Below, piece by piece: positions 1 to 64,000 of a stretch of DNA of 64,000 nucleotides. The stretch lies in assembly GCA_024276825.1 (NCBI GenBank), contig JAJRWI010000010.1:128001-192000 (forward strand). The letters are read 5' to 3'. The stretch comes from an archaeon (GTDB lineage Archaea; Asgardarchaeota; Thorarchaeia; Thorarchaeales; Thorarchaeaceae). Made by a program: the position numbers and the translations under genes. The notes beneath the pieces were generated by a model. It was given only the letters and a program-made list of their open reading frames with translations. It searched no databases and had not been told where the DNA came from. Numbering within the stretch: position 1 is the stretch's first letter; every line of letters starts with the position of its first letter.

Positions 1-1116
1 TTCAACACCACAGTTCTAGACTTCGCAAGTCTGTATCCGAGTATCATGAAGCAACACAATATAAGTTATGAAACCGTCGACTGCCCGCACGAAGAGTGCC
101 GGCTTGACCCATCAAGACGAGTTCCAGAAACGGGTCATTGGACATGCAAGAAGAGAAGGGGAATGATCAGCTCAACGATTGGATTCTTCAGGGACACGAG
201 GGTCAAGTGGTTCAAGTCCAAGAGCAAGGACAAGTCGATTGATGAAAGGACTCGAAACTGGTACAAAGTTGTAGAAAAGGCACTCAAAGTTTTTGTAAAT
301 GCTGCTTATGGCGTGACAGGAGCCCGGCATTTCGAACTGTTCTGTATGCCCGCTGCTGAAAGTGTTACAGCATATGGTCGTAATGCAATAATTCGAACAA
401 AGGAGAAGGCGGAGTCGATGGGCGTGCGGGTCCTTTATGGTGACACTGACTCGGTGTTTCTCGACAACCCTACCAATGAGCAACAGGAGGAGCTGGTGAG
501 ATGGTCTCGCAAGGTTCTCGGGATTGACCTCGAGGTTGAAAAGACCTTCAAGTATGTGGCACTCTCTGATAGAAAGAAGAACTACATTGGTGTATATTAT
601 TCGGGCGCAATTGAGGTGAAGGGTCTCAGCGGGAAGAAACGCAACACACCAAAGTTTGCTCAAGATGCCTTTCGGCAGATGCTGGAAGTGCTAAGCAAGG
701 TGGAGAGTGAAGATGGATTCGAGGCCGCAAAGGAGGAGATCCGTGAGATTGTTAATACTGTTATAGACAGATTAGAGGAGAAAGCTGAACCTTATCCCCT
801 TGAGGATCTCGCCTTCAGAGTTCAAATGACCAAGGACATTGATAAGTATGGCAAGGTGACACCGCAACATGTCACCGCTGCCAAGATGCTCAGGGATGCC
901 GGATACGATGTACCATCAGGCACCATCATCGAGTATATTAAGGTCAAGGGCAATCCTGGCGTCTTGCCAATCCAATTGGCAAAGAACAAGAACTACTGGA
1001 TTGATAAAGACCTGTATATTGACACACTCAGGTCCGTGTTTGAACAAGTGCTTGATTCTGTAGGCATTGATTTTGATGAGCTGCTCGGAGTCACCACACT
1101 GGATGACTTCTTCTGA
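1..1116 (+). CDS. polB: Family B DNA polymerase (PolB1-like), 5'-truncated by window edge
   Basis: Frame open from base 1 (FNTTVLDFASLYPSI). Motifs KVFVNAAYG, YGDTDS, RKKNYIGV, KGLSGKKRNTP; C-terminal PIP-box-like TTLDDFF. Confidence 0.95.
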   Translation, partial: FNTTVLDFASLYPSIMKQHNISYETVDCPHEECRLDPSRRVPETGHWTCKKRRGMISSTIGFFRDTRVKWFKSKSKDKSIDERTRNWYKVVEKALKVFVNAAYGVTGARHFELFCMPAAESVTAYGRNAIIRTKEKAESMGVRVLYGDTDSVFLDNPTNEQQEELVRWSRKVLGIDLEVEKTFKYVALSDRKKNYIGVYYSGAIEVKGLSGKKRNTPKFAQDAFRQMLEVLSKVESEDGFEAAKEEIREIVNTVIDRLEEKAEPYPLEDLAFRVQMTKDIDKYGKVTPQHVTAAKMLRDAGYDVPSGTIIEYIKVKGNPGVLPIQLAKNKNYWIDKDLYIDTLRSVFEQVLDSVGIDFDELLGVTTLDDFF

Positions 1117-1249
1117 TTCAGAAAGAGAAAACAATATCTTATGCCAAGTATATGACTCAAAAGTATTTAACACGGAAATTCTTATAGCGAACATAATCAA
1201 TTTACAAAAGCAGAAGAGTCTGGTTTGACCACGTCGGACGGGGTAAAAG

Positions 1250-2287
1250 ATGAAACAGAATTTCAGAGAATTCTTCATGCAGAAACTGCTTGTTTTAATC
1301 AGGCCCGAGGACATTGATGCTTCCGCAAAGGAGTTTATCTCAACATATGCATCGTACATGACCGAGGCGGGCATTGTAGCAAAGGATCCAAGTGGATATA
1401 CTCTTTATCCCAGCAAGTATGCACCCGTTGAGGAACAGCATAATGCATTCTTTGAAGAGTGGATCAATCTCACAGACTCACTTGGCATACACACAGCAGT
1501 GGGAATGGACTTCTATACCGACCGTTGGTTTGCCAAAGACCCCAAATATCAGACAGTGGCACCAAATGGGGTTCCCATGGAGCATCAGATTTGTCCGAAC
1601 CGTCCAGAGTTCTGGGAATATGGCGTAGAGATTGTTAAAGAGTTGGGACGATATCCCGCGATTCATGAGATTCTTGTCTTTGGCACCGGCTTCATCAGAG
1701 ACCATTTTTGCTTCTGTGAAAGATGCAAGAGAGAGTTTGCACCACTTGTCAATCAAGAGCCAGACAAATTGACATATGGGTATCTTACTGAAAACCCAGA
1801 ATATCATGAGAAATGGCACGAGTGGCGTTCTGAAAAGGTGTATCAAGGCATAATAATGCTTCAGAAGGCCGCTGAAGAGGTCAATCGTGAGGTGGAGAGA
1901 GAGAAGCCTCTGAGATTGACAATTGAGGTCCTTCTTGATCCTGAAACTGGTCTTATTAAAGGTGCAAGAAACGAGTATGGTTATGACCCATTGAAACTGC
2001 TCGAGATCACGAAGAGTGTGATGATAAACCTGTTTCCATGGTCCCCATTATTGCCAACACCGGGTTCAAAGGAGTATGATGATCTGATTGAAGCATTATA
2101 TTTTGCGACAGAGTTCAAGAGACGTGGTGGCACGGTTGCTCTGTTTAGATGGGGAGTTTCCAGCCTTGACCATCTGCATGAACTCAAGCAGATTGGAAAG
2201 GATGCTGGAATAGAGCGTTTCATTGGGACCCTGGGCTATCCAACAGATTACAGCATCAGAAGAGAGAGCGCTGTTGGGAACTATTGA
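1250..2287 (+). CDS. Putative glycoside-hydrolase-like (GHL10/GH42-like) TIM-barrel protein with Cys cluster
   Basis: ICPNRPEF...CFCERCKREF...WHEWR pattern; catalytic acidic residues not obvious. Confidence 0.5.
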   Translation: MKQNFREFFMQKLLVLIRPEDIDASAKEFISTYASYMTEAGIVAKDPSGYTLYPSKYAPVEEQHNAFFEEWINLTDSLGIHTAVGMDFYTDRWFAKDPKYQTVAPNGVPMEHQICPNRPEFWEYGVEIVKELGRYPAIHEILVFGTGFIRDHFCFCERCKREFAPLVNQEPDKLTYGYLTENPEYHEKWHEWRSEKVYQGIIMLQKAAEEVNREVEREKPLRLTIEVLLDPETGLIKGARNEYGYDPLKLLEITKSVMINLFPWSPLLPTPGSKEYDDLIEALYFATEFKRRGGTVALFRWGVSSLDHLHELKQIGKDAGIERFIGTLGYPTDYSIRRESAVGNY

Positions 2288-3186
2288 ATGCTCCCACAAT
2301 AAGGGCAAATGCTTGTATTTGGCTTGATGGACCTGCCACATGCAAAACAAAAGCTTGGCCGCACATTGTCCCTTGCGGACTCGTCCTTGAATGGGCTTAT
2401 CTCACCCTGAGCAAATAGTGATGCGATCCCACCAACAGATTCTTCAGACTCGCAATCGCAGGATGTAGTGCATGGCTCTTGAACAGCACGAGTCATCTCT
2501 TCCATCAGGCTCCTGTGTGTTCGATCACTATGTGGGCGTGAGCTCATAGAGCCCCTAATCGCACTACTAGAAGTTGCTCCTATGGATCTTCTATCAGTAG
2601 GATAGTCCCGTGAGCCAAACACTCTTGATTCAGTTCTTCCTGTGTGAAAATCCGGCTTTTTAGAACTCAAGACCCTGTCTAGTTCATCAAAGTCCCTTCG
2701 ATAGTCGTCCGAACCAAACCCGGGATCTATTGCAGGACGACTGACAGTTCTGGAAAGAATGGACTCATTGGACCATTCATCATCGATTGGGGACAGACCA
2801 CGAGCAGCGCGAACGAATTTGATATGTGAGTCTTCTTTCAATCGAACGTAGTCCTGCTTTGATAGACCGAGAACCTCCAAGGCCCTGTCCCGATCTGGAC
2901 ATCTCTTGGAGAGAGGACAACAAAACGCAAGACTCCCATGACATAGGGCGGCCATTGCCCGTTCCTGTCTTGACTTGAATATGGGAGTTATGCGTTTCCG
3001 GCCCAGAAATAGAGAGTCGCCCACAGTACGGATTTGTGAGTATCCGCTCTGCGCCAATGCTTCTACAACCTCTCGTGCAGGATATACACGGCCTTCAATG
3101 ATAACAAAGCCCTCGGTCTTGTCAAGACGTACGGGACGTTCTTTCTGTTCAGGTTCGTTGTATCGTCGATAGCTCGTTATGGCCAC
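2281..3186 (-). CDS. Hypothetical protein: methanogenesis-marker-9-like Cys motif, S/R-rich disordered linker, C-terminal zinc ribbon
   Basis: LCHGSLAFCCPLSKRCPDRDRAL; C-terminal CFACG...CPYCG. Confidence 0.6.
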   Translation of the reverse strand: MAITSYRRYNEPEQKERPVRLDKTEGFVIIEGRVYPAREVVEALAQSGYSQIRTVGDSLFLGRKRITPIFKSRQERAMAALCHGSLAFCCPLSKRCPDRDRALEVLGLSKQDYVRLKEDSHIKFVRAARGLSPIDDEWSNESILSRTVSRPAIDPGFGSDDYRRDFDELDRVLSSKKPDFHTGRTESRVFGSRDYPTDRRSIGATSSSAIRGSMSSRPHSDRTHRSLMEEMTRAVQEPCTTSCDCESEESVGGIASLFAQGEISPFKDESARDNVRPSFCFACGRSIKPNTSICPYCGSIQ

Positions 3187-3312
3187 CTCTCTATTTCAAT
3201 CTATTAGACACGCCTGAGAGAATAGAATTCTATGTAATGTGTCGGTATTACTTGCAATTGAAGAAGCAGAATCGTTTTATCGCATGAAAGACCATCGGAA
3301 CACAGGTATCAT

Positions 3313-3705
3313 GTGGAAATACAGGTGAAATCTATGGGATGTAAAGCAGAAGGCGCAGCACAGGGCTACACTGTGCTTGGAGGAATTGTTCTTGGAATAT
3401 ATGCCATTCAGTTCCTAATAAACGGAATTAACCAGTTGGCATCAGATGCTGGAACTGCCATGATAGACATAATTCTTGCAATAACATTGATCTTAATGGT
3501 GATTCTTGCCTTTGACGCAAGCGGCTTCATTACTTGGAAGGTCAAGAGGAATGGACTGTTGCTCGCCCTTTTTGGTTTTATAGCAATAATCATTGTGCAG
3601 AGAGGAATAGCATTTGACATCATTGCATGGTTGACCAGCATTGGAACACTTGCGGGTCTCATGATAATGTTGGCAGGACTTCTGATCATGTTCAAAGGCA
3701 CATAG
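3313..3705 (+). CDS. Small ~4-TM membrane protein
   Basis: Four hydrophobic segments; resembles 5213..5539. Confidence 0.7.
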   Translation: MEIQVKSMGCKAEGAAQGYTVLGGIVLGIYAIQFLINGINQLASDAGTAMIDIILAITLILMVILAFDASGFITWKVKRNGLLLALFGFIAIIIVQRGIAFDIIAWLTSIGTLAGLMIMLAGLLIMFKGT

Positions 3706-3710
3706 TCTGC

Positions 3711-3738
3711 AGGGGACATTTCCCCTCTCATTTTTTTT
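3711..3738 (+). terminator. Hairpin plus T-run terminator
   Basis: AGGGGA-CATT-TCCCCT followed by T8, just after the stop at 3705. Confidence 0.6.
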
Positions 3739-3797
3739 CGCTTATCACAAATTAGATAACTAAGTTATAGGCGGCTAGCACACCTTCAGAAAGGACA

Positions 3798-5156
3798 GTG
3801 ACTGTTATGAATGAGAAGCATATCAGGATTCTCCGAGATCTGGGCTTTAATGATATCACTTCAGAAAAGATGACTAATGATTATTGGAAGGCTAGGGCGG
3901 CTGATGCCCTTGCAATAACCACTCAGGACAGGGATGTTTATGGATGTTTTGACCACACTCGTGGAGAGGGTGTGATTATTTACGACATTGAGGGAAAAGA
4001 GTTCCTTGATGTTACTGGCGGGGTTGCGGTGAGAGCTTTCGGGCTTCGATACAAGCCACTGCTGGAGTTTGAGTCAGAAATTCATGATGTCATCAAAGAA
4101 CTCCCTGGCATGGACTTTGATGCAATTCCGCAGACACTGCTGGCAGAGAAACTCGCATCAATCACTCCAGGGACTCATAAAAAACGTGTCGTATTCACCA
4201 CCTCTGGAGGTCGTGCAGTAGAGGGCTGCATGAAGTCCGCAATGGATCTTTCCGGGAATCGCAGATTTGTAGCATTCAGACCCGCATTTCATGGCAGGAC
4301 AGGCTATGCATTGTCTTTAACTTCCACTAATTCGAAACATAAGAACAAGTTCCCACAGGGAGTAGATGTTGTAAGGGTCTTCTATCCCTATTGCTATCGC
4401 TGTCCATATGGCCAGAACGAGGAGGATTGCAACCTTGAGTGTGTTGAGGCCCTACGATATGCGCTTCAGGTTGAAGGGAATGACATAGCAGCCACAGTGA
4501 TGGAACCAATTTGTGGAGAGGGTGGGCTGATAGTCCCCCCATCAAAGGCGGTGAAGGGCATGTATGAGGCCACCAAGGAGATTGGTGCATATTTCATGTC
4601 AGATGAGGTTCAGGCAGGAATGGGCCGTACTGGTAAATGGTGTGCAATTGAAAATCATGGTGTTATTCCTGACTATATCTCGATGGCAAAGGCGCTAGGA
4701 GGAGGATACCCACTCGGTGCCTCGATTGGTCCAGTACCAATGTACACCGAGGGTTCAAGGCATTCTGAAACTTTCTCAGCAGAACCAAAGATGTCGCTAC
4801 TCTCACTCTGGATCATAAGGCAGATTGAGACTGGAGGATACTTGAAGAAGAACGCAGAGAATGGTGCGTATCTCCTCAAAAGATTGAATGAACTGAAGGA
4901 GAAGCATGAGGTAGTTGGTGATGCACGAGGCATAGGTCTGATGTGTGGTGTCGAGATTGTCAAGGACAAGCGGTCCAAGGAGAGAGCACCCAAGATTAGA
5001 GACCGCATTGTCAAGACAGCTGTGAACAAGTACAATCTACTCGTCCTTGGTGCCGGTCCCAACTCAATCAGATTCACTCCAAGTTATATCATAACCCAAG
5101 AGCAGATAGACGAGGCAGTGAGCAGATTGGACAGGGCAATCTCAGACTCTACCTGA
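3798..5156 (+). CDS. Class III PLP-dependent aminotransferase
   Basis: FHGRT, MEPICGEGG, DEVQAGMGRTG, MAKALGGG motifs. Confidence 0.9.
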   Translation: MTVMNEKHIRILRDLGFNDITSEKMTNDYWKARAADALAITTQDRDVYGCFDHTRGEGVIIYDIEGKEFLDVTGGVAVRAFGLRYKPLLEFESEIHDVIKELPGMDFDAIPQTLLAEKLASITPGTHKKRVVFTTSGGRAVEGCMKSAMDLSGNRRFVAFRPAFHGRTGYALSLTSTNSKHKNKFPQGVDVVRVFYPYCYRCPYGQNEEDCNLECVEALRYALQVEGNDIAATVMEPICGEGGLIVPPSKAVKGMYEATKEIGAYFMSDEVQAGMGRTGKWCAIENHGVIPDYISMAKALGGGYPLGASIGPVPMYTEGSRHSETFSAEPKMSLLSLWIIRQIETGGYLKKNAENGAYLLKRLNELKEKHEVVGDARGIGLMCGVEIVKDKRSKERAPKIRDRIVKTAVNKYNLLVLGAGPNSIRFTPSYIITQEQIDEAVSRLDRAISDST

Positions 5157-5179
5157 CCAATATTCAGAAAGATAAAAGC

Positions 5180-5205
5180 AGGTCTCTGGCAATTGTCAGA
5201 GACCT
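5180..5205. terminator. 26-bp near-perfect palindrome between convergent genes
   Basis: AGGTCTCTGGCAATTGTCAGAGACCT, one G-T pair. Confidence 0.55.
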
Positions 5206-5212
5206 AATTGTT

Positions 5213-5539
5213 CTATTTTATTACCAAGAGAATTGCACCGATAATGACGAGAATGCCTCCCAGCGAGCTTCCGAAGACATAAAGCAAAATACCCACGATC
5301 AGAACGACAAGCCACTTCTCTTTGAATTCAAGGGCCTTTATCTTTACAAACCCTGCATTCACTAATGCTATCAGTGCGAAGAGAATTGCTAGGGTTCCCA
5401 GTATTAGGTTGTCTAGACCCAGTGGGAATCCGGGCAGAATGCTATGACCCATATCAAGGATTGTTAAAATTCCCTCCAGTAATCCAAGAAGTCCACCCAG
5501 TAATATTAGCAAACTCCCAATTTTTTTCAAATCAGCCAT
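5213..5539 (-). CDS. Small ~4-TM membrane protein
   Basis: Hydrophobic Gly/Leu/Ile-rich helices. Confidence 0.75.
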   Translation of the reverse strand: MADLKKIGSLLILLGGLLGLLEGILTILDMGHSILPGFPLGLDNLILGTLAILFALIALVNAGFVKIKALEFKEKWLVVLIVGILLYVFGSSLGGILVIIGAILLVIK

Positions 5540-5630
5540 ATTTTCACCATCTTAGTTCATATTTGTTTTGATTGCTTTTGCAAGAATTGTGTGATTATGC
5601 CATCATTTATCTCATCGCAAAGTTCAGATA

Positions 5631-6317
5631 TTATTTGATAAATTGAATAATATTATTGATTATTAGTTGTAATGCTTCTAAGGACTTGCCAACATTGCCA
5701 TCCACTTCTAGACTGTGATCGGCATCTTGGACTCTGACATCCACGCCCTTGGTTGTTTGAACAATCTCATTGAGAGTCTGTTCGTCATAATGAGGATCAT
5801 TGGTGCCAATGATGAACAGAGATGTGGGCTTCTGTCGCTGAATCTGCTTGTACAATATTTCCTGCTTCAGGAGGGGAGTCAGCCAGATGAATTTCTGTTC
5901 ATTAATTCTCGACTTGCTTTCGGTCAAGTGGCCGAGTGCGAGCGTACCAATTGATTTTCCAACAAGCACATCGATATGAATACCAGCGTCAACAGCAGCC
6001 GCATAAATGTTTTCGGCTTCTGAATAAATCACATTGCGACGTTTGTCCCAATTCATCTCAAGAAACTCTGCCCAATCAGAGTAATTGGTTTCAGCAGCAA
6101 GCACGTTATAGCCAAGCTGGATAAGAGCTTTGGTCGTGTAATAAAGCAAAGGCATTCTGCAGTTGTAAGCAAGACCAGGAAAAACAATTGCAGTTTGGGC
6201 GGTTACTCGCTTCTGGCGATAAAGAGTGTTTGATATAGGCCGGTCATTATAACCCCTAATGTCAATAGACGAGTATGTGAAACACATAGTAATCACAGAG
6301 TCTATCATAAGGCTCAT
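5631..6317 (-). CDS. Alpha/beta hydrolase
   Basis: GKSIG nucleophile elbow, GTND, DADHSL catalytic triad pattern. Confidence 0.8.
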   Translation of the reverse strand: MSLMIDSVITMCFTYSSIDIRGYNDRPISNTLYRQKRVTAQTAIVFPGLAYNCRMPLLYYTTKALIQLGYNVLAAETNYSDWAEFLEMNWDKRRNVIYSEAENIYAAAVDAGIHIDVLVGKSIGTLALGHLTESKSRINEQKFIWLTPLLKQEILYKQIQRQKPTSLFIIGTNDPHYDEQTLNEIVQTTKGVDVRVQDADHSLEVDGNVGKSLEALQLIINNIIQFIK

Positions 6318-6423
6318 GAATTAAAGATTGTCAGTCAAGCGAACATTTATTATGCAACAAAAGCGAGAATGTATCAAACAATAAGGAGGTAATAATGTAT
6401 GGCAAAAGATTTCAGGTGGGATC

Positions 6424-6657
6424 GTGTTTGTCAGACGCTCGTTCTTAGCTTTGCCTCCTTCTGCGAAGTTTGTCTACGTGCTTCTTAAAAACAGTCGCCG
6501 GATGTCCCGGCAAGATTTGATTGATTCTACATTTCTACCCCCAAGAACAGTCAACTATGGTCTCAGTCGATTGAAGGCCTTAGGACTGATAAGGGAGATG
6601 GAGCACAAAGATGACGCGCGGGAGAGGGTATACGAGCTTGTGTCTGTACCAATGTGA
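6424..6657 (+). CDS. Small winged-HTH (MarR/ArsR-like) protein
   Basis: LPPSAKFVY...LPPRTVNYGLSRLKALGLI...DARERVY. Confidence 0.75.
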   Translation: MFVRRSFLALPPSAKFVYVLLKNSRRMSRQDLIDSTFLPPRTVNYGLSRLKALGLIREMEHKDDARERVYELVSVPM

Positions 6658-6787
6658 TCCGGCAAAGGAAGCACATGTCTGGAAGCCCCAGAGATGGCTT
6701 CCACCATATTGATTAGGATGACCTCTCCAAAACGCTCATAACCCACAGCCATCCCAAGGGATGCGTCATAAGAGAGAGGACATTACC

Positions 6788-8146
6788 ATGAACTTCTACA
6801 CTAATGCGGGTGTTGAACCAATAGGAGAGCTGAAAAGAACGCACTTCACTTCTGAGATTACACCTGAGATTGTAGGCAAAAAGGTCACTCTATTCGGATG
6901 GGTTCACATACTCAGGGACAAGGGAAAGATCAAGTTCTTGATACTGCGTGATGAACATGGAACAGTTCAGGTGACAATACCGCAGAAAAAAGTCACAGAG
7001 GTAGTGTTTAGTACTTCAGCCAAATTGAAACCCGAATATGCAATTGCTGTGACTGGTAAGGTTGTAGAGGCCAAGCAAGTCGCCAGTGGCGTCGAGATCA
7101 TCCCCACGATGATCAGAATAATCAATACTGCTGAGAGACTTCCAATTGATGTTGTTGAGGGCAAAGTGGACATTGATCTTGACACACGACTCAATCATAG
7201 GATATTGGACCTTCGCAAGCCAACAATCAATGCAATATTCAGGATTCAACACTCACTGGTCAGATTTGCAAGAGAGTTTCTTGAGAACAGAGATTTCGTG
7301 GAGATTCACACCCCCAAGATTGTGGCGGAGGCCACTGAGGGCGGTGCTAATCTGTTTGAGATAAAATACTTTGAGCGTCGTGCATTTCTGGCCCAGAGCC
7401 CGCAGTTCTACAAACAGCTGATGCTTCTTGCTGGATTTGGAAGAGTCTTTGAAATAGGACCAGTGTTTCGGGCTGAGAAACACAACACCAGACGACACAT
7501 CAATGAGTATACATCATTTGACTTTGAGATGGCATGGATTAACAGTGTAGAAGATGTAATGGACATGGAAGAACGAATGTTACATCACGCATTCAAAAAG
7601 ACCCGCGAGGCCGCTGCCACCGAGTTGGAGTTATTGGGAGTTGATCTGAAGGTGCCGAAGGTGCCTTTTAAGAGGATAAAGTATGCAGAGGTCATAGACC
7701 TTCTTAACGATGCAGGAAAAGAGATCACTATTCATGATGACCTCGACCCCGAGTCAGAGCGACTGCTCGCCGAGATATTCAATGAGAAGTTCAAGTCAGA
7801 CCTCGTCTTTATAACACACTACCCGCTTGAATTGCGTCCAGCATACACGATGCCAAGCCTGACGGAACAGGGAATGACAGAGAGTTTTGATCTGACTTAC
7901 AAGGGCATGGAGATCACAACAGGTGGTCAGAGAATTCATCTCTATGACTTACTTGTCGATCGCTTTAAAGCAAAGGGGTTCAATCCCGATGACTTTGGGT
8001 TTTATCTTAATCCGTTCAAATATGGAGCTCCCCCACATGGGGGTCTCGGGCTGGGTGTCGAGCGATTGACTATGCAACTTCTTGGAATAGAGAATATTCG
8101 AGAGGCCACACTTTTGCCAAGAGACCGCGACAGACTCACACCATAA
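6788..8146 (+). CDS. aspS: Aspartate--tRNA ligase, archaeal type
   Basis: OB fold [48 protein letters not shown]; start at 6788 follows GAGAGGA. Confidence 0.95.
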
Positions 8147-8183
8147 TACTCTGTACAAGTAATACTTGGTCTTAAAGACCTAG

Positions 8184-8987
8184 ATGGGAGTCTTAACATA
8201 TCTTCTCAGTGAGAGGAAGGAACACCAAAGGGAAGAACCGATGTACCTGCGAGTCCAATCAGAACTCTACGCATCAATAGCCACACTTGACAGACTGAAG
8301 AAGATGTATAATGTGGGGGTAGTTGACCCAAGGTCTTTTCAGCGAGAGTCTGAGGCCCTGATGATGGACGTGCAGGAACGTATTTCTGAGATGCGCAGGA
8401 TGGGAGTGGATTTCGGATCATTTCTCATGAATGAACGGATCATGGATGCCTTTCCTGATGCTGTGGAGATGCTTGGTATTCGTGGACCCAGTCAGACGCC
8501 TATTCAGAGAGGAATGACCAGAGAAGAGTATTTTGACTATCTGGGGCTCGCAGTCCTTGATGTCGCCACTGCAAATGCCTCCAAGGGACTGATGAGCCTT
8601 GCTGACATGATTGTTGAGGTCTCAAAGCTGTTGCCCCACCTTAAACCAATAAATTACAACGATGTGATAGAGGCAGTTAATATAGTTTCACACCATGGAC
8701 TGATTCCTGGAATAAGAACACTGCAGTGTGGTGTAAAGGTTGTTGAACTGAGACCTCTAGAACTTCGTGGCGATCAGGCAGAGGTTGTCAACCTAGCTGC
8801 GACAAAGGGCTATACAACAGTTGAGGAAGTGATGATAGCACTCAACTGGTCGAAGGATCATGCCACTCAGGTATTGAACAGCCTTGTTGATGCAGGGATG
8901 GCTGTTGCAGATAAGAAGTACTCTACAGGCTTCAAGTATTGGTTCCCTGGCCTTCGAGCAAGAGATAATTCAGACAGAGAAGACTGA
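8184..8987 (+). CDS. ESCRT-I Vps28 N-terminal-like domain fused to ESCRT-II Vps22/36 (EAP30) winged helices; probable start 8241
   Basis: SELYASIATLDRLKKMYNVGVVDPRSFQRESEALM resembles the Vps28 N-terminal hairpin. EEYFDYLGLAVLDV...GLMSL...PLELRGDQAEVVNLA..KGYTT...W....A.QVL..LV.AGMA...YWFPGL resembles Vps22. Confidence 0.8.
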   Translation: MGVLTYLLSERKEHQREEPMYLRVQSELYASIATLDRLKKMYNVGVVDPRSFQRESEALMMDVQERISEMRRMGVDFGSFLMNERIMDAFPDAVEMLGIRGPSQTPIQRGMTREEYFDYLGLAVLDVATANASKGLMSLADMIVEVSKLLPHLKPINYNDVIEAVNIVSHHGLIPGIRTLQCGVKVVELRPLELRGDQAEVVNLAATKGYTTVEEVMIALNWSKDHATQVLNSLVDAGMAVADKKYSTGFKYWFPGLRARDNSDRED

Positions 8988-8988
8988 T

Positions 8989-9666
8989 TCAGACCTTAAG
9001 TCGGATTGCACCCTTCTTCTTATCAACCCATACAGCAAGCTTGTTCTCGACAAGTATGCCAAGGATTTCAAGGAGGTCCTTCTCTGGAAGTGTCGAGAAC
9101 GCAAGCTTGTTGTTCTGTATCACTAGTGACTTCACATCGATGCGAGTGCTACCAGTTTTAAGTGCCCAGCGATATACAATCTGTGCCCATTCCTCAAGGG
9201 GTCTCCAGTGAATCCTCAGTTGCTTTCTATGAGTGCCAATCCATTCTGCCAGCCCTTTGTCGACAAGAATATCTGCTATAATGTTGAACGCCCTAGCCTT
9301 GTCCAAGATCTCTCTGAAGGGTCTGGTTGTGATGAACAGAGACACTGATACAACATGCATATTCATATATTCGGCCCATTCAAGAAGGAAGTCTGCCCAT
9401 TCTTCTGCCCACAATGGTACTGCTTCTTTAGACTCTGGAACATAATACATCCAATGTGCCTGTGAGCTGTCACCCCAAGAGGGTAGAAACGGTCCTAATG
9501 ATGGCTCCTCTTCCATCTTAGATTGTGACTCGTGAACATCATGAACTGCTGCTTGTGCAACCTGAGTTTCATTGATTTCTTCAGTCCTAGCAGTGGGGAG
9601 CGTTCTTGGTCGTTCTGGTTTTGGTTTCGCCTTTGCGCGTCGGCTAATTTTCTCATGAACACTCAT
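8989..9666 (-). CDS. vps25: ESCRT-II Vps25-like protein
   Basis: WAEEWADFLLEW, LVDKGLAEW, IHWRPLEEWAQIVYRWA, LPEKDLLEILGILVENKLA tandem winged helices; ESCRT context. Confidence 0.85.
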   Translation of the reverse strand: MSVHEKISRRAKAKPKPERPRTLPTARTEEINETQVAQAAVHDVHESQSKMEEEPSLGPFLPSWGDSSQAHWMYYVPESKEAVPLWAEEWADFLLEWAEYMNMHVVSVSLFITTRPFREILDKARAFNIIADILVDKGLAEWIGTHRKQLRIHWRPLEEWAQIVYRWALKTGSTRIDVKSLVIQNNKLAFSTLPEKDLLEILGILVENKLAVWVDKKKGAIRLKV

Positions 9667-9669
9667 TGG

Positions 9670-10854
9670 TCATGGGCCCTCCATCCATTGGTGATATCTT
9701 CGGACATCATCAGGAGATGCCATAGGGACTATCTTCTTGATTGCCCGTAGGAAGTCGTTCATACTCACAGGACGGACCTTCATCTCACCTTCAGTGCTGC
9801 TCTGACCCATTACTTCTCTTATTGGCCCCATTGCAGCTTCTCGGCAGACTATGCTCAGATCTCTTCCACTATACCATTCAGTTAGTCTGGCCAGTTCGGC
9901 ATAATCAACATCATCAGCGATTTCAACATCAGTCATATGTATACGCAGAATCTCAGCCCTCGCATTCTCATTTGGTAGGGGAACATAGATCTTTCTCTCA
10001 AATCTAGATAGTAATGCAAAATCAATCTCCCATGGAAGGTTTGTTGCTGCCACAAGGGTCACTCGTTCATTAGGAGAACTGTTTAGACCTTGTAGCTCAG
10101 TCAGCAGTTGAGTCTTCATGCGGCGCTCTCCGCCAACATCATCATTGGACCGTGTATTGCCGATGGAGTCAATCTCATCAATGAATATTATGGATGGCTG
10201 GTGTTTGCGGGCGAGCTCGAATAGTTTCATAACGAGACGTTCCGACTCACCAAGCCATTTACTGACTATATTGCCCGCTGAAACATTGAAGAATGTCGCA
10301 TTGATCTCTGATGCCACAGCTTTGACTAACAAGGTCTTTCCGGTACCGGCAGGACCATACAAGAGAATTCCACGCCATGGCTGACGGGCCTTCCCCTTGA
10401 ATAACTCGGGGTGTTTAATTGGAAAGACTATTGCCTCATAGATCGCCTGCTTGGCATCATCGAGCCCTGCGACCTCAGACATCTTGACTCCAGGACGTTC
10501 TCTTATGATTGTGTCTGCGACCATCTCGCTGAGAATTCTATCATCAGAGTCAACAGGAGATGAGTCTTGTTGTGTTGAGTCGGATTGTGACGGCAGAGCA
10601 CTGACCGAAGACTCATTATCCGTGGCAGGTCTTCTGGTTATAGCAATCACCCGCTCAACACATTCCTGTGCCCTATCATAGTATAATTGCCTGACTTTGG
10701 GTAGTGTTGAAACCCGGTAGAGTTTTAGCAGGACCTTGCTAGCGCTGATGTAGAGTCTGCAGGCCTCCTTTCTCAGACCCCTTCTATCAAGATCAATTGC
10801 TTTCTGCAGCAGGTCACGTAGACCTTCTTCTGCGTAATTATTAGGTCCTGCCAT
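9670..10854 (-). CDS. vps4: Vps4-like MIT-AAA ATPase
   Basis: N-terminal MIT helices; PWRGILLYGPAGTGKT, SKWLGESE, IFIDEID, ATNLPW. Confidence 0.92.
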   Translation of the reverse strand: MAGPNNYAEEGLRDLLQKAIDLDRRGLRKEACRLYISASKVLLKLYRVSTLPKVRQLYYDRAQECVERVIAITRRPATDNESSVSALPSQSDSTQQDSSPVDSDDRILSEMVADTIIRERPGVKMSEVAGLDDAKQAIYEAIVFPIKHPELFKGKARQPWRGILLYGPAGTGKTLLVKAVASEINATFFNVSAGNIVSKWLGESERLVMKLFELARKHQPSIIFIDEIDSIGNTRSNDDVGGERRMKTQLLTELQGLNSSPNERVTLVAATNLPWEIDFALLSRFERKIYVPLPNENARAEILRIHMTDVEIADDVDYAELARLTEWYSGRDLSIVCREAAMGPIREVMGQSSTEGEMKVRPVSMNDFLRAIKKIVPMASPDDVRRYHQWMEGP

Positions 10855-11013
10855 TTGAGCTCATACTCATCTCTATCATGCCTAATATTAACCTCTGTAA
10901 CACGAAACCACTAGAATGGCGGCCGCTCCTCATAATGCTTCATGTAATAACCTCATCTATCTTTATGGATCTATCAATGTGATACTCAGGTTTAAACAAT
11001 AGACAGAGAGATT

Positions 11014-11643
11014 ATGCTTGGAACGGTGAGACTCTTGGGCACAATACGCAAGGCCTTTATCTGGGGAAGAAGCAAGCCGAATATCAGTGAGATAAAGAGT
11101 AGATTAAGAATTCTAGTCAGACAGCTTCAAAGGCAAAAGATGAAGCTTGATAATGAGATCTCTGCGATCAAGGCATGTGCTGTGCGTGCCCGCAAGAACG
11201 GTGATATGGAGGCCTTCAGATCATATGCAGAAGAGCTTGTAAGGTTCAGACATCTGGCACTTTCAGTTGACAAATCTAGGCTATATCTGTTAAAGATTCT
11301 CAATCATATCCAGCAGGCTCAGACAACCGCAAAGACCTCATTAGTAATGGGAGAAGTTGGCAAAATACTTGGGATCCTTGGCGATGTGACTGATGTGTCA
11401 AGAGTTGTGGCAAATGTCGATGAGATTGCACGTAGGCTTGAGGAATTTGAGATAGAGAGGGGTATTGCAAGCACATCAATAGACTCGGCTACGAGCAGTA
11501 TTAGGCCAGATGAAGTAGCACGGACGATGGGTGAGATAGAGGCAATTGCAGGCATGTCGTCCGATAAGAGAATGTCAGCTGGTTCAGAAGCCGATTCACT
11601 TGAGGCCACAATAAGAGCTCTTGAACAAGAGCTCGATGTCTAG
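11014..11643 (+). CDS. ESCRT-III (Snf7-fold, Vps2/24/46-like)
   Basis: Basic N-terminal helical hairpin (A..ARKNGDMEAFRSYAEELVR), acidic C-terminal half, terminal MIM1-like DSLEATIRALEQEL; divergent from vps4. Confidence 0.85.
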   Translation: MLGTVRLLGTIRKAFIWGRSKPNISEIKSRLRILVRQLQRQKMKLDNEISAIKACAVRARKNGDMEAFRSYAEELVRFRHLALSVDKSRLYLLKILNHIQQAQTTAKTSLVMGEVGKILGILGDVTDVSRVVANVDEIARRLEEFEIERGIASTSIDSATSSIRPDEVARTMGEIEAIAGMSSDKRMSAGSEADSLEATIRALEQELDV

Positions 11644-11663
11644 AGATGAGTTATTGGTGATCT

Positions 11664-13232
11664 TTACCAATTGGAGTATTGGCCATGGGCAGATGCCCCA
11701 TTAATCTGATGACGAAGTTCGTAGAGTTCTCTCATGAGAATCCTGTGCCTTCTGGTGAAGTCTTCAGGAACAAGACGCCCCTCTCTGAACATGCGAACTG
11801 TGTCATCCAGTGCTATCTCAATCTCTGAGAGTTTACGTTGAATCTCTTCAATTCTATTGCTATCGTGATTGAGGTTTCCCATCATGAATCGATCAGAGCC
11901 AGTGGCAAATGTTCTGTCCAACTCCTGTTTGTAGGAGTATGGCGAGTAATCCTGTTGGTTATGCTCCATGAATGGACTTGTGGAATAATGTGGACCATCA
12001 AACATTACAGGATTTGGCGGTGGATATGAATGAGGGGATATTGTCTGAAACCGACCAGATAGTAGAGCATGAACAAGACTATCAATCTTGATTCGAACAT
12101 CCTCAATGTTAACGCTCTTCTGTTCGAGCTTACGCACCCGCTGAAGGTCCGTTTGAACATATCTACTAAAATTGCGTGCGATCTCGACAAAATCAGGCAT
12201 GACTTTCATTGTCTGCTCACTGCAGAGAATCTTGATCATGCCTTGTTTGAACCTCATCACTATGCGTTTTCTGAATCGTCCGTCTTCCTCAAATGATTTG
12301 AAGTATTGAAGTGGAAACTCGAACACAATATCGGTCTTCTTACGTACTCGGCCTGTTTCAGCTATGAATACCAGTCTTCGATTTGTGACGTATAGAGTGC
12401 CAAGTGCTTTATCATTCTTTAGAAAATCACTTCCAACAATGCGTATGTCTGAGAATGCACATACCGGGAGTTCGTTGACTGAGAGCTCGGCATACTCGTA
12501 AAATCCACAGAACTGATTGCGATAATAGTTCAGGCCATCAAGCTGGCGATCGATTTCTGCAATGACCTTTTGAATTGGTTCGATTGTGTCATTAATTGCT
12601 TTCTTGTACTGCTTGCATATCTCACTGACTCTATGAGCCACACCCTCGATGAATGGAAATTGAGAGGGCACCCATTGATTATGATTCATTAACCCCTTAG
12701 TTTCAGCAGCAAGGCGTTTTGCAATGATCTCGACCTGATTACTTATCCTGTTCTTGGCAGCAACAATATTCTCATGGCACTCCTCAATCTTGTCCTCCAG
12801 CCATTTATAGTGCAGAAAGCTTGACATCCTAAGAGAAACCAAGAGCTGCTTTGCAGAGTGAATCCGATTACTTGTTTCACGCAATTTGGTATGACCATAG
12901 TGAATCTCCATGATTGCATGACGCATCTCTTGTGCAAGGTCACGTCGTTTCTCTTCAATCAGTACTATACGGACTGAATGGCAGTTGGGGCAGATGTTGT
13001 CAATACGTTTGCCAGTACTAAGGCGATCTGACCCACACTCGGGGCATGATTCGAAGGTTTCGCCTGGCTCTGGGACTCCTAGGGAATGGTGGCAATTAGT
13101 GCACAAATAATACTCACTGTTTCGCGACTCCAGACAATCCACGCAGAGTATAGTTCCGCAGTCTTCACACATATGTGTGGCCCGGTTCTTATCACATATG
13201 CTGCATCGGGATGAGTTTGGATCAGCTGTCAT
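11664..13232 (-). CDS. B-box/Zn-ribbon, coiled-coil, GRAM/PH-like and C-terminal steadiness-box (Vps23/37-like) protein
   Basis: CSICDKNRATHMCEDCGTILCVDC; further CxxC pairs; GTLYVTNRRLVF; IEIALDDTVRMFREGRLVPEDFTRRHRILMRELYELR. Confidence 0.75.
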   Translation of the reverse strand: MTADPNSSRCSICDKNRATHMCEDCGTILCVDCLESRNSEYYLCTNCHHSLGVPEPGETFESCPECGSDRLSTGKRIDNICPNCHSVRIVLIEEKRRDLAQEMRHAIMEIHYGHTKLRETSNRIHSAKQLLVSLRMSSFLHYKWLEDKIEECHENIVAAKNRISNQVEIIAKRLAAETKGLMNHNQWVPSQFPFIEGVAHRVSEICKQYKKAINDTIEPIQKVIAEIDRQLDGLNYYRNQFCGFYEYAELSVNELPVCAFSDIRIVGSDFLKNDKALGTLYVTNRRLVFIAETGRVRKKTDIVFEFPLQYFKSFEEDGRFRKRIVMRFKQGMIKILCSEQTMKVMPDFVEIARNFSRYVQTDLQRVRKLEQKSVNIEDVRIKIDSLVHALLSGRFQTISPHSYPPPNPVMFDGPHYSTSPFMEHNQQDYSPYSYKQELDRTFATGSDRFMMGNLNHDSNRIEEIQRKLSEIEIALDDTVRMFREGRLVPEDFTRRHRILMRELYELRHQINGASAHGQYSNW

Positions 13233-13386
13233 TTAGAAGCCTCTCTGCAAGCCTGTGAGTCTATCTGGCATTTTACAGGTTTAATCCCGTGTATTACATG
13301 CGACTGACTTCTACTGACCAATAATAATGTGTGAATCAAATCAGTTATATTTGCAATCAAGAGGGGGAGCATGAGAGGCGAACTCG

Positions 13387-14772
13387 ATGGAAGATCTTAC
13401 ACACGCTGCAATTGAAGCTGCGTTGAAAGTCGGAGTTAGTTTTGTTGACATTCGAATTGAAAACACTGAGTCTACGATCATTGAAATAAGTGATGGGGTG
13501 ACTAAACAGTCAATTGAGTCAAGACTCAAGGGTGCCGGGATTCGAGCCTTTGTTGATGGAGCATGGGCGTTTGCACAGACCACAGACCTGACAATTGAGG
13601 GGATGCGAGCAACTGGGGAGTCTGTTGCAAAGCTTGCAATGGCCACACGAAAACAAGTCCGTGAGAAGTTCGATATTGATGGACCAACATTCAAGGATAA
13701 GGTGCATTTTAGAGTCAGAAAGCATCTGAAGGATGTGCCTTTTGATGACAAGATTGCATTTGCAATGATGATAGACAAGCAGGCACGCGAATATGACAGT
13801 AGAATAGTGAACACACGGACAATCTATGGGGACACATGGACCGAGTTATACATTGCTAATTCGTTGGGCACATCAATCTATATCGAAAACTCACTACCAA
13901 GAATCATCTCGTTCACCACAGCCAAGGATGGAACGAACAGACAAAGAGGATACAGGTCTGTGGGGGTGAGAGGAGGATTTGAGGAGATGGAGAGTGAAAA
14001 GCCCCAGCATATTGGAGAGGAGTCTGCCAAACTTGTGATCAGTCTTCTAGACTCAATAGCTGTGAAGGGCGGTACCTATGATGTCATTATGGATCCTGTT
14101 TTCAATGGCGTCATGGTTCATGAGGCCTTCGGTCATGCATGTGAGGCGGACAACTGGCCAGCCCATACAACAGTTTTGGAGGATAAGATTGGAGAACAGG
14201 TCGGTCCTGAAGAGATGAACCTGAGCGATGACCCCACACTCAAAGGGGAACGTGGCTCATTCGAGTATGATTGGGAGGGGACAAAAACAAGAAAACGCAT
14301 ACTCGTCAAAGACGGGGTCTTGAACGAACTCTTGCATAGTCTAGAAACATCATCAAGGTTGGGCATGGAGCCAAACGGTGCAGCCAGATGTCAGTCTTTC
14401 AAGTTTCCGCCAATACCAAGAATGAGTAACACCTTCATGGAGCCTGGCGACTGGGATGTTGATGAGATGATTCAAGACATGAAAAATGGAATACTGTTAT
14501 GTGACTTTAATTATGGCTATACGGAGCCTTCAAAGGGACAGTTTATGTTTCAGGCAAACTACGGATATCTGATAGAGAATGGCGAGAAGACAAGGATGGT
14601 GAGAGATGTTTCACTCGCAGGTCAGATTCTTGAGGTGCTGCCAAAAATCGATGCAATTGGAAATGACTTCCAGATGGACCCTGGGACCTGTGGCAAGTCG
14701 GGACAAGGAGTACCAGACATGACAGGAGGGCCACATGCAAGGATAAGAAATGTACCAGTAGGAGGAATGTGA
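13387..14772 (+). CDS. tldD: TldD metalloprotease subunit
   Basis: HEAFGHACEAD, PIPRMSNT, GTCGKSGQ. Confidence 0.92.
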   Translation: MEDLTHAAIEAALKVGVSFVDIRIENTESTIIEISDGVTKQSIESRLKGAGIRAFVDGAWAFAQTTDLTIEGMRATGESVAKLAMATRKQVREKFDIDGPTFKDKVHFRVRKHLKDVPFDDKIAFAMMIDKQAREYDSRIVNTRTIYGDTWTELYIANSLGTSIYIENSLPRIISFTTAKDGTNRQRGYRSVGVRGGFEEMESEKPQHIGEESAKLVISLLDSIAVKGGTYDVIMDPVFNGVMVHEAFGHACEADNWPAHTTVLEDKIGEQVGPEEMNLSDDPTLKGERGSFEYDWEGTKTRKRILVKDGVLNELLHSLETSSRLGMEPNGAARCQSFKFPPIPRMSNTFMEPGDWDVDEMIQDMKNGILLCDFNYGYTEPSKGQFMFQANYGYLIENGEKTRMVRDVSLAGQILEVLPKIDAIGNDFQMDPGTCGKSGQGVPDMTGGPHARIRNVPVGGM

Positions 14773-14773
14773 A

Positions 14774-16123
14774 ATGGAGAATCATCTACTTGAATTAGCC
14801 AACAAGGCACTTAGCACCGCAGAGAAACTTGGTGCACAGCAGGCGGAAGTGTATATTGCATTATCCCGTTCTTTCTCAATAGAGGTTGAAAACAGTTCTA
14901 TTAAAAGCGCCAGCGAAATTAGGGACGGAGGTTGTGGAATTCGCTCAATCATTGATAAAAAGATCGGGTTCGCTTTTGTCACAAATCTGAATGAGAAGGA
15001 CATTCTTGAGATGGCAGAGCGCTCAGTAAGCATTGCAAAATCATCTGTGGCTGACCCAAATTTTGTCACACTACCAAGTGCAAGCTCAAGATATCCCAGT
15101 GTCAAGGGCATTTTTGATCCTGCTATTGATAATATTGAATCGGAAGCAGCAACCAATCTCATTATCCGCACAGTTGAGGCAACAAAGAATGCCACCAAAG
15201 ACTTGAAGACCGCAGTTGAAGCCTCAATTTCAACAAGCACTTCAACAAGGGCGATAGTAAATTCTCTTGGAGTAGAGGGAATCCAGAAGGCCACATCCAT
15301 TGTGCTCTTCAGTTATCCCACAATCAAGACAGACAGCGATCAGAACTCCAGCTTCGAGTTCCAGGTGTCAAGACAATTGAAGACAATAGACCCTGAATGG
15401 GTTGGGACAAACGCTGGAAAGAATGCTGTTGCAAATCTTGGCGGAAATACAATAGAGGGTGGTGACTTGCCAATCATTCTCACACCACTCGCTGTCAGTG
15501 TTGTTCTCGGTTCAGGATTCGGAGGAGCCATTAATGCAGAAGAGGTTCAGCAAGGCCGGTCATATATTTCAGATGCACTTGGCGAAGAGATTGCCAGTCC
15601 CGCATTGCATATCGTTGATGATGGTCTAAGAGAGGGAGGAGTTGGTTCGAGAAACTTTGATGCTGAAGGATTTCCATCGAGAACCACAGAAGTCCTAGAA
15701 GATGGTATATTGAAGAGCTTGCTGCATAATTCATATACTGCCAACAAGGATAAGGTGGAGAACACTGGAAACGCCAGCAGACCGTCATATTCAGGACTGC
15801 CTTCGATATCAACCACAAATATGGTGATAAAGCCAGGCAAGGGGTCACTCGAAGACCTTGTTTCTGAGATTGACAAGGGAGTGCTTGTCAAAAACACATG
15901 GGACCGACCGAACATGACCACTGGTGATCTGAGTGCACTGGTTGCGGAGGGATTCTACATTGAGAATGGCTCGATAGCATTCCCTGTCAAGAGCACGCTT
16001 ATCGGAATAAACATGCGTGATGTTCTCAAGCGCGTCAGTATTGTAGGTGAGGATGTGAGAGTCACAAGCAGCGTAGTATCGCCATCAATTGTGCTAGAAT
16101 CAGCCAGAGTCACTTCGGGCTGA
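14774..16123 (+). CDS. pmbA: TldE/PmbA subunit
   Basis: FDAEG, TGNASR, no HExxH, adjacent to tldD. Confidence 0.9.
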   Translation: MENHLLELANKALSTAEKLGAQQAEVYIALSRSFSIEVENSSIKSASEIRDGGCGIRSIIDKKIGFAFVTNLNEKDILEMAERSVSIAKSSVADPNFVTLPSASSRYPSVKGIFDPAIDNIESEAATNLIIRTVEATKNATKDLKTAVEASISTSTSTRAIVNSLGVEGIQKATSIVLFSYPTIKTDSDQNSSFEFQVSRQLKTIDPEWVGTNAGKNAVANLGGNTIEGGDLPIILTPLAVSVVLGSGFGGAINAEEVQQGRSYISDALGEEIASPALHIVDDGLREGGVGSRNFDAEGFPSRTTEVLEDGILKSLLHNSYTANKDKVENTGNASRPSYSGLPSISTTNMVIKPGKGSLEDLVSEIDKGVLVKNTWDRPNMTTGDLSALVAEGFYIENGSIAFPVKSTLIGINMRDVLKRVSIVGEDVRVTSSVVSPSIVLESARVTSG

Positions 16124-18037
16124 TCACATTCTCTCTATAATTGGTACGCCGAGTAGTCGAAGGCCGTTCTCCATCGTCTGCCTGAATGCCTCGACTAGAT
16201 GAACTCGCGCCTTTCTCATCGGCTCATCAGCCTTGAGTATGGGAATTGTTTCGTATAACTTGCTAAACAGGGTGGCCAGTCTATAGCAGTAGGTCGTGAG
16301 CCTGTTAGAGCTAAAGCTGGTTCCCCATGCCTCCTTCTTCAGGCCAATCACAATCTCAAGGACCTCATTTGGAAACCTTGCAATTGCCTTTAGCAATTCA
16401 TATTCAGCATCAGAGGTGAGAACGGAGAGGTCCACATTCTCAGGACTGATCCCACCATCATATTTCTCAAGGATTCTCTTTGCACGTGCAATGGAGTATT
16501 GCAAGTAGGGACCTGCATCGCCATTGAAATCAAGGACCTCATGCCATCTGAAGGTTATCTTTCTATCGGGTGATGCATTTAATAATCGATATCGGACTGC
16601 CCCAATGCCAACACTCTCAGCCACTGCATCCTTGAACTCATCGCTCTCGTCGGGGTTTCTCATCTCGACCTCCTTTCGGGCCAGCTCCCTTGCTCTATCC
16701 AGCACATCATCACAGCTATACCCGACCCATGTGCCCTTTCTTCCTGAAAAACTCTCGTCCTCAAGTCCGACAAACTCGTAAGCAACATGGTGTGAGTTCT
16801 CACTCTCTTTGTGATAGCCCAGCAGGTAAAGAATGGTGTAAATCAACTTTTGAGGATGTGCCTGTGCGGAGCCGATGATATTGAATACTGCATTGAATTT
16901 TCCCCAGTCCTTCTTCTTGCCCTTCAACGATGTTCTGTATACAGGCTTGCCATTTGGCTGGTTCTCAAACACTTCATATAGGAATGGGTCATCGACAATT
17001 CCAAACTTCCACATCTGGAATGCCACATCAGCCCCCGTATAAGTCCTTGTACCATCAGATCTGAACAGGACCTTGTAAGGATCTTTCATGTCCTTGAACT
17101 CTTCAAGGGAGTCAAGCTTGGCAACAATGCAACCAGCCTTCTCGCCCCCCTCAAGTTTGACTATACTATCACAACTTAGGAGAATCTTCTTTACTTTATC
17201 CAGTAGCCCGCTGTGTGCAATTGTACTCTCCCACACCTGAACGTTGTGATATATTCCAAGACGATATGCCGTCTGACACTGAGCCTTCACGCAATTAGTC
17301 ACCATTTCCCTACTGACCGATGACTCCTCTGACTTGAGGTCCTCCAACCTTCTTGACACTTCACGTATCTCGCGTTCCACTTCAGGGTCAGTTTCAAACT
17401 TCTCTTGAACATCGACATAGAGGTGTCCCAAGAAATGGTCGTATTTCTTTCCATTTGGATCAATATCGTCCTTCATCAATTTCCATGTCAGTTGTGCAAT
17501 CTGGAGTCCAAGATCATTGATATAGTCGATCCGAAGAACATCGTATCCAACAGCTTCCAGAATATTGCAGAGTGTGTCACCAATTACTGCATTACGGGTA
17601 TGGCCAATATGCCAAGGCTTTGATGGATTCACAGCAGGAAACTCAACAAGTGCTCGCTTCCCTGCAAATACCCTGGATTTTCCATATTCGGATCTTTTCT
17701 TAAGTACCAGACCAATGACATCACTGGCAAGTCTAGACCTATTGAAGAAGACATTGATGTAAGGCCCCTTGGCCTCCACTCTATCAAACATGGGATTCTG
17801 ACTTGTCATCTCATTGAAACTCGCAGTCAACTCCTCAGCTATGACCTTTGGATTCTTCTTGAGGGTCTTGGCTAGGTTGAAGGCAATTGTTGAGGCCACA
17901 TCACCCAGTTTGAAGTCGGGAGGCGTTTCTAGAGTTGACTTGATAGTTTCTGTTGGCATATCTGCAATCTCAGACATCAGTTCAACCAAGACGGATATGT
18001 ACAGGTCCCATATGCTATCTGATTTGTTGGAGTTCAA
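16124..18037 (-). CDS. argS: Arginine--tRNA ligase
   Basis: NPSKPWHIGHTRN, FSGRKG, GPYLQYSIARAKRIL, C-terminal IERM. Confidence 0.95.
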   Translation of the reverse strand: MNSNKSDSIWDLYISVLVELMSEIADMPTETIKSTLETPPDFKLGDVASTIAFNLAKTLKKNPKVIAEELTASFNEMTSQNPMFDRVEAKGPYINVFFNRSRLASDVIGLVLKKRSEYGKSRVFAGKRALVEFPAVNPSKPWHIGHTRNAVIGDTLCNILEAVGYDVLRIDYINDLGLQIAQLTWKLMKDDIDPNGKKYDHFLGHLYVDVQEKFETDPEVEREIREVSRRLEDLKSEESSVSREMVTNCVKAQCQTAYRLGIYHNVQVWESTIAHSGLLDKVKKILLSCDSIVKLEGGEKAGCIVAKLDSLEEFKDMKDPYKVLFRSDGTRTYTGADVAFQMWKFGIVDDPFLYEVFENQPNGKPVYRTSLKGKKKDWGKFNAVFNIIGSAQAHPQKLIYTILYLLGYHKESENSHHVAYEFVGLEDESFSGRKGTWVGYSCDDVLDRARELARKEVEMRNPDESDEFKDAVAESVGIGAVRYRLLNASPDRKITFRWHEVLDFNGDAGPYLQYSIARAKRILEKYDGGISPENVDLSVLTSDAEYELLKAIARFPNEVLEIVIGLKKEAWGTSFSSNRLTTYCYRLATLFSKLYETIPILKADEPMRKARVHLVEAFRQTMENGLRLLGVPIIERM

Positions 18038-18195
18038 GGTTAGTCGAGTATTTAGTCCATAGATTTACTCATAAATGAAGCGTTGTTGTGAAGTCACAGG
18101 CACAGCAACATCAACAAAACAAATAATATTATAATTATCCAAATATATATTAAATCATCCGACAATCTCCAAACCCTTATAATGTTTTATTATAT

Positions 18196-19305
18196 GTGCA
18201 AAAATGTTCTCTGTTTGGAGAACTTGTTCGCAAGACCGCGTCCCGCATTGTCATACCCCCTTGCGCCAAGAGGAGTATGAACCTAGATACCTCAGAAGCT
18301 CTAACCGCAGTTCTATCCACTGAGGATAGTGATTGCAGGGAGATGATCGGACTGGCCAGCACACAAAAGACTCGGAAGCATCAAGAGCGAAGCCTTGGAA
18401 CGGCCAGCTATGTTTGTTCTGCTTGTGGATCCACAGAGATGTTTATTGACCATACAAGAGGAGAAGTCATCTGCTCAAGTTGTGGTCTTGTTCATTCTGA
18501 TAGATCTATTGACATGGGACCTGAATGGAGGGCTTTCACTAGTGATGAACAGAATGCCCGTCAGAGGGTGGGTGGCCCTCAGGATTGGAGTAAGTTTGAC
18601 CAAGGACTAACTACAGTGATTGGTCGTCAGAATGTAGATGCGTCTGGAAGAAAATTGAGTTCGACTAGGCGTGCAGAGATTCACAGGCTTCGAAAATGGC
18701 AGATACGTACCAAGGTTCACAGCTCTGATAAACGAAACCTTGCTGTGGCAATGACTGAGCTGCATCGAATTTCATCACAGCTTAGCATTCCCTATGCAAT
18801 TAGAGAGACCTCAGCAGTGATTTATCGAAAGGCACTCCGTAAACGACTCACACGTGGACGAACAATTCTCGGAATGATTGCAGCGTCCCTGTATCTTGCA
18901 TGCAGAGTACATTATGTGCCCAGGCCGCTTGAAGACATATGCGACCAGATACATATTACACGGAAAGAGCTAAGTCTCTGTGTAAGACTCATTCTGCGTT
19001 ATTTAAACCTGAAAATTCCTCAAGCCAACCCAATCGCATATGTACACAGGTTTGGAGCACAATTAGATCTTCCAGGTAAGGCCACCAAGGCGGCAATTGA
19101 CATCTTACAGGAGGCACAAAGACAAAGACTCACTATTGGCAAAGACCCAAAGGGCATGGCAGCAGCGGCAATTTATGTGGCTAGTATTCTTACTGGCGCG
19201 CGAAGAACACAGCTAGAGATTGCACGTACTGCAAGAGTCACTGAAGTCACAGTGAGGAATCGCTACAAAGAGATGGTGCAAAAACTCAACATCTCTACAA
19301 CCTGA
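18196..19305 (+). CDS. tfb: Transcription initiation factor IIB (true start probably 18277 or later)
   Basis: CSACGS...CSSCG zinc ribbon, GPEWRAF B-reader, two cyclin repeats, VTEVTVRNRYKE. Confidence 0.95.
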   Translation: MQKCSLFGELVRKTASRIVIPPCAKRSMNLDTSEALTAVLSTEDSDCREMIGLASTQKTRKHQERSLGTASYVCSACGSTEMFIDHTRGEVICSSCGLVHSDRSIDMGPEWRAFTSDEQNARQRVGGPQDWSKFDQGLTTVIGRQNVDASGRKLSSTRRAEIHRLRKWQIRTKVHSSDKRNLAVAMTELHRISSQLSIPYAIRETSAVIYRKALRKRLTRGRTILGMIAASLYLACRVHYVPRPLEDICDQIHITRKELSLCVRLILRYLNLKIPQANPIAYVHRFGAQLDLPGKATKAAIDILQEAQRQRLTIGKDPKGMAAAAIYVASILTGARRTQLEIARTARVTEVTVRNRYKEMVQKLNISTT

Positions 19306-19315
19306 TTCCAACAAG

Positions 19316-19349
19316 GGAGAGCTCCCCCACAGCTCTCCTCTCCTCTTTA
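19316..19349 (+). terminator. Hairpin plus pyrimidine run after tfb
   Basis: GGAGAGCT-CCCCCAC-AGCTCTCC then TCTCCTCTTT. Confidence 0.5.
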
Positions 19350-19385
19350 TTCAAATGATTTATCAATACAACCGGACAGAAGAAA

Positions 19386-19601
19386 ATGGAGCGAATGCTT
19401 ATGACAATCAAATGTTCGGAATGCAATGGTGATGATCTGTCAATGATCATTTTCGAGATGAATAGGAGGATGGCAGTAGTAGTATACTCTGCAATAAAAT
19501 GCAATAAATGCGGGATGGTATATCCCATTCAAGAGTTGGGCAAAGGCGGGAGAGGAATGGTCAATAAGGACATAGTGACCTCCATGCTCCGGGGCAAGTA
19601 G
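19386..19601 (+). CDS. Small zinc-finger protein
   Basis: CSEC...CNKCG. Confidence 0.6.
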   Translation: MERMLMTIKCSECNGDDLSMIIFEMNRRMAVVVYSAIKCNKCGMVYPIQELGKGGRGMVNKDIVTSMLRGK

Positions 19602-19706
19602 GAGGATTGGAGACATTATTTAGGTCATGGGCCATCTATACTGATGTCATCAGTAACTAGATTAATTTATTCTTAATAGAGGTTCATCCTTTAGAGTTAA
19701 GGGGTC

Positions 19707-20912
19707 TTGGTGATGAGCGTTCCACATAAGCGTGTACAACCGATAAAATACTCCCCAGTTTCAGCAAGAGAGATTCTGACTCAGATGAAGACAATCTCTG
19801 AGTTGATGATTGACCTTGCATATTCATCACTTCTGTTCTCAAACAAAGAACTTGGAAAATGGGTGATGGAGCTTGAGGACGTTGTTGACAGACTGGGCTA
19901 CCAGCTCTTTATGACTTTATCAATGTCAGTTCGCAGTAAGGATGATGCGGAGTTGTCAGTCGGGCTCTTCAGGGTCTGCGTGGCTGCAAATGGGATCTCT
20001 GATGCAGCAGCAGACATGGCATCTCTTGCAGTCATGGGACAGGAAGTCCATCCATCAATAAAGGGGGCTCTTCTCCAAGTGGAGGAGAGGCTAATTAATG
20101 CGCTTGTTGCCGACTCTTCAGAGATGAACGGTGCCACAATAGGACACATCTTGGATACTCATGACATAGGAGTTGATATAATCGCGGTAAGGAGGGACGG
20201 GTCGTGGACTGTGAACCCCGATGAGGACTTTGTACTGCAATCTGGGGATGTAATATTTGTCCGAGGAACTGATGTGGGAACCGATCAGCTCTTTGAGATT
20301 GCAACGGGCGAGCATCATAAGGAGGAAGAGGTCAATATTGAGGATAGACACTCAGAGTTGGTGCGACTGATCTTAAGAATGAAAGAAACCTCAGAGTTCA
20401 TGGTTTCTCTGGCTTATGCGGCTGTTAGATTTGATGACAAGGATCTGGCTCAAGAGGTGTCCGAGCTGGAAGATACAATGGATAGGCTGCATGAGATAGT
20501 GGGCAAGGAAACCCTGTCTCTTGGGCGCAACGATATACCCCATAGATGGACACTTCTACGGGTGGCCACCTCGTTAGAGGCCATTGCAGATGCAGCCTGG
20601 GAGATGGCGATGGTGCCCTTAAGCGGCCTTGACACGCACCCAATAATCAGGGCAATAGCAGATGAAGCGGAAGAGATTGTATCAAAGATAATTGTGAGGG
20701 AGGGATCCCCATTGATTGGAAAGAGGCTCAGGGATATTGCGCTTGATGACAGATATGGTCTATATGTACTCTCCATCAAGCGGGAGAATCATTGGTTCCA
20801 TAGACCATCAGAGGAGTTCAAGATTCAAGCAGGGGACTTGATGATAGTTGATGGTTATCGCACAGGAATGGAGGATCTTCGAAAGGACATACTGGAAACC
20901 AGTAATGGATAA
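19707..20912 (+). CDS. Tandem PhoU/TrkA-C (RCK_C) regulatory protein
   Basis: Two repeats of MK..SE.M..LAY PhoU helices, each followed by an IIAVRRDG/VLSIKRE...GD RCK_C domain. Confidence 0.85.
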   Translation: MVMSVPHKRVQPIKYSPVSAREILTQMKTISELMIDLAYSSLLFSNKELGKWVMELEDVVDRLGYQLFMTLSMSVRSKDDAELSVGLFRVCVAANGISDAAADMASLAVMGQEVHPSIKGALLQVEERLINALVADSSEMNGATIGHILDTHDIGVDIIAVRRDGSWTVNPDEDFVLQSGDVIFVRGTDVGTDQLFEIATGEHHKEEEVNIEDRHSELVRLILRMKETSEFMVSLAYAAVRFDDKDLAQEVSELEDTMDRLHEIVGKETLSLGRNDIPHRWTLLRVATSLEAIADAAWEMAMVPLSGLDTHPIIRAIADEAEEIVSKIIVREGSPLIGKRLRDIALDDRYGLYVLSIKRENHWFHRPSEEFKIQAGDLMIVDGYRTGMEDLRKDILETSNG

Positions 20913-20976
20913 TATGCAACATCATTGAGTGTAACAGTTCTATTAATGGATAGATTGAGAATATTGGATCAGGAAT

Positions 20977-22338
20977 ATGGGAAAACAAGGAGGCAGGAAC
21001 AAATGGCAGGAAGTGATGACGATGACCACCCAGCCCACGCGAGAGAAACAAGCATTGACGGAAGTCATGCCAAAACATCATGTTTCTAGAACCCTTCAGG
21101 ACCTTGTTGATAGATTAAAGGGTGCTACTGCACAGTTCAACGCATTCTCGCGGAAGGGGTCTTTCACAAGAACATTTGGACAATCAACAGTTTCACTCAT
21201 GTTTAATCTTGGAGGACTCCTTGCCGGATTCATTATGATATCATTCTTCAGTATTGTTTCAATTGTATCATGGGGGCTTCTCATATATCCTGGTATCCTA
21301 AGCCTTAGAGGGGTCTTAGGTGGAGTGTTCTCTGGACGACTGGGAAGTGGACTCCATACTGGTGAGATCAAACCCACAATGAGAGGAAACACGCATTCAT
21401 TCAATATGCTTTGGAGAGCACTGGTTGTGATAGCAATTCAAAGCACAGTGTTACTCTCGTTATTTGCTCTTTTGATTGGCACCTTCACAATAGGACTTCA
21501 TATTACAGACATTATTGAGATAGTCGTTGTCGTGGCGGCGACAATGGCGCTCTCTGTCATTCTTGTGGCACCAATAACGGCGGAGGTCTCGTTCAAGTCA
21601 TTCAAACATGGTCTTGATCCAGATGTCATGGTCTATCCAATAATGTCAACGGTTGCAGACATCACGGTTACATTTGTTTACATCCTCACCATAGTTTTGT
21701 ATAGTTCTGGACTCGCTGGCATGGCTATTACCCTAATTCTTGCACTGGGCCTTGTGGTCACATCAATCAAGTTCATAGCATCAAATTCCAGCGACTATTC
21801 ATTTCGAAAGACACTGCGTGAAACATTCCTCACAATTATGATAATATCGGTGATTGTCAATATTACTGGATCACTCTTGGAATCGGTGAACGAAACTATT
21901 GGAAATAGGCCAGAAGTGTATATGATCTATCCAGCATTGATTGACACGATGGGAGATGTCGGTTCAGTGGCGGGATCAACAGCCACAACAAAGATTGCAG
22001 TTGGTGCACTGCGCCCAAGACTGTTGTCCATCAGGAACCATGCGGCAGAAACTTTTGCAGCAATCACATCAGGACTTGTTCTATGCACGATGTTTATTGG
22101 AATCACGGGATTCATTCAGAACATGACTTTCTTGCCAATTGTAAGGTTCGGGCTAATTGTGTATTCAACTGGCTTTGTGGCTGCTTGCATAATGTCAATA
22201 ATAGCATTCATAATAGCCATCTTGACCTATAAACGAGGGTGGGACCCAGACAATTTTGTCATCCCTATCGAGAGTTCCATCGCTGATACAATAACCTCTG
22301 CAATTCTACTGATTGTGTTGATTCTCTTCATGTACTAG
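20977..22338 (+). CDS. MgtE/SLC41-type divalent cation transporter (two membrane repeats)
   Basis: GLDPDVMVYPIMSTVAD and GWDPDNFVIPIESSIAD. Confidence 0.88.
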   Translation: MGKQGGRNKWQEVMTMTTQPTREKQALTEVMPKHHVSRTLQDLVDRLKGATAQFNAFSRKGSFTRTFGQSTVSLMFNLGGLLAGFIMISFFSIVSIVSWGLLIYPGILSLRGVLGGVFSGRLGSGLHTGEIKPTMRGNTHSFNMLWRALVVIAIQSTVLLSLFALLIGTFTIGLHITDIIEIVVVVAATMALSVILVAPITAEVSFKSFKHGLDPDVMVYPIMSTVADITVTFVYILTIVLYSSGLAGMAITLILALGLVVTSIKFIASNSSDYSFRKTLRETFLTIMIISVIVNITGSLLESVNETIGNRPEVYMIYPALIDTMGDVGSVAGSTATTKIAVGALRPRLLSIRNHAAETFAAITSGLVLCTMFIGITGFIQNMTFLPIVRFGLIVYSTGFVAACIMSIIAFIIAILTYKRGWDPDNFVIPIESSIADTITSAILLIVLILFMY

Positions 22339-22342
22339 AAGA

Positions 22343-23275
22343 ATGCATGATAACCATGGGAACACGTTATCCATGTCATTATTCAGGCACACTAATCTTA
22401 TTTTGAAATACGTTTCTGATTATTCGAGGTCGCGATATAGTTTGTCAAATTCACGGTTGATACTCGGAGTCTGGCTGATAGAGAGAAGTTCAGGAAAGAA
22501 CCTGATATCTCTGACATTTACAGACGTCGAGATAGACATGGACCTGTTTGCTCCATTCCTGTCAGCCACAAAGTTTCTCATTGACACCGCGTCATCCGAG
22601 TCCCTTGAGATGATAAACACGGAAGGGCGGCGGTATGTATGGCATTCCAATGACTGGTTCTTGATTGTCTTAGCAATATCAAAGAGAGCACGTGTTGCAC
22701 ATATGCGATTTCTACTCAATTATGCCCTGAATGAGTTCATGAATAAGGCCATTCCCTCAAACACATCTGTGGACGAGTTCTTGCGTAAATGGGATGGCAC
22801 TCCGCGTCCATTTAGAGAGTATGAGGATTTCCTCAGAGTGCTCATTGACCAATTCGAGCAGACCGATGAATCATTATTGGCGGGGAAGGCCATGGACTGC
22901 TTAGCAGTATACAGCCACATCTTTACGGCAATTCTGAGAACCAATATGAAAGATGACACTCGTGAAAAACTTGTGTCTAGAATAAGAGAAGAGCTGGGAA
23001 ACCTCATCAAGGATGACTCGGCATTCAAGGGAATTCTCATTGATAAGAGGGGAATTGATGTTCTATCCATTAATCCAACTATGTGCTCGTATAAAGTTCT
23101 CCGAACAAGACTTGACCAGATCCTTGAGATTGTTTCAAACATCGCCAAAGACCTAATCCCTAAAAGAGACTACAATAAAATGCTCTTGGAGCAGCTCATA
23201 CCATACATGAAAAGGGATATTGACCGTTTGGAAACCTATTCCATTCTGGATGACATTATCCGTCTGGTCTTCTAG
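22343..23275 (+). CDS. Longin-like domain protein with helical C-terminal extension (start probably ~22457)
   Basis: GVWLIERSSGKNLI...DMDLFAPFLSA...WDG...FREYEDFL, a pattern typical of Asgard longin domains. Confidence 0.6.
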   Translation: MHDNHGNTLSMSLFRHTNLILKYVSDYSRSRYSLSNSRLILGVWLIERSSGKNLISLTFTDVEIDMDLFAPFLSATKFLIDTASSESLEMINTEGRRYVWHSNDWFLIVLAISKRARVAHMRFLLNYALNEFMNKAIPSNTSVDEFLRKWDGTPRPFREYEDFLRVLIDQFEQTDESLLAGKAMDCLAVYSHIFTAILRTNMKDDTREKLVSRIREELGNLIKDDSAFKGILIDKRGIDVLSINPTMCSYKVLRTRLDQILEIVSNIAKDLIPKRDYNKMLLEQLIPYMKRDIDRLETYSILDDIIRLVF

Positions 23276-24615
23276 ACTTTCGCAAGCATTATGACCTCTC
23301 TCTGAACAATCTGGCCCCGCTTACGCTCATAGATACGTAATCGGTTGGGCGATATCTTTAGTCGGTCATCAGTAATCTTCTCGCTGTGAAATGCCCTTTC
23401 GGGCAATAAGTATTGAACACTAAGATCAGTATTCTTCACAAGCTGGTCGAGATTGAGTGTGACCTGTCCATCATCAGAATTGATTGCAGGAATTGTCATA
23501 CTGATGCGCCCACCAGGCTTCAACCGTTTTTCGAGTGCCTGCAATGTGGAAGTATAGAGCTCTGTCAACTCACGAATCTGTTTCTCGGCAGCGGTCCTCG
23601 TAGGAGGGCTATCATATAATGGTCCAAGGTCTGGCTCGAAGGCAATAGCATCAACATCAAAGGGTATTATGCGATCTGCATCTCGGGCGTCACCAAGAAG
23701 AATTGTAAAGTCAAAGCGCTGACCCATCTCATGTCCCAGCCACTTTAGGTTAGATATTGCACCTTGTACCACATCAGGATTGATATCGATTCCAACACAT
23801 TTCATGTCTAAAAGTGCCGCTTCCATCAGGAGTGTGCCAGTACCACAGAATGGGTCAAGGACCGTATCACCAGCACGTGCACCAGCAAGACTCAATAGAG
23901 TTCGACATAGTTTGGGACTTGTACTAATGCCTGCTGAAATGTAAGGCCTTGCCTCGTCCCTAAATTGCTGTAGTTGGGAGTCGTAGACAGCACGGCTTTT
24001 TGCAAGATATAATGAGGTTTCAGTAAACACTGCTAGGATCTCTGCATTTGGCGGTGTCAGGAGATTATGTCGTGCGATGGTTGCAGGCCAGAGGGCGGTA
24101 TTGGGCCTGCTCGCATTTCTTCTGTCGGGCTCTTCATACGCGTAGTACACTGCCTTCTTGGCGCCCATCTGAACCAGTTTCTGCTTAATCCATTCATCCA
24201 TACCTAATGTGAACCTCTTGAGGTCAATACGTGGGGCTGATGGTATTGAGGGATATGAACTCACTCCGAATTTGATTCGCTTTCCTGAAACTCTTCTCCA
24301 TACATTATCAACCCAGTTGCATTCTCTCAGGGCCAGTCTTGCATTCTTTCTTATGCGACCCTGTTTGGGAAACGCATTCCTTGCAATCTTTACATCATAC
24401 TGTTTCACAACATGTCCTATCTTGAAACACCCGCCGAGAGAGGCCTGTATATCAATGAGTTCCTCACCGCTGAGAGTAGATGTTGTTCTCACAATTGCTG
24501 CTGTTCTAGAGTGGTCCACAATCTCTTCAAACACACCACGATCATCTAGGCGAACTATCAGTTCAGCAATGCTAAGCAACCAATTCTTTCCAAGTATAAA
24601 GACATACAGACTCAT
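23272..24615 (-). CDS. Trm11/TrmG10-like SAM-dependent RNA methyltransferase
   Basis: STSPKLCRTL, VLDPFCGTGT, GIDIN, GDAR, FEPDLG. Confidence 0.75.
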   Translation of the reverse strand: MSLYVFILGKNWLLSIAELIVRLDDRGVFEEIVDHSRTAAIVRTTSTLSGEELIDIQASLGGCFKIGHVVKQYDVKIARNAFPKQGRIRKNARLALRECNWVDNVWRRVSGKRIKFGVSSYPSIPSAPRIDLKRFTLGMDEWIKQKLVQMGAKKAVYYAYEEPDRRNASRPNTALWPATIARHNLLTPPNAEILAVFTETSLYLAKSRAVYDSQLQQFRDEARPYISAGISTSPKLCRTLLSLAGARAGDTVLDPFCGTGTLLMEAALLDMKCVGIDINPDVVQGAISNLKWLGHEMGQRFDFTILLGDARDADRIIPFDVDAIAFEPDLGPLYDSPPTRTAAEKQIRELTELYTSTLQALEKRLKPGGRISMTIPAINSDDGQVTLNLDQLVKNTDLSVQYLLPERAFHSEKITDDRLKISPNRLRIYERKRGQIVQREVIMLAKV

Positions 24616-25466
24616 GATTTTGTCCTCGTCAGCTCATCCAATAGAGCCTTTGCATATAATGCTCCTCTAATAGGAACAGGGGTCTCGGAGATTATCACAG
24701 GACTATATCCCTGTTCAAGAATAATGTCCATCAAGGGCGCAATATCGGGACCCCAAGACTCTCCCAGAGGCTTGTGTGAACTCTCGCCAGCCTTGGTATA
24801 GACGATTCCACTGACATGAAAGTGCATATTGTCAGTGAACTTCTTTCCAAGAGCATCCTCAAATTGATTGATTATCTTAAGGTAGTCATCATAACTCTTG
24901 ATTGCACCCTGTCTGCGAGCATAGATATGAGCCCAGTCGATTGTTGGTATTATCCCCTCATGCCCCGAACATAAGTTGATTATCTCTTCAACAGAACCAA
25001 ATGCATTGACCTTCCCTGCAACCTCAGGAGAGAGGTGTGCTCCACCAGCGGCATCACCAGCAACATCCCATACATCTTCCAGTGCCTTTCGAATCACTCT
25101 AAATGTCTCGTCATCGCTCAGACCACCACGTGTGCCAGGATGAAACACAATCCGCTTGACATTCATCAGTGGAGCAAATCGAAGTGCCTTGATCAGACGC
25201 TCTTTGGAACGTTCGCGAGTTTCTTCCTTCTTCGAAGCAAGGCTTATGAAATATGCAGCATGCAATGACATGAATATCCTAGATTCTCTTGACAGGTCTC
25301 CAATAACCTTCGCAGCTTTTTCTGATGTCCTGAGACCGTATACTGCCGCATACTCCAGAGCATCAAGACCACTCTCTTCGAGTATCTCAAAGACTCTCTT
25401 GACATTGCCCTTTGCCTCATCAGGATAGCCTGAAGGCCCAAAACGGACTCTACTCAGAGTGATCAT
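24612..25466 (-). CDS. nfo: Endonuclease IV-like TIM-barrel protein
   Basis: SLHAAYFISL, VFHPG, E-GK..FGS, IDWAH, HFHVSG, ISE; ATGA-coupled to its neighbours. Confidence 0.85.
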   Translation of the reverse strand: MITLSRVRFGPSGYPDEAKGNVKRVFEILEESGLDALEYAAVYGLRTSEKAAKVIGDLSRESRIFMSLHAAYFISLASKKEETRERSKERLIKALRFAPLMNVKRIVFHPGTRGGLSDDETFRVIRKALEDVWDVAGDAAGGAHLSPEVAGKVNAFGSVEEIINLCSGHEGIIPTIDWAHIYARRQGAIKSYDDYLKIINQFEDALGKKFTDNMHFHVSGIVYTKAGESSHKPLGESWGPDIAPLMDIILEQGYSPVIISETPVPIRGALYAKALLDELTRTKS

Positions 25467-25993
25467 TCCTCCATTGTAAACTCCCATGCGCAGTAGTATT
25501 CATCAGGATGGGGGTCAGGTGGACAGGCAATGCAACGAGTCTTAATGCGTGGGTCGATTGTCTTTGCAAATTCAGTGTACTCGATTATGCCAACTTCCTT
25601 GCACGGAAAGTCGGGAAGGCCCTTTCGTTTTCGAGCGGTCTGAACACGACACTCATTCATTCTGAATATCAGTGTGTTGTCATTCACCCATTCACTGGAT
25701 TGCTTGTTAAGGCGTGCATAGACACGGAATTTGAGTGCCATGTCTAGTGACCTGAGACCGCCCCCCGGCTCAATCCCCATCTCCCTCATGATTCGTTTAG
25801 CCTCAATTGGAGAGAATATCTTCCATGCCTCCTTGTCCATCTCAATCGCAACATCAATTCCGTACTTTTTCTCAAGAGCCAGAAAATACGCCCCATCCAT
25901 TGCTTGCCAAGCTTTTGCATACATATCAATTATCTTCAACAGAGTTTCTCTGGGGAGTTCTTCGAACATTGCCTTCACTCTCATGATTGGCAA
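25463..25993 (-). CDS. DUF6125/V4R-like small-molecule-binding protein
   Basis: W.AMDG.YF, ECRVQTARKRKGLPDFPC, CIACPPD...CAWEF. Confidence 0.65.
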   Translation of the reverse strand: MPIMRVKAMFEELPRETLLKIIDMYAKAWQAMDGAYFLALEKKYGIDVAIEMDKEAWKIFSPIEAKRIMREMGIEPGGGLRSLDMALKFRVYARLNKQSSEWVNDNTLIFRMNECRVQTARKRKGLPDFPCKEVGIIEYTEFAKTIDPRIKTRCIACPPDPHPDEYYCAWEFTMEE

Positions 25994-26095
25994 TGCATGC
26001 TGCGATTTTAGTCATTTGCTTGAGGATTATGTAATGAATAACTTTCGGAACTCTTTAATGAGAGATGCATAAGTCTGTATCTGGAGACCTCGACC

Positions 26096-27010
26096 ATGTC
26101 CGACAAGTCCAGAAAAACAGATCCCAAAGCATTTGTGAGTATAATAAGACCACAGAACTGCATCATCGGCGGACTCACAGTCATCTCGGGTATTGCAATC
26201 GCTCATCGCATTGCTCAACCATTAGTACCTATGGGCCAATTCCAGAATCTGTTTGTCCTTGGATACTTCATCTACTTCTTTGTGGCAGCTGCTGGAAATG
26301 TTGTGAATGATATATTTGATATTGAGATTGATAGGATTAACAGGCCACATCGGGCCTTGCCAAGCGGAAGAATGACCGTAAGGCAGGCTTGGATATATGT
26401 TGTCATTTTGAGTTCAATTGGTGCTCTTCTGGCATTAATTGTTGGGCTGTACTCCTTTGTGATAGTAGTATTCTTTGAGGTTGTTGGCTACTATTATGCT
26501 GCAAAGGGAAAGGAGCTTGGAATTGCTGGAAATCTGATGGTGGCATTCTCTTTTGCATTTGGCACGGTCTATGGCTCATTCATATATGGCGAAACAATTG
26601 GGCAGTTCATAATTCCAACACCAACTTGGCTTTTCTTCATCACCGCATTCATGATCTTGCAAGCTCGTGAGACCATCAAGGGAGCAGAGGATGTGGAAGG
26701 CGATGAGCTGAGAGATGTCCGCACAATTGCAAGAGTGTATGGACACAGAGCGGCCGCAGGGGTTTCTGCCATACTAAACCTGATAGGAATAACTTGCTAC
26801 ATTCTAATCTGGTATTTGGGTTATGCGAGCTTTAATCTCTGGCCACTTTTGCTTGCAGGTGTCATTGCTGTTTTGGGGGCCGCTATTGCGCCACTCGCAG
26901 GACCGGAAGATAAGAAAAAGCTGCTGATCGGCAGCACCTTGGACAAAGTTGGAGCATTAATCGGACTGATAGCATTCGTCGTGATACCATTCTACGGTGC
27001 GGTGTTCTAA
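26096..27010 (+). CDS. Digeranylgeranylglyceryl phosphate synthase (UbiA family)
   Basis: NDIFDIEIDRINRPHRALPSG, RETIKGAEDVEGD. Confidence 0.85.
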   Translation: MSDKSRKTDPKAFVSIIRPQNCIIGGLTVISGIAIAHRIAQPLVPMGQFQNLFVLGYFIYFFVAAAGNVVNDIFDIEIDRINRPHRALPSGRMTVRQAWIYVVILSSIGALLALIVGLYSFVIVVFFEVVGYYYAAKGKELGIAGNLMVAFSFAFGTVYGSFIYGETIGQFIIPTPTWLFFITAFMILQARETIKGAEDVEGDELRDVRTIARVYGHRAAAGVSAILNLIGITCYILIWYLGYASFNLWPLLLAGVIAVLGAAIAPLAGPEDKKKLLIGSTLDKVGALIGLIAFVVIPFYGAVF

Positions 27011-27013
27011 TTG

Positions 27014-27820
27014 TCAGTGAACTTGCCAGAATGTCCAGATCAGTACAATCATACACAATATGGAAACGATAAATGCCCACTGTGTTGATGTATCGTGGGC
27101 CTCACGTATTCCAAATATCAGCAGAAATCCGACCCAGAAGAATGAAGCCACTGTCAGGTAATCAATTATTAGCCACATAGGAGACTCATATAGACCCAAT
27201 ATTGCAGCGGTCAATGCTGCCTGCGTGTTCACACTATACGTGGGAGCCATGGTGAAGACCACAATCAATGCCAGTAGTCTGAACAGCACAACTGGAAGCA
27301 TGCTATAACCCACAATTGCAATAGTCTTACGCTTGTTTCCCCTACCACCTGTGATCTTGAATGCGAGATGTGCAAATGCAGAGCCAAGAATCAGATAGAT
27401 AAAGCCCAGTAGAACATTTGGCAGAATGGAAACAAGTGCACTAAGATATAATCCGCCACTATAGGGAGTGTTTAAGACACTCACATCAGTAAGGGTTCCA
27501 TTGATATTAACAGAAACCGTGAGCTTGGACATCATTGCCAACAAAAAGCCTGCAAGAACTACAGCATTTGCTATTATTATGAGAAATGGGCCCACCATAT
27601 CGGGGCGCTGAGCGATGTCACGATATGTTGGACTCGGTCTCAAAATGACTCCGAGAAGACGTTCGAATGGGTTCATATAGCGGATGTCAGGCGCCTCGGG
27701 TCGCTTGAGGAGTGGAAGAATTCTCTCAAGGGTCTCCTCTGCAATCTCTTCCTTGCAGACTGGACAGACAGTTGCATCAGCAGGAACCGGTGAGTCGCAG
27801 AACGCGCAACGACGGACCAT
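27014..27820 (-). CDS. Zinc-ribbon plus Yip1-domain membrane protein
   Basis: CAFC...CPVC; VILRPSPTYRDI, HLAFKITGG.G, VGYSMLP; five TM helices. Confidence 0.75.
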   Translation of the reverse strand: MVRRCAFCDSPVPADATVCPVCKEEIAEETLERILPLLKRPEAPDIRYMNPFERLLGVILRPSPTYRDIAQRPDMVGPFLIIIANAVVLAGFLLAMMSKLTVSVNINGTLTDVSVLNTPYSGGLYLSALVSILPNVLLGFIYLILGSAFAHLAFKITGGRGNKRKTIAIVGYSMLPVVLFRLLALIVVFTMAPTYSVNTQAALTAAILGLYESPMWLIIDYLTVASFFWVGFLLIFGIREAHDTSTQWAFIVSILCMIVLIWTFWQVH

Positions 27821-27896
27821 TTGTCACTCCTCGTAATCTGGTCACACTTTAGATTGCTAATCATAATATAGCGGTTTCTACGATTGAAACCATTTG

Positions 27897-27927
27897 AAAA
27901 AAAGTAAAGGGGCCCCCTCCGGCCCCT
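27897..27927 (-). terminator. Hairpin plus T-run terminator of the ECF S gene
   Basis: AGGGGCC-6nt-GGCCCCT at 27908-27927, followed on the minus strand by TTACTTTTTTT. Confidence 0.6.
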
Positions 27928-27938
27928 CGCGAATTGGT

Positions 27939-28580
27939 TCACCACAGTTTAAAGTGCTCATAGAGCGGAGTCTTGAACACTATCATATATGGGATCACAG
28001 CATCCCATGTCCCTTGAAAGAGGTTTAGTACAACTGTCAGATACACTATTTCTTCAAGAGTGACGAAGGGATACAGGAGCGGGACTAGAACTATGTTTAC
28101 TGCAAGCATGAATACTAGTCTGACAACAAAAGCCACCAGCATCACTTTGAAATACAGTGATGCATTGGATAAAACAAATCCACCATGCAAGAGTGTTCTT
28201 TTTCTCGTGAGCAGATATGGTACTGCAATCATCGGAAGTGTTGCCAAGAACTTGAACATGGGACCGATTCCGGTTGGGTCCCAAATAAATAGACCAAAGG
28301 TTCCAGCAACCATACTAATACTACCAACACGATAGCCACCTATGAGAAATGCGATTATCCAGAATAGTGATACAGGGTCGAATAATGCAATTCCCCATGA
28401 GGCCCTAGCGAGTATTGACGCCGAAGGCGCAATTGCAATTGAGAGAGATGCAAGGAGGGCAGACACTGCAATCTCCTTTGCTCCTTTCTTGCGATTATTG
28501 ATGTCTATCGGCTCCAATTCAGAGGTCTCTGTTATTGTAACTGCTTCCACGCTGTTTTCATGATGTCTGGGTTCTGTCAT
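27939..28580 (-). CDS. ECF transporter S component
   Basis: A...LA.LS, FDPVSL, PTGIGPMFKFLAT; ~6 TM helices. Confidence 0.7.
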   Translation of the reverse strand: MTEPRHHENSVEAVTITETSELEPIDINNRKKGAKEIAVSALLASLSIAIAPSASILARASWGIALFDPVSLFWIIAFLIGGYRVGSISMVAGTFGLFIWDPTGIGPMFKFLATLPMIAVPYLLTRKRTLLHGGFVLSNASLYFKVMLVAFVVRLVFMLAVNIVLVPLLYPFVTLEEIVYLTVVLNLFQGTWDAVIPYMIVFKTPLYEHFKLW

Positions 28581-28603
28581 GGTTAAGGCTCAGAATGCGC
28601 CCC

Positions 28604-28646
28604 TTATAAAATTACTCATTGAGTAGTAAATACCCATAATTGAGTA
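28604..28646 (-). promoter_or_regulatory. TATA box with upstream palindromic operator candidate
   Basis: TTTTATAA (minus) ~24 nt before the ATG at 28580; TACTCA-T-TGAGTA at 28613-28625 and a related site ending ~28646. Confidence 0.45.
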
Positions 28647-28654
28647 TATCAGTA

Positions 28655-29122
28655 TCAATAGCTATCAAGGATTTTTTGGATATGATCATGCAATCGTTCC
28701 TCGGGTGGCACAAACAACCTTCCGCGTTCTAGCATCCGCAACAAAAATCGTGTAGATTCGAGAAGATCAGGATTGATTCGCCATTCAGCCCATTCTATCC
28801 CCGAGTGAAGAGAGGTCCTGCTTAATACGAGCTTGGAAGATATCAACTCATTAAGCCCATTTAGAATTGTCCCGATAGTTACCGCTCCTATTACTGGGCG
28901 TATCTCGCGTGCCACCCTCAGAAGTTCAGATGTGCTCACCCAACCACCATTCTCGATAAGTAGTTTAAGGATCTTTGATCGGACTGGGTCGTTCTCAAGA
29001 ACTCCTTTGAGGGGCGCAAGATTCGCCGGACGCGAGGGGCGCTCATGTTCCCTTGGGCTCTCCCATGGCTCGAGAATCTTGTCAAATCGGATTTGTCGAA
29101 AGTCCATTGTGACATTCTCCAT
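28655..29122 (-). CDS. Hypothetical winged-helix-like protein
   Basis: DPVRSKILKLLIENGGWVSTSELL pattern. Confidence 0.55.
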   Translation of the reverse strand: MENVTMDFRQIRFDKILEPWESPREHERPSRPANLAPLKGVLENDPVRSKILKLLIENGGWVSTSELLRVAREIRPVIGAVTIGTILNGLNELISSKLVLSRTSLHSGIEWAEWRINPDLLESTRFLLRMLERGRLFVPPEERLHDHIQKILDSY

Positions 29123-29216
29123 GACCTTAGACAGCGCAAGTTCATTTTAAACACAGTATTACATTGGTTGTGCGTCACAATTCACAACCCTTATCTTAGT
29201 TTACACACTAGAGAGA

Positions 29217-29597
29217 ATGATGACAACCCATAACCAGATTGAGAACTTATTCTCTCGAAGCTTTGAGAAACCATCAGACCTCTTATGTTGTGCATTTGGT
29301 CTGAAAAACAGTGAGATTGACACATATTTCTCACTACTATCAGGACCAAAGACTGTAGAGGAGATCAGGTCAGTTGTTGAATGCGATAGGAGTACAGTCC
29401 AGAGAGCACTGATGAAGCTACGAAACAAAGGTCTTGTGGAAAGGGAGATTCGACATATCAAAAGAGGGGGCTACTACTATGTGTATAGAGCCCTATCTGC
29501 CGACGATGTACGAAGAATAATCCTTGACCTTCTTGAGAAGTGGTACCGCGAAACCAAAAAGTTATTGTTGGCCACATGGCCCGAGCAGCTTGAATAA
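29217..29597 (+). CDS. TrmB-like HTH transcriptional regulator
   Basis: C.FGL..SE..TY, DRSTVQRALMKL..KGLV.R, GGYYYVY. Confidence 0.85.
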   Translation: MMTTHNQIENLFSRSFEKPSDLLCCAFGLKNSEIDTYFSLLSGPKTVEEIRSVVECDRSTVQRALMKLRNKGLVEREIRHIKRGGYYYVYRALSADDVRRIILDLLEKWYRETKKLLLATWPEQLE

Positions 29598-29627
29598 AAC
29601 AGAAATCTTCAGGTTGGTAGATCAGCA

Positions 29628-30194
29628 ATGGACCTATTCCCACTACGAAAGAACACAGCAGCACTAGTGATACTAGCAATGTTAGCAGCACTTGGGATTC
29701 TCGTAAGATCATTCATTTCCATTCCCGTGGTACCAGGCCTTGTAGAACTGACTCCAGGATTCTTGTTCTCAATTCTTGGTGGCGTGATTGGAGGCGTGCC
29801 AGGGGGCGTGTTTGTCGGCGCCATCACGGGTCTTGGTGGAGCCCTGGCTGGAAATGAACCACCACTCTTACCAATGATTGGAAACATATTCCTTGGAGTC
29901 GGCGGGGGATATGCAATACATCTTGTCAAGGACCGCGACGGTTTCAAATATGCAACCATGGTAATTCTGGGGAGCGGCATAATAGGAGGATTCATTCCAT
30001 CGGCCACAATATTCGCATCACTCACAGACTCATGGGAAGTGATTGTGGGTACCGCCGCAATCGATATGTTTCAGGGCTTCCTTTGGGGGTTCATAGCATT
30101 GATTTTGGAAAAGTGGGTGATCAGACCAGTTGTGGGTCATTACATTTATCGTCCCAGAGACGGTTCATTTGACGAACTGGAAGAAGGAAAATAG
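29628..30194 (+). CDS. ECF S-component-like membrane protein
   Basis: LAMLAALGILVR..ISIP, Gly-rich TM helices. Confidence 0.6.
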   Translation: MDLFPLRKNTAALVILAMLAALGILVRSFISIPVVPGLVELTPGFLFSILGGVIGGVPGGVFVGAITGLGGALAGNEPPLLPMIGNIFLGVGGGYAIHLVKDRDGFKYATMVILGSGIIGGFIPSATIFASLTDSWEVIVGTAAIDMFQGFLWGFIALILEKWVIRPVVGHYIYRPRDGSFDELEEGK

Positions 30195-30195
30195 A

Positions 30196-30846
30196 ATGGT
30201 AGACAAGAAAGTTGTAATTGACATCAAAAGAGATCTCTTCGGGGCCAATGAGGAGGCCGCTTCAGAGAATGCTGAGATATTCAAAAAGCATGGTATAAAG
30301 TCAGTTGATATCATGGGCTCAGTAGGGACTGGAAAGACACACCTGATTGAGGCGTTGTGTGAGCGGCTCAAAGGCAAGTACAGGATTCTTATGCTTGCTG
30401 GAGACTTGGCCACCACAATTGATGCGGACAGGGTCGCCGCACATGGTGTTGACACCTTACAGATTAACACACAGACAGCATGCCATCTGGATGCCAGAAT
30501 GATCAGGTACGCCTTGAATAATGTCGACCTCTCCAAGTATGATCTTGTCTTTATTGAGAATGTGGGAAATCTGATTTGTCCCGCAGGATACTCTCTCGGC
30601 GTTGATAAGAAGATAGTTGTTGTGAGTGTGACCGAAGGGCCATATATGATCAGAAAGCACCCATTAACAATTAAACGCGCAGATATGGTGGTCATCAATA
30701 AGATAGATCTTGCAGAGGCCCTAGAGTTTGATGTTGGTCATTTGATTGCTGATGTGAGAGAGGTGGATGCAAACATCCCTGTTGTTGCAGTCAGCTCAAA
30801 GACTGGCGAGGGACTTGATGGGTTGATCAATGTATTAGATCTCTGA
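30196..30846 (+). CDS. hypB: Hydrogenase nickel-incorporation GTPase HypB
   Basis: GSVGTGKT, ACHLDA, IENVGNLICP, TEG, NKID. Confidence 0.93.
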   Translation: MVDKKVVIDIKRDLFGANEEAASENAEIFKKHGIKSVDIMGSVGTGKTHLIEALCERLKGKYRILMLAGDLATTIDADRVAAHGVDTLQINTQTACHLDARMIRYALNNVDLSKYDLVFIENVGNLICPAGYSLGVDKKIVVVSVTEGPYMIRKHPLTIKRADMVVINKIDLAEALEFDVGHLIADVREVDANIPVVAVSSKTGEGLDGLINVLDL

Positions 30847-30937
30847 ATATTAATCAATAACTGGACCATAATAGTCGTACTTTAGTTCAACAAAGCTATA
30901 AAATAGAGGAAGGGACATACTTGATTGAGAGATTGTA

Positions 30938-31990
30938 ATGAATAGGAAGACTGGGCTGATTATTGGAACCATTCTTGTCCTGGGCATTATAGTCGGTCTT
31001 AGAATGGTGAGCTTTGAGAATGTTGGAACCATAACTGTTGGCGGACTTCAAAGAACATATCGAGTCTATGTTCCGGATTCACTTGATGAGAGCAGAGCTG
31101 CACCACTTATTATCGCGCTTCATGGTGGAGGAGGCTCTGGTAGGGGAATGATTGATCTAACACAGGGGGGCTTCAACACACTGGCTGATGAGAGCGGGTT
31201 CGTGGTTGTTTATCCAGATGCTGCTGAGAAAAACTGGAATGATGGCAGAGGCATAGAGAGGTATCGCTCTCAGAGAGAGAATATTGATGATGTCGGGTTT
31301 ATTTCCGCACTTATTGATAAGTTGGCGGACCAATTGAACATTGACCTGAATCGTGTATATGTAATTGGGATGTCGAATGGAGCAATAATGAGTTTTCGTC
31401 TTGCATGCGAACTCTCAGACAAGATTGCTGCAATCGCCCCCGTATGCGGCTCCATGCCAGAGAACTTCTCGGCAGTGTACACCGCTCAAAGGACAATGCC
31501 AGTCATGATGATCAATGGGATTGACGATCCTTTGGTTCCTTAGGAAGGTGGTAATATCACCTTTGGAGATTTGGATTTGGGGCGTGTCATATCAGTTCAT
31601 AATGCAATTGACTATTGGGTACAGATCAATAACTGCTCAAGTGAACCGATAGTAACATGGGAGCCTGATAGAGATCCCAATGATGGCACACGAGTTTACA
31701 AAGAAATGTACTGCAATGGTACTAATGGAGCCGAAGTCGTCCTTTATGCAGTTGAGGGAGGGGGTCATACTTGGCCCAGCGGAAAGCAATACCTCCCTGA
31801 AAATGTAATTGGCAAGACATGTTATGATATTGATGCGAACAAGTTGATATGGAGTTTCTTTAGTAGTTATTCGTTAGCCAGCACAGGTGAAACCAGACCA
31901 TCCCAACCAAATTTGAGAGCTTTGACCTGTATGGATTTCTCTCCCAGAGTCACTTTTGCGTGCATTGTTGTCTTTTCCGTAAAGAGTTGA
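30938..31990 (+). pseudogene. PHB-depolymerase/LpqC-family secreted esterase interrupted by in-frame TAG at 31541-31543
   Basis: LHGGGG, GMSNG, G..DPLVP*EGG, GGGHTWP; the two ORF halves are in the same frame. Confidence 0.8.
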
Positions 31991-31997
31991 ATCATGA

Positions 31998-32684
31998 TTA
32001 GTGACCAGCAGATTGAGTGAGTATCTTGACAAGACGTTTCTTCACGCCTTCAATATGGCCTGCACCCAAAACTGCAACAATTGGCCCATCAACATCATTG
32101 AGAATTGAAAACAGCGCATTAGCAATATACTGGTCTCGCTGATGAATCAATGCATCATATATTGCAGGGAACTCTCGTTCAAACTCTTCAAGCATCGAGT
32201 CAACAGTTTTGCCATCTCTGAGGTTTGCTATGAATCCCTGTGGCGAGTCCTGCAAGACTTCTGTGGCCTCGTCAAACATCCCCATAAATCGATATAATTC
32301 ATCAAGGGGGACTCTCATGAGTGAGGCAGAGGTGTCTTGAATTGGTCGATCAATAAGGGCAATCTTCGCGCCAATGTCACGTCCAGCCTCTATGGCTGCC
32401 AACATTTCAGCACCTGCCTGAGAACCAGTCATATCACCCAGTTGCTGTTCAAGCATCGCAATCTGAGTCATGAAATCAAGAGCGACATTACCACTGCTCT
32501 GTGGTGTTTCAACATGTGTGCCGTCTTGAGAGACCAGTTGCTGGTAGCGCTCGTGGTCTAATTCAACTGCAACAACATCGGGTTTGATTTCCTGAATCTT
32601 CTGCTTTACCCGGTTTACACTTTCTTCATCAACATGGATGACAGAAACAAAAACGACCCGGTCTAAATCATTTGAGTTCAACAT
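31998..32684 (-). CDS. TraB-domain protein
   Basis: PDVVAVELD, GAEM, IDRPI, RDQYIA, VLGAGHIEG. Confidence 0.88.
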   Translation of the reverse strand: MLNSNDLDRVVFVSVIHVDEESVNRVKQKIQEIKPDVVAVELDHERYQQLVSQDGTHVETPQSSGNVALDFMTQIAMLEQQLGDMTGSQAGAEMLAAIEAGRDIGAKIALIDRPIQDTSASLMRVPLDELYRFMGMFDEATEVLQDSPQGFIANLRDGKTVDSMLEEFEREFPAIYDALIHQRDQYIANALFSILNDVDGPIVAVLGAGHIEGVKKRLVKILTQSAGH

Positions 32685-32773
32685 GCTCAGTTAGACTTTG
32701 GGAGTTTCCAATTTTTGTCTTTCCATATGCATTGAGAGTTAATAGTAATACACAAAGAGTCAGGGAGGTTCTG

Positions 32774-33199
32774 TCATTTGACAAGAAGATGCTCATAGCC
32801 CAAGTCTTTCAGTACTTGGACATATACGGGATAAAGAGGCTTTATTTTTCCAATAAGACCAAGAACTTTTCTAATCGAGCCGTTCATCTTTATCTCGCCT
32901 TTTGCCATAGCGGTTGATGTCTTTAGCTTGCCTTGCCAAAACTTGTTTGTCACATCAGATTTGCTCCATACAGTAATGTCGGGCTCTGGTCCCAATCCAT
33001 AGATTAGAACTCCTCGTTTGCCATCAGGCCCAGGATTCTTGAGATCAATTGTTAGTTCCAAATCAGGCTGTTCGATAATGAATTTGGCTATAATTTCAGA
33101 CTTGCAGAGCTTTTCGTAAACATCTTTCATAGCAATGGCGCGAGACCAAAACGCATCAAAGACCTGTATCAATTGTTCTTTACTCTCGAAAAATACCAT
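32774..33199 (-). CDS. SCP2 sterol/lipid-carrier domain protein
   Basis: PDITV, FWQGKL...AMAKGEIKMNGS. Confidence 0.8.
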   Translation of the reverse strand: MVFFESKEQLIQVFDAFWSRAIAMKDVYEKLCKSEIIAKFIIEQPDLELTIDLKNPGPDGKRGVLIYGLGPEPDITVWSKSDVTNKFWQGKLKTSTAMAKGEIKMNGSIRKVLGLIGKIKPLYPVYVQVLKDLGYEHLLVK

Positions 33200-33263
33200 T
33201 TACTTATCACCACAAGGTTGACTGAACGTTACAATCTCAGGTAGGGTTGGTGATTCCCTCATT

Positions 33264-34844
33264 TCATTCATCACCTTGAGCGGTAATATAATGGCTTGAG
33301 TCAGACACACCATTAGGATCAAAGGCCGCCTTAATTCTTCTTAGCCAACGAGGATAATTCATCGTTCTTTGACCAAAAATGTCATGGATCTTGTCACCAA
33401 CAATGAAAAAAGGCATGCCAAGAGCCCTTTCAAGATCAACCCTATTGCATTCATTCTGATATTCTGCATACCCCATACATGATTCTTTGTCTGCAGCATT
33501 ATACACCGTGGGCACTTCTAAGTGGGCCATATGATTTCCCTCATAGGTTGTGATCCAGATTCCCTCTCCACGATCATCACCAATGACACCCTTGTCAATG
33601 TACTTCTCTTTAACGGGCCGGTTTTCTTGAGCTATCCGAACAGCTAAGGAGATGCAATCCATTCCTCCATGAGTGCTTTGAAAGCAATTAGAGAATCTAA
33701 ACGCGTGCCCTCCAAGCATGTTTCGAATTGATTCTGCATAATGTGAGGGTCTTGGCGATATGTCCCCTGTTTCAATGAGGTCCTCCCCATCGTATTTCTC
33801 AATAATATGGCGGACCAGCTTATCACGATACTTGAACTCGCGCTCGGAGTGAGCAGCCACAAGTACAATGAAATACCGTTTTGCCTTTGCAAGAAGACCC
33901 GCGAAAATCACCTCTATTGCTTCCATCTTTGTGTCAGTGAATAGTGCTGCTAATCCCTCGGCGGATGAACTTGTTGCCATCATAACAGCATCTTGCCCAG
34001 TAAGTTCGTATAGTGCGTTTTCAAACTGTTCCCATTCTTCAAAGTTCGGAACATATAATTTCCAAAATGGGGGCACTTTCCAGTCATAATGTGGGATGGT
34101 CCCACTGATTTCCCATTTCCAATCGGACGGAGCAGGGAAGGAATAGAGCTTTATTGCAGCCTTTGTAAAAACGCCAAGCCCACCATATGCCCCAAGCCAG
34201 CCCCGCATGATTCCACGCAGACTGAAGCCTGGACCATCGCCAGAAAACCATTGCCCTGTCTGATCAAATGATCCAATTCGGAGAATATCGCCATTGGGAA
34301 CCACCCACTCAGCTCCTAGTAGATTACGGTCACTATGTCCTGTGTAGGGAGATGTAAATCCGGGCCCTGCGAAAGAGGTATGGCTTGCCAATGGAGAAGT
34401 CTGGGGTCCGGCCCCCTGTGCATGATGCATTAGTCCATATTTCAATAGTTCAGCCTGCAATTCTGCATTTGTGACATAGGGCTCTATTACAGCATACATG
34501 TTCTTGGCATTAATCTCAATAATTCGATTCATTCGGCGAAGGTCAATCAGGATTGATCTTGGTGATGAGATTCCAGCCCAAGCACCCATACCTGTGCTTA
34601 TTGCTTTGAACTTCACATTATGCTCATTGCAAATCCGTACGATTGCCTGTACTTCTTCGGTAGAAGCAGGAAGAACAACAGCTGCTGGTCGTTGACCGAA
34701 CCGTGATGGCTCCTCCCCGCGCTGCGCACTCTCAATCTCAAAGCCCCACTGGAAGGCATATGATTCAAGGATAGCGGGAGAACGTGTGATATTGCTATGG
34801 CCTACAATCGCCTCAAGGGCCCAGTATACATTGTCCTCAAGCAT
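33264..34844 (-). CDS. FAD-binding oxidoreductase (VAO/PCMH/GlcD family)
   Basis: PAAVVLPASTEEVQAIVR, IDLRRMNRI, VIEP, GGLGVFTK, IKAAFDPNG. Confidence 0.88.
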   Translation of the reverse strand: MLEDNVYWALEAIVGHSNITRSPAILESYAFQWGFEIESAQRGEEPSRFGQRPAAVVLPASTEEVQAIVRICNEHNVKFKAISTGMGAWAGISSPRSILIDLRRMNRIIEINAKNMYAVIEPYVTNAELQAELLKYGLMHHAQGAGPQTSPLASHTSFAGPGFTSPYTGHSDRNLLGAEWVVPNGDILRIGSFDQTGQWFSGDGPGFSLRGIMRGWLGAYGGLGVFTKAAIKLYSFPAPSDWKWEISGTIPHYDWKVPPFWKLYVPNFEEWEQFENALYELTGQDAVMMATSSSAEGLAALFTDTKMEAIEVIFAGLLAKAKRYFIVLVAAHSEREFKYRDKLVRHIIEKYDGEDLIETGDISPRPSHYAESIRNMLGGHAFRFSNCFQSTHGGMDCISLAVRIAQENRPVKEKYIDKGVIGDDRGEGIWITTYEGNHMAHLEVPTVYNAADKESCMGYAEYQNECNRVDLERALGMPFFIVGDKIHDIFGQRTMNYPRWLRRIKAAFDPNGVSDSSHYITAQGDE

Positions 34845-36119
34845 CTATTCAACCCCCTCCAAGCTGTTCAATACAACCTCGGTCAAGTCCATGTATCGCA
34901 TTTTCGACTCCCTAGATCTTATTGCATCCTGAAGGTTGGTGGAGCAAAATGGACATGTAGACACAAGTACGTCTGCGCCAGTGCTCTCGGCTTCAGCAAC
35001 TCGTTCGCATGCGGCCCAGAGAGCAAATTCTGGAAATGCAGACTTCACACCACCGCCAGCACCGCAGCAATAGGCATATTCTCTAATTCGTTCCATCTCA
35101 ACTAGCTTGACACCAGGAATCTTTTGTAGAATATTTCTGGATGCGTCATATTCACCATCAGCACCCTGCCTTACAGGCTTTGGGGGGTCCCAGATGAAGA
35201 CTTGTGATATCACCTCAATCTTCTCACCATCATATGGCTTGTGGGGCTCTGACATTCGTCCCAGATGACAGGGATCATGATATGTCACGGAAACATGGAA
35301 GTCTTTGTTGAACTTGAGTTTACCATCATCAATGAGCTCATCTAAGACCTGCGAGATATGGAAGACCTCAAGGTCATGTTCAACATATCGAGGATATTCG
35401 GTCTTGAACATATTATAGCATCCAGCACAACTAGTGATGATTCGTTTGATTCCCTTTTTCTTGAAATCCGTGATGTTTTTCTTCATGATTTCAACTGCTC
35501 GGTCTAAGTCACCAACCCTATAGACCGGACTTCCGCAACACGTTTCATCGGTTCCCAGAACTCGAAAATTCACACCTGCAGCGCTTAAAACAAGAGCAGT
35601 TGCCCTTGCAATCTCCGGGCGTCTGTATGCTGTAGTGCACCCAACGAAATATACCGTGTTAGAATCAGGACTTGTATTAAGTTCAAGTCCATTAGACCAA
35701 ATGGACCGATTATCAGTTGCTTCGCCATAGGGATTGCCAACTCTGCTAACAAGTTCTATGTATTTCTGATGTTTTGGAAGAGGTCCAAGACCACATTCTA
35801 CTGCTTTGACACGAAACTCATGTATCACTTCGTTTGGCTCAAGGTCATACACCCACTTGCATGATACTTCACAGCCCCCACAATTTGTACAGGCATAGAG
35901 AACATGCAACGCATCCGGGCCTAGTTCTATGCGTCCCTTGAGGTACGCATTAGCCAGAATCATACGACCGCCCCCAGAATAAGCATGAAAATTAAAGAAC
36001 TCAATTGAGGGGCAGATATGAGAGAAGCGTTTACTCCTAATTGCAATCTGAGGAATGAATTTGCATTTTGAGCATCGGACACAACTGTCCATCATTTCTT
36101 CCATTTCTTGTAGAGTCAT
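34845..36119 (-). CDS. Fe-S protein with ferredoxin and CCG domains (GlcF/HdrD-like)
   Basis: CVRCSKC, CTNCGGCEVSC, CCG, HDPCH, CCGAGGG, CPFC. Confidence 0.9.
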   Translation of the reverse strand: MTLQEMEEMMDSCVRCSKCKFIPQIAIRSKRFSHICPSIEFFNFHAYSGGGRMILANAYLKGRIELGPDALHVLYACTNCGGCEVSCKWVYDLEPNEVIHEFRVKAVECGLGPLPKHQKYIELVSRVGNPYGEATDNRSIWSNGLELNTSPDSNTVYFVGCTTAYRRPEIARATALVLSAAGVNFRVLGTDETCCGSPVYRVGDLDRAVEIMKKNITDFKKKGIKRIITSCAGCYNMFKTEYPRYVEHDLEVFHISQVLDELIDDGKLKFNKDFHVSVTYHDPCHLGRMSEPHKPYDGEKIEVISQVFIWDPPKPVRQGADGEYDASRNILQKIPGVKLVEMERIREYAYCCGAGGGVKSAFPEFALWAACERVAEAESTGADVLVSTCPFCSTNLQDAIRSRESKMRYMDLTEVVLNSLEGVE

Positions 36120-37579
36120 TGATTCCCCCTCCCAAAACAGAGATATCCAGGATTCAGAATATTGTTGGGATCAAATATGCTCTTAACCTTGTAGTAGGAC
36201 TCCACCATTGACTTTGATGCTTTTTCAAAGACCATGTCTGATATTGCGCCGTAAGGCCGACTGAAGAATGCACCCAAGTCCAAGAGAAGTCTTGAGGCTG
36301 TTACTATGAAACGCTCTGTAGTTCTGACTTCTCTCTGATCTGAGGAATCATAGTAGATGTCAAATTCGCAGTGGGTATTAACACCCTGCACTATGGGCTG
36401 CAAATACACGCCTAGGTTATCAGTACTAGTTCCATATTCACTTGCACATTTTTCGACTTTTGAAACATGAAACGGAGTCTGGTCCAATGTTGTAATGAAA
36501 AAGATCTTTTTGGATACCACAATCGACTGTGAATTTCTGTCATTTTTGAGTGAAGAGTGTGTCAGAAGATGTTTCATTTTTTCGCCATGTATCTTGCCAA
36601 GAGCTGGTGCGAGTTCAATGCCATGCTTCTCTGCAAGTTCAAATGTTTCATCTCGCTTGTATTCGAACTCATCGAGAGGAATAGGACCAGTCCCAGACAC
36701 GCCAGCAATCAGAATCCATTTTGGCAAGGAACTGCGAACTGTTTCACATCCATATGCATTTGACTCTACAATGTGTGACAGGTAAACATCATTCATGAGG
36801 AGGTGCTCATCTAAAAGCCGCCGACGAAGAATACTGTATGAGAATTCAATCAGTGGATCGATTGTGTCGGAGCCTGCCATGTAAACTTCATGATATGTGG
36901 GAAGAGATTCACATTTGATAGTGCCCCAAGTGACTATTCCAATTGTGCCTTGAGAGCCCTGAATCAGCCGATACGGATCAAACTGAGATGGGCCCATTGG
37001 GTTCTTCTGTGCCTGTCCAGATGACCATTGCTCCTCCAGAGAGCCAGGACCTGCCGCAGAACCTGTTCTGAACAAATCACCAGATCCAAAGACGACCTCT
37101 GTGCATAATAGCGGATCAGACGAGTCCCAATGAAATCGTGGAATAGTGATAGGCACTCTATCCAAATATGCTGCAAGAACAGACTTTCCAGCACGCGGAA
37201 GAAGTGGCAAGAGGAGGCGCAGACCAGCAGATTCGAGCTTGGGAATAAGCAGTTCAAAAGTCACTCCGGGCTCTATCATAGCAACCCTGTTCTTCACATC
37301 AATGCGAAGAATGCGATTCATTTTGGAGAGATCCATGATTATATACTCATGGCCTTTAATTCCTCGACTTGAGTGGTGAGGAAACCCTGAACTGATAGTA
37401 TGAATTCGAAAGGACTTCTTGTTCGCAAGCTTGATTATCTGCTGAATCTCATGCGATGAGGAGGGGTGTATGACACATGATGGCAATTCCATACCATGAG
37501 GAAATGTAAGATTGATTGTGCGAGAGAACGCATCATCTCCCACAATTTCCTTGAGACGATTCAGAATGTCCGAGTTCAT
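36116..37579 (-). CDS. Second FAD-binding oxidoreductase (VAO/PCMH family)
   Basis: MDLSKMNRI, IEPGVT, GSQGTIGIVT, FDPNNILNPG. Confidence 0.85.
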   Translation of the reverse strand: MNSDILNRLKEIVGDDAFSRTINLTFPHGMELPSCVIHPSSSHEIQQIIKLANKKSFRIHTISSGFPHHSSRGIKGHEYIIMDLSKMNRILRIDVKNRVAMIEPGVTFELLIPKLESAGLRLLLPLLPRAGKSVLAAYLDRVPITIPRFHWDSSDPLLCTEVVFGSGDLFRTGSAAGPGSLEEQWSSGQAQKNPMGPSQFDPYRLIQGSQGTIGIVTWGTIKCESLPTYHEVYMAGSDTIDPLIEFSYSILRRRLLDEHLLMNDVYLSHIVESNAYGCETVRSSLPKWILIAGVSGTGPIPLDEFEYKRDETFELAEKHGIELAPALGKIHGEKMKHLLTHSSLKNDRNSQSIVVSKKIFFITTLDQTPFHVSKVEKCASEYGTSTDNLGVYLQPIVQGVNTHCEFDIYYDSSDQREVRTTERFIVTASRLLLDLGAFFSRPYGAISDMVFEKASKSMVESYYKVKSIFDPNNILNPGYLCFGRGNQ

Positions 37580-38125
37580 CTATTTTGCCTCTCTTTCTAT
37601 TTCTTTTAGTTCATTACGAATGCAGGCCAGTTTTGCAAGCAAGATCTTCTTTCTATGAAGTAGAAGATTCTTTCTTAATGTCTGATCAGGAGTTTCTCTA
37701 ATTGCCGAAATGATGGAGGATTCCGGGATTATGTCATCAATGCCTGACTCATAGAGGTGTTGAAGAAGAATTGTGATGAAAGTAGAAGGAAGCCGTTCAG
37801 CAGCAATTTTCATGAATCTATAGTTGAAAGTGACATAATCTCGAACTATCTCTTTCGAGTCCTGAACGAGAGCAATCCCTGAATCTGTCAATTCATAGAA
37901 GATGGTTCCTTCTACTTCTTTCCCCGTTATTAGCCCTCTTCGAACTAACGACTTCAATGCAGGATAGATTGTCCCTGTCTTTGGCATCCAGATCCCTTCA
38001 AAATCAGTATGGAGGTTGGAGAGAATCTCGTAGCCATATTTTGGCGATTCTAGCAACTGAATGAATATTAGAAGCTGAATGGGAGTTACTCTGCCGCCTG
38101 TGGGAAGAAAAGGCCTAATCTGCAA
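37580..38125 (-). CDS. PadR-family transcriptional regulator
   Basis: PKYGYEI, PKTGTIYPAL..L, YELTDSG. Confidence 0.88.
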   Translation of the reverse strand: MQIRPFLPTGGRVTPIQLLIFIQLLESPKYGYEILSNLHTDFEGIWMPKTGTIYPALKSLVRRGLITGKEVEGTIFYELTDSGIALVQDSKEIVRDYVTFNYRFMKIAAERLPSTFITILLQHLYESGIDDIIPESSIISAIRETPDQTLRKNLLLHRKKILLAKLACIRNELKEIEREAK

Positions 38126-38288
38126 GTAAATACCTCTTGTAGTCCGTCATAGTAGAATTCTATATAGTAAGAGCCAACCAAGTATTAAGTCTGATGGGAA
38201 ATGCAAGATTATAATGCAAAAAATTCTTGCTGTTGACTTGAAGAGATGAATTAGACACCGTTCATTGTAAATTGGACAAAGTTGGACA

Positions 38289-38429
38289 TTAGAGTCCTGT
38301 CCCTCCAGGAACGGCACTGGTCACGTGAATGATGTTTCTTGCCGCATTCACATCGGCATGGATATGATCGTCACATGCTGGACAATAGAAGTACTCTCCT
38401 CCCCTCTTCTCCACCTTCGAGTCAGGGTT
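38289..38429 (-). pseudogene. tnpB: TnpB C-terminal remnant
   Basis: Manual translation NPDSKVEKRGGEYFYCPACDDHIHADVNAARNIIHVTSAVPGGTGL*; not in the ORF track. Confidence 0.85.
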
Positions 38430-38758
38430 CTCAGTCCTGACCCCACATCTATGACTATTATTGACTGCGATTTGAACCTACGAATACACTCTGACACAAG
38501 ACGTTGGACCTGTCGTTGCAGGTCCCCCGCGTTCCTCTGGCGATGGCTTGAGACCCTGGCATAGACCACACATCTTCTTTCAGCTGTTGATGGTGAAACT
38601 CCCCTTGTAATAGCAAGGAGTCTGTCCAGTTCGGAGGGGGTGATCCTTCTGTGGCCGCCTGGGGTGCGAAGGCAGTGTAGTCTTCCAGCAGCGTCCCATC
38701 TTCTGATGGTCTTGGGACACACACCCAGTCTGATTGCTGCCTGCGATACCGAAAACAT
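38430..38758 (-). pseudogene. tnpA: IS607 TnpA serine recombinase, C-terminally truncated
   Basis: AAIRLGVCPKTIRRW, TPGGHRR, YARVSS..Q...DLQRQ, DVGSGL, then homology stops. Confidence 0.9.
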
Positions 38759-38847
38759 GACATTTACTGAAATACTTCTCTAATAAGTGTCCAACTTTGT
38801 CTAAGTTCTACGCATCTACGCGCTACCCAATAAGATTGAGAGAGTTT

Positions 38848-38867
38848 AGCAGTAAACGTTTACTGCT
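38848..38867. promoter_or_regulatory. Perfect 20-bp palindrome, operator candidate
   Basis: AGCAGTAAAC-GTTTACTGCT, ~105 bp upstream of the wHTH gene. Confidence 0.5.
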
Positions 38868-38971
38868 TGGCGGCATTCAGAAATTCAGAATTTGAGGGAA
38901 TAATTCAAAGGACAACATTTTTCATATACAGGTGCGTTTACTTAATCAAACGGGAACAGGGAGCGTAAGAG

Positions 38972-39331
38972 TTGAAGTCCGAACTAGACATGGCTTTTGC
39001 AAAGCTGACAAATCCAAGAATGAGTGCAGGTCTTATGATCCTGTATAGTCTATTGGAGCCACTCAAGAGCAAGCCCATCTCAGCAACTGAGGTGAAGAAC
39101 CAGATAGAAAGAATTGCTGGCAAAGACAAGACAATGTCCAAGCAATCGATAACAAATGCTGCGAGAAGACTTGAAGAGGTCAAAGTTGTAGACCGAGCAG
39201 AGGGATACTCGGTGAATTATGGATATCTGATTTCGCTTCTTCTACGGGCAGTAATTCGGCTCAATGAAACAGTCAAAGATCTTGAGGAGGAGGTTGCAAA
39301 CCTCAAACTGGCTGCAAGGAAGACAGATTAG
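38972..39331 (+). CDS. Winged-HTH protein with C-terminal coiled coil
   Basis: SKQSITNAARRLEEVKVVDR; LNETVKDLEEEVANLK. Confidence 0.7.
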   Translation: MKSELDMAFAKLTNPRMSAGLMILYSLLEPLKSKPISATEVKNQIERIAGKDKTMSKQSITNAARRLEEVKVVDRAEGYSVNYGYLISLLLRAVIRLNETVKDLEEEVANLKLAARKTD

Positions 39332-40533
39332 ACATTTTCTATTGTAGTGGAAACATCATCAAGATCATTAAGAAAGGCATTAAGCGCTCCCTCTGTCACA
39401 TGAGGCATGACCACAACTCGAATTGTGGGGGGCAATGGAGAGGTTGCCATCCGCCAACCCCGCAGCTCCATTTTTTCCACAACTTGCTCGATAGGGACGA
39501 TTTTGCTCTCAATTCCAAGAATATTCAATACAGGATTAATTGCAAGCTTCATGTAACGATTTTGTTCAATCCGGTTCTTTACAAACATCGTTCGCTTCAT
39601 GCATTCGACTACTATCTTTCGATAACCGAAGCGGCCAAGGTGTTTCATTATTGCCCATGTGGCCAAAATAGGACCTGCTGGGCGAGTCCCCAGAATCGAT
39701 GTCTGTGTGGATGCTGCGCCGCGAAGATAGTCAATCTTTCGAGTTATTGCCCTCAGCATCTTCTTTGATCGAAACAAAATACTGCCAGCAGGAATGGGAG
39801 CAAGACCCATCTTATGTGGGTCAGCGCTGATTGAGCTGACGCCTTCGACCATAAAGTCAAATGGATATTTTCCAAGCCCAATCTCTCCAAGAAATGGAAT
39901 CACAAATGCACCGAAGGCTGCATCTACATGAAGCGGAATCTTATGTTCTTCTGCAATCTTTCCAATCTTATCAATTGGGTCAATCTGCCCCAAGTATGTG
40001 GTCCCAGCAGTGGCAAATATGGCGATTGTGTTCTCAGTTATCACTTTTTCAATGGCTTTTGGAACTGCCTTAAACTCCTTGTCAACTCGCGTCTTTATGA
40101 GCTTAACACCAAGCAGCCAAGCAGCCTTGTCTACTGAAGCGTGGACAGTCTTGGGGACGATGACTTCGGGAGCATCAATCTTTTTGTTTATCTCACGGGC
40201 GGCAAGCATTGCAAGAATGTTAGATTCCGTGCCGCCTGAGGTAGTGGTACCGTAAGGCTTCTTGAGGTTAAGCAGATCACCAATCATCTCGATGACTTCT
40301 TGTTCTACTTCTGCAGTTCCTCTGAATGTATGCAACCTACCAGCGTTCTTCTCTAGAGTCTTAGCAAAGACATGGGCACCAAGCTCATGAGGAATTGTTG
40401 ACATTGAGGCAATGGGATGTCCAGAAACATAAGTTGCGTCTTGAGCCAGCAGGGCATCAAGCTTTTTCAGAACATCTTCACGGGGTATTCCATTTTCTTC
40501 AAACATGTTCTGGACTCCAATACGAGTTCTCAA
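39328..40533 (-). CDS. mfnA: Tyrosine/aspartate decarboxylase MfnA (probable start 40506)
   Basis: TSGGTESN, HVDAAFG, DPHKMG, RVVVMPHV. Confidence 0.9.
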   Translation of the reverse strand: MRTRIGVQNMFEENGIPREDVLKKLDALLAQDATYVSGHPIASMSTIPHELGAHVFAKTLEKNAGRLHTFRGTAEVEQEVIEMIGDLLNLKKPYGTTTSGGTESNILAMLAAREINKKIDAPEVIVPKTVHASVDKAAWLLGVKLIKTRVDKEFKAVPKAIEKVITENTIAIFATAGTTYLGQIDPIDKIGKIAEEHKIPLHVDAAFGAFVIPFLGEIGLGKYPFDFMVEGVSSISADPHKMGLAPIPAGSILFRSKKMLRAITRKIDYLRGAASTQTSILGTRPAGPILATWAIMKHLGRFGYRKIVVECMKRTMFVKNRIEQNRYMKLAINPVLNILGIESKIVPIEQVVEKMELRGWRMATSPLPPTIRVVVMPHVTEGALNAFLNDLDDVSTTIENV

Positions 40534-40619
40534 AATTCTGATGTATAATCGTTGCGATTAGGTCTTCGCTGTTAAGAAGTTTTATTATTGTTATTGACTC
40601 AAACAAAACGGGACCAATA

Positions 40620-41348
40620 GTGAATCTAAAGATCATTGGAAACAAAATAGTTGCTTCTGCAGGAACTGCTGCTGTATATTTACCAGTAGCTGCAGGCATT
40701 CTGACACCGATGGTCTGGCTTCTTGCATCATGGTATTTTTCATGGGACTTGTTAGGTTTTATTCTCCCATTCTCTCATAACATGAGTGGAATGCTTGTCA
40801 TCGCATTTTCATTTCCAGAGAGCATATCTCAACCTCTTGTAATTGCACTCTCCGTCATGGATGTCCTCTTTTTCTTCATTGGCATCTCGTTGTTTTTGAT
40901 CTCATTAGTAGAGATGATCAGGGCTAAAGTCAAGAAACGTGAGCTTGTGACAACAGGGCCTTATAGATATGTCAGGCACCCACAGCATCTTGGGATATCA
41001 TTTATCTTTCTTGGGGTCTCATTCATCCATCTATTGTTTCCATTTTCCTACAATGTCTACATCCGACCTGGCGACATTATTGCATGGTTGTTCACTACTT
41101 TCTTACTAATCACTGTTGCAGACATTGAGGAGGCGAAACTCACGAGAGAGTTCGGACAGGAGTATGAGGAATATCGTGCAAGAACTTCGTTCATGCTCCC
41201 AAGGATCAGACTGCCATTCAAAATGGAGTCGAAACATTTGCAGCAGGGAAAACCTCTTCGATATATCATCTGGTTTATTGTTTTTTGGCTTTTAGCATCG
41301 GGAATACTATTCCTTTCAGTATTCACAACATTGTATTGGACTAGGTGA
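40620..41348 (+). CDS. ICMT/PEMT-family membrane methyltransferase
   Basis: LVTTGPYRYVRHPQHLG, EEAKL..EFG.EY.EY. Confidence 0.8.
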   Translation: MNLKIIGNKIVASAGTAAVYLPVAAGILTPMVWLLASWYFSWDLLGFILPFSHNMSGMLVIAFSFPESISQPLVIALSVMDVLFFFIGISLFLISLVEMIRAKVKKRELVTTGPYRYVRHPQHLGISFIFLGVSFIHLLFPFSYNVYIRPGDIIAWLFTTFLLITVADIEEAKLTREFGQEYEEYRARTSFMLPRIRLPFKMESKHLQQGKPLRYIIWFIVFWLLASGILFLSVFTTLYWTR

Positions 41349-41355
41349 GAGTATC

Positions 41356-42063
41356 ATGGAGAGATCAAGAGTCTTGACAAGTGTGCTGACAGCTCTGGCT
41401 TCATTTGCATTATACTTGCCAGTTATTGCAGGAATCTTGACACCAATGGTCTGGTTGCTAGCCGCTTGGTATTTTGCGTGGGACTTGCTCTCAGTTATTT
41501 TGCCATATTCGAGTCTTATGAGTGGTCTGTGGTTGGTAAATCTCAATGGGACCACATTGATCATCATATGGCTTGTTGAGATAATAGTGATAATCACAGG
41601 AGCCATGATCTTTCTCGCTGCTTTACGTGAGATGGTCACCCACCGCTCAAAAGGAGGCGGCCTCATCACAACTGGGCCATATTCGTATATTAGGCATCCG
41701 CAGCATCTTGGGATTGCTCTATTCTTGCTGCCATTCTCATTGTTTCAGATAACATCTTTGACTAGCTTTGCAGGTATTAGGCCCGGTGATATAGTGTCAT
41801 GGTTGTTTGTTGTGTTCCTTCTGCTCATTTCAGCAGACTATGAAGAGTTTCGACTTCTAAGACTCTTTGATAATGAGTTTATTGCATATCGAGAGAGAAC
41901 AGCATTCATCATTCCAAGAATCAGACTAGGATTTCCTATTGGAACGACGCACCTTTCTCAAGGAAGGCCACTACGATATATTCTCTTATTCTTGACCTTC
42001 TGGGTGCTCGCCTCACTCATAATGTTCGTGTTCTCTTTCGTCGAACTTCAATGGATTTTGTGA
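41356..42063 (+). CDS. ICMT/PEMT-family membrane methyltransferase, tandem paralog
   Basis: LITTGPYSYIRHPQHLG; shares YLPV.AGILTPMVWLLA.WYF.WDLL and IRPGDI with the upstream gene. Confidence 0.8.
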   Translation: MERSRVLTSVLTALASFALYLPVIAGILTPMVWLLAAWYFAWDLLSVILPYSSLMSGLWLVNLNGTTLIIIWLVEIIVIITGAMIFLAALREMVTHRSKGGGLITTGPYSYIRHPQHLGIALFLLPFSLFQITSLTSFAGIRPGDIVSWLFVVFLLLISADYEEFRLLRLFDNEFIAYRERTAFIIPRIRLGFPIGTTHLSQGRPLRYILLFLTFWVLASLIMFVFSFVELQWIL

Positions 42064-42170
42064 GAAGAAATTCATATGGTGAAAGATTCATACTATGCAG
42101 AACTTTACTGTGTTCAATGAAAAAAGCTAATAAGCAATAAGATTTGACTTCCACAACGAACAACCCCTAT

Positions 42171-42245
42171 GGCCCGAGTGGGGTAGTGGCAACCTTGGAG
42201 ACTGTGGATCTCTAGCGGCGGGTTCGATTCCCGCCTCGGGCCCCA
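42171..42245 (+). tRNA. tRNA-His(GTG) with encoded G-1 and CCA
   Basis: G-GCCCGAG/CTCGGGC-C-CCA acceptor stem, CTGTGGA anticodon loop, GCGGG-TTCGATT-CCCGC T arm; no intron. Confidence 0.95.
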
Positions 42246-42295
42246 CTTCTATCATCCAGCCGTTCTAAAGTCTAGAATAATATTATTTCTGAGTA

Positions 42296-44128
42296 ATGCA
42301 AGTATCGATAATGATGAGCAATGAATCATTCAATAGAAATGGGACCACACTAAAAGAGTTGATTCTAAAGAGAGCAATCGTTGCTGCCATCGCTGCTATT
42401 GTGGTTATTGCATCAATCAGTATACTTGTTCCAAGCACGGTGACTCCGCAGATAATTATTGAGAAGGAGAATAATCCAAGCGGTCATGAGGGATTCAATC
42501 TGACTTCTAGTTTGAGCAACCACACATCATCTCAGACTATGTTGAATGACACACCATTTTTGAGCGATGAGTTTTGGACCATAAATGCATATAGCCTATC
42601 GTCTGATTGGTCAACATACCAAATCACGCAATTGGGAGATCATGCAGTCATTGCAATAGAAAATGGGGAGTGCGAATTTACTAGGGAGTTTAGTGTGAAT
42701 GTAGCTGTCCAAAATACAATAAATCTCACATTAAAGGGCAAGGTGATCTCAGGCCAGGTCGAGATCTTTGTAAGATTTTATGTATGGTCGTGGTATACTC
42801 CTAATTATTATACAGGGAATTATCAATATATAACGAAGATAGACGCGGGAGAGAGAATTGACTTCTCATTCTTTAGGGACATTAGCAATTTGAAGACATT
42901 ATTATCACCAAGATGGATAGCAAGTATAAGCACGCAAATAGAAATAGTCGCTGAGGAGAGTTGCGTGGCTCAAATAGATTCTGCGATCATTGAAACTACT
43001 TCAGAAGAGCCACTAGCGACTTTGACCGTTGATATGCAAAACACGGGAATGGAGAGTATATATGACATATCAGGCGTTTCCAATACTTACAACATTCCTG
43101 GAATTAACATAACAGACCTGGCCACATCAGAGTGGTCGGTCATAACACCTATGACTAAGGACTTGAAGGTGTATCTTCCCTCAGGAAACTTTTCTTGCAC
43201 TGCGGGATTATTCAATTACTCTACCGAAGACACGCACTTTGAGTTTCTGCTATCTTTAGACTCAAGACTTGATTATCGACTTGTGATTAGAGTTGAAATG
43301 ATTAGAATTGATTTCAGCATGACACCAGATCTGCCTCAGATTGGAGTTTCGATTAGATGGTCAGAGGAAGTATTGTATTGTTGGGATGGAGAGATCACAC
43401 CACCTTATTCGATTAAAATCTTCATTCCCGCAAAGGCTGGCGAATTGATTGTTTCTATTGTATATCTTAGTAGAATTGATGGAAGGCTTAGTCTAGTAGG
43501 CACAAGAGTATCACTCAATGGCACATTAAATCTTAAAGTATCAGTAAAGGCACCATTCTTTTCATTCCTTGGAGGAGCTGCTACGGCGGGAGATATTGTT
43601 CTGATTGCTGTTGGAATTGCCTTGCTAATAATGACACTTTCGAGTCTTAATGAGATCACCAGACCTTATGGGTGGGAGGTAGTAATTAAAGATCCAAAGT
43701 TCATTCCAATACTGATATTAGGCGCCAGCGCCCTGTTTCCATGGTTGGTGGAGTCGCATACTGGCAGTAATTTGGGATCACCACCACATGTATTAGTTTC
43801 ATATTACTATGTGCCATTCTGTGTGAAACTAATAAAAACACAGAACAGTCTGCTATTTCCATTAATGTATCAATACCTGATAATAGACCTCATCTTCAAA
43901 ATCATGGTGTTTTGGATACCACTACTCTACGGATATTCACGCATTGGGTTCAGTATGAAAAGCATTTGGAATGATTATCTTTATGCGATAGCAATACCAT
44001 TCATTCTAGTTATTTTGACTCTATTTGATAATCATGGTGGGCAGATTGGGCCAGGATTGGTGCTTGCGGCCATTGCACCTGCTGTGTATGTCGTTCAACG
44101 CAAACTATATCGCAAATTGAGAAGATAA
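42296..44128 (+). CDS. Hypothetical membrane protein: N-terminal TM, large beta-rich ectodomain, multi-TM C-terminus
   Basis: 610-aa ORF, many NxS/T sequons, visibly AT-richer than the core genes. Confidence 0.7.
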   Translation: MQVSIMMSNESFNRNGTTLKELILKRAIVAAIAAIVVIASISILVPSTVTPQIIIEKENNPSGHEGFNLTSSLSNHTSSQTMLNDTPFLSDEFWTINAYSLSSDWSTYQITQLGDHAVIAIENGECEFTREFSVNVAVQNTINLTLKGKVISGQVEIFVRFYVWSWYTPNYYTGNYQYITKIDAGERIDFSFFRDISNLKTLLSPRWIASISTQIEIVAEESCVAQIDSAIIETTSEEPLATLTVDMQNTGMESIYDISGVSNTYNIPGINITDLATSEWSVITPMTKDLKVYLPSGNFSCTAGLFNYSTEDTHFEFLLSLDSRLDYRLVIRVEMIRIDFSMTPDLPQIGVSIRWSEEVLYCWDGEITPPYSIKIFIPAKAGELIVSIVYLSRIDGRLSLVGTRVSLNGTLNLKVSVKAPFFSFLGGAATAGDIVLIAVGIALLIMTLSSLNEITRPYGWEVVIKDPKFIPILILGASALFPWLVESHTGSNLGSPPHVLVSYYYVPFCVKLIKTQNSLLFPLMYQYLIIDLIFKIMVFWIPLLYGYSRIGFSMKSIWNDYLYAIAIPFILVILTLFDNHGGQIGPGLVLAAIAPAVYVVQRKLYRKLRR

Positions 44129-44135
44129 TTGGATT

Positions 44136-44588
44136 GTGTTGGTAATGATGAAACGGAAGGATGATCTGCCAATTATTTTTAAGCTGGGTGAAACCACTTG
44201 GCGAGTCTTACTGGTTATCTTAAGTATTAGGGAACCCATTGGTCCTAGGGAGTTGTCAAGGCGGCTGAATTTCAGTAGTCCCAGTGTTGGGCTATATCAT
44301 TTAGAGAAGTTGAAAGAGGAGGACCTTGTTCACAAGACCAGAGATGGGGACTATATTATCAACACGAATGCGGACTTTGGGTTTTTGGAGAACTATCTGT
44401 TCTATGAACAGGGGGCGTTGCCAAGAATCACGATGTATGCTACATTTGTCACATTCTTGATGCTGGCATATGGATTATTCATCCCCTTTGATTTTAGTGC
44501 TCATAATATCTTTGCGCTTGTTGTGGGATGGTCAGCGGCCACATTCTTCTGGAGAGAGTTCATTAGGTATTATCGGACATTGAAATGA
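44136..44588 (+). CDS. Winged-HTH regulator with two C-terminal TM helices
   Basis: IGPRELSRRLNFSSPSVGLYHLEKL, GDY, then two hydrophobic helices. Confidence 0.8.
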   Translation: MLVMMKRKDDLPIIFKLGETTWRVLLVILSIREPIGPRELSRRLNFSSPSVGLYHLEKLKEEDLVHKTRDGDYIINTNADFGFLENYLFYEQGALPRITMYATFVTFLMLAYGLFIPFDFSAHNIFALVVGWSAATFFWREFIRYYRTLK

Positions 44589-44637
44589 AGTAGAGGTCAG
44601 GTTCATAATTGATTTAAACAATGCAAGGATTATCTTC

Positions 44638-44800
44638 TTGATCATGACAGGAAATATGCATGCTGCATTGTTTTATGATATTGGTGATGTGAGATATGAG
44701 GTGACTAATGTTCCCGAGATTGGTGATGGAGAGATATTGATCAAGGTTGGTACTGCACTTACATGTGGAACGGACGTTAAAACATACAGGAAGGGGCACC
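44638..44800 (+). pseudogene. 5' fragment of a Zn-dependent dehydrogenase, cut at an IS607 right end
   Basis: MHAALFYDIGDVRYE...GTALTCGTDVKTYRKGH matches 48966-49120; homology ends at CC 44799-44800. Confidence 0.88.
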
Positions 44801-45007
44801 GTTCATTGTTAGTTGGACATTCTTGGACACTATTGTCCTGTCCTTCCAAGAACGGTACTGGAATATTTCTCGTGATTGTGTCCTCAATCGAGCTATTTAA
44901 GCTCCCACATTTTTCGAGTGGTATCGTCAAATAAATATTTAAACAGTGTCCAACTTTTCTATGTGTGCAATTTATGCCACAAGAGGATGTCTTCAAGGGA
45001 GGAGGAC

Positions 45008-46279
45008 TCATGTGTTGGTCTTCAATAGTCCTTTGACTATTCCAATGAACTCCTCCGTTCCAATCTCTCTCTTTATCCTCTTGAGCCTTCTCAATTCTCT
45101 CCTGTACCTCTCCTCTTTTCTCTTGCTCATCTCTCTGTTGTATGCATCCCTAAACACTGTCTTGTCCCTCAACATCCTCCACACCACCACCATCAGTCTT
45201 CTGGCCAAGGCTATGGTCGCCACATGATGATTACGCCTCATCTTGAGTCTCTTGTGATACTCCCTCAACTCCCATGGACCAATCTGAGCACACTTCTGCG
45301 CCACTAGATACATCACAGTCCTGACATGTCTGTTACTAGTCTTCACTATTCCCCCTGCCTTACTCACAGGACCCGACTGATATGTCCTTGGGACCAACCC
45401 CAGATATGAACACATCTTCTCAGGACTGTCAAATCGCCCCACCCCCCCAATCTCTGCCTTCACCACCGCAGCACTGGTCAGGGCCATACCAGGTATTGTG
45501 ACCAACAACTCGATGTCCCTGTCACCATTCTCATCCCTCATCTGTTCCACCAACCCAGCTATGGCAGCATCAAACATCCTCACCCGTTCCTCTAACACCT
45601 CCATGTTCCGCAACAGGTCCATGATGATCAACCTCTGGACCTCTGACACTGACCCGAAGACCCTCTTCTGCTCCCAGGTCAACCCGGTGTGGTCCCCCCT
45701 CAGAGCTCTGAGAAGTGCCAGACGCGCAGCCTTACCAAAGGTGTCACAGAGTCCAAGGTCCACCAGTACCGTGTCAAGAACACTGTGACACCGGTTCTTT
45801 GTCCTGGCAAGGTCTCTCACCAGTCTGGCACGCATCCTTGTGGCATCCCTCAGGTCCTTGATGACCCCCTTAGGAACATAGGAAGGTCTGACAAACCCGG
45901 CCCTCAGCAGAACTGCCAACCAGACACTGTCCCTCATGTCGGTCTTGTGCCCTGCCACATTCTTGACCTGTCTGGAGTTTGCCAGGACAATCTTGACCCC
46001 TGCCCTCTCAACAGCTGTGAACACTGCACACCAGTAGACTCCTGTGGACTCGACCACTGCCGTGGAGACCCCGATGTCTCTCATCCATCCGGTCAGTTGA
46101 ATGAACCCCTTCCAGGAGTTGGAGAATGTCCTGTGTTCAACATGTTCTCCCATCACAAGACCCAGATCGGATGCCTGCCCTGGTAGATACTGTCTGTCGT
46201 GTTCATCAAGTTCCCCAATAGCAGCACAGACCAGAGTCTTCTTGCTCACATCGATTCCGCAATATTTTAGTGGTCTCAT
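45008..46279 (-). CDS. IS110 DEDD transposase/recombinase
   Basis: GIDVSK, VVESTGVYW, KTDMRD, TIPGM, YLGLVPRTYQSG; the reading frame is intact. Confidence 0.95.
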   Translation of the reverse strand: MRPLKYCGIDVSKKTLVCAAIGELDEHDRQYLPGQASDLGLVMGEHVEHRTFSNSWKGFIQLTGWMRDIGVSTAVVESTGVYWCAVFTAVERAGVKIVLANSRQVKNVAGHKTDMRDSVWLAVLLRAGFVRPSYVPKGVIKDLRDATRMRARLVRDLARTKNRCHSVLDTVLVDLGLCDTFGKAARLALLRALRGDHTGLTWEQKRVFGSVSEVQRLIIMDLLRNMEVLEERVRMFDAAIAGLVEQMRDENGDRDIELLVTIPGMALTSAAVVKAEIGGVGRFDSPEKMCSYLGLVPRTYQSGPVSKAGGIVKTSNRHVRTVMYLVAQKCAQIGPWELREYHKRLKMRRNHHVATIALARRLMVVVWRMLRDKTVFRDAYNREMSKRKEERYRRELRRLKRIKREIGTEEFIGIVKGLLKTNT

Positions 46280-46310
46280 TACACTCATAACAACGACCCT
46301 CAGTTCTTCT

Positions 46311-46445
46311 GGGACTGTGGACGACCGGGAGTGACAATTTTCAATACGTGCTCGTGGCACAAGGAGATCACTTCGTCTGGTCGTCCAGGGTCATTTTGTC
46401 CACCGTCATCCCGGTGACACTGTTGGGCCCGACCCATCTAGTCCC
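46311..46445 (-). ncRNA. Candidate bridge/seek RNA upstream of the IS110 recombinase
   Basis: Outer stem GGGACT/AGTCCC encloses two hairpins with internal loops: GGGTC/GACCC with CACCG/CGGTG, and TGGACGACC/GGTCGTCCA with AGTGA/TCACT and GTGC/GCAC. Confidence 0.6.
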
Positions 46446-46508
46446 TGTGCGGAGAGTTCTCATTGCACACTCATATCTTTTGTCTAGGTTCTACGCATCT
46501 ACGCGCAA

Positions 46509-46757
46509 CCCATACTCCACCACTTTTACAGCCGGCACATTCTCCGTAATAGTCCGAACCGCTGTGTTCACAGCACTGTCATGATGCATCACAACCACCA
46601 CATCCGAGACCACCGGTGTGGAAAACGGCATGACCCACAACGGTGACAGCACGGCAACCACAAGCAGGGCACACTTGATTTTCAAAAGGAAAAGGTTACG
46701 ATGACGACCGACTGACAAAACTTCTTTCATGCACTCGATAGTCATTATTTTCTCCAT
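46509..46757 (-). pseudogene. 5' fragment of a paralog of 47592..48629, cut at an IS607 left end
   Basis: LSPLWVMP..PVVSDVVVVMHHDSAVNTAVRTI...VKVVEYG matches the intact copy up to TATGGG. Confidence 0.88.
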
Positions 46758-47143
46758 CTCTTCCCCTAAAGATTGCCAACTCTGAATAATAAGGGGAGCA
46801 AATGTAAATAAAATTTCTGAAGAATTTAACTCTGAGAAAAAGGCGAGTCTGTGTACACAATAAAAAAGGGAGACGAGAAGACCCTATTATGAAAAGAGAG
46901 AGGAGAGTTTCTCGGATGTTCCGATCTAGTTCCATTCAAGCACTTGTATATTCCACTAACTAACCCCATCTCGCTCATGAGAGTTCCCTCCTTTGACTAC
47001 TTGGCTCATAAAATGTATATGAAATTTCCAGAAATTTTCTCATTTTGAGTGTGAAAGGACCCAAGAAAACATTGTTACACGCCAGAGCTAATTCGTAAAG
47101 GAACAATCACCAAGATGACAGCCATTGATGCGATCGTGAACTG

Positions 47144-47599
47144 CTAGTTCAGATGAAAGTAAGGCCAAGCCTCAAGATAAGTGCAGCTAGTAGCTATCAA
47201 GGTAAGTAATACAAAGATGATAACGATAAGCCAAGGTGGCATAGAAACCCGTGGGGAGAAAGCAATCAGAATTGTGACAATTATCATAATGACTTCTAAT
47301 AGAACAAACTGTGCAATGCTGATTCGTAGAGATCTCTGTCGTATTTTTGCAATAGCCAGATAGAGAAGTCCATCTTCGGTAGTAGAGATCCAATTTGCAC
47401 GAACAAGTGATCTAATAGAGCGTTCACTCAGAGTACTCTGTTCAACAAGCGTGGAAAGCGGAACAGCTGAATCGGGGCTTGTAGCTCCGAGATTCACCAA
47501 GTGCCTTAATGCGGGGTTCCTCACCCGACGATTGAAGAAGAGTCCTGCACTGCTCACAAGTATCACCAGTTCATCCGAAGAATGTAGTTGCCTAATCAT
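47144..47599 (-). CDS. Small wHTH-like plus 2-TM protein, candidate immunity/partner protein
   Basis: The ORF overlaps the stop of the upstream gene by 8 nt; two C-terminal TM helices. Confidence 0.6.
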   Translation of the reverse strand: MIRQLHSSDELVILVSSAGLFFNRRVRNPALRHLVNLGATSPDSAVPLSTLVEQSTLSERSIRSLVRANWISTTEDGLLYLAIAKIRQRSLRISIAQFVLLEVIMIIVTILIAFSPRVSMPPWLIVIIFVLLTLIATSCTYLEAWPYFHLN

Positions 47600-48629
47600 C
47601 AGGATCGGTGAGATCGCTCAGTATCCCAAGTAGCAACACTGCAACTGTAAGTGCTAGCGCAATATTAGAAATCAAAGTTACCCATGGTGTAGATGCACAA
47701 ATCCCTAATACACCTACTTTCCACAGATCGTACCATGCTACCGAGACAATGATATAGTATATGAGAGTAGGAACTAGTGGAACCAATGATGCTATGAATG
47801 CAAGTAGGGAAACTCCCCCGTATAACCAGCCGATACACATCACAACGATATTCAAAAGAATAGCAAAATATCCTACAGCCAACATTGCTCCTATATCTCT
47901 CACGGTCTCCTTTTCCAATGCCCAGCCCATTCCATAACCTGCAAGTAGCGAAACTACAAGGAAAGTGACACCTACACATGCCCAGAATAGCTCGTTTGGA
48001 CCGAGCTGCCCAACGATATATCCGAGGAGCATTGGAGGTTTATCTTCCCCACCAAGTAGAGCAACCACCTGTTCATACATCATTGTAAGAACATTCTCGC
48101 TGGGTGCAAGCAGGTACGTAACGAATAGACCACCCAATGTCGCATCTACAACGCCAGTAAATCCAATAACCAATCGATCATCAACATATTGATTAATCTC
48201 AGCTGAGTTGCATGCCAGCACGATATCCTTTCCCGGAGTCATCTCTATTCTGCTACTGAATGCCTTCCACGAGAGCACATGTGACTGAGCAAGAATACTG
48301 TCCTCTGAGCCATGGGACACCCACACCACTCTGCCGACCACCCGGTGCAGGGTCAGCGCATACTCCAGAGACCCATAGTCCACCACTCGCACAGCAGGAT
48401 CATTCGCCACGATCGTCCTGACCGCAGTGCTCACTACACTATCATGATGCATGACCACAACAGTATCTGCAACGACAGGGCTTGACAGTGGTATGACCCA
48501 GAGAGGTGACAACATCACGATCATCAGCAGGGCTGTTTCAAGTCTCAAAAGATTGCAATGCCGACCGACCGACGGACCTAGTCTCACTCGTGCACGCACT
48601 GCACAATCAACTATCCCTCCTTCACTCAT
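47592..48629 (-). CDS. Signal/TM segment, minimal caspase-fold (CHAT-like) domain, and hydrophobic multi-helix C-terminus
   Basis: VVWVSHGS ... DIVLACNS ... VIGFTGVVD His/Cys dyad pattern; ~140-aa hydrophobic tail. Confidence 0.65.
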   Translation of the reverse strand: MSEGGIVDCAVRARVRLGPSVGRHCNLLRLETALLMIVMLSPLWVIPLSSPVVADTVVVMHHDSVVSTAVRTIVANDPAVRVVDYGSLEYALTLHRVVGRVVWVSHGSEDSILAQSHVLSWKAFSSRIEMTPGKDIVLACNSAEINQYVDDRLVIGFTGVVDATLGGLFVTYLLAPSENVLTMMYEQVVALLGGEDKPPMLLGYIVGQLGPNELFWACVGVTFLVVSLLAGYGMGWALEKETVRDIGAMLAVGYFAILLNIVVMCIGWLYGGVSLLAFIASLVPLVPTLIYYIIVSVAWYDLWKVGVLGICASTPWVTLISNIALALTVAVLLLGILSDLTDPDD

Positions 48630-48723
48630 AAGAGTTTCTTCTTCAATTTTTTTTTTTAATTATCAAAGGCGTATAAACGTTACTGTTCTTTGAATCCGTC
48701 TTAGCTTGATTGATCAATTGATT

Positions 48724-48875
48724 GGCTGCGCGGCCACTTGACCTAAACACAAAAGTTGACAATCTCTAACGTGAAACTTGGAGAACACAAAATGAAACCG
48801 CCGTTTTATCGTGTAATATGCCCAGTACCGTTTCCTAGAAGTACGGGACTCTGATGTCCAACTTACAATGAACGG
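48724..48875 (+). mobile_element. Third, degenerate IS607-derived miniature element (152 bp)
   Basis: GGCTGCGCG...ACAAAAGTTGACA left end and CCAGTACCGTT...GGACTCTGATGTCCAACTTACAATGAACGG right end. Confidence 0.75.
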
Positions 48876-48965
48876 TATCATCTCTCTAGCATCACAGCTC
48901 TGAAATGAGGAGCCATGTTCACAATTGATTTAAACCAAGCAGTGATTGTGTCCTTGGTCTTGGTC

Positions 48966-50009
48966 ATGGTAAAGAGAATGCATGCTGCAATGTTCCATGA
49001 TGTTGGAGATGTCAGATACGAAGAAACCGATGTTCCAGACATAGGTCCCGGCGAGTTGCTGATTAAAATAGGCACTGCATTGACATGCGGTACTGATGTG
49101 AAGACCTACAAGAGGGGCCATCCGCTACTATTGCGGCACACGCCTGCCCTTTTTGGACACGAGTACGCTGGGACTATTGAGAAAGTTGGTGAGGGTGTGA
49201 AAGGTTTCCAACTGGGCATGAGAGTTGTAGCGACAAATTCAGCCCCTTGTGGCAAATGTTTCTTTTGTAAGAGGGAAAGACCCAACTTGTGTTCCCAATT
49301 GAAATCCACGTTTGTCAATGGAGCATTTGCCGAGTATATTAGGGTGCCAAGACCAGTCGTTGAATGGAACACACATCAGATTCCTGATAACCTATCATTT
49401 AGAGATGCTGCATTGACAGAGCCTTTAGCATGTGTTATACATGGCATTGAGGAGGCAAACATCAGGCTTGGTGATACAGTCGTTGTGATTGGTGCAGGAC
49501 CCATTGGTCAAATGATGATAATGTTAGCGAAGAAGGCAGGGGCATCAACTGTTATTGTTTCAGACCTTGCAAAGCTGCGTCGGGACATGGCCAAGCGATC
49601 TGGTGCAGATGTAGTGATTGATCCCTTGGTCGAGAACCCCGTACAACGGGTCAAGGAAGAAACCTCCAGCTATGGTGCAGATGTAGTGATTGAGGCGGTT
49701 GGTCTTCCTGTCACGTGGGAACAGGCAGTAGATATGACCAGAGATGCAGGTACGACTGTGCTCTTTGGTGGTGCTGCATCAGGCACCAGATTTCAGATTG
49801 ATACCGTCAGGTTTCATTATGGGCAACTCACAATTAAGGGAGTGTTTCATCTCACTCCGAAACATGTTGAGCAGGCATTGAAACTCATCATTGCAGGCGA
49901 CATCAATCCTGACAACCTGATAACTCATGAGATGCCTCTTGAGAGGGTGGTCGATGCTTTGGAAATGATGAGTAAGGGTGAGAGTATGAAAGTCGCTATC
50001 ATCCCATAG
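48966..50009 (+). CDS. Zn-dependent alcohol/sugar/threonine dehydrogenase (MDR family)
   Basis: CGTD, GHEYAG, CGKCFFC...C, EPLAC, GAGPIG. Confidence 0.92.
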   Translation: MVKRMHAAMFHDVGDVRYEETDVPDIGPGELLIKIGTALTCGTDVKTYKRGHPLLLRHTPALFGHEYAGTIEKVGEGVKGFQLGMRVVATNSAPCGKCFFCKRERPNLCSQLKSTFVNGAFAEYIRVPRPVVEWNTHQIPDNLSFRDAALTEPLACVIHGIEEANIRLGDTVVVIGAGPIGQMMIMLAKKAGASTVIVSDLAKLRRDMAKRSGADVVIDPLVENPVQRVKEETSSYGADVVIEAVGLPVTWEQAVDMTRDAGTTVLFGGAASGTRFQIDTVRFHYGQLTIKGVFHLTPKHVEQALKLIIAGDINPDNLITHEMPLERVVDALEMMSKGESMKVAIIP

Positions 50010-50013
50010 AGTA

Positions 50014-50454
50014 TTGAGAGAAGTGAGGGGATTGATAAGGAGTAGCAAGAGGCTCAGAGATAATGAGATTGCGCTTATTGAGATGCTTACTAGTATGGAT
50101 AGAAACTATCAGAATCTTGTGATTATTGTTGAGGGAAAGAGAGATGAGAGGGTTTTAAGAGACCTCGGAGTGAGTGCCCGCATAATTAGGACACAGAGGG
50201 GCAGTAATCGATTGAGCCTGATTGAGGAGATACTTGAAGCAACTAGTCAGGTGAGCCAGATATTAATCCTGACTGACTTTGATAAAGAGGGAGCTGAACT
50301 TGCCAAATTCCTGGAGAGAGAACTTGATCATCATAAAGTCATAGTACTAAAACGTCTTCGACTTGAGATAAGGAAGAAAATGGGAAATTGGCGATGCATT
50401 GAAGAGCTTGTTGCACTTTTCAAGCGTAAAGACTCACCTGAACCTGTCAGATGA
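50014..50454 (+). CDS. Small Toprim-domain protein
   Basis: IIVEGKRD, ILTDFDKEG. Confidence 0.85.
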   Translation: MREVRGLIRSSKRLRDNEIALIEMLTSMDRNYQNLVIIVEGKRDERVLRDLGVSARIIRTQRGSNRLSLIEEILEATSQVSQILILTDFDKEGAELAKFLERELDHHKVIVLKRLRLEIRKKMGNWRCIEELVALFKRKDSPEPVR

Positions 50455-50459
50455 TATCA

Positions 50460-51530
50460 TCACACAGTGCTTCCGCAGTTGGGACAAATGAACTTGCCCT
50501 TAGGAATCTCGTGCCCGCAGACTCTACAAGTTCGGACCTTCTGAACTCTCATTGTTTCAGCCATGTCATCCTTGTGAGGCTCTAGAATGAAACGCCCATC
50601 TTCGAAGCTGATTCTGAACTGTGTTGGGTTGCCTGCCATCTCAAGCAGGTCGGTGGGCATTGGGAGTCTGTAATTATTGTCGAGGCGAATGATTCGGGTT
50701 TCGCCAAGGGTGTCAAGATCGATACCTGCCTGATGAAATCCTGATATGATGCCATCTCTGATCTCAATGGTTATGTCAGCCTTTGATGCGACCTGCTGGC
50801 TGTGTGTGACTATAAAGAATGATGTACCTAGAGTTTCATTGAGTTCTTGAAACAGATCAAGGATTCTCTCGGCGGTTTCGGGGTCGAGGTCTCCTGTGGG
50901 TTCGTCACACAAGACTACACCCTTGCCCTCGGTATCAATCAGGTTCACAAGCGCGCTTGCTATTGCCACCCTGGAACGCTCACCGCCACTGAGTGTTGTG
51001 GCTTTGCTTCGCATTCTCTCTTCAAGGCCAACGAGCCTTATGAGTCTGTCAACGCGATCCTGACGTACTTTCTTGGGAACTCCTGCAATTCGGGCTGCAA
51101 GCTCAACATTTTGCCATGCATTCAGATGTGGCAGAAGATTATTGACTTGAAAGACAAATCCAATGAAGTTTCTTCGAGCCTCTGTGAGTACTCGCTCACT
51201 CAGTTTTGTGATATCAGTACGCAGGTTTGCCCAGTAGACTTTGCCAACTGTTGCTTTGGTAATTCCTCCAATGATATTAGTAAGAGTTGTCTTTCCAGAA
51301 CCGCTGGGACCAACAACACACATTATCTTGCCCTCAAGAATCTGCAAAGACACGCCACTCAGTGCCACAGTTTCAATATCATGTGTCTTGTATATCTTGT
51401 AGACATCTTCAACGCTGATGACTATATCGTCGGGGTAATCACCATACAGGTCTAGTTCTTCAGTAGTCACCATTGGAGGCACAATTTGGAGTTTTCTGGC
51501 AGAACTTGATAAGGTTATTGGGAAAGGCAA
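50460..51530 (-). CDS. LolD/MacB-type ABC ATPase with AbrB-like and zinc-ribbon C-terminus
   Basis: GPSGSGKT, LSGGE, CDEPTGDLD, VTH; RLDNNYRLPMP; CRVCG...CPNCG. Confidence 0.88.
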   Translation of the reverse strand: MPFPITLSSSARKLQIVPPMVTTEELDLYGDYPDDIVISVEDVYKIYKTHDIETVALSGVSLQILEGKIMCVVGPSGSGKTTLTNIIGGITKATVGKVYWANLRTDITKLSERVLTEARRNFIGFVFQVNNLLPHLNAWQNVELAARIAGVPKKVRQDRVDRLIRLVGLEERMRSKATTLSGGERSRVAIASALVNLIDTEGKGVVLCDEPTGDLDPETAERILDLFQELNETLGTSFFIVTHSQQVASKADITIEIRDGIISGFHQAGIDLDTLGETRIIRLDNNYRLPMPTDLLEMAGNPTQFRISFEDGRFILEPHKDDMAETMRVQKVRTCRVCGHEIPKGKFICPNCGSTV

Positions 51531-51586
51531 CTTTTCAGGCCAAAAATGACATTAATCAGGATAATTGATTAGAGTCAGGTGTAATA

Positions 51587-52444
51587 ATGAAGATAATCGA
51601 GGTGGGCTCGAGAGGCCTGATCTTCGAGTTCGAAGACCCATACTTGATCAATGTCTATGTAATTATGTGTGAGAATAGAGTCTATATTTGTGACACTTTC
51701 TGCGGGCCCGCTTCAATGAGTAAAATCATCGAACGCGTTCGTGAAAATGGCTACAAAGACCAACAGATCAGGGTCTTCAACTCACACCATCATTATGACC
51801 ATATCTGGGGAAACTGTGCCTTTCAGGAGACAAAAATATTCAGTCATCACAAGTGCAGGGATTTGATTGAAGAAAGGGGGCAGGGAGACCTTGTGGAGTT
51901 TAATGAACATAAGAAGGGGGATGTTCGAATTGTCATGCCATCAATGACATTCTCTGAGGAGATCATCTTTCATGATGACTGTGTCAAGTTCTTTTATTCA
52001 CCGGGCCATACTGTTGATTCTGCATCCTGCATGGATATGCAAGACAGAGTTCTCTTTGTTGCAGACAATGTGGAAGCCCCAGTTCCGTACCTGTACAATG
52101 CAGACTTCGGGACTTATTTGAAAACATTAGAACGATACAATGAAACAGACTGGGACTATATGCTGTCTAGCCATGATCACCTGATGCATGATGACGTGCT
52201 CTTGCGGCAGAACATGAAATATCTAAATGATCTGCTACGATGGGATGTTTCAATCAATGAGTTCTCTGAACGGGCCATTGCAACACATGTCATGAATCTT
52301 ATAGAGATTGCTAGCGAACTCAACATTGAGTCAGACTCGATAATTAAGCATCATTATGCGAGAGTTCTGGAGTTTGTAAGAGCTGATGAGATGAGGGCAG
52401 TTCCTGACCAACTTGTTGCCAAGTTGAGCCAGTTGTTGAACTGA
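51587..52444 (+). CDS. Metallo-beta-lactamase-fold hydrolase
   Basis: NSHHHYDHIWGN, PGHTVDS, AD, SH. Confidence 0.88.
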   Translation: MKIIEVGSRGLIFEFEDPYLINVYVIMCENRVYICDTFCGPASMSKIIERVRENGYKDQQIRVFNSHHHYDHIWGNCAFQETKIFSHHKCRDLIEERGQGDLVEFNEHKKGDVRIVMPSMTFSEEIIFHDDCVKFFYSPGHTVDSASCMDMQDRVLFVADNVEAPVPYLYNADFGTYLKTLERYNETDWDYMLSSHDHLMHDDVLLRQNMKYLNDLLRWDVSINEFSERAIATHVMNLIEIASELNIESDSIIKHHYARVLEFVRADEMRAVPDQLVAKLSQLLN

Positions 52445-52448
52445 GGTC

Positions 52449-55355
52449 TTAGAGATTTCTCAACGCAGTCGCAGGGTTGATTGAACCAGCCCTCACAGCA
52501 GGCAAATAACAACTTGCAATCATCACAATGCCCTCAAGGATGATGAGAATGAACATCGTGGTGAGAGGCATGTAGAACACTTCTGTCAGCACGGGTGAGA
52601 ATGGTGAGATTCCAAAGGTGAGAATGCTCATAGAGTATCCAAAGGCTACACCGAGAAGCAAACTTATCCCAATGGCCGCCACGACAATTCCTGCAAACTC
52701 GCCAAATACCATGGATATCACTTGTTTCTTCGTACCGCCAATTGCCCTGAAGATTGCATACTCTGTCTGCCGTTCAAGAACTGCAGAACCCAGAAACAGA
52801 GCCAGAGCCAATAGACCCATCACGGTGCACATGACAAAGGAGATGATTGTGAGTCCCTGAATACCGGAGAGAAATAGATGAATGGCATAAGACTGTGTTG
52901 CAAGATCAAATGTGTCAGCAGTGTAAACTGTTACGCTTCGTTGTGTTTCAAGAGACTCTATCACTGGATTGAGATCAACAAATGACACAGTCTTTACTAG
53001 AAATAGATCGGCGGTTTCAATCTGGGTCACACTCATGAGAAAGTCAAGGTTGACCAATGCAAAACCACTAAGGCCTGCCTGAAATCCGAACTGAGATGCA
53101 AATGATGCTCCTGCAATGTCTTTTGTTGAGGCGACTCCAAAACCAGGGGCGCTTTTCATGACTCCAACAATCTCAAAGGTTCCCAGGCGAGACCCATTTG
53201 CTGTCCCGTAATAGACATTGATCTGCTCGCCAATTGAAATATTCCAGAGTGTGGAGAAATAATCGCTGATAAGAATACCATTGCTCTTGTTTTGAAGAGC
53301 AGTCAATACCTGTTCAGGTGTACCACTCACAAAAGACTCGGGTCTGAAATCACCAATGTCTAAATAACTTGACGGGTCAACCCCTTCCAGAAAGAAAGAC
53401 TCCGACCCCACTTGAGCCCAGGTTTCAATCACGGGGGTGGCCTTGAGTATTCCAGGATACTTCAGAAGGGTCTTGTTGAAGTCAAGAGGCCGGGCATCAC
53501 ATTCTATTCTCATATCTGCACCAATAGCATAGCGAAGTTCATTGTTGAGTGTGGCCTCATAACTTGATGTCTGAATCAACATCATTGTTGTGGTTGTGAG
53601 TGTCAGTGTCAATATCACAAGCAGAGGAATAAACTGCCCCTTCCTCTTCTTAAGACTCTGGCTCAGATAAAGGCTCTTTTCGCCAATGATGAAGTTCGTG
53701 CCTCTTGAGAGACGAGAAGTGACACGACGCATTACGCGTGAACCAAGATATGAAGCGATAAACAATATCAAGGTTGCAATTAGTATCTCAATTATTGCAA
53801 AGAATCCCAAGGGAAGGATGACTTTGGGCAATATGAGAAGGAAGCTCAGGATAATGGCCAGTCCCACAACATATCCAATGACTCCTGTTTCCTCGGCACC
53901 AGAGTCTTGATATGCAGTCATCGGTTGACCGACCTCTGACACATCAATTTGCCTAGCAACATGGAGAAGATAGGCTGCTGGGAGATACATTGCTATCGCT
54001 GCAGCAATGACTATTGACAGAGGAGGAATTGACAAATGGGCCAAATACTGGAGATAGTCATTAATGTTGAACAAGAATATGCCCCTAGTGGCACCGATCA
54101 TTGGTGCCATTATCAATGCCAAAAACAGGCCCACAATGAAGCCAAGAAGTCCAAGTATTAGCGATTCCCACATGAATGTGGCAAATATTTGATTGAAAGA
54201 TGCTCCCTTTGACCTGAGTGATGAGATTTCCCCCTTTCTTCTAAGAACCGATGTTTCAGACGTAAAGACTGTCAGCATAAGGCTCATTATTAGAACAGGA
54301 AACACAATGATTGTTAGAATCTGACTGTTCAGATATGTCTGAACACTGGCTTCGAGGCTCCAGATGTCTTCAACTCCTTGAATTATGAACTTGGGATACT
54401 GCTCCTCCATCTGCGCTTTGAACGCCAACAGGTTCTGTCCAATGTATCGAGAGCCAGCATCAATCAATGCATCTTTTGAGGCTCGAATGAATACTGCTGA
54501 ATTGAAGTAGCCCCGAGTTCTGATCTCCGCCACATTCTCAGAACCCATATCATCCACAAGAAGCATTACAGAGTCCTCAATGCCGAGAACAGGGGTGGGA
54601 TAATCAAAGGGGTCCCAGTTCTTCCTTGACATGGATGGAAAGCCCTGACCAATCTTGCTCCTAAGATCATTGATCTGATAGATTCCTGCAATTGTTAGGT
54701 TTTTCAGGCGGGTTGCTTTTGTTGAACTGGGAGTTCCTTCAACAGTAGACCGTGGTTTATGCATCAGAACATCCAGATCAATGACTGAGCCCACATTCAA
54801 GACAACATGATGTACCTCTTGGGTAGATTCAATAAAACTTCTTGAAACGAGAACTTGGCCTGTTTTTAGGGAGAAGTTGCCCTCATATGTGAACTCATGA
54901 GACCAGTTCCCAAGGATAGTGGGGGTGACGAATATAACGCGTCCATCCTTTATTCCCTTTGCATAGTTCAAATCATTGATGTCATACTGTGTCCAATTAT
55001 CTATTTCATTGCCCATCAGTATCCCGACGGTTGACGTGACCTCATCCAGATATTCAACAAATGGGTGTTCATTGATTGTTGTGAGTAGATTATCATATTC
55101 TGCTTGGGTATATAGAGCATCTGGCTTGGGAATCAGGGACATTTGATACAAAGAGTCTGTGAAGTACTGATCAATAACCAATTCGCTACCTGTATTGGAC
55201 CAGACAAAGACTGTTGTGGGCAATGCAACACTTATTGCCAGTACAAGCATTATTCCAAGATTTCGCGTGGGATAGTTCTTTATCGATGTTAATGCATAGG
55301 CCAATGCCCACCAAGGGTTGCCCTTGAGTATCTTTGCGTCTTTCTTGGTCATCAT
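52449..55355 (-). CDS. FtsX/MacB-like ABC permease (duplicated)
   Basis: RRKGEISSLRSKGAS, YAIGADMR, ERQTEYAIFRAIG, PATALR. Confidence 0.9.
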   Translation of the reverse strand: MMTKKDAKILKGNPWWALAYALTSIKNYPTRNLGIMLVLAISVALPTTVFVWSNTGSELVIDQYFTDSLYQMSLIPKPDALYTQAEYDNLLTTINEHPFVEYLDEVTSTVGILMGNEIDNWTQYDINDLNYAKGIKDGRVIFVTPTILGNWSHEFTYEGNFSLKTGQVLVSRSFIESTQEVHHVVLNVGSVIDLDVLMHKPRSTVEGTPSSTKATRLKNLTIAGIYQINDLRSKIGQGFPSMSRKNWDPFDYPTPVLGIEDSVMLLVDDMGSENVAEIRTRGYFNSAVFIRASKDALIDAGSRYIGQNLLAFKAQMEEQYPKFIIQGVEDIWSLEASVQTYLNSQILTIIVFPVLIMSLMLTVFTSETSVLRRKGEISSLRSKGASFNQIFATFMWESLILGLLGFIVGLFLALIMAPMIGATRGIFLFNINDYLQYLAHLSIPPLSIVIAAAIAMYLPAAYLLHVARQIDVSEVGQPMTAYQDSGAEETGVIGYVVGLAIILSFLLILPKVILPLGFFAIIEILIATLILFIASYLGSRVMRRVTSRLSRGTNFIIGEKSLYLSQSLKKRKGQFIPLLVILTLTLTTTTMMLIQTSSYEATLNNELRYAIGADMRIECDARPLDFNKTLLKYPGILKATPVIETWAQVGSESFFLEGVDPSSYLDIGDFRPESFVSGTPEQVLTALQNKSNGILISDYFSTLWNISIGEQINVYYGTANGSRLGTFEIVGVMKSAPGFGVASTKDIAGASFASQFGFQAGLSGFALVNLDFLMSVTQIETADLFLVKTVSFVDLNPVIESLETQRSVTVYTADTFDLATQSYAIHLFLSGIQGLTIISFVMCTVMGLLALALFLGSAVLERQTEYAIFRAIGGTKKQVISMVFGEFAGIVVAAIGISLLLGVAFGYSMSILTFGISPFSPVLTEVFYMPLTTMFILIILEGIVMIASCYLPAVRAGSINPATALRNL

Positions 55356-55362
55356 TATTACC

Positions 55363-58269
55363 TCACAGATTTCTCAGGACTATCGCAGGATCGGTCTTTG
55401 ATGCTGTTCTTGCTGGGAAATAAGTCCCGAGTATCATGGCAAACACTTCAATCAGCAGAATTGTTGTGAGAAATCCAATTGGAAAGGATATTGCGGCTGG
55501 GAGTGTTCTTGCAAATGGACTCATCGAGAAAATAACCACACTCATTAAGAACCCAAACAGGGTTCCAAGGACTAGGCTTAGAGTGAGTGATGCAAATACA
55601 ATGCCTGAGAATTCAGACATCACGAGTCTGACTAATTGCTTCTTTGAACTGCCAACGGCCCTGAGGATTGCATAGTCGCGTTTTCTTTCAGCAACAATCG
55701 AACCCAAGAATAGTGTCAGAGCAAACATGCTAAGAATAAGAGACATTGCAAAGCCTATAGAGAAGAGCCCTTCGACCGTGCTTAGAAAGAGCGCGGTCCC
55801 AAATGAGAATCCGCTTAGATTAAATGATTCAGGAGTCACTGCGGACACCCCAGGGATGTCGCGAAGTGCTCTGAGAATAAGTTCGTGATCGGTCACGCAC
55901 ACAAGGTCTGCAAAGAACAATCTAGCAGTGGTTATGTCAGTCTGGGCGGAAATAAAGTCCAAGTTTGCAATTGCAAACCCCGAGTATTTGGCCTGGAATC
56001 CAAAGGCAGGACCAAGCATTGAGGGAGGAATATCATCAGCAGATGCATAGCCGAAGCCAGGTGCACTGTACACTAGGCCAACAATCTCAAAGGACACTAC
56101 AACCGAAGAGAAGCGACCACCAACAACAAGATTGAGTGTATCGCCCACAGTTTTATTCAAGCGTGCTGCATGGGTCGCACTGATGAGAATGCCGTTCTCA
56201 ACAGAGTCGAGTCTTGAGAGAACAAATGATGAGTCTTCGCCATAGAAGCTTGTCGTGTCAAAATTGCCAATTAATGAGTATTCTATCACATCAGTAGCAA
56301 CAAGAGTCAGTCGTTCAGTACCGACTTGAGCCCAAGTCTGTATAGCTGGTACAGCTCTGTTAATTCCAGGATAGCTCTCTAGTGTATCATTAAATGAGAA
56401 TGGTTTGGGTTGCCCACCCACGCGAAGATCAGCCCCGATTGCATATCGAATCTCTTTGTTAAGGTCAGCCTGATAGCTTTGAGCCTGAACCGTGAAAGCA
56501 ATAGTAGAGGAAAGGGTCAGAGACAGCACCACCATTAGTGGAACGATTCGCCCCTTACGCATCCTGAGATTTCCAGCGGCAATTAGGTTCTTCTCACCAA
56601 GAATGAATGACAGCCGACTTGTGAGTTTAGAGAACCCAACTCTCACAACACGTGAGCCATTATAAGCAAAGAAGAACCAAGAGGCAGTCCCAAAGACTAG
56701 TTCGAATATCATCAGAATGGGGTCACTTGGCAAGAAAATAACAGCGCCCAGAACCATCGAGAAGAGAACAAGGCTAGCACCAATTGTGAATCCATACGCT
56801 TGACCACCCATGGTCACAGGATCCGAGGTTTCCATGAGTGTAGAGCCAATCTCGGTTCTGGCCGCACGCCGCGCAGAGTTGAGAATGAAGAGGAGGGGGG
56901 GCATAATACAGAGCAAAATGCTTGCAACAATGGTTGATGGTTTCAACACTGTATTCTCGAGATAGAATGAGTAGGTTTCCCAATTGAAGATCATGAATGA
57001 CTCCGCTGAGGGTATGAGTGCGGCAAACATTATGCTAAGGAACAGGCCCAGAATCAGACTAATAACTGCCATGAACAGGGACTCTGAGAAGAATATCGCA
57101 TATATCTGAGTCGAACTTGCGCCCTTCGACCTCAGAGCGCTTACTTCGGTCTTTCTTGCAGCCATGAATGTGTCAGCTGCAAATACTGATAGGAATAATG
57201 CAAGAATGAAAATTGGCAAGTTTAACAGGGCAAGGGGCATGGTCGAAACATATGTGTCGATAAGACTCTGCAAATAGAGTATTTCATTCAGCCCATCAAC
57301 TGTCACATCATATTTCTCTTCTATTCGGGCTTTCAATGTGAGAAGGTTGTCAGATATTTTATCAACACCCAGACTGATCAGGGCAGATGATGAAGCACGT
57401 ATAAATGAACGTGCGCCAAAAAAGCCCACTTGAGGCAGCTGTGAGAGATCAAGACCCTTGGACAGGACCATGACACTGTCCCTGATGCCCAAAACAGGAG
57501 TGTCAAAATTCACGAAGTCATAGTTTGAACGAAGTCTTGAGGGGAATGCCGACTCAATGAGCGAGCTGTATTCAGCCAGATCATAGATACCAACAACCCT
57601 CAATGAGTTCAGACTGTGGCGGCCCATATTTCCAATCTGTCCAGTGACGCTGGTTGGACGGCGCATTAATAACTCAATGTCAATGGTTGAGTTTATTGTC
57701 ACAGTAAGCCCAAAGACTTCATGATAGAGTTCAACAAATTGGGATGACACGAGAACCTGTCCTGTTTCAAGTTGAAATGAACCAGTGACCTCAAACTCGG
57801 GCTGAATGACTTTGAGAAACTCATTATTCACAAATACTACTTCGCAGTCCTTTAGTCCGTCAGTATAAATGGGCTCATCAAGACCGTATATAGTCTCATC
57901 AGGGAGGCTTGTGCCTGCAACAAGCCCAACAGTTGAGTTTACCCGATAGACACTTTCAATGAACTCAACATCAGCGGCATAGTTATGGGCCAAGTCCACT
58001 TGAGAAGTCCCACCAGGCGGATTCATTATTAACATCTGAAAGGCATTAGTTTCAAAATAGCCATCTACACTGACCTGAACTCCAGTGTCAGCCCAGATGA
58101 AGACTGAAGAAATCAAAGCCACACCAAGGCTGAGGGTGAGTGCCAGACTCAGAGCTCTGAAGGGGTATGACTTCATAGAACTCAAAGAGTATGAAAAGGC
58201 ATAGAGCTTGTTACCCTTTGTGAACTCCTTCACAGGACGCCCCCGTTTGCCCAAGCGCTCACCCCTCAA
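55363..58269 (-). CDS. FtsX/MacB-like ABC permease (duplicated), paralog
   Basis: RKTEVSALRSKGAS, YAIGADLR, ERKRDYAILRAVG, DPAIVLR. Confidence 0.9.
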   Translation of the reverse strand: MRGERLGKRGRPVKEFTKGNKLYAFSYSLSSMKSYPFRALSLALTLSLGVALISSVFIWADTGVQVSVDGYFETNAFQMLIMNPPGGTSQVDLAHNYAADVEFIESVYRVNSTVGLVAGTSLPDETIYGLDEPIYTDGLKDCEVVFVNNEFLKVIQPEFEVTGSFQLETGQVLVSSQFVELYHEVFGLTVTINSTIDIELLMRRPTSVTGQIGNMGRHSLNSLRVVGIYDLAEYSSLIESAFPSRLRSNYDFVNFDTPVLGIRDSVMVLSKGLDLSQLPQVGFFGARSFIRASSSALISLGVDKISDNLLTLKARIEEKYDVTVDGLNEILYLQSLIDTYVSTMPLALLNLPIFILALFLSVFAADTFMAARKTEVSALRSKGASSTQIYAIFFSESLFMAVISLILGLFLSIMFAALIPSAESFMIFNWETYSFYLENTVLKPSTIVASILLCIMPPLLFILNSARRAARTEIGSTLMETSDPVTMGGQAYGFTIGASLVLFSMVLGAVIFLPSDPILMIFELVFGTASWFFFAYNGSRVVRVGFSKLTSRLSFILGEKNLIAAGNLRMRKGRIVPLMVVLSLTLSSTIAFTVQAQSYQADLNKEIRYAIGADLRVGGQPKPFSFNDTLESYPGINRAVPAIQTWAQVGTERLTLVATDVIEYSLIGNFDTTSFYGEDSSFVLSRLDSVENGILISATHAARLNKTVGDTLNLVVGGRFSSVVVSFEIVGLVYSAPGFGYASADDIPPSMLGPAFGFQAKYSGFAIANLDFISAQTDITTARLFFADLVCVTDHELILRALRDIPGVSAVTPESFNLSGFSFGTALFLSTVEGLFSIGFAMSLILSMFALTLFLGSIVAERKRDYAILRAVGSSKKQLVRLVMSEFSGIVFASLTLSLVLGTLFGFLMSVVIFSMSPFARTLPAAISFPIGFLTTILLIEVFAMILGTYFPARTASKTDPAIVLRNL

Positions 58270-59095
58270 TGGAGAGATTATCGTCCTGAGATTCTCGAGT
58301 CACATCAACACCGCTAGGTTTGAAGAATGCACTTACAAGCTCTTCCACCAGTACACCGTCGCGTAGTAAAAGAATCCTGTCGGCCATCCTTGCCACTTCA
58401 GGATCATGTGTGACGACAAGGACAGCTCTGTTCTCCTTCTTTGCAAGATCCTTCATCAGGGCAATGATCTCGCCACCAGTCTTGTGATCGAGGTCTCCTG
58501 TCGGCTCATCACATAGGAGTACTGCAGGGTCGTTTGCCAGAGCTCGTGCCAAAGCCACTCGCGAACGCATTCCACCTGAGAGTTCATGAGGCATATGGTG
58601 AGCGCGATGGTCAACACCCACTGCTTCAAGTAACCTCATGGCACGCTTATATCGTTCTTCGGCTCGCACCTCATCAAGGAGCATTGGTACCTGTACATTC
58701 TCAAGAGCTGTGAAGATTGGAAGCAGATGCTGATCTTGAAATAGAACACCAATCTTATGACGCCTCATCTCAGAGAGCTCATCATCATCAAGTTTGGTGA
58801 TCTCCACACCATCAACAAATATTGTTCCACTAGTTGGTTTGTCAAGACCTCCAATCAGGTTCAGCAGGGTGGTCTTGCCACTTCCAGAAGCGCCCACAAT
58901 TGCGACAAAGTCGCCCTTACGTACAGTGAGGTTTGTACCTCTAAGGACTTTGATCACTCGTAAGCCATCCTGAAACTCACGGTGCACATCAATACATTGG
59001 ACTGCAATATCATTTTCACTGTTCAAGGCGCTTTCTCCAATACATCGGCTCCAAAGTCTAATTAAAAAGGTTAACACTTTCAGCAAATAACGCAC
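58259..59095 (-). CDS. LolD/MacB-type ABC ATPase (start probably ~59025)
   Basis: GASGSGKT, LSGG, CDEPTGDLD, VTHD. Confidence 0.92.
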   Translation of the reverse strand: MRYLLKVLTFLIRLWSRCIGESALNSENDIAVQCIDVHREFQDGLRVIKVLRGTNLTVRKGDFVAIVGASGSGKTTLLNLIGGLDKPTSGTIFVDGVEITKLDDDELSEMRRHKIGVLFQDQHLLPIFTALENVQVPMLLDEVRAEERYKRAMRLLEAVGVDHRAHHMPHELSGGMRSRVALARALANDPAVLLCDEPTGDLDHKTGGEIIALMKDLAKKENRAVLVVTHDPEVARMADRILLLRDGVLVEELVSAFFKPSGVDVTRESQDDNLSIEG

Positions 59096-59104
59096 TGTTT
59101 CAAT

Positions 59105-59614
59105 ATGGTGAGCATAATGAGTATATCGAGAGTGTTTGCAGTCGCAGGATATTCAAAGACTGGAAAGACAACCTTGCTTGAGAGAATAACACCACATCTA
59201 AAGGACAAGGGATATTCAGTTGCCATTATCAAGAGCACACAGGAAGATGTCGAGCCGCCAGAAGGGACAGACACAAGAAGGCATTGGGACAGTGGTGCCG
59301 ACCCCGTGATTCTTTATGGACCGCAGACTACAGTGATCAGACACAAGAAGAGAATTGTCTTTGAACAACTTATAGCAAGCATTAAGGCAGACTTTATACT
59401 TGTGGAGGGGTTGAAGCATGGTAGTGTTCCGCGAGTGTTCTGCGTGGGCAATAGCAAGTCAAGACCCAAAGACATCCCTAATGGGGTCTTAGCAATTATC
59501 ACATGGGATGATGTAAGCTGGGCTGATGACATAGATATAGAGGTCATTACATCCAGTAGATTGGAGAGGATTATCGAACTGATTGAGAGTCGTGCTATGA
59601 CCATCGGGGCTTAA
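59105..59614 (+). CDS. mobB: Molybdopterin-guanine dinucleotide biosynthesis protein MobB
   Basis: GYSKTGKTT, GYSVAIIK, GTDT, LVEG.K. Confidence 0.85.
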   Translation: MVSIMSISRVFAVAGYSKTGKTTLLERITPHLKDKGYSVAIIKSTQEDVEPPEGTDTRRHWDSGADPVILYGPQTTVIRHKKRIVFEQLIASIKADFILVEGLKHGSVPRVFCVGNSKSRPKDIPNGVLAIITWDDVSWADDIDIEVITSSRLERIIELIESRAMTIGA

Positions 59615-59664
59615 ATCTATGATTATCAAGTGAAAAATTACTGCTTGCAAGACAAAGTATAACA

Positions 59665-61698
59665 ATGAATCTAACTCGGTTTTTCCCCATGAGAAAGGGT
59701 CGCAATTACAAATTTTGTTCATTACTAATAATCATGTGGCTAGTGTTCATTCCAATTCAATATACTGTAGACCCTTTGATTCCAGACAAACATGCATCTC
59801 TCAATGACCACTCACGAACAGTTGCAGACACCTTCTCAGTAGAGACCATGTGGGATAACATCTTTGCCAGCGTGAGTAAGGCAAATATCATCAACATAGT
59901 ACAGACCTTATCAGAGGACTACCCGCAGAGAGTATGGTATCCCTTGGATAAAGCACCTTCAGCCCCATTGGAAGGCGCATGGGAGTATGTTAATGATACT
60001 ATCTCATCATTCACATCAGGGGACCTTCATTTCAATCTGATGACAGAACAACTCAATCTGGTGGCAATCAAGAATGGCACTGATCACAGTAGAGCGCCCA
60101 TAATCATTGCAGGCACAATATCATCGAAATATTCACCAGGTGCTAATGCATATGCAGTTTCTGCCGCTGCGGTTCTAGAAGTTGCAAGAATAATGCATTC
60201 AATGAGTCTAACAAATGATGTATATTATGTGCTGGTGAACACTATCACGTCTGGTGGCTATTCAAGCCCCGACCGTGGGAACATTGGTATAGAAGTACTA
60301 TTAAAAAATTTGGAAACCCAAGGTCGTGAGCCAGCTATTCTCATATGGTTCTCAAGACTTCTCTACCATTCAACTGATGTTAATGGTGACAAGATCCTTG
60401 CAAGTGCTGGATATGTTGATACTACTTATGACAAGCCAGAGTTCTTGACTGACCTTGTCAAGATGGCATCCTCATTATCAGGATCATCCATGACACTGAC
60501 AACGGGAATACCCGGAATTCAATGGTTGCGCTCGGGATGTTATGAGGCGTGGGACAGAGATATCTCAGGAGTATGTCTGAGCCAATACTACTATTATGAT
60601 GGAAGCAGTAGTTCTGAGGATGATAGCTGGGACAACTGGAGATGGGACTATGATCTGCCTGTCGAGGCGGTTGGAGTTGCAGCATCGCTAGTGGCATATC
60701 TTGGTAGCCTTGGAAAGGGGGCATCTCCAGAATTCTTCAAGTCTGGAACAGTCGAACCTGGTAGTCCCTTTAGAATGGACATGCCACTCACAGGCAATTC
60801 ATTTGTGAATGTTTCAGTCACATGGAGCAGTAATGATACAATTTATGCACGAATTGAGAACCCTTACAATATTACTGTGTATTCAAGAACAGAGGATGAT
60901 GGGGAGATCAATCTAGATTATTTGATCGCTCGTCCCGGGAGGTTTCATGTAATAATTGAAACCCTTGGTAACACATCGGTGGCAGTATCATTGTCTTATA
61001 CCCACTGGCAGGATTTTGATGGCGACACATTGAATGACTATAGTGAGTTCATCTATGGAACCAATGCACTATCTCCAGACACGGATATGGACCTTCTAAA
61101 TGACCCTGATGAGATTACTCACGGAACAGAACCAACCAATGCAGATACTGACAATGATGGTGCACTTGATGGAATTGAAGTGATTTTTGGGGCCAACCCA
61201 CTCATTATGGATACTGACAATGACACGCTCCTCGATGGTTTCGAGATTGATTATGGACTTGATCCCACAAGCTCGGACAGCGATTCGGACAACATCAACG
61301 ACGCTGAAGAGATCTCCTTGGGGCTCAACCCATTGAGCAATGACACTGATCAGGATGGACTTGAAGACTGGGCAGAGCTAATGGCGGGAACAAATGCTAC
61401 CAATCCAGATACGGATGGAGACGGATTAAGTGACCTCTTTGAGGTCTTGAATGGGCTCAATCCATTGTTGGTCGACACTGATAATGATACTCTATCTGAT
61501 CTGTATGAGGTTGAAAATGGGCTCTTGCCATTTGATCCTGACAGCGACCATGATTCAATTCCAGATTCCGAGGACTGGGCCCCCAAAGAGCATTGGATAT
61601 CCATAATGCCGACAGTTTTACTGGGTACAGTTTCAGCGGGACTGGTCATATGGCTACTGATGAAAAGGCGAGAATATTATAGAGGGGGATTGCAGTGA
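59665..61698 (+). CDS. Surface protein: degenerate M28-peptidase fold, beta-sandwich, Ca-binding DxDxDG repeats, C-terminal TM
   Basis: NLVAIKNG...IIIAGTISS..SPGANAYAVSAAAVLEVAR; about ten D-T-D-x-D-G/T-L-x-D-x-x-E repeats. Confidence 0.8.
   Translation: MNLTRFFPMRKGRNYKFCSLLIIMWLVFIPIQYTVDPLIPDKHASLNDHSRTVADTFSVETMWDNIFASVSKANIINIVQTLSEDYPQRVWYPLDKAPSAPLEGAWEYVNDTISSFTSGDLHFNLMTEQLNLVAIKNGTDHSRAPIIIAGTISSKYSPGANAYAVSAAAVLEVARIMHSMSLTNDVYYVLVNTITSGGYSSPDRGNIGIEVLLKNLETQGREPAILIWFSRLLYHSTDVNGDKILASAGYVDTTYDKPEFLTDLVKMASSLSGSSMTLTTGIPGIQWLRSGCYEAWDRDISGVCLSQYYYYDGSSSSEDDSWDNWRWDYDLPVEAVGVAASLVAYLGSLGKGASPEFFKSGTVEPGSPFRMDMPLTGNSFVNVSVTWSSNDTIYARIENPYNITVYSRTEDDGEINLDYLIARPGRFHVIIETLGNTSVAVSLSYTHWQDFDGDTLNDYSEFIYGTNALSPDTDMDLLNDPDEITHGTEPTNADTDNDGALDGIEVIFGANPLIMDTDNDTLLDGFEIDYGLDPTSSDSDSDNINDAEEISLGLNPLSNDTDQDGLEDWAELMAGTNATNPDTDGDGLSDLFEVLNGLNPLLVDTDNDTLSDLYEVENGLLPFDPDSDHDSIPDSEDWAPKEHWISIMPTVLLGTVSAGLVIWLLMKRREYYRGGLQ
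61015..61580 (+). repeat. Coding TSP3-like Ca-binding repeats (~20-22 aa period)
   Basis: DFDGDTLND, DTDMDLLND, DTDNDGALD, DTDQDGLED, DTDGDGLSD and others. Confidence 0.85.
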
Positions 61699-63704
61699 AA
61701 GGCATTGGAGAGTTGACACGTAGTATTTTTGGAATGACAATAATAGTGGTTATTCTCTTTGGAATGATCCCAATTCAGAAAACGGTTGATGGGGAAGTGG
61801 TTCAACTGGTGTTGGACAGGCCCACTCATTTTCTCTCTGATGATTCACAGATGAATGTGACAGAACTGTGGGACAAAGCTTGGAATGCTGTGTCCAAAAA
61901 CAATGTTGTGAGTTATACCAAAATACTGTCCACTAATTATGCAAATAGAACATGGAGTCTTGAGTTCATGAATGCATCCTCAGCACTACTGGGAGCATGG
62001 ACATGGGCAAATACCACTCTGAAACACTCAACTAATGAGGAGATTGTATTTCATCCAGTCACTGCGTTTCAGCATCTCTTAGCAATTAAGAGGGGAGTAG
62101 TCGTAGGACCAAGGCCTGTTCTTGTGATATCGGGGACCATTGACAGTGGCTATTCGCCGGGAGCAAATGATGCTGCCGTATCAACAGCAGCGGTTCTGGA
62201 GATGGCCAGAGTCCTGAACAATTATACATTCACATTCGATATCTATTTTCTTCTACTTAATGGAAGGCATAGTGACCCTGAGATAAACTATGGGGCCCGA
62301 GCATTCATAGAATGGCTAGATGAGAACAATATCAACACATTCATGACACTTGACTTTGACAGACTTCTATATCATAGATCAGATGTTGTCTATGGGACAA
62401 TGGTCAGCTTAAGGACAAACACTGAACTTGGTTCATATCAAAGGACCGAGTGGTTCGTTGATCTCATCAAACGTGCCTCACTCACAGAGAGCTCTGGTAA
62501 TATTCAGCAGCTTCATGGGCTGGAGGTGATTCGAAGGACCTATGCTTATGAGATGTGGAGAGCGGGGAGGCCAGCAGTACACATCTCACAGGGATTCTAT
62601 GTGGATTCTCATAGCAACTCCGAAGATGATACTTGGGACAATTCAGACTGGAACTTTGACAAGGCAACAAGTGCAATTGCTGCTACTGCATGTGCAGTTG
62701 TCTATGTAGGAGCGTTAGGAGATGGAAGTCCTGCATCGTTTTACGCGAGTAGGACACTTCAGCCCACCAACAGTTCATCATTCGGGTTCATTCTAACGTT
62801 GACAGGTTATGTCAATACATCAATAACTTGGAACGGAAACACCACCCTTCAGGCTCAGATGTATGACATGGACACCTCAGAAATTGTATATCAGAGAACC
62901 GAGGATGATGGGTTAATCACCATGAAGTATCTGGCCAAGAAAGTCGGTTCATATGGAGTGGTTGTCACTAATGTTGGATCAAACACGACATGGGTCAAAA
63001 TGAACACTACAATAATCAATGACTGCGATGGCGACACCCTGACAGATCATTTCGAACTGACTCATGGCACAAACATATACCTTGTCGATTCAGACCTTGA
63101 TGGTTTGAGTGATGATCTGGAGTTTAAGATAGGAAGTGATCCGAACAATGGAGACTCCGATAATGACGGGGCCTTGGACCTTGATGAGTATACATGGGGA
63201 GCAAGCCTGACTTCAAATGACACCGATTCTGATGGCATCTTAGATGGATATGAGGCGTCAATTGGAACGGACCCAACTGACCCCGACACTGATTCTGATG
63301 GCATTAATGATTACGATGAGGTCTTTGTATACAATACAAATCCACTAAGTAGCGACACCGACCTAGATGGTCTTGAGGATGCATTTGAGATTGAGTCAGG
63401 GCTGAACCCACTATCACCCGACACTGATAATGACAGTCTTAGTGACCTGTTTGAGGTGCTCAACCAGCTTAACCCGCTATCAAGCGATACTGATGGGGAT
63501 GGCTGGTCAGATGCATATGAGGTGGAGTTCTGCATGTCCCCCACCAGTCCAGATACAGATAATGATGGCATCCCAGATGGCATTGATTGGGACCCACAAG
63601 AACATTGGGTTTCAATGGTGGCCCCCATAGTATTGATCACCATAATCATGCTGATGGTGATATTCAGTGCAATGAAATACGACCTCTACCGTAAGACCAA
63701 ATAG
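61695..63704 (+). CDS. Tandem paralog with the same architecture
   Basis: LVISGTIDSGYSPGANDAAVSTAAVLEMAR; DxDxDG repeats; TM plus basic tail; GTGA overlap with the upstream gene. Confidence 0.8.
   Translation: MKGIGELTRSIFGMTIIVVILFGMIPIQKTVDGEVVQLVLDRPTHFLSDDSQMNVTELWDKAWNAVSKNNVVSYTKILSTNYANRTWSLEFMNASSALLGAWTWANTTLKHSTNEEIVFHPVTAFQHLLAIKRGVVVGPRPVLVISGTIDSGYSPGANDAAVSTAAVLEMARVLNNYTFTFDIYFLLLNGRHSDPEINYGARAFIEWLDENNINTFMTLDFDRLLYHRSDVVYGTMVSLRTNTELGSYQRTEWFVDLIKRASLTESSGNIQQLHGLEVIRRTYAYEMWRAGRPAVHISQGFYVDSHSNSEDDTWDNSDWNFDKATSAIAATACAVVYVGALGDGSPASFYASRTLQPTNSSSFGFILTLTGYVNTSITWNGNTTLQAQMYDMDTSEIVYQRTEDDGLITMKYLAKKVGSYGVVVTNVGSNTTWVKMNTTIINDCDGDTLTDHFELTHGTNIYLVDSDLDGLSDDLEFKIGSDPNNGDSDNDGALDLDEYTWGASLTSNDTDSDGILDGYEASIGTDPTDPDTDSDGINDYDEVFVYNTNPLSSDTDLDGLEDAFEIESGLNPLSPDTDNDSLSDLFEVLNQLNPLSSDTDGDGWSDAYEVEFCMSPTSPDTDNDGIPDGIDWDPQEHWVSMVAPIVLITIIMLMVIFSAMKYDLYRKTK
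63021..63595 (+). repeat. Coding TSP3-like Ca-binding repeats
   Basis: DCDGDTLTD, DSDLDGLSD, DTDSDGILD, DTDGDGWSD and others. Confidence 0.85.
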
Positions 63705-63757
63705 CATCAGAATTGAGTTAGAGTGAATATCACTGAGCAAGTCTTTATGTGATTGAG

Positions 63758-64000
63758 ATGAGAAGAATAGCTGTGAGAGACTTCAGTCTTGAAACCACAA
63801 TGAACTGCGGTCAGACATTTTGCTGGATTAGAGATGGAGAGGGCTATGTCAATCCTGATGTTGATGGTGCAATCTATGTAGAACAGAAAGGAAACGCCCT
63901 CTATTACGAAACCTCAAATAATAACATAGACCTCAGGCAATTGTTGGGACTTGAAGACCCAATACGAACAATTCAACAAGAGGTGAATAAGGACACCTTC
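63758..64000 (+). CDS. OGG1-type 8-oxoguanine DNA glycosylase, N-terminal part (runs off window)
   Basis: Manual translation MRRIAVRDFSLETTMNCGQTFCW...; the frame is open to the window end. Confidence 0.7.
   Translation, partial: MRRIAVRDFSLETTMNCGQTFCWIRDGEGYVNPDVDGAIYVEQKGNALYYETSNNNIDLRQLLGLEDPIRTIQQEVNKDTF

Follow-up and report, generated by a model that had tools for sequence, protein, structure and literature searches.

[quoted passage not shown]

In eukaryotes, ESCRT-I and ESCRT-II are separate complexes, and the N-terminal headpiece hairpin of Vps28 binds a Vps23-type steadiness box (SB). A single open reading frame in a thorarchaeal ESCRT gene cluster raises the question of whether the two complexes can also be joined within one polypeptide. 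The first-pass annotation of this gene, made from the sequence alone, read its product as the N-terminal domain of Vps28 (Vps28-N) followed by the winged-helix core of Vps22, and proposed that a peptide bond here does the work of the contact between subunits on which eukaryotes rely. How ESCRT-I and ESCRT-II came to be coupled is relevant to the emergence of eukaryotic membrane trafficking from Asgard archaea. Our favored answer, in which we place considerable confidence, is that the protein is a Thorarchaeales Vps22 in which a Vps28-N domain stands where the N-terminal helices would otherwise be, that it originated by a deletion that fused two genes, that it docks on a steadiness box, and that it would thereby form a peptide-linked ESCRT-I/II.

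The gene is located in a window of 64,000 nucleotides (contig C81:128001-192000) taken from a 2.9-Mb assembly of the metagenome type, which comprises 82 contigs and is 98.3% complete. Within this window, Pfam searches reveal a cluster of five ESCRT genes (Table 1) that is flanked by genes for aspartyl-tRNA synthetase and a TldD/PmbA peptidase. The fusion protein (hereafter P0001) is encoded there together with Vps25, whose gene is present as a single copy in the genome, with Vps4, with an ESCRT-III subunit, and with a larger protein, P0121. The nearest homologues of P0001 are annotated as Candidatus Thorarchaeota. Among the 120 Thorarchaeota matches listed, most homologues are 245-253 amino acids in length and have as their first residue the counterpart of M20, and therefore position 8241 is the likelier start codon for P0001; judging from this alignment of starts, translation probably begins at M20.

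Table 1. Features of the thorarchaeal ESCRT cluster and of the fusion protein P0001 (positions are those of the window).
Feature	Position	Strand	Basis
Vps28N-Vps22 fusion ORF P0001, 267 aa	8184..8987	+	open ORF; Pfam EAP30 and human Vps22 matches
Vps28 N-terminal domain of P0001, residues 20-103: hairpin H20-43/H49-72 and short helices H77-97	8241..8492	+	phmmer, HMM free of thorarchaeal sequences, hhalign, Foldseek, AF2 models
Flexible linker of P0001, residues 104-112, junction of Vps28-derived and Vps22-derived parts	8493..8519	+	mean pLDDT 58 (residues 101-110); variable in alignments
Winged helix 1 of the Vps22/EAP30 core of P0001, residues 113-188	8520..8747	+	Pfam EAP30, 3cuq_A alignment, AF2, Foldseek
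Winged helix 2 of the Vps22/EAP30 core of P0001, residues 196-253	8769..8942	+	Pfam EAP30, 3cuq_A alignment, AF2, Foldseek
Vps25 (ESCRT-II), 225 aa, with N-terminal extension of ~87 residues	8989..9666	-	Pfam ESCRT-II PF05871, E 4e-11, residues 88-174
Vps4 AAA ATPase with MIT domain	9670..10854	-	Pfam AAA (1.4e-41), MIT, Vps4_C
ESCRT-III (Snf7 family) subunit	11014..11643	+	Pfam Snf7, E 1e-10
Znr_CC_PH_SB protein P0121, 522 aa	11664..13232	-	recurrent weak Pfam matches in orthologues; match to family of PMC10936438
Predicted steadiness-box hairpin of P0121, residues 457-522	11667..11864	-	alignment consensus; F492, R494 and L499 invariant

The identity of the N-terminal segment is the point on which any further interpretation depends. 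Pfam VPS28 matches residues 1-115 of P0001 weakly, with residues 26-80 aligned to positions 2-58 of the 188 in the profile (E 0.06-0.1). The resulting 12.8-13.5 bits fall under the gathering score of 24.5, as expected because the first third of the model alone is present, and the fusion orthologue from the sister family reaches 24.6 bits. When the whole of P0001 was compared exhaustively by phmmer with 1.84 billion representative proteins, four of them (P0205, P0232, P0235 and P0249; E 4.7e-8, 2.7e-6, 3.7e-6 and 1.5e-5, respectively) were reached through residues 16-103 alone, or through residues 16-156 in the case of one of them. All four pass Pfam VPS28 with 44-58 bits over the whole model, and one is annotated as Odinarchaeia. 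The alignment of thorarchaeal N-termini with the N-domains of Asgard Vps28 proteins runs nearly without gaps across ~85 residues, and both groups have the motifs E-L-Y-A-x-I-A-T-L-D, G-x-[VI]-D-x4-[FY]-x-R and G-x-D-x3-F-x3-E-x-I-x3-F-P. The most conserved motif of this domain in P0001 reads E-L-Y-A-S-I-A-T-L-D.

Profile methods and predicted structures lead to the same assignment. An HMM for which 30 canonical Vps28 proteins from other Asgard lineages supplied the N-domains, and which is thus free of thorarchaeal sequences, has residues 22-99 of P0001 as its sole match (E 1e-16, 60.9 bits) among the 19,801 six-frame ORFs of the whole genome, and hhalign pairs the thorarchaeal N-domain with Vps28-N at 99.6% probability (E 2.5e-24, 81 columns). 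When an AF2 model of residues 20-112 (pLDDT 87) is compared with the PDB by Foldseek, the best nine matches are all Vps28-N chains, comprising chains U, V, W, X and Y of the human structure 6vme and the yeast chains 2f6m_B/D and 2caz_B/E (TM 0.62-0.74, probability 1.00, E 0.08-0.17). The 6vme and 2f6m chains superpose with an rmsd of 1.7-2.8 A across 79-83 columns, the two 2caz chains with one of 5.6-5.8 A, and Vps23-type hairpins rank far below. Residues ~20-103 of P0001 are a genuine Vps28 N-terminal domain. The suggestion of a Vps28-like N-terminal segment is thus borne out by phmmer, by the HMM free of thorarchaeal sequences, by hhalign and by Foldseek, the last two being the separate profile and fold searches by which the first-pass annotation had wished to see it checked.

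The remainder of P0001 is the tandem winged-helix core of Vps22, as had also been proposed. Pfam EAP30 (PF04157) matches residues 89-244 (E 1e-12, 48.8 bits vs a cut-off of 26.8), human Vps22/SNF8 (3cuq_A) aligns to residues 116-257 (E 3e-11), and a Foldseek search with the full-length AF2 model (pLDDT 89.7, pTM 0.61) returns the Vps22 chains 3cuq_A, 2zme_A and 1u5t_A as the best matches (E 7e-10 to 4e-7), followed by Vps36. In this model, the hairpin formed by H20-43 and H49-72 is followed by three short helices that extend to residue 97, a low-confidence linker (residues 98-112), and winged helices WH1 and WH2; in eukaryotic Vps22, WH2 binds Vps25 (PMC10936438). Since residues 113-253 are winged helices and an HMM for the C-terminal domain of Asgard Vps28 (Vps28-C) finds no match in the genome at E <= 10, P0001 carries a Vps28 domain and is not itself a full-length Vps28.

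The first-pass annotation had further remarked that the usual N-terminal helical region of Vps22 seemed to be missing, and it is indeed lacking from P0001, so that the EAP30 match covers profile positions 58-219 only and leaves positions 1-57 unmatched. An alignment of 37 relatives separates into two clean N-terminal types, namely a thorarchaeal type with the Vps28-like motif, and an ordinary type that starts M-G-L-R-x-I-E and is common to other Asgard proteins and eukaryotic-looking sequences. A rival reading, foreseen in part by the annotation itself, takes the N-segment to be no more than the helical N-terminus that is usual in Asgard Vps22/36, or else a generic hairpin unrelated to Vps28. 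The segment is located where other Vps22 proteins have their N-helices, MAFFT puts both in the same columns, the Pfam VPS28 match is below the cut-off, and Hatano et al. 2022 treat the N-terminal helices of the Heimdall protein as part of Vps22. Nevertheless, such an interpretation is very improbable, and we regard it as refuted. By hhalign, the ordinary Asgard Vps22 N-terminus scores 0.4% against Vps28-N and 0.7% against the thorarchaeal domain, compared with 99.6% between those two. Moreover, an HMM of the thorarchaeal N-domain matches the canonical Vps28 in 30 of 30 non-thorarchaeal loci (E 1e-12 to 1e-22) and never Vps22, the phmmer E values extend to 5e-8, and Vps28-N chains come first in the fold search. 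Because the ordinary N-terminus resembles neither Vps28-N nor the thorarchaeal domain, the latter is, on profile comparison, a replacement of the ordinary Vps22 N-helices rather than a diverged version of them.

To establish how far the fusion extends, as the first-pass annotation had recommended, a profile of 11 fusion proteins was compared with 151 Asgard genomes. The profile is matched over its full length in the genome under study (G000), in each of the 26 remaining genomes of the same family (f1) and in the one genome of the sister family (f2; G108), and elsewhere among the 151 genomes the winged-helix part alone is matched. Among sampled Asgard genomes, the fusion is a feature of one order, the Thorarchaeales. 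HMMs for Vps28-N and EAP30 match one and the same ORF in all 12 thorarchaeal loci examined and in the sister-family genome. Pfam VPS28 exceeds its cut-off in 101 of the 151 Asgard genomes and in none of the 27 genomes of family f1, where the weak matches to this model include the fusion proteins themselves. Two candidates for a wider distribution were rejected. The most distant fusion found, P0124, does not represent a third lineage, as it is 88% identical to the sister-family protein, and profile matches that start from positions 18-38 in other Asgard families are not additional fusions, as the protein from one such genome (G034) has an ordinary Vps22 N-terminus. The survey also speaks to the concern that an ORF from a metagenome-type assembly of 82 contigs might be a chimera of two genes, created during assembly or gene calling. 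We regard this as almost inconceivable, since one and the same undivided ORF recurs in 27 more of the sampled genomes (the matched frame contains a TGA in one of these) and the fusion occurs in >100 protein clusters of independent sources.

Gene order outside the Thorarchaeales offers an explanation for how such a protein could arise. In 28 of the 30 non-thorarchaeal loci, the Vps22 ORF lies directly downstream of canonical vps28 on the same strand, which suggests an origin by deletion and fusion. In the simplest reading, vps28 and vps22 were neighbors on the Thorarchaeales stem, and one in-frame deletion there would have removed the Vps28-C bundle, the intergenic spacer and the Vps22 N-helices. 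We infer this route, which is the most likely one, from the gene order in other lineages rather than from ancestral reconstruction.

Several other parts of the eukaryotic system were sought in this genome. Searches with Pfam and with the Vps28-N and Vps28-C HMMs detect no free canonical Vps28 in it. Neither UEV nor ubiquitin gives a match at E <= 1 in this 98.3%-complete genome, in agreement with published statements that Thorarchaeia are devoid of ubiquitin genes and UEV-Vps23. A GLUE-bearing Vps36 paralogue is likewise absent from the genome, and it is P0121 that carries a PH/GLUE-like domain, together with Zn ribbons. Elsewhere in Thorarchaeia, a domain resembling Vps28-C may persist. BAR-Vps28 fusions from Thorarchaeia have been reported (Eme et al. 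2023), and our genome-wide search yielded a conserved coiled-coil protein of 410 amino acids on contig C56 with a weak Pfam VPS28 match. A profile search of the PDB with this protein found Vps28-C (2j9w_A) at E 0.005, with annexin scoring equally, and Pfam VPS28 stays below threshold in four of five of its orthologues (best 0.0023). The protein scores <1% by hhalign against full-length, N and C profiles of Asgard Vps28, and a search of the ESM Atlas with it yielded unnamed clusters only. The reported BAR-Vps28 fusions and these borderline matches together make the loss of Vps28-C uncertain.

Where the Vps28-N domain of P0001 might dock is suggested by the gene cluster. In P0121, three Zn ribbons or a B-box are combined with a coiled coil and a PH/GLUE-like domain, the C-terminus forms a hairpin that is like a steadiness box, and the protein matches the family that Makarova et al. 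2024 (PMC10936438) name Znr_CC_PH_SB. Weak Pfam matches recur among its 25 orthologues, with DZR in 18, bPH_3 in 16, Mod_r in 7, Vps23_core in 4 and Vps36 GLUE in 3. The putative steadiness box is assigned from these sub-threshold matches and from the literature, and its consensus resembles that of the Vps23 type. The hairpin is not a close paralogue of the N-domain of P0001, as BLASTP found no similarity between them. In five Thorarchaeota genomes, the locus tags of P0001 and P0121 orthologues are four or five steps apart, and the pairing of the two genes appears to be conserved in Thorarchaeota.

Modeling of P0001 with the steadiness box of its neighbor, another check that had been called for, predicts a contact between the two. 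With both partners supplied as alignments, residues 448-522 of P0121 dock on residues 20-112 of P0001 with an ipSAE of 0.82, vs 0.18 for the best control; the mark attained by this model is also attained by 58 of 80 solved complexes and by 2 of 110 mismatched pairs. Three runs agree in at least 94% of the contacts, and the pLDDT of the partner is at least 82. The modeled contacts join residues 22-59 of P0001, including the conserved motif at 27-36, with residues 479-508 of P0121, where they coincide with or adjoin the invariant F492, R494 and L499. Complexes of Vps23-SB with Vps28-N have already been solved (2F6M, 2CAZ, 6VME), and therefore this result may reflect likeness to them rather than real affinity. 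On the strength of the model, P0121 is the likely ESCRT-I-like partner of P0001.

We propose that the Vps28-N domain of P0001 would dock on the C-terminal steadiness box of P0121, which in turn would supply membrane or cargo recognition. The tethered WH1-WH2 core would then recruit Vps25, a step for which the evidence from this genome is that its single Vps25 gene adjoins that of P0001, and Vps25 would recruit ESCRT-III (Snf7) and Vps4. In this assembly, the peptide linker would take over from the non-covalent Vps28-C/Vps36 bridge of eukaryotes, in a lineage that lacks ubiquitin and UEV-Vps23 as well as free Vps28. That neither free Vps28 nor a Vps28-C match is found in the genome supports, together with the modeled docking, a hard-wired ESCRT-I/II complex, which we consider plausible.

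Two other roles for the Vps28-N domain need to be weighed against docking on P0121. The domain could serve mainly for self-association of the fusion, in place of the contacts between Vps22 and Vps36 N-helices, rather than for binding a steadiness box. According to Hatano et al. 2022, the Vps22 of Thorarchaeota interacts with itself in yeast two-hybrid assays, and one dimer surface of Heimdall Vps22, defined by cross-links, is at N-helix residues 41-47, in the region that is replaced in P0001. The modeled heterocomplex with the P0121 steadiness box is confident, however, and engages the most conserved surface of the domain, and self-interaction could equally run through the WH domains. Vps28-N is also not known to homodimerize. 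A predominant role in self-association is therefore unlikely, although the two roles are not exclusive of one another. Slightly more doubtful is that the fusion is functional but has a different hairpin protein as its SB partner, or takes part in a three-hairpin headpiece with a third subunit. The P0121 steadiness-box HMM also matches a 132-aa ORF at C24:97582-97977 (E 8.9e-6), and eukaryotic headpieces are three-hairpin assemblies (PMC10936438). On the other hand, P0121 is the only protein of this kind in the conserved five-gene cluster, the binary P0001/P0121 model is already high-scoring, and a GIFT/coiled-coil protein that was considered as a third headpiece member has no match to the P0121 steadiness-box HMM at E <= 10.

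Docking of P0001 on P0121 thus remains our preferred reading, and the architecture on which it builds is not new. The first-pass annotation knew of no characterization of this architecture, but the fusion is already recorded by Makarova et al. 2024 (mBio, PMC10936438), whose Table S3 has the entry KXH75178.1 (1-70), Thorarchaeota, Vps22, PF03997, 99, VPS28 protein (N-terminal domain - SB), and whose text describes Asgard Vps22 as an SB fusion. The fusion is no surprise to a specialist who knows this 2024 survey. The proteins so described (KXH75178.1; ThorAB25_09030) have the same architecture as P0001, and by all appearance they belong to the same orthologous family. Hatano et al. 2022 carried out yeast two-hybrid assays with the orthologues ThorAB25_09030 ('Vps22') and ThorAB25_08990 ('SB'). 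The ThorAB25 Vps22 sequence in the supplement of that study opens with the same motif as P0001 and was assayed beside the P0121 orthologue (ThorAB25_08990|SB), and a Lokiarchaeota SB protein is reported there to interact with Vps22 in such an assay, which speaks in favor of P0121 as the partner. PMC10936438 extends the fusion to the Asgard Vps22 family as a whole (cog.002769, of which Heimdall Vps22 is a member too), whereas we find it confined to one order, with an ordinary N-terminus elsewhere that is unlike Vps28-N.

What the present analysis adds is this limit to one order, an ordinary Vps22 N-terminus that is unrelated to Vps28-N, a lineage from which free canonical Vps28 is absent, a vps28-vps22 gene order elsewhere that would explain the origin of the fusion, and a specific modeled interface with P0121. 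A more far-reaching reading holds that a ubiquitin-independent upstream module of two polypeptides in Thorarchaeales, in which a Vps28-N:SB headpiece couples a Zn-ribbon/PH/SB subunit directly to a Vps22 winged-helix core, came about through one vps28-vps22 deletion, and that the claim of an SB in all Asgard Vps22 proteins was over-extended from Thorarchaeota. We judge the chances of this to be a little better than even. If true, the module would be a natural minimal system for learning what the Vps28-C/Vps36 bridge adds in eukaryotes. Coupling by a peptide bond would also reduce the target for reconstitution to two proteins, compared with five or six, and the thorarchaeal fusion offers a natural test of whether function needs the Vps28-C/Vps36 interface.

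Comparison with known systems places P0001 between two families. Its N-domain is homologous in sequence and fold to that of eukaryotic and Asgard Vps28 (PF03997; 2F6M, 2CAZ, 6VME), and in the complex model its helix 1 and the beginning of helix 2 would contact a Vps23-type hairpin. Unlike Vps28, P0001 does not have the C-terminal four-helix bundle that contacts ESCRT-II, and the ESCRT-II core itself is found in its place. With eukaryotic Vps22/SNF8/EAP30 and ordinary Asgard Vps22 (PF04157; 3CUQ, 1U5T) it shares the tandem winged-helix core, at 22-23% identity to human Vps22, and an encoding gene beside those for Vps25, Vps4 and ESCRT-III; in contrast to these proteins it is without the N-terminal helical region. 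Another joining of ESCRT subunits that are separate in eukaryotes is the heimdallarchaeial UEV-Vps23-Vps28 fusion, as described by Hatano et al. 2022 and in a preprint (bioRxiv 10.1101/2023.07.25.550441). [quoted passage not shown]

Outside Thorarchaeota, vps28 and vps22 are usually neighbors in Asgard lineages: of the 30 loci examined, 28 have vps22 directly downstream of canonical vps28 in the same orientation, with the two genes separated by approximately 20-350 bp or sharing a small overlap. These same loci often carry a third ORF, of 245-270 amino acids, upstream. In P0001, the 267-residue Vps28N-Vps22 fusion protein, the Vps28-N domain closes with short helices at residues 89-105 (window positions 8448-8498), which include E-R-I-M-D-A-F-P-D-A-V-E-M-L. 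The Pfam EAP30 match also opens on these helices, which its profile positions 58-85 cover; the fusion junction therefore falls within a stretch with likeness to both parents.

P0121, the neighboring protein that carries a C-terminal steadiness box (SB), joins a Vps23-like stalk and SB to features of the N-terminal half of Vps36, namely zinc fingers and a PH domain that resembles GLUE. Its conservation across Thorarchaeota is high: 166 relatives score E ≤ 0.001. Three small ORFs elsewhere in the genome share a hairpin layout of helix, G-x-I-x3-E-[FY]-x-R-x-Y, helix, and may represent stand-alone proteins of SB-like or SHOCT-like type. A hairpin (helix, S-G-A-I-S-K-D-N-Y, helix) also ends the long coiled-coil tail of a GIFT/IFT52-like protein, which is not matched by the P0121 SB HMM at E ≤ 10.

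Locations of some ESCRT-related, hairpin-bearing and coiled-coil proteins of this genome
Feature	Location	Strand	Remarks
Vps25 homologue	window 8989-9666	-	extra N-terminal stretch of ~87 residues
Znr/B-box, coiled-coil, PH/GLUE-like and SB protein (P0121)	window 11664-13232	-	Znr_CC_PH_SB family, 522 aa
GIFT/IFT52-like protein	C81:124053-125222	-	~2.8 kb upstream of window
Small ORF with putative SB-like hairpin	C24:97582-97977	-	P0121 SB HMM E 8.9e-6
Small ORF with putative SB-like hairpin	C73:92195-92413	+	P0121 SB HMM E 0.02
Small ORF with putative SB-like hairpin	C33:43877-44479	+	P0121 SB HMM E 0.05
Coiled-coil protein, 410 aa	L001:841-2073 (C56 ~22671-23903)	-	conserved in Thorarchaeota

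Across the whole genome, which is 98.3% complete, neither UEV nor ubiquitin gives a Pfam match at E ≤ 1, so that the ESCRT cluster appears to work without the ubiquitin system.

The likeness of the 410-residue coiled-coil protein to the C-terminal bundle of Vps28 is borderline: its residues 109-190 match PDB 2j9w_A at E 0.005, and Pfam VPS28 is sub-threshold in four of five orthologues. Comparison with Asgard Vps28 by hhalign was negative. A BAR-Vps28 fusion has been reported in Thorarchaeia (Eme et al., 2023), and the coiled-coil protein may be this fusion.

In other Thorarchaeota (G069, G112, G128 and others), most genomes of the same family (f1) additionally encode a protein of approximately 780-850 amino acids with a C terminus that scores E 1e-22 to 1e-28 against the Vps22 WH1-WH2 profile; the genome studied here gave no match of this kind at E ≤ 0.001. 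Finally, the N-terminal extension of the Vps25 homologue contains many charged residues and proline, and has no Pfam match. Extra N-terminal subdomains in Asgard Vps25 proteins have been mentioned previously (Makarova et al., 2024; PMC10936438).

Follow-up and report, generated by a model that had tools for sequence, protein, structure and literature searches.

Five genes at positions 8184 to 13232 of the 64,000-nucleotide stretch analysed here (the window) very probably form the single canonical Thorarchaeota-type Asgard ESCRT locus of their genome, encoding a form of the Asgard ESCRT pathway that is independent of ubiquitin. The cluster is real and conserved, but it is already known: it is an ordinary five-gene ESCRT cluster of the published Thorarchaeota type. 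An initial annotation had proposed a self-contained module with one ESCRT-III, possibly serving a second, specialised pathway. The gene identities and layout that it gave hold up, whereas the genome has a second ESCRT-III gene outside the cluster and the remaining core components are single-copy.

A conserved five-gene cluster of fixed layout

The five open reading frames have the orientation + - - + -. They encode a Vps28-N/Vps22 fusion (8184..8987, +; 267 aa), the ESCRT-II protein Vps25 (8989..9666, -; 225 aa), the AAA ATPase Vps4 (9670..10854, -; 394 aa), an ESCRT-III of the Vps2/24/46 (CHMP1-3) class, here ESCRT-IIIA (11014..11643, +; 209 aa), and an ESCRT-I-like Znr_CC_PH_SB adaptor (11664..13232, -; 522 aa). 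The cluster is flanked by aspS (6761..8146, +), whose product matches the aspartate-tRNA(Asn) ligase family NCBIfam NF003483 at 596.5 bits (cut-off 353), and by TldD (13387..14772, +) and a PmbA-like paralogue (14774..16123, +). Both latter proteins have a clear Pfam PmbA_TldD domain, with best NCBIfam matches (TldD and PmbA, respectively) below cut-off. These matches confirm the annotated position between aspS and tldD, and the coordinates likewise bear out the orientations, the 159-bp spacer between vps4 and ESCRT-IIIA, and the gaps at the two convergent junctions (1 bp between fusion and vps25, at 8988; 20 bp between ESCRT-IIIA and adaptor, at 11644-11663). The spacer (10855..11013) is presumed to carry two divergent promoters, since its sequence has TATA-like stretches, rich in A and T, some 20-30 bp ahead of each start.

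Synteny among relatives, which the initial annotation had named as a check, is extensive. Of 24 same-family genomes, 20 carry all five genes on one contig with order and relative orientation unchanged (19 of these belong to the 20 loci mapped and the twentieth, G019, was judged by coordinates), a degree of conservation far beyond chance. The exceptions are G006, in which one block is inverted, and G002, G007 and G024, in which the cluster is interrupted by contig ends. Among the mapped relatives, the divergent vps4/ESCRT-IIIA pair is kept in 19 of 20, all 20 have aspS next to the Vps22 end, and TldD/PmbA lies on the adaptor side in 19; identity to same-genus relatives is only 50-69%. The mixed orientation is a fixed family layout, in which a vps25-vps4 unit is divergent from ESCRT-IIIA and the ESCRT-I/II scaffold genes are convergent at both ends.

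Vps25 and Vps4

Assignments from Pfam, PDB sequence matches, hhalign and Foldseek support the gene identities first proposed. Vps25 contains the tandem winged-helix ESCRT-II domain (PF05871, 43.7 bits, cut-off 27, residues 88-174), the sole match to this family in the genome, preceded by a poorly conserved, basic N-terminal extension; its orthologues adjoin vps4 in relatives. Vps4 combines a MIT domain, a single AAA module and Vps4_C (AAA 142.5 bits; AAA_lid_3 47; Vps4_C 25.6, cut-off 21.3), with the MIT match slightly below its cut-off of 30 (28.4 bits, E 1.7e-6). The genome's other matches to Vps4 show 41% identity and have frames 735, 741 and 406 aa long; by length they are read as two putative Cdc48-type ATPases and one putative PAN-type ATPase.

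A Vps28-type hairpin fused to Vps22

The fusion protein scores 48.8 bits on Pfam EAP30 (cut-off 26.8), with residues 89-244 covering only profile positions 58-219 of 219, so that the N-terminal helical part of the EAP30 profile goes unmatched; separate Asgard Vps22 proteins, by comparison, match positions 1-218. The N-terminal 84 columns of the fusion instead align with the N-termini of six Asgard Vps28 proteins (hhalign probability 98.8%, E 7.4e-17), references that themselves score 46-61 bits on Pfam VPS28. By itself the fusion N-terminus reaches 13.1 bits (E 0.083) on that profile, and the genome-wide search with VPS28 (PF03997) returned zero matches. These alignments support the annotated fusion and indicate that the N-terminal part of EAP30 is replaced by a Vps28-type (steadiness-box) hairpin.

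An AF2 model of the fusion (pLDDT 88.4) contains a hairpin (helices 2-24 and 30-53) and two winged-helix domains. Foldseek matched it to 3cuq_A (E 1.8e-10) and 1u5t_A (1.6e-7). Both are first chains of solved ESCRT-II entries, presumably EAP30/Vps22, and they place the Vps22 winged-helix pair in the fusion. The model has no region corresponding to the Vps28 C-terminal four-helix-bundle domain in a protein of 248-267 aa. The true start is most likely 8241 (Met20) rather than 8184, because many relatives' reading frames begin at the Met20 column.

The Znr_CC_PH_SB adaptor and its predicted partner

An alignment of 25 adaptor sequences contains 12 invariant or near-invariant cysteines, that is, six conserved pairs. 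The AF2 model (pLDDT 83.5) shows strands at residues 20-91, helices at 92-246, a beta-sandwich at 256-336, disorder at 396-455 and a hairpin at 455-516. Together these features correspond to three predicted Zn ribbons, a helical coiled-coil bundle, a PH-like domain, a Pro-rich disordered linker and a C-terminal steadiness-box hairpin. Foldseek matches to the model include DH-PH proteins and the EAP45 GLUE domain (2hth_B; target-normalised TM 0.55, E 1e-3).

The proposed link between the steadiness-box adaptor and the Vps28-Vps22 protein is supported by complex modelling. Run on self-built alignments, the prediction for the adaptor with the Vps28-N hairpin scored 0.83, against 0.24 for the best of three controls; the mark used for this score is attained by 116 out of 157 solved complexes but by just 2 of the 215 mismatched pairs. 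At least 97% of contacts were shared between runs and partner pLDDT was at least 78. The predicted contacts join fusion residues 3-40 to adaptor residues 479-508, and these are the best-conserved motifs in each protein. The 0.83 score may stem from resemblance to solved ESCRT-I headpieces and not from pair-specific binding.

Two ESCRT-III genes of different class

The clustered ESCRT-III matches Pfam Snf7 at 42 bits (cut-off 27.3, residues 28-177). In a single-sequence PDB search its ESCRT-III matches were CHMP1B, CHMP1A, CHMP2A and archaeal CdvB, none of them Snf7-class. A 16-sequence profile matched CHMP1B (1.1e-13), followed by CHMP1A, CHMP2A and CHMP3 (1e-7), reached merely 0.0055 against the Heimdall IIIB protein, and had zero Snf7/CHMP4 chains among its PDB matches at E<=0.1. 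A tree of 66 Asgard ESCRT-III proteins, built by a quick method with Asgard sequences only, splits 33/33 (SH-aLRT 99), with the window gene in the IIIA half. Of the family genes in it, the 21 that are cluster-linked are all on one side of the split, and the 21 dispersed ones are all on the opposite side.

Most of the 33 IIIA-clade sequences finish, at the extreme C-terminus, in a helix with spaced Leu/Ile residues, LExxI(K/R)xLExEL; in the window protein the last residues are ...SLEATIRALEQELDV. This tail conforms to a putative MIM1-like amphipathic helix, the label being judged against the eukaryotic MIM1 consensus. Leu/Ile-rich MIM1-like motifs are also described for Asgard Vps2/24/46 proteins in the available text of Lu 2020. 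PDB matches, profile, tree and conserved tail thus support the annotated Vps2/24/46 class and MIM1-like tail.

The second Snf7 gene lies at C33:67178-67828, amid housekeeping genes on a different contig. Its best PDB matches are Heimdall AB_125 ESCRT-IIIB and Snf7, and the corresponding family profile matches Heimdall AB_125 ESCRT-IIIB (2.4e-25), Snf7 (2.4e-11) and a 'Vps20/32/60-like protein' (2.1e-12); on these matches it is assigned to the Vps20/32/60 class (ESCRT-IIIB). The window itself contains no second Snf7 gene, in line with the initial annotation's statement that it lacks a Vps20/32/60-class gene, but the description of a self-contained module with one ESCRT-III does not survive this gene, which also occurs in 23 of 24 family relatives (not found in G002). 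Exactly two Snf7 matches are present in 23 of the 24. In the family, IIIB is never near the cluster: it is on the same contig in three genomes (1.1 Mb, 320 kb and 280 kb apart) and on other contigs in 20. The same-order genome G025 keeps both a divergent cluster-linked IIIB and a dispersed IIIB. Phylogeny places the clustered gene in IIIA, but the locus, as in one of the initial annotation's own refuting conditions, is the lineage's canonical cluster with IIIB relocated.

Genome-wide inventory

The source genome, which is 98.3% complete, encodes one Vps4, one EAP30 protein above cut-off, one Vps25 and exactly two Snf7 proteins. A weak second EAP30 match is a ribosomal S25e winged helix. The locus is the genome's only ESCRT locus; a count of loci therefore returns one cluster, yet with a second ESCRT-III unlinked on C33.

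Pfam profile searches of the source genome found no ubiquitin (PF00240), UQ_con/E2 (PF00179) or UEV (PF05743), and the first two were not found in G025 either. The ubiquitin and UQ_con searches were positive in four of four other Asgard genomes, whereas the UEV search had no positive control. In these searches, the absence of ubiquitin-system genes noted for the window extends to the whole genome.

Comparison with known systems

The closest known system is that of Thorarchaeota AB_25. Supplementary file 4 of Hatano 2022 (PMC9192718) lists ThorAB25_08990 (SB), 09000 (ESCRT3A), 09020 (Vps25), 09030 (Vps22) and 07240 (ESCRT3B), so that the same five proteins have consecutive tags (SB adaptor, ESCRT3A, presumably Vps4, Vps25, Vps22) and the ESCRT3B tag is distant. 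Shared motifs in these listed sequences include the SEL(Y/F)ASIATLD hairpin at the 'Vps22' N-terminus, LExxIKxLERELGV in the ESCRT3A tail and LLEKEGVLPPL in ESCRT3B; the listed SB sequence begins at an internal Met, within the first Zn ribbon. Motifs held in common with the AB_25 proteins are also a basis for calling the present genome Thorarchaeota-type. AB_25 represents a separate genus-level lineage, with no difference in kind in the material available from that source. The same available material (PMC9192718) describes Thorarchaeota as lacking ubiquitin, and reports yeast two-hybrid contacts between Vps25 and ESCRT-IIIB and two-hybrid data suggesting that Loki- and Thorarchaeota steadiness-box proteins may bind Vps28. 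For a Thorarchaeota set, Vps4-ESCRT-III engagement was studied by docking and calorimetry, according to the available part of Lu 2020.

The available text of Makarova 2024 (PMC10936438) defines 'Vps22#', an SB-fused Vps22 (cog.002769), and Znr_CC_PH_SB (cog.011556). The architectures found here fit both, likened by description and not by asCOG profile. That text also notes vps25 co-directed with vps4, the same arrangement as here; in contrast to it, vps22 in our locus is co-directed with no vps23 or vps28, neither of which exists in the genome.

Asgard clusters of the kind found in G031, G026 and G036 share the vps25-vps4 unit divergent from IIIA, Vps22 and, in several, Znr_CC_PH_SB. Unlike the present locus, they have IIIB directly after IIIA, separate Vps28 and Vps22 genes, and a UEV/E2-like gene in the cluster, with ubiquitin present. 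Relative to eukaryotes, the hairpin-to-hairpin assembly predicted here resembles the ESCRT-I headpiece (Vps23/Vps28/Vps37 steadiness boxes), and a Vps22-like winged-helix pair and a Vps25 family member recall ESCRT-II (Vps22/Vps36/Vps25). UEV, ubiquitin, the Vps28 C-terminal domain and Vps36 are missing here. It is the ESCRT-I-like protein, and not Vps36, that carries the PH-like and Zn modules, and ESCRT-I and ESCRT-II are covalently joined.

A proposed pathway and its alternatives

In the pathway we propose, Znr_CC_PH_SB would, by analogy, use its PH-like domain and Zn ribbons to sit on the membrane, on cargo or on both. Its C-terminal steadiness-box hairpin is predicted to pair with the Vps28-type hairpin of the Vps22 fusion, which would join ESCRT-I to ESCRT-II with no need for ubiquitin, UEV-Vps23 or the C-terminal domain of Vps28. 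In this protein family Vps25 is the partner of the Vps22 winged helices, and it would bind those of the fusion here. Vps25 may then nucleate the unlinked IIIB (C33:67178-67828), as suggested by eukaryotes and by the two-hybrid data in the available part of Hatano 2022 (PMC9192718), and IIIB would recruit the clustered ESCRT-IIIA. Finally, the MIM1-like tail of IIIA and a Pro-rich MIM2-like motif of IIIB would engage the Vps4 MIT domain, and Vps4 would recycle the polymer.

It is highly improbable that the cluster instead encodes a self-contained minimal chain, running from Vps25 directly to the clustered MIM1-bearing IIIA as a second, specialised ESCRT pathway. Such a chain would fit the observation that IIIA, not IIIB, adjoins vps25-vps4 in every family genome mapped, and the A/B labels in the available sequence file of Hatano 2022 (PMC9192718) are class-inconsistent (the Loki 'ESCRT3B' resembles, by eye, the IIIA-clade gene of G032). 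The genome's single Vps4, EAP30 gene and Vps25 nevertheless leave nothing for it to be second to, contrary to the initial annotation, and the chain need not skip IIIB since IIIB is encoded in the source genome and in nearly all of its family relatives. Among 12 other Asgard genomes with two Snf7 matches, moreover, IIIA and IIIB are adjacent in seven and within 10 kb in 11, which argues that both genes belong to one system. With IIIB present and no second pathway, the unusual link from Vps25 to a MIM1-bearing subunit is unneeded.

A role chiefly as a Cdv-like cell-division machine, and not in sorting or vesicle budding, also seems very unlikely. ESCRT-III and Vps4 divide cells in TACK archaea, according to the available text of Makarova 2024 (PMC10936438), and in NCBIfam Vps4 comes closest to CdvC and IIIA to CdvB, each match being far under cut-off. 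Against this role, three tubulin/FtsZ-family genes in the genome (170, 153.6 and 69.7 bits) make an FtsZ-type divisome available, the adaptors encoded at the locus are of ESCRT-I/II type and include a PH-like domain, CdvA was not observed, and the ESCRT-III proteins split into two eukaryote-like classes.

The canonical ubiquitin-independent locus thus remains our preferred reading. A more novel reading, in which Znr_CC_PH_SB, Vps28N-Vps22 and Vps25 make up a single adaptor complex, a ubiquitin-independent fusion of ESCRT-I with ESCRT-II in this family, and the family-wide removal of IIIB from the cluster reflects a real rewiring, we regard as unlikely. If true, it would mean that IIIB is regulated and used apart from the adaptor layer, or that Vps25 and the scaffold touch IIIA directly.

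A canonical ESCRT cluster with a conserved layout

The five ESCRT genes lie in the orientation + - - + -, and the ORF list matches the coordinates of the initial annotation exactly. The first gene (8184-8987, +) encodes a 267-aa protein that matches Pfam EAP30 at 48.8 bits. It is followed by vps25 (8989-9666, -; 225 aa, Pfam ESCRT-II/Vps25 at 43.7 bits), vps4 (9670-10854, -; 394 aa, Pfam MIT, AAA and Vps4_C), an ESCRT-III gene (11014-11643, +; 209 aa, Pfam Snf7 at 42 bits) and the gene for a 522-aa Znr_CC_PH_SB adaptor (11664-13232, -) with no Pfam match above the cut-off. The 159-bp spacer between vps4 and the ESCRT-III gene and the convergent junctions of 1 and 20 bp are likewise as first described. 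Base composition is uniform over the cluster region. On its flanks, Pfam and NCBIfam identify a TldD/PmbA pair and, with 596.5 bits, an aspartate-tRNA(Asn) ligase. Relatives have nothing corresponding to the 19 codons that open the first annotated ORF (window 8184-8243); since many relatives' ORFs begin where Met20 (8241) aligns, the gene probably starts there, the sole correction to the original observation.

Each of six proteins, as well as Pfam Snf7, served as a query against 40 relatives, and blastp was then used to map the 20 same-family loci that were fetched. The order aspS, first gene (+), vps25 (-), vps4 (-), ESCRT-III (+), adaptor (-), tldD and pmbA-like was found in 19 of the 20 mapped loci, with protein identities to the window of about 37-70%; G006, a same-family genome, has the block from ESCRT-III through adaptor and tldD to pmbA inverted. 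Among the four unfetched same-family genomes, G019 keeps the layout as judged by coordinates, and contig ends interrupt the cluster in G002, G007 and G024. Synteny is thus retained in 20 of 24 same-family genomes. A contig scan with Vps4 was set aside, as at least most of its 80 loci were generic AAA ATPases from unrelated archaea and bacteria, matched through patterns such as the Walker-B stretch.

The genome encodes a second ESCRT-III protein and a single copy of the other components

The initial annotation had viewed the cluster as self-contained, with one ESCRT-III, and possibly as a second, specialised pathway. The 2.94-Mb assembly that contains the window is rated 98.3% complete, and a whole-genome search found exactly two Snf7 genes in it, the window gene and one at C33:67178-67828, so that the module is not self-contained and its ESCRT-III is not the only one. 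The C33 gene stands alone, among genes for a HAD hydrolase, a thioredoxin-like protein, a DsbD-type membrane protein and an inositol monophosphatase. Nor is it a second pathway, as this nearly complete genome holds one Vps4, one EAP30 gene above the cut-off and one Vps25. Its other AAA matches, at 41% identity, are frames of 735, 741 and 406 aa, lengths from which we read them as Cdc48- and PAN-type ATPases. A weak second EAP30 match (C33:20902-21051) was rejected as an ESCRT gene; it is the winged helix of a ribosomal protein S25e, and the underlying 246-aa ORF (fetched locus L155, 3369-4109, -) carries an N-terminal S25e domain at 42.5 bits. The cluster is real and conserved, its initial description was correct, and it forms the single canonical ESCRT locus of the lineage.

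The two ESCRT-III proteins belong to different classes

The best PDB matches of the window ESCRT-III are CHMP1B, CHMP1A and CHMP2A. A profile of 16 family orthologues retrieves CHMP1B (1.1e-13), then CHMP1A, CHMP2A and CHMP3, and no Snf7 chain at E<=0.1. The C33 protein best matches Heimdallarchaeota AB_125 ESCRT-IIIB and yeast Snf7, and its family profile recovers the same AB_125 protein (2.4e-25), Snf7 (2.4e-11) and a 'Vps20/32/60-like protein' (2.1e-12). We built a quick maximum-likelihood phylogeny for 66 Asgard ESCRT-III proteins from fetched loci only, with no eukaryotic rows and with one 117-aa fragment left out. It divides 33/33 at a branch supported by an SH-aLRT of 99, with the 21 cluster-linked family genes all in one half and the 21 dispersed family genes all in the other. 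A conserved Leu/Ile helix, LExxI(K/R)xLExEL, forms the C-terminus of the clustered proteins; in the dispersed ones a Pro motif, GVLPPL in most members of the family, precedes an acidic helix. These fit the MIM1-like and MIM2-like motifs described for Asgard proteins in the portion of Lu et al. 2020 considered here. The database matches, motifs and tree, a phylogeny that the initial annotation had called for, thus uphold its assignment of the clustered ESCRT-III to the Vps2/24/46 class (IIIA). The dispersed gene is of the Vps20/32/60 class (IIIB).

IIIB is present in 23 of the 24 same-family relatives (it was not found in G002), and 23 of the 24 have exactly two Snf7 matches. It is never close to the cluster, lying on another contig in 20 family genomes and 1.1 Mb, 320 kb and 280 kb away in the three where a contig is shared. 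For other Asgard families, 12 genomes have two Snf7 matches, and the ESCRT-III genes are adjacent in seven of these and at most 10 kb apart in 11. In G025, a genome of the same order and a different family, Snf7 genes number three: IIIA, a divergent long-branch IIIB directly adjoining it, and a dispersed IIIB. These genes lie at positions 5171-6394 of locus L053 (contig C23) and 2818-3504 of locus L054 (contig C20). The dispersed copy groups with the family's dispersed IIIB genes at an SH-aLRT of 89, which is not decisive. This looks like an intermediate state of IIIB relocation, and it is likely that IIIB was duplicated or relocated before the family arose and that the linked copy was lost later.

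A Vps28-N/Vps22 fusion and its predicted adaptor

No VPS28-family match was found in the genome that contains the window. Elsewhere among Asgard genomes, two separate genes correspond to the first cluster protein: an upstream one for a full Vps28 (Pfam VPS28 46-61 bits), matched by its N-terminal third, and one for a full-length Vps22 (EAP30 positions 1-218), matched by the remainder. Profile comparison aligns the N-terminus with Asgard Vps28 over 84 columns (probability 98.8%, E 7.4e-17). The model (pLDDT 88.4) consists of a helical hairpin and then two winged helices, and its best structural matches are 3cuq_A and 1u5t_A, the first chains of two solved ESCRT-II entries; we take these chains to be EAP30/Vps22. 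On these combined grounds, the protein is a fusion of Vps28-N with Vps22, without the C-terminal domain of Vps28.

A further winged-helix protein was observed among the relatives. Nineteen or more of the 24 same-family genomes contain an open frame of ~775-930 aa whose last ~150 residues form a Vps22-like winged-helix pair with 27-34% identity to the window's. It has no Pfam family above the cut-off, and in at least seven genomes its gene lies some 45-50 kb from IIIB. Three such ORFs (775-781 aa) were mapped, at L152:805-3132 (G001), L153:2411-4756 (G011) and L154:623-2962 (G021); when the 775-aa protein of one relative was used as a tblastn query, the genome of the window yielded no orthologue.

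The adaptor has twelve conserved cysteines, and its model (pLDDT 83.5) has Zn ribbons and a long bundle of helices, then a PH-like sandwich and, after a disordered Pro-rich linker, a hairpin at the C-terminus. Foldseek with the whole model returned mainly low-TM DH-PH proteins, the EAP45 GLUE domain being among the matches, and only a PH-like fold of the sandwich can be taken from this comparison. A predicted complex of the adaptor and fusion hairpins passed with a score of 0.83 versus 0.24 for the best control, a mark that 116 of 157 solved complexes attain, and two of 215 mismatched pairs; the runs share at least 97% of contacts, and the partner has a pLDDT of 78 or higher. Part of this result may come from resemblance to ESCRT-I headpieces, for which solved structures exist.

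An ESCRT pathway without ubiquitin

The absence of ubiquitin-system genes, first remarked for the window, extends to the genome for ubiquitin and UQ_con, neither of which was found there or in G025; both were found in four of four other Asgard genomes, in some of them next to the ESCRT cluster. A UEV search of the window's genome, run without a positive control, was also negative. The pathway would run from the adaptor to Vps28N-Vps22, Vps25, IIIB (from its unlinked gene), IIIA and Vps4. Its first link is predicted from modelling, and the later ones are suggested by family knowledge and by cited two-hybrid and calorimetry work. A purely divisional role for the cluster is less likely given three tubulin/FtsZ-family genes in the same genome (C35:80615-81094, C45:20274-20753 and C9:1158-1712), with matches of 170, 153.6 and 69.7 bits. 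The third, much the weakest match, may be a divergent paralogue.

In the sections relevant here, Hatano et al. 2022 (PMC9192718) analysed 30 Thorarchaeota genomes, noted ubiquitin as missing and used as two-hybrid proteins ThorAB25_08990 (SB, steadiness box), 09000 (ESCRT3A), 09020 (Vps25), 09030 (Vps22) and 07240 (ESCRT3B). Since their motifs are also those of the window's family, the layout, distant IIIB included, is already on record. In Lu et al. 2020, the accession numbers given for the Thorarchaeota Vps20/32/60 protein are non-adjacent and those for Vps4 and Vps2/24/46 adjacent, and Makarova et al. 2024 (PMC10936438) describe an SB-fused Vps22 and Znr_CC_PH_SB. The ESCRT3A/ESCRT3B labels in supplementary file 4 of PMC9192718 agree with class in the Thor and Heimdall sets, but on visual inspection the Loki 'ESCRT3B' is similar to the IIIA-clade (Vps2/24/46) gene of G032 (an Asgard relative), so the 'Vps25-ESCRT-IIIB' statement of that paper cannot be mapped blindly.

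The locus thus adds nothing new in kind. What may be useful is a layout fixed across a whole family at protein identities of no more than 40-70%, a IIIB that is always elsewhere in the family, a sister family holding an intermediate with two copies, and a predicted hairpin-to-hairpin link between the Zn/PH adaptor and Vps28N-Vps22 that would offer a clean, testable interface for reconstitution. The cluster is a further member of a published type that shows how ESCRT operates without ubiquitin in an Asgard lineage.
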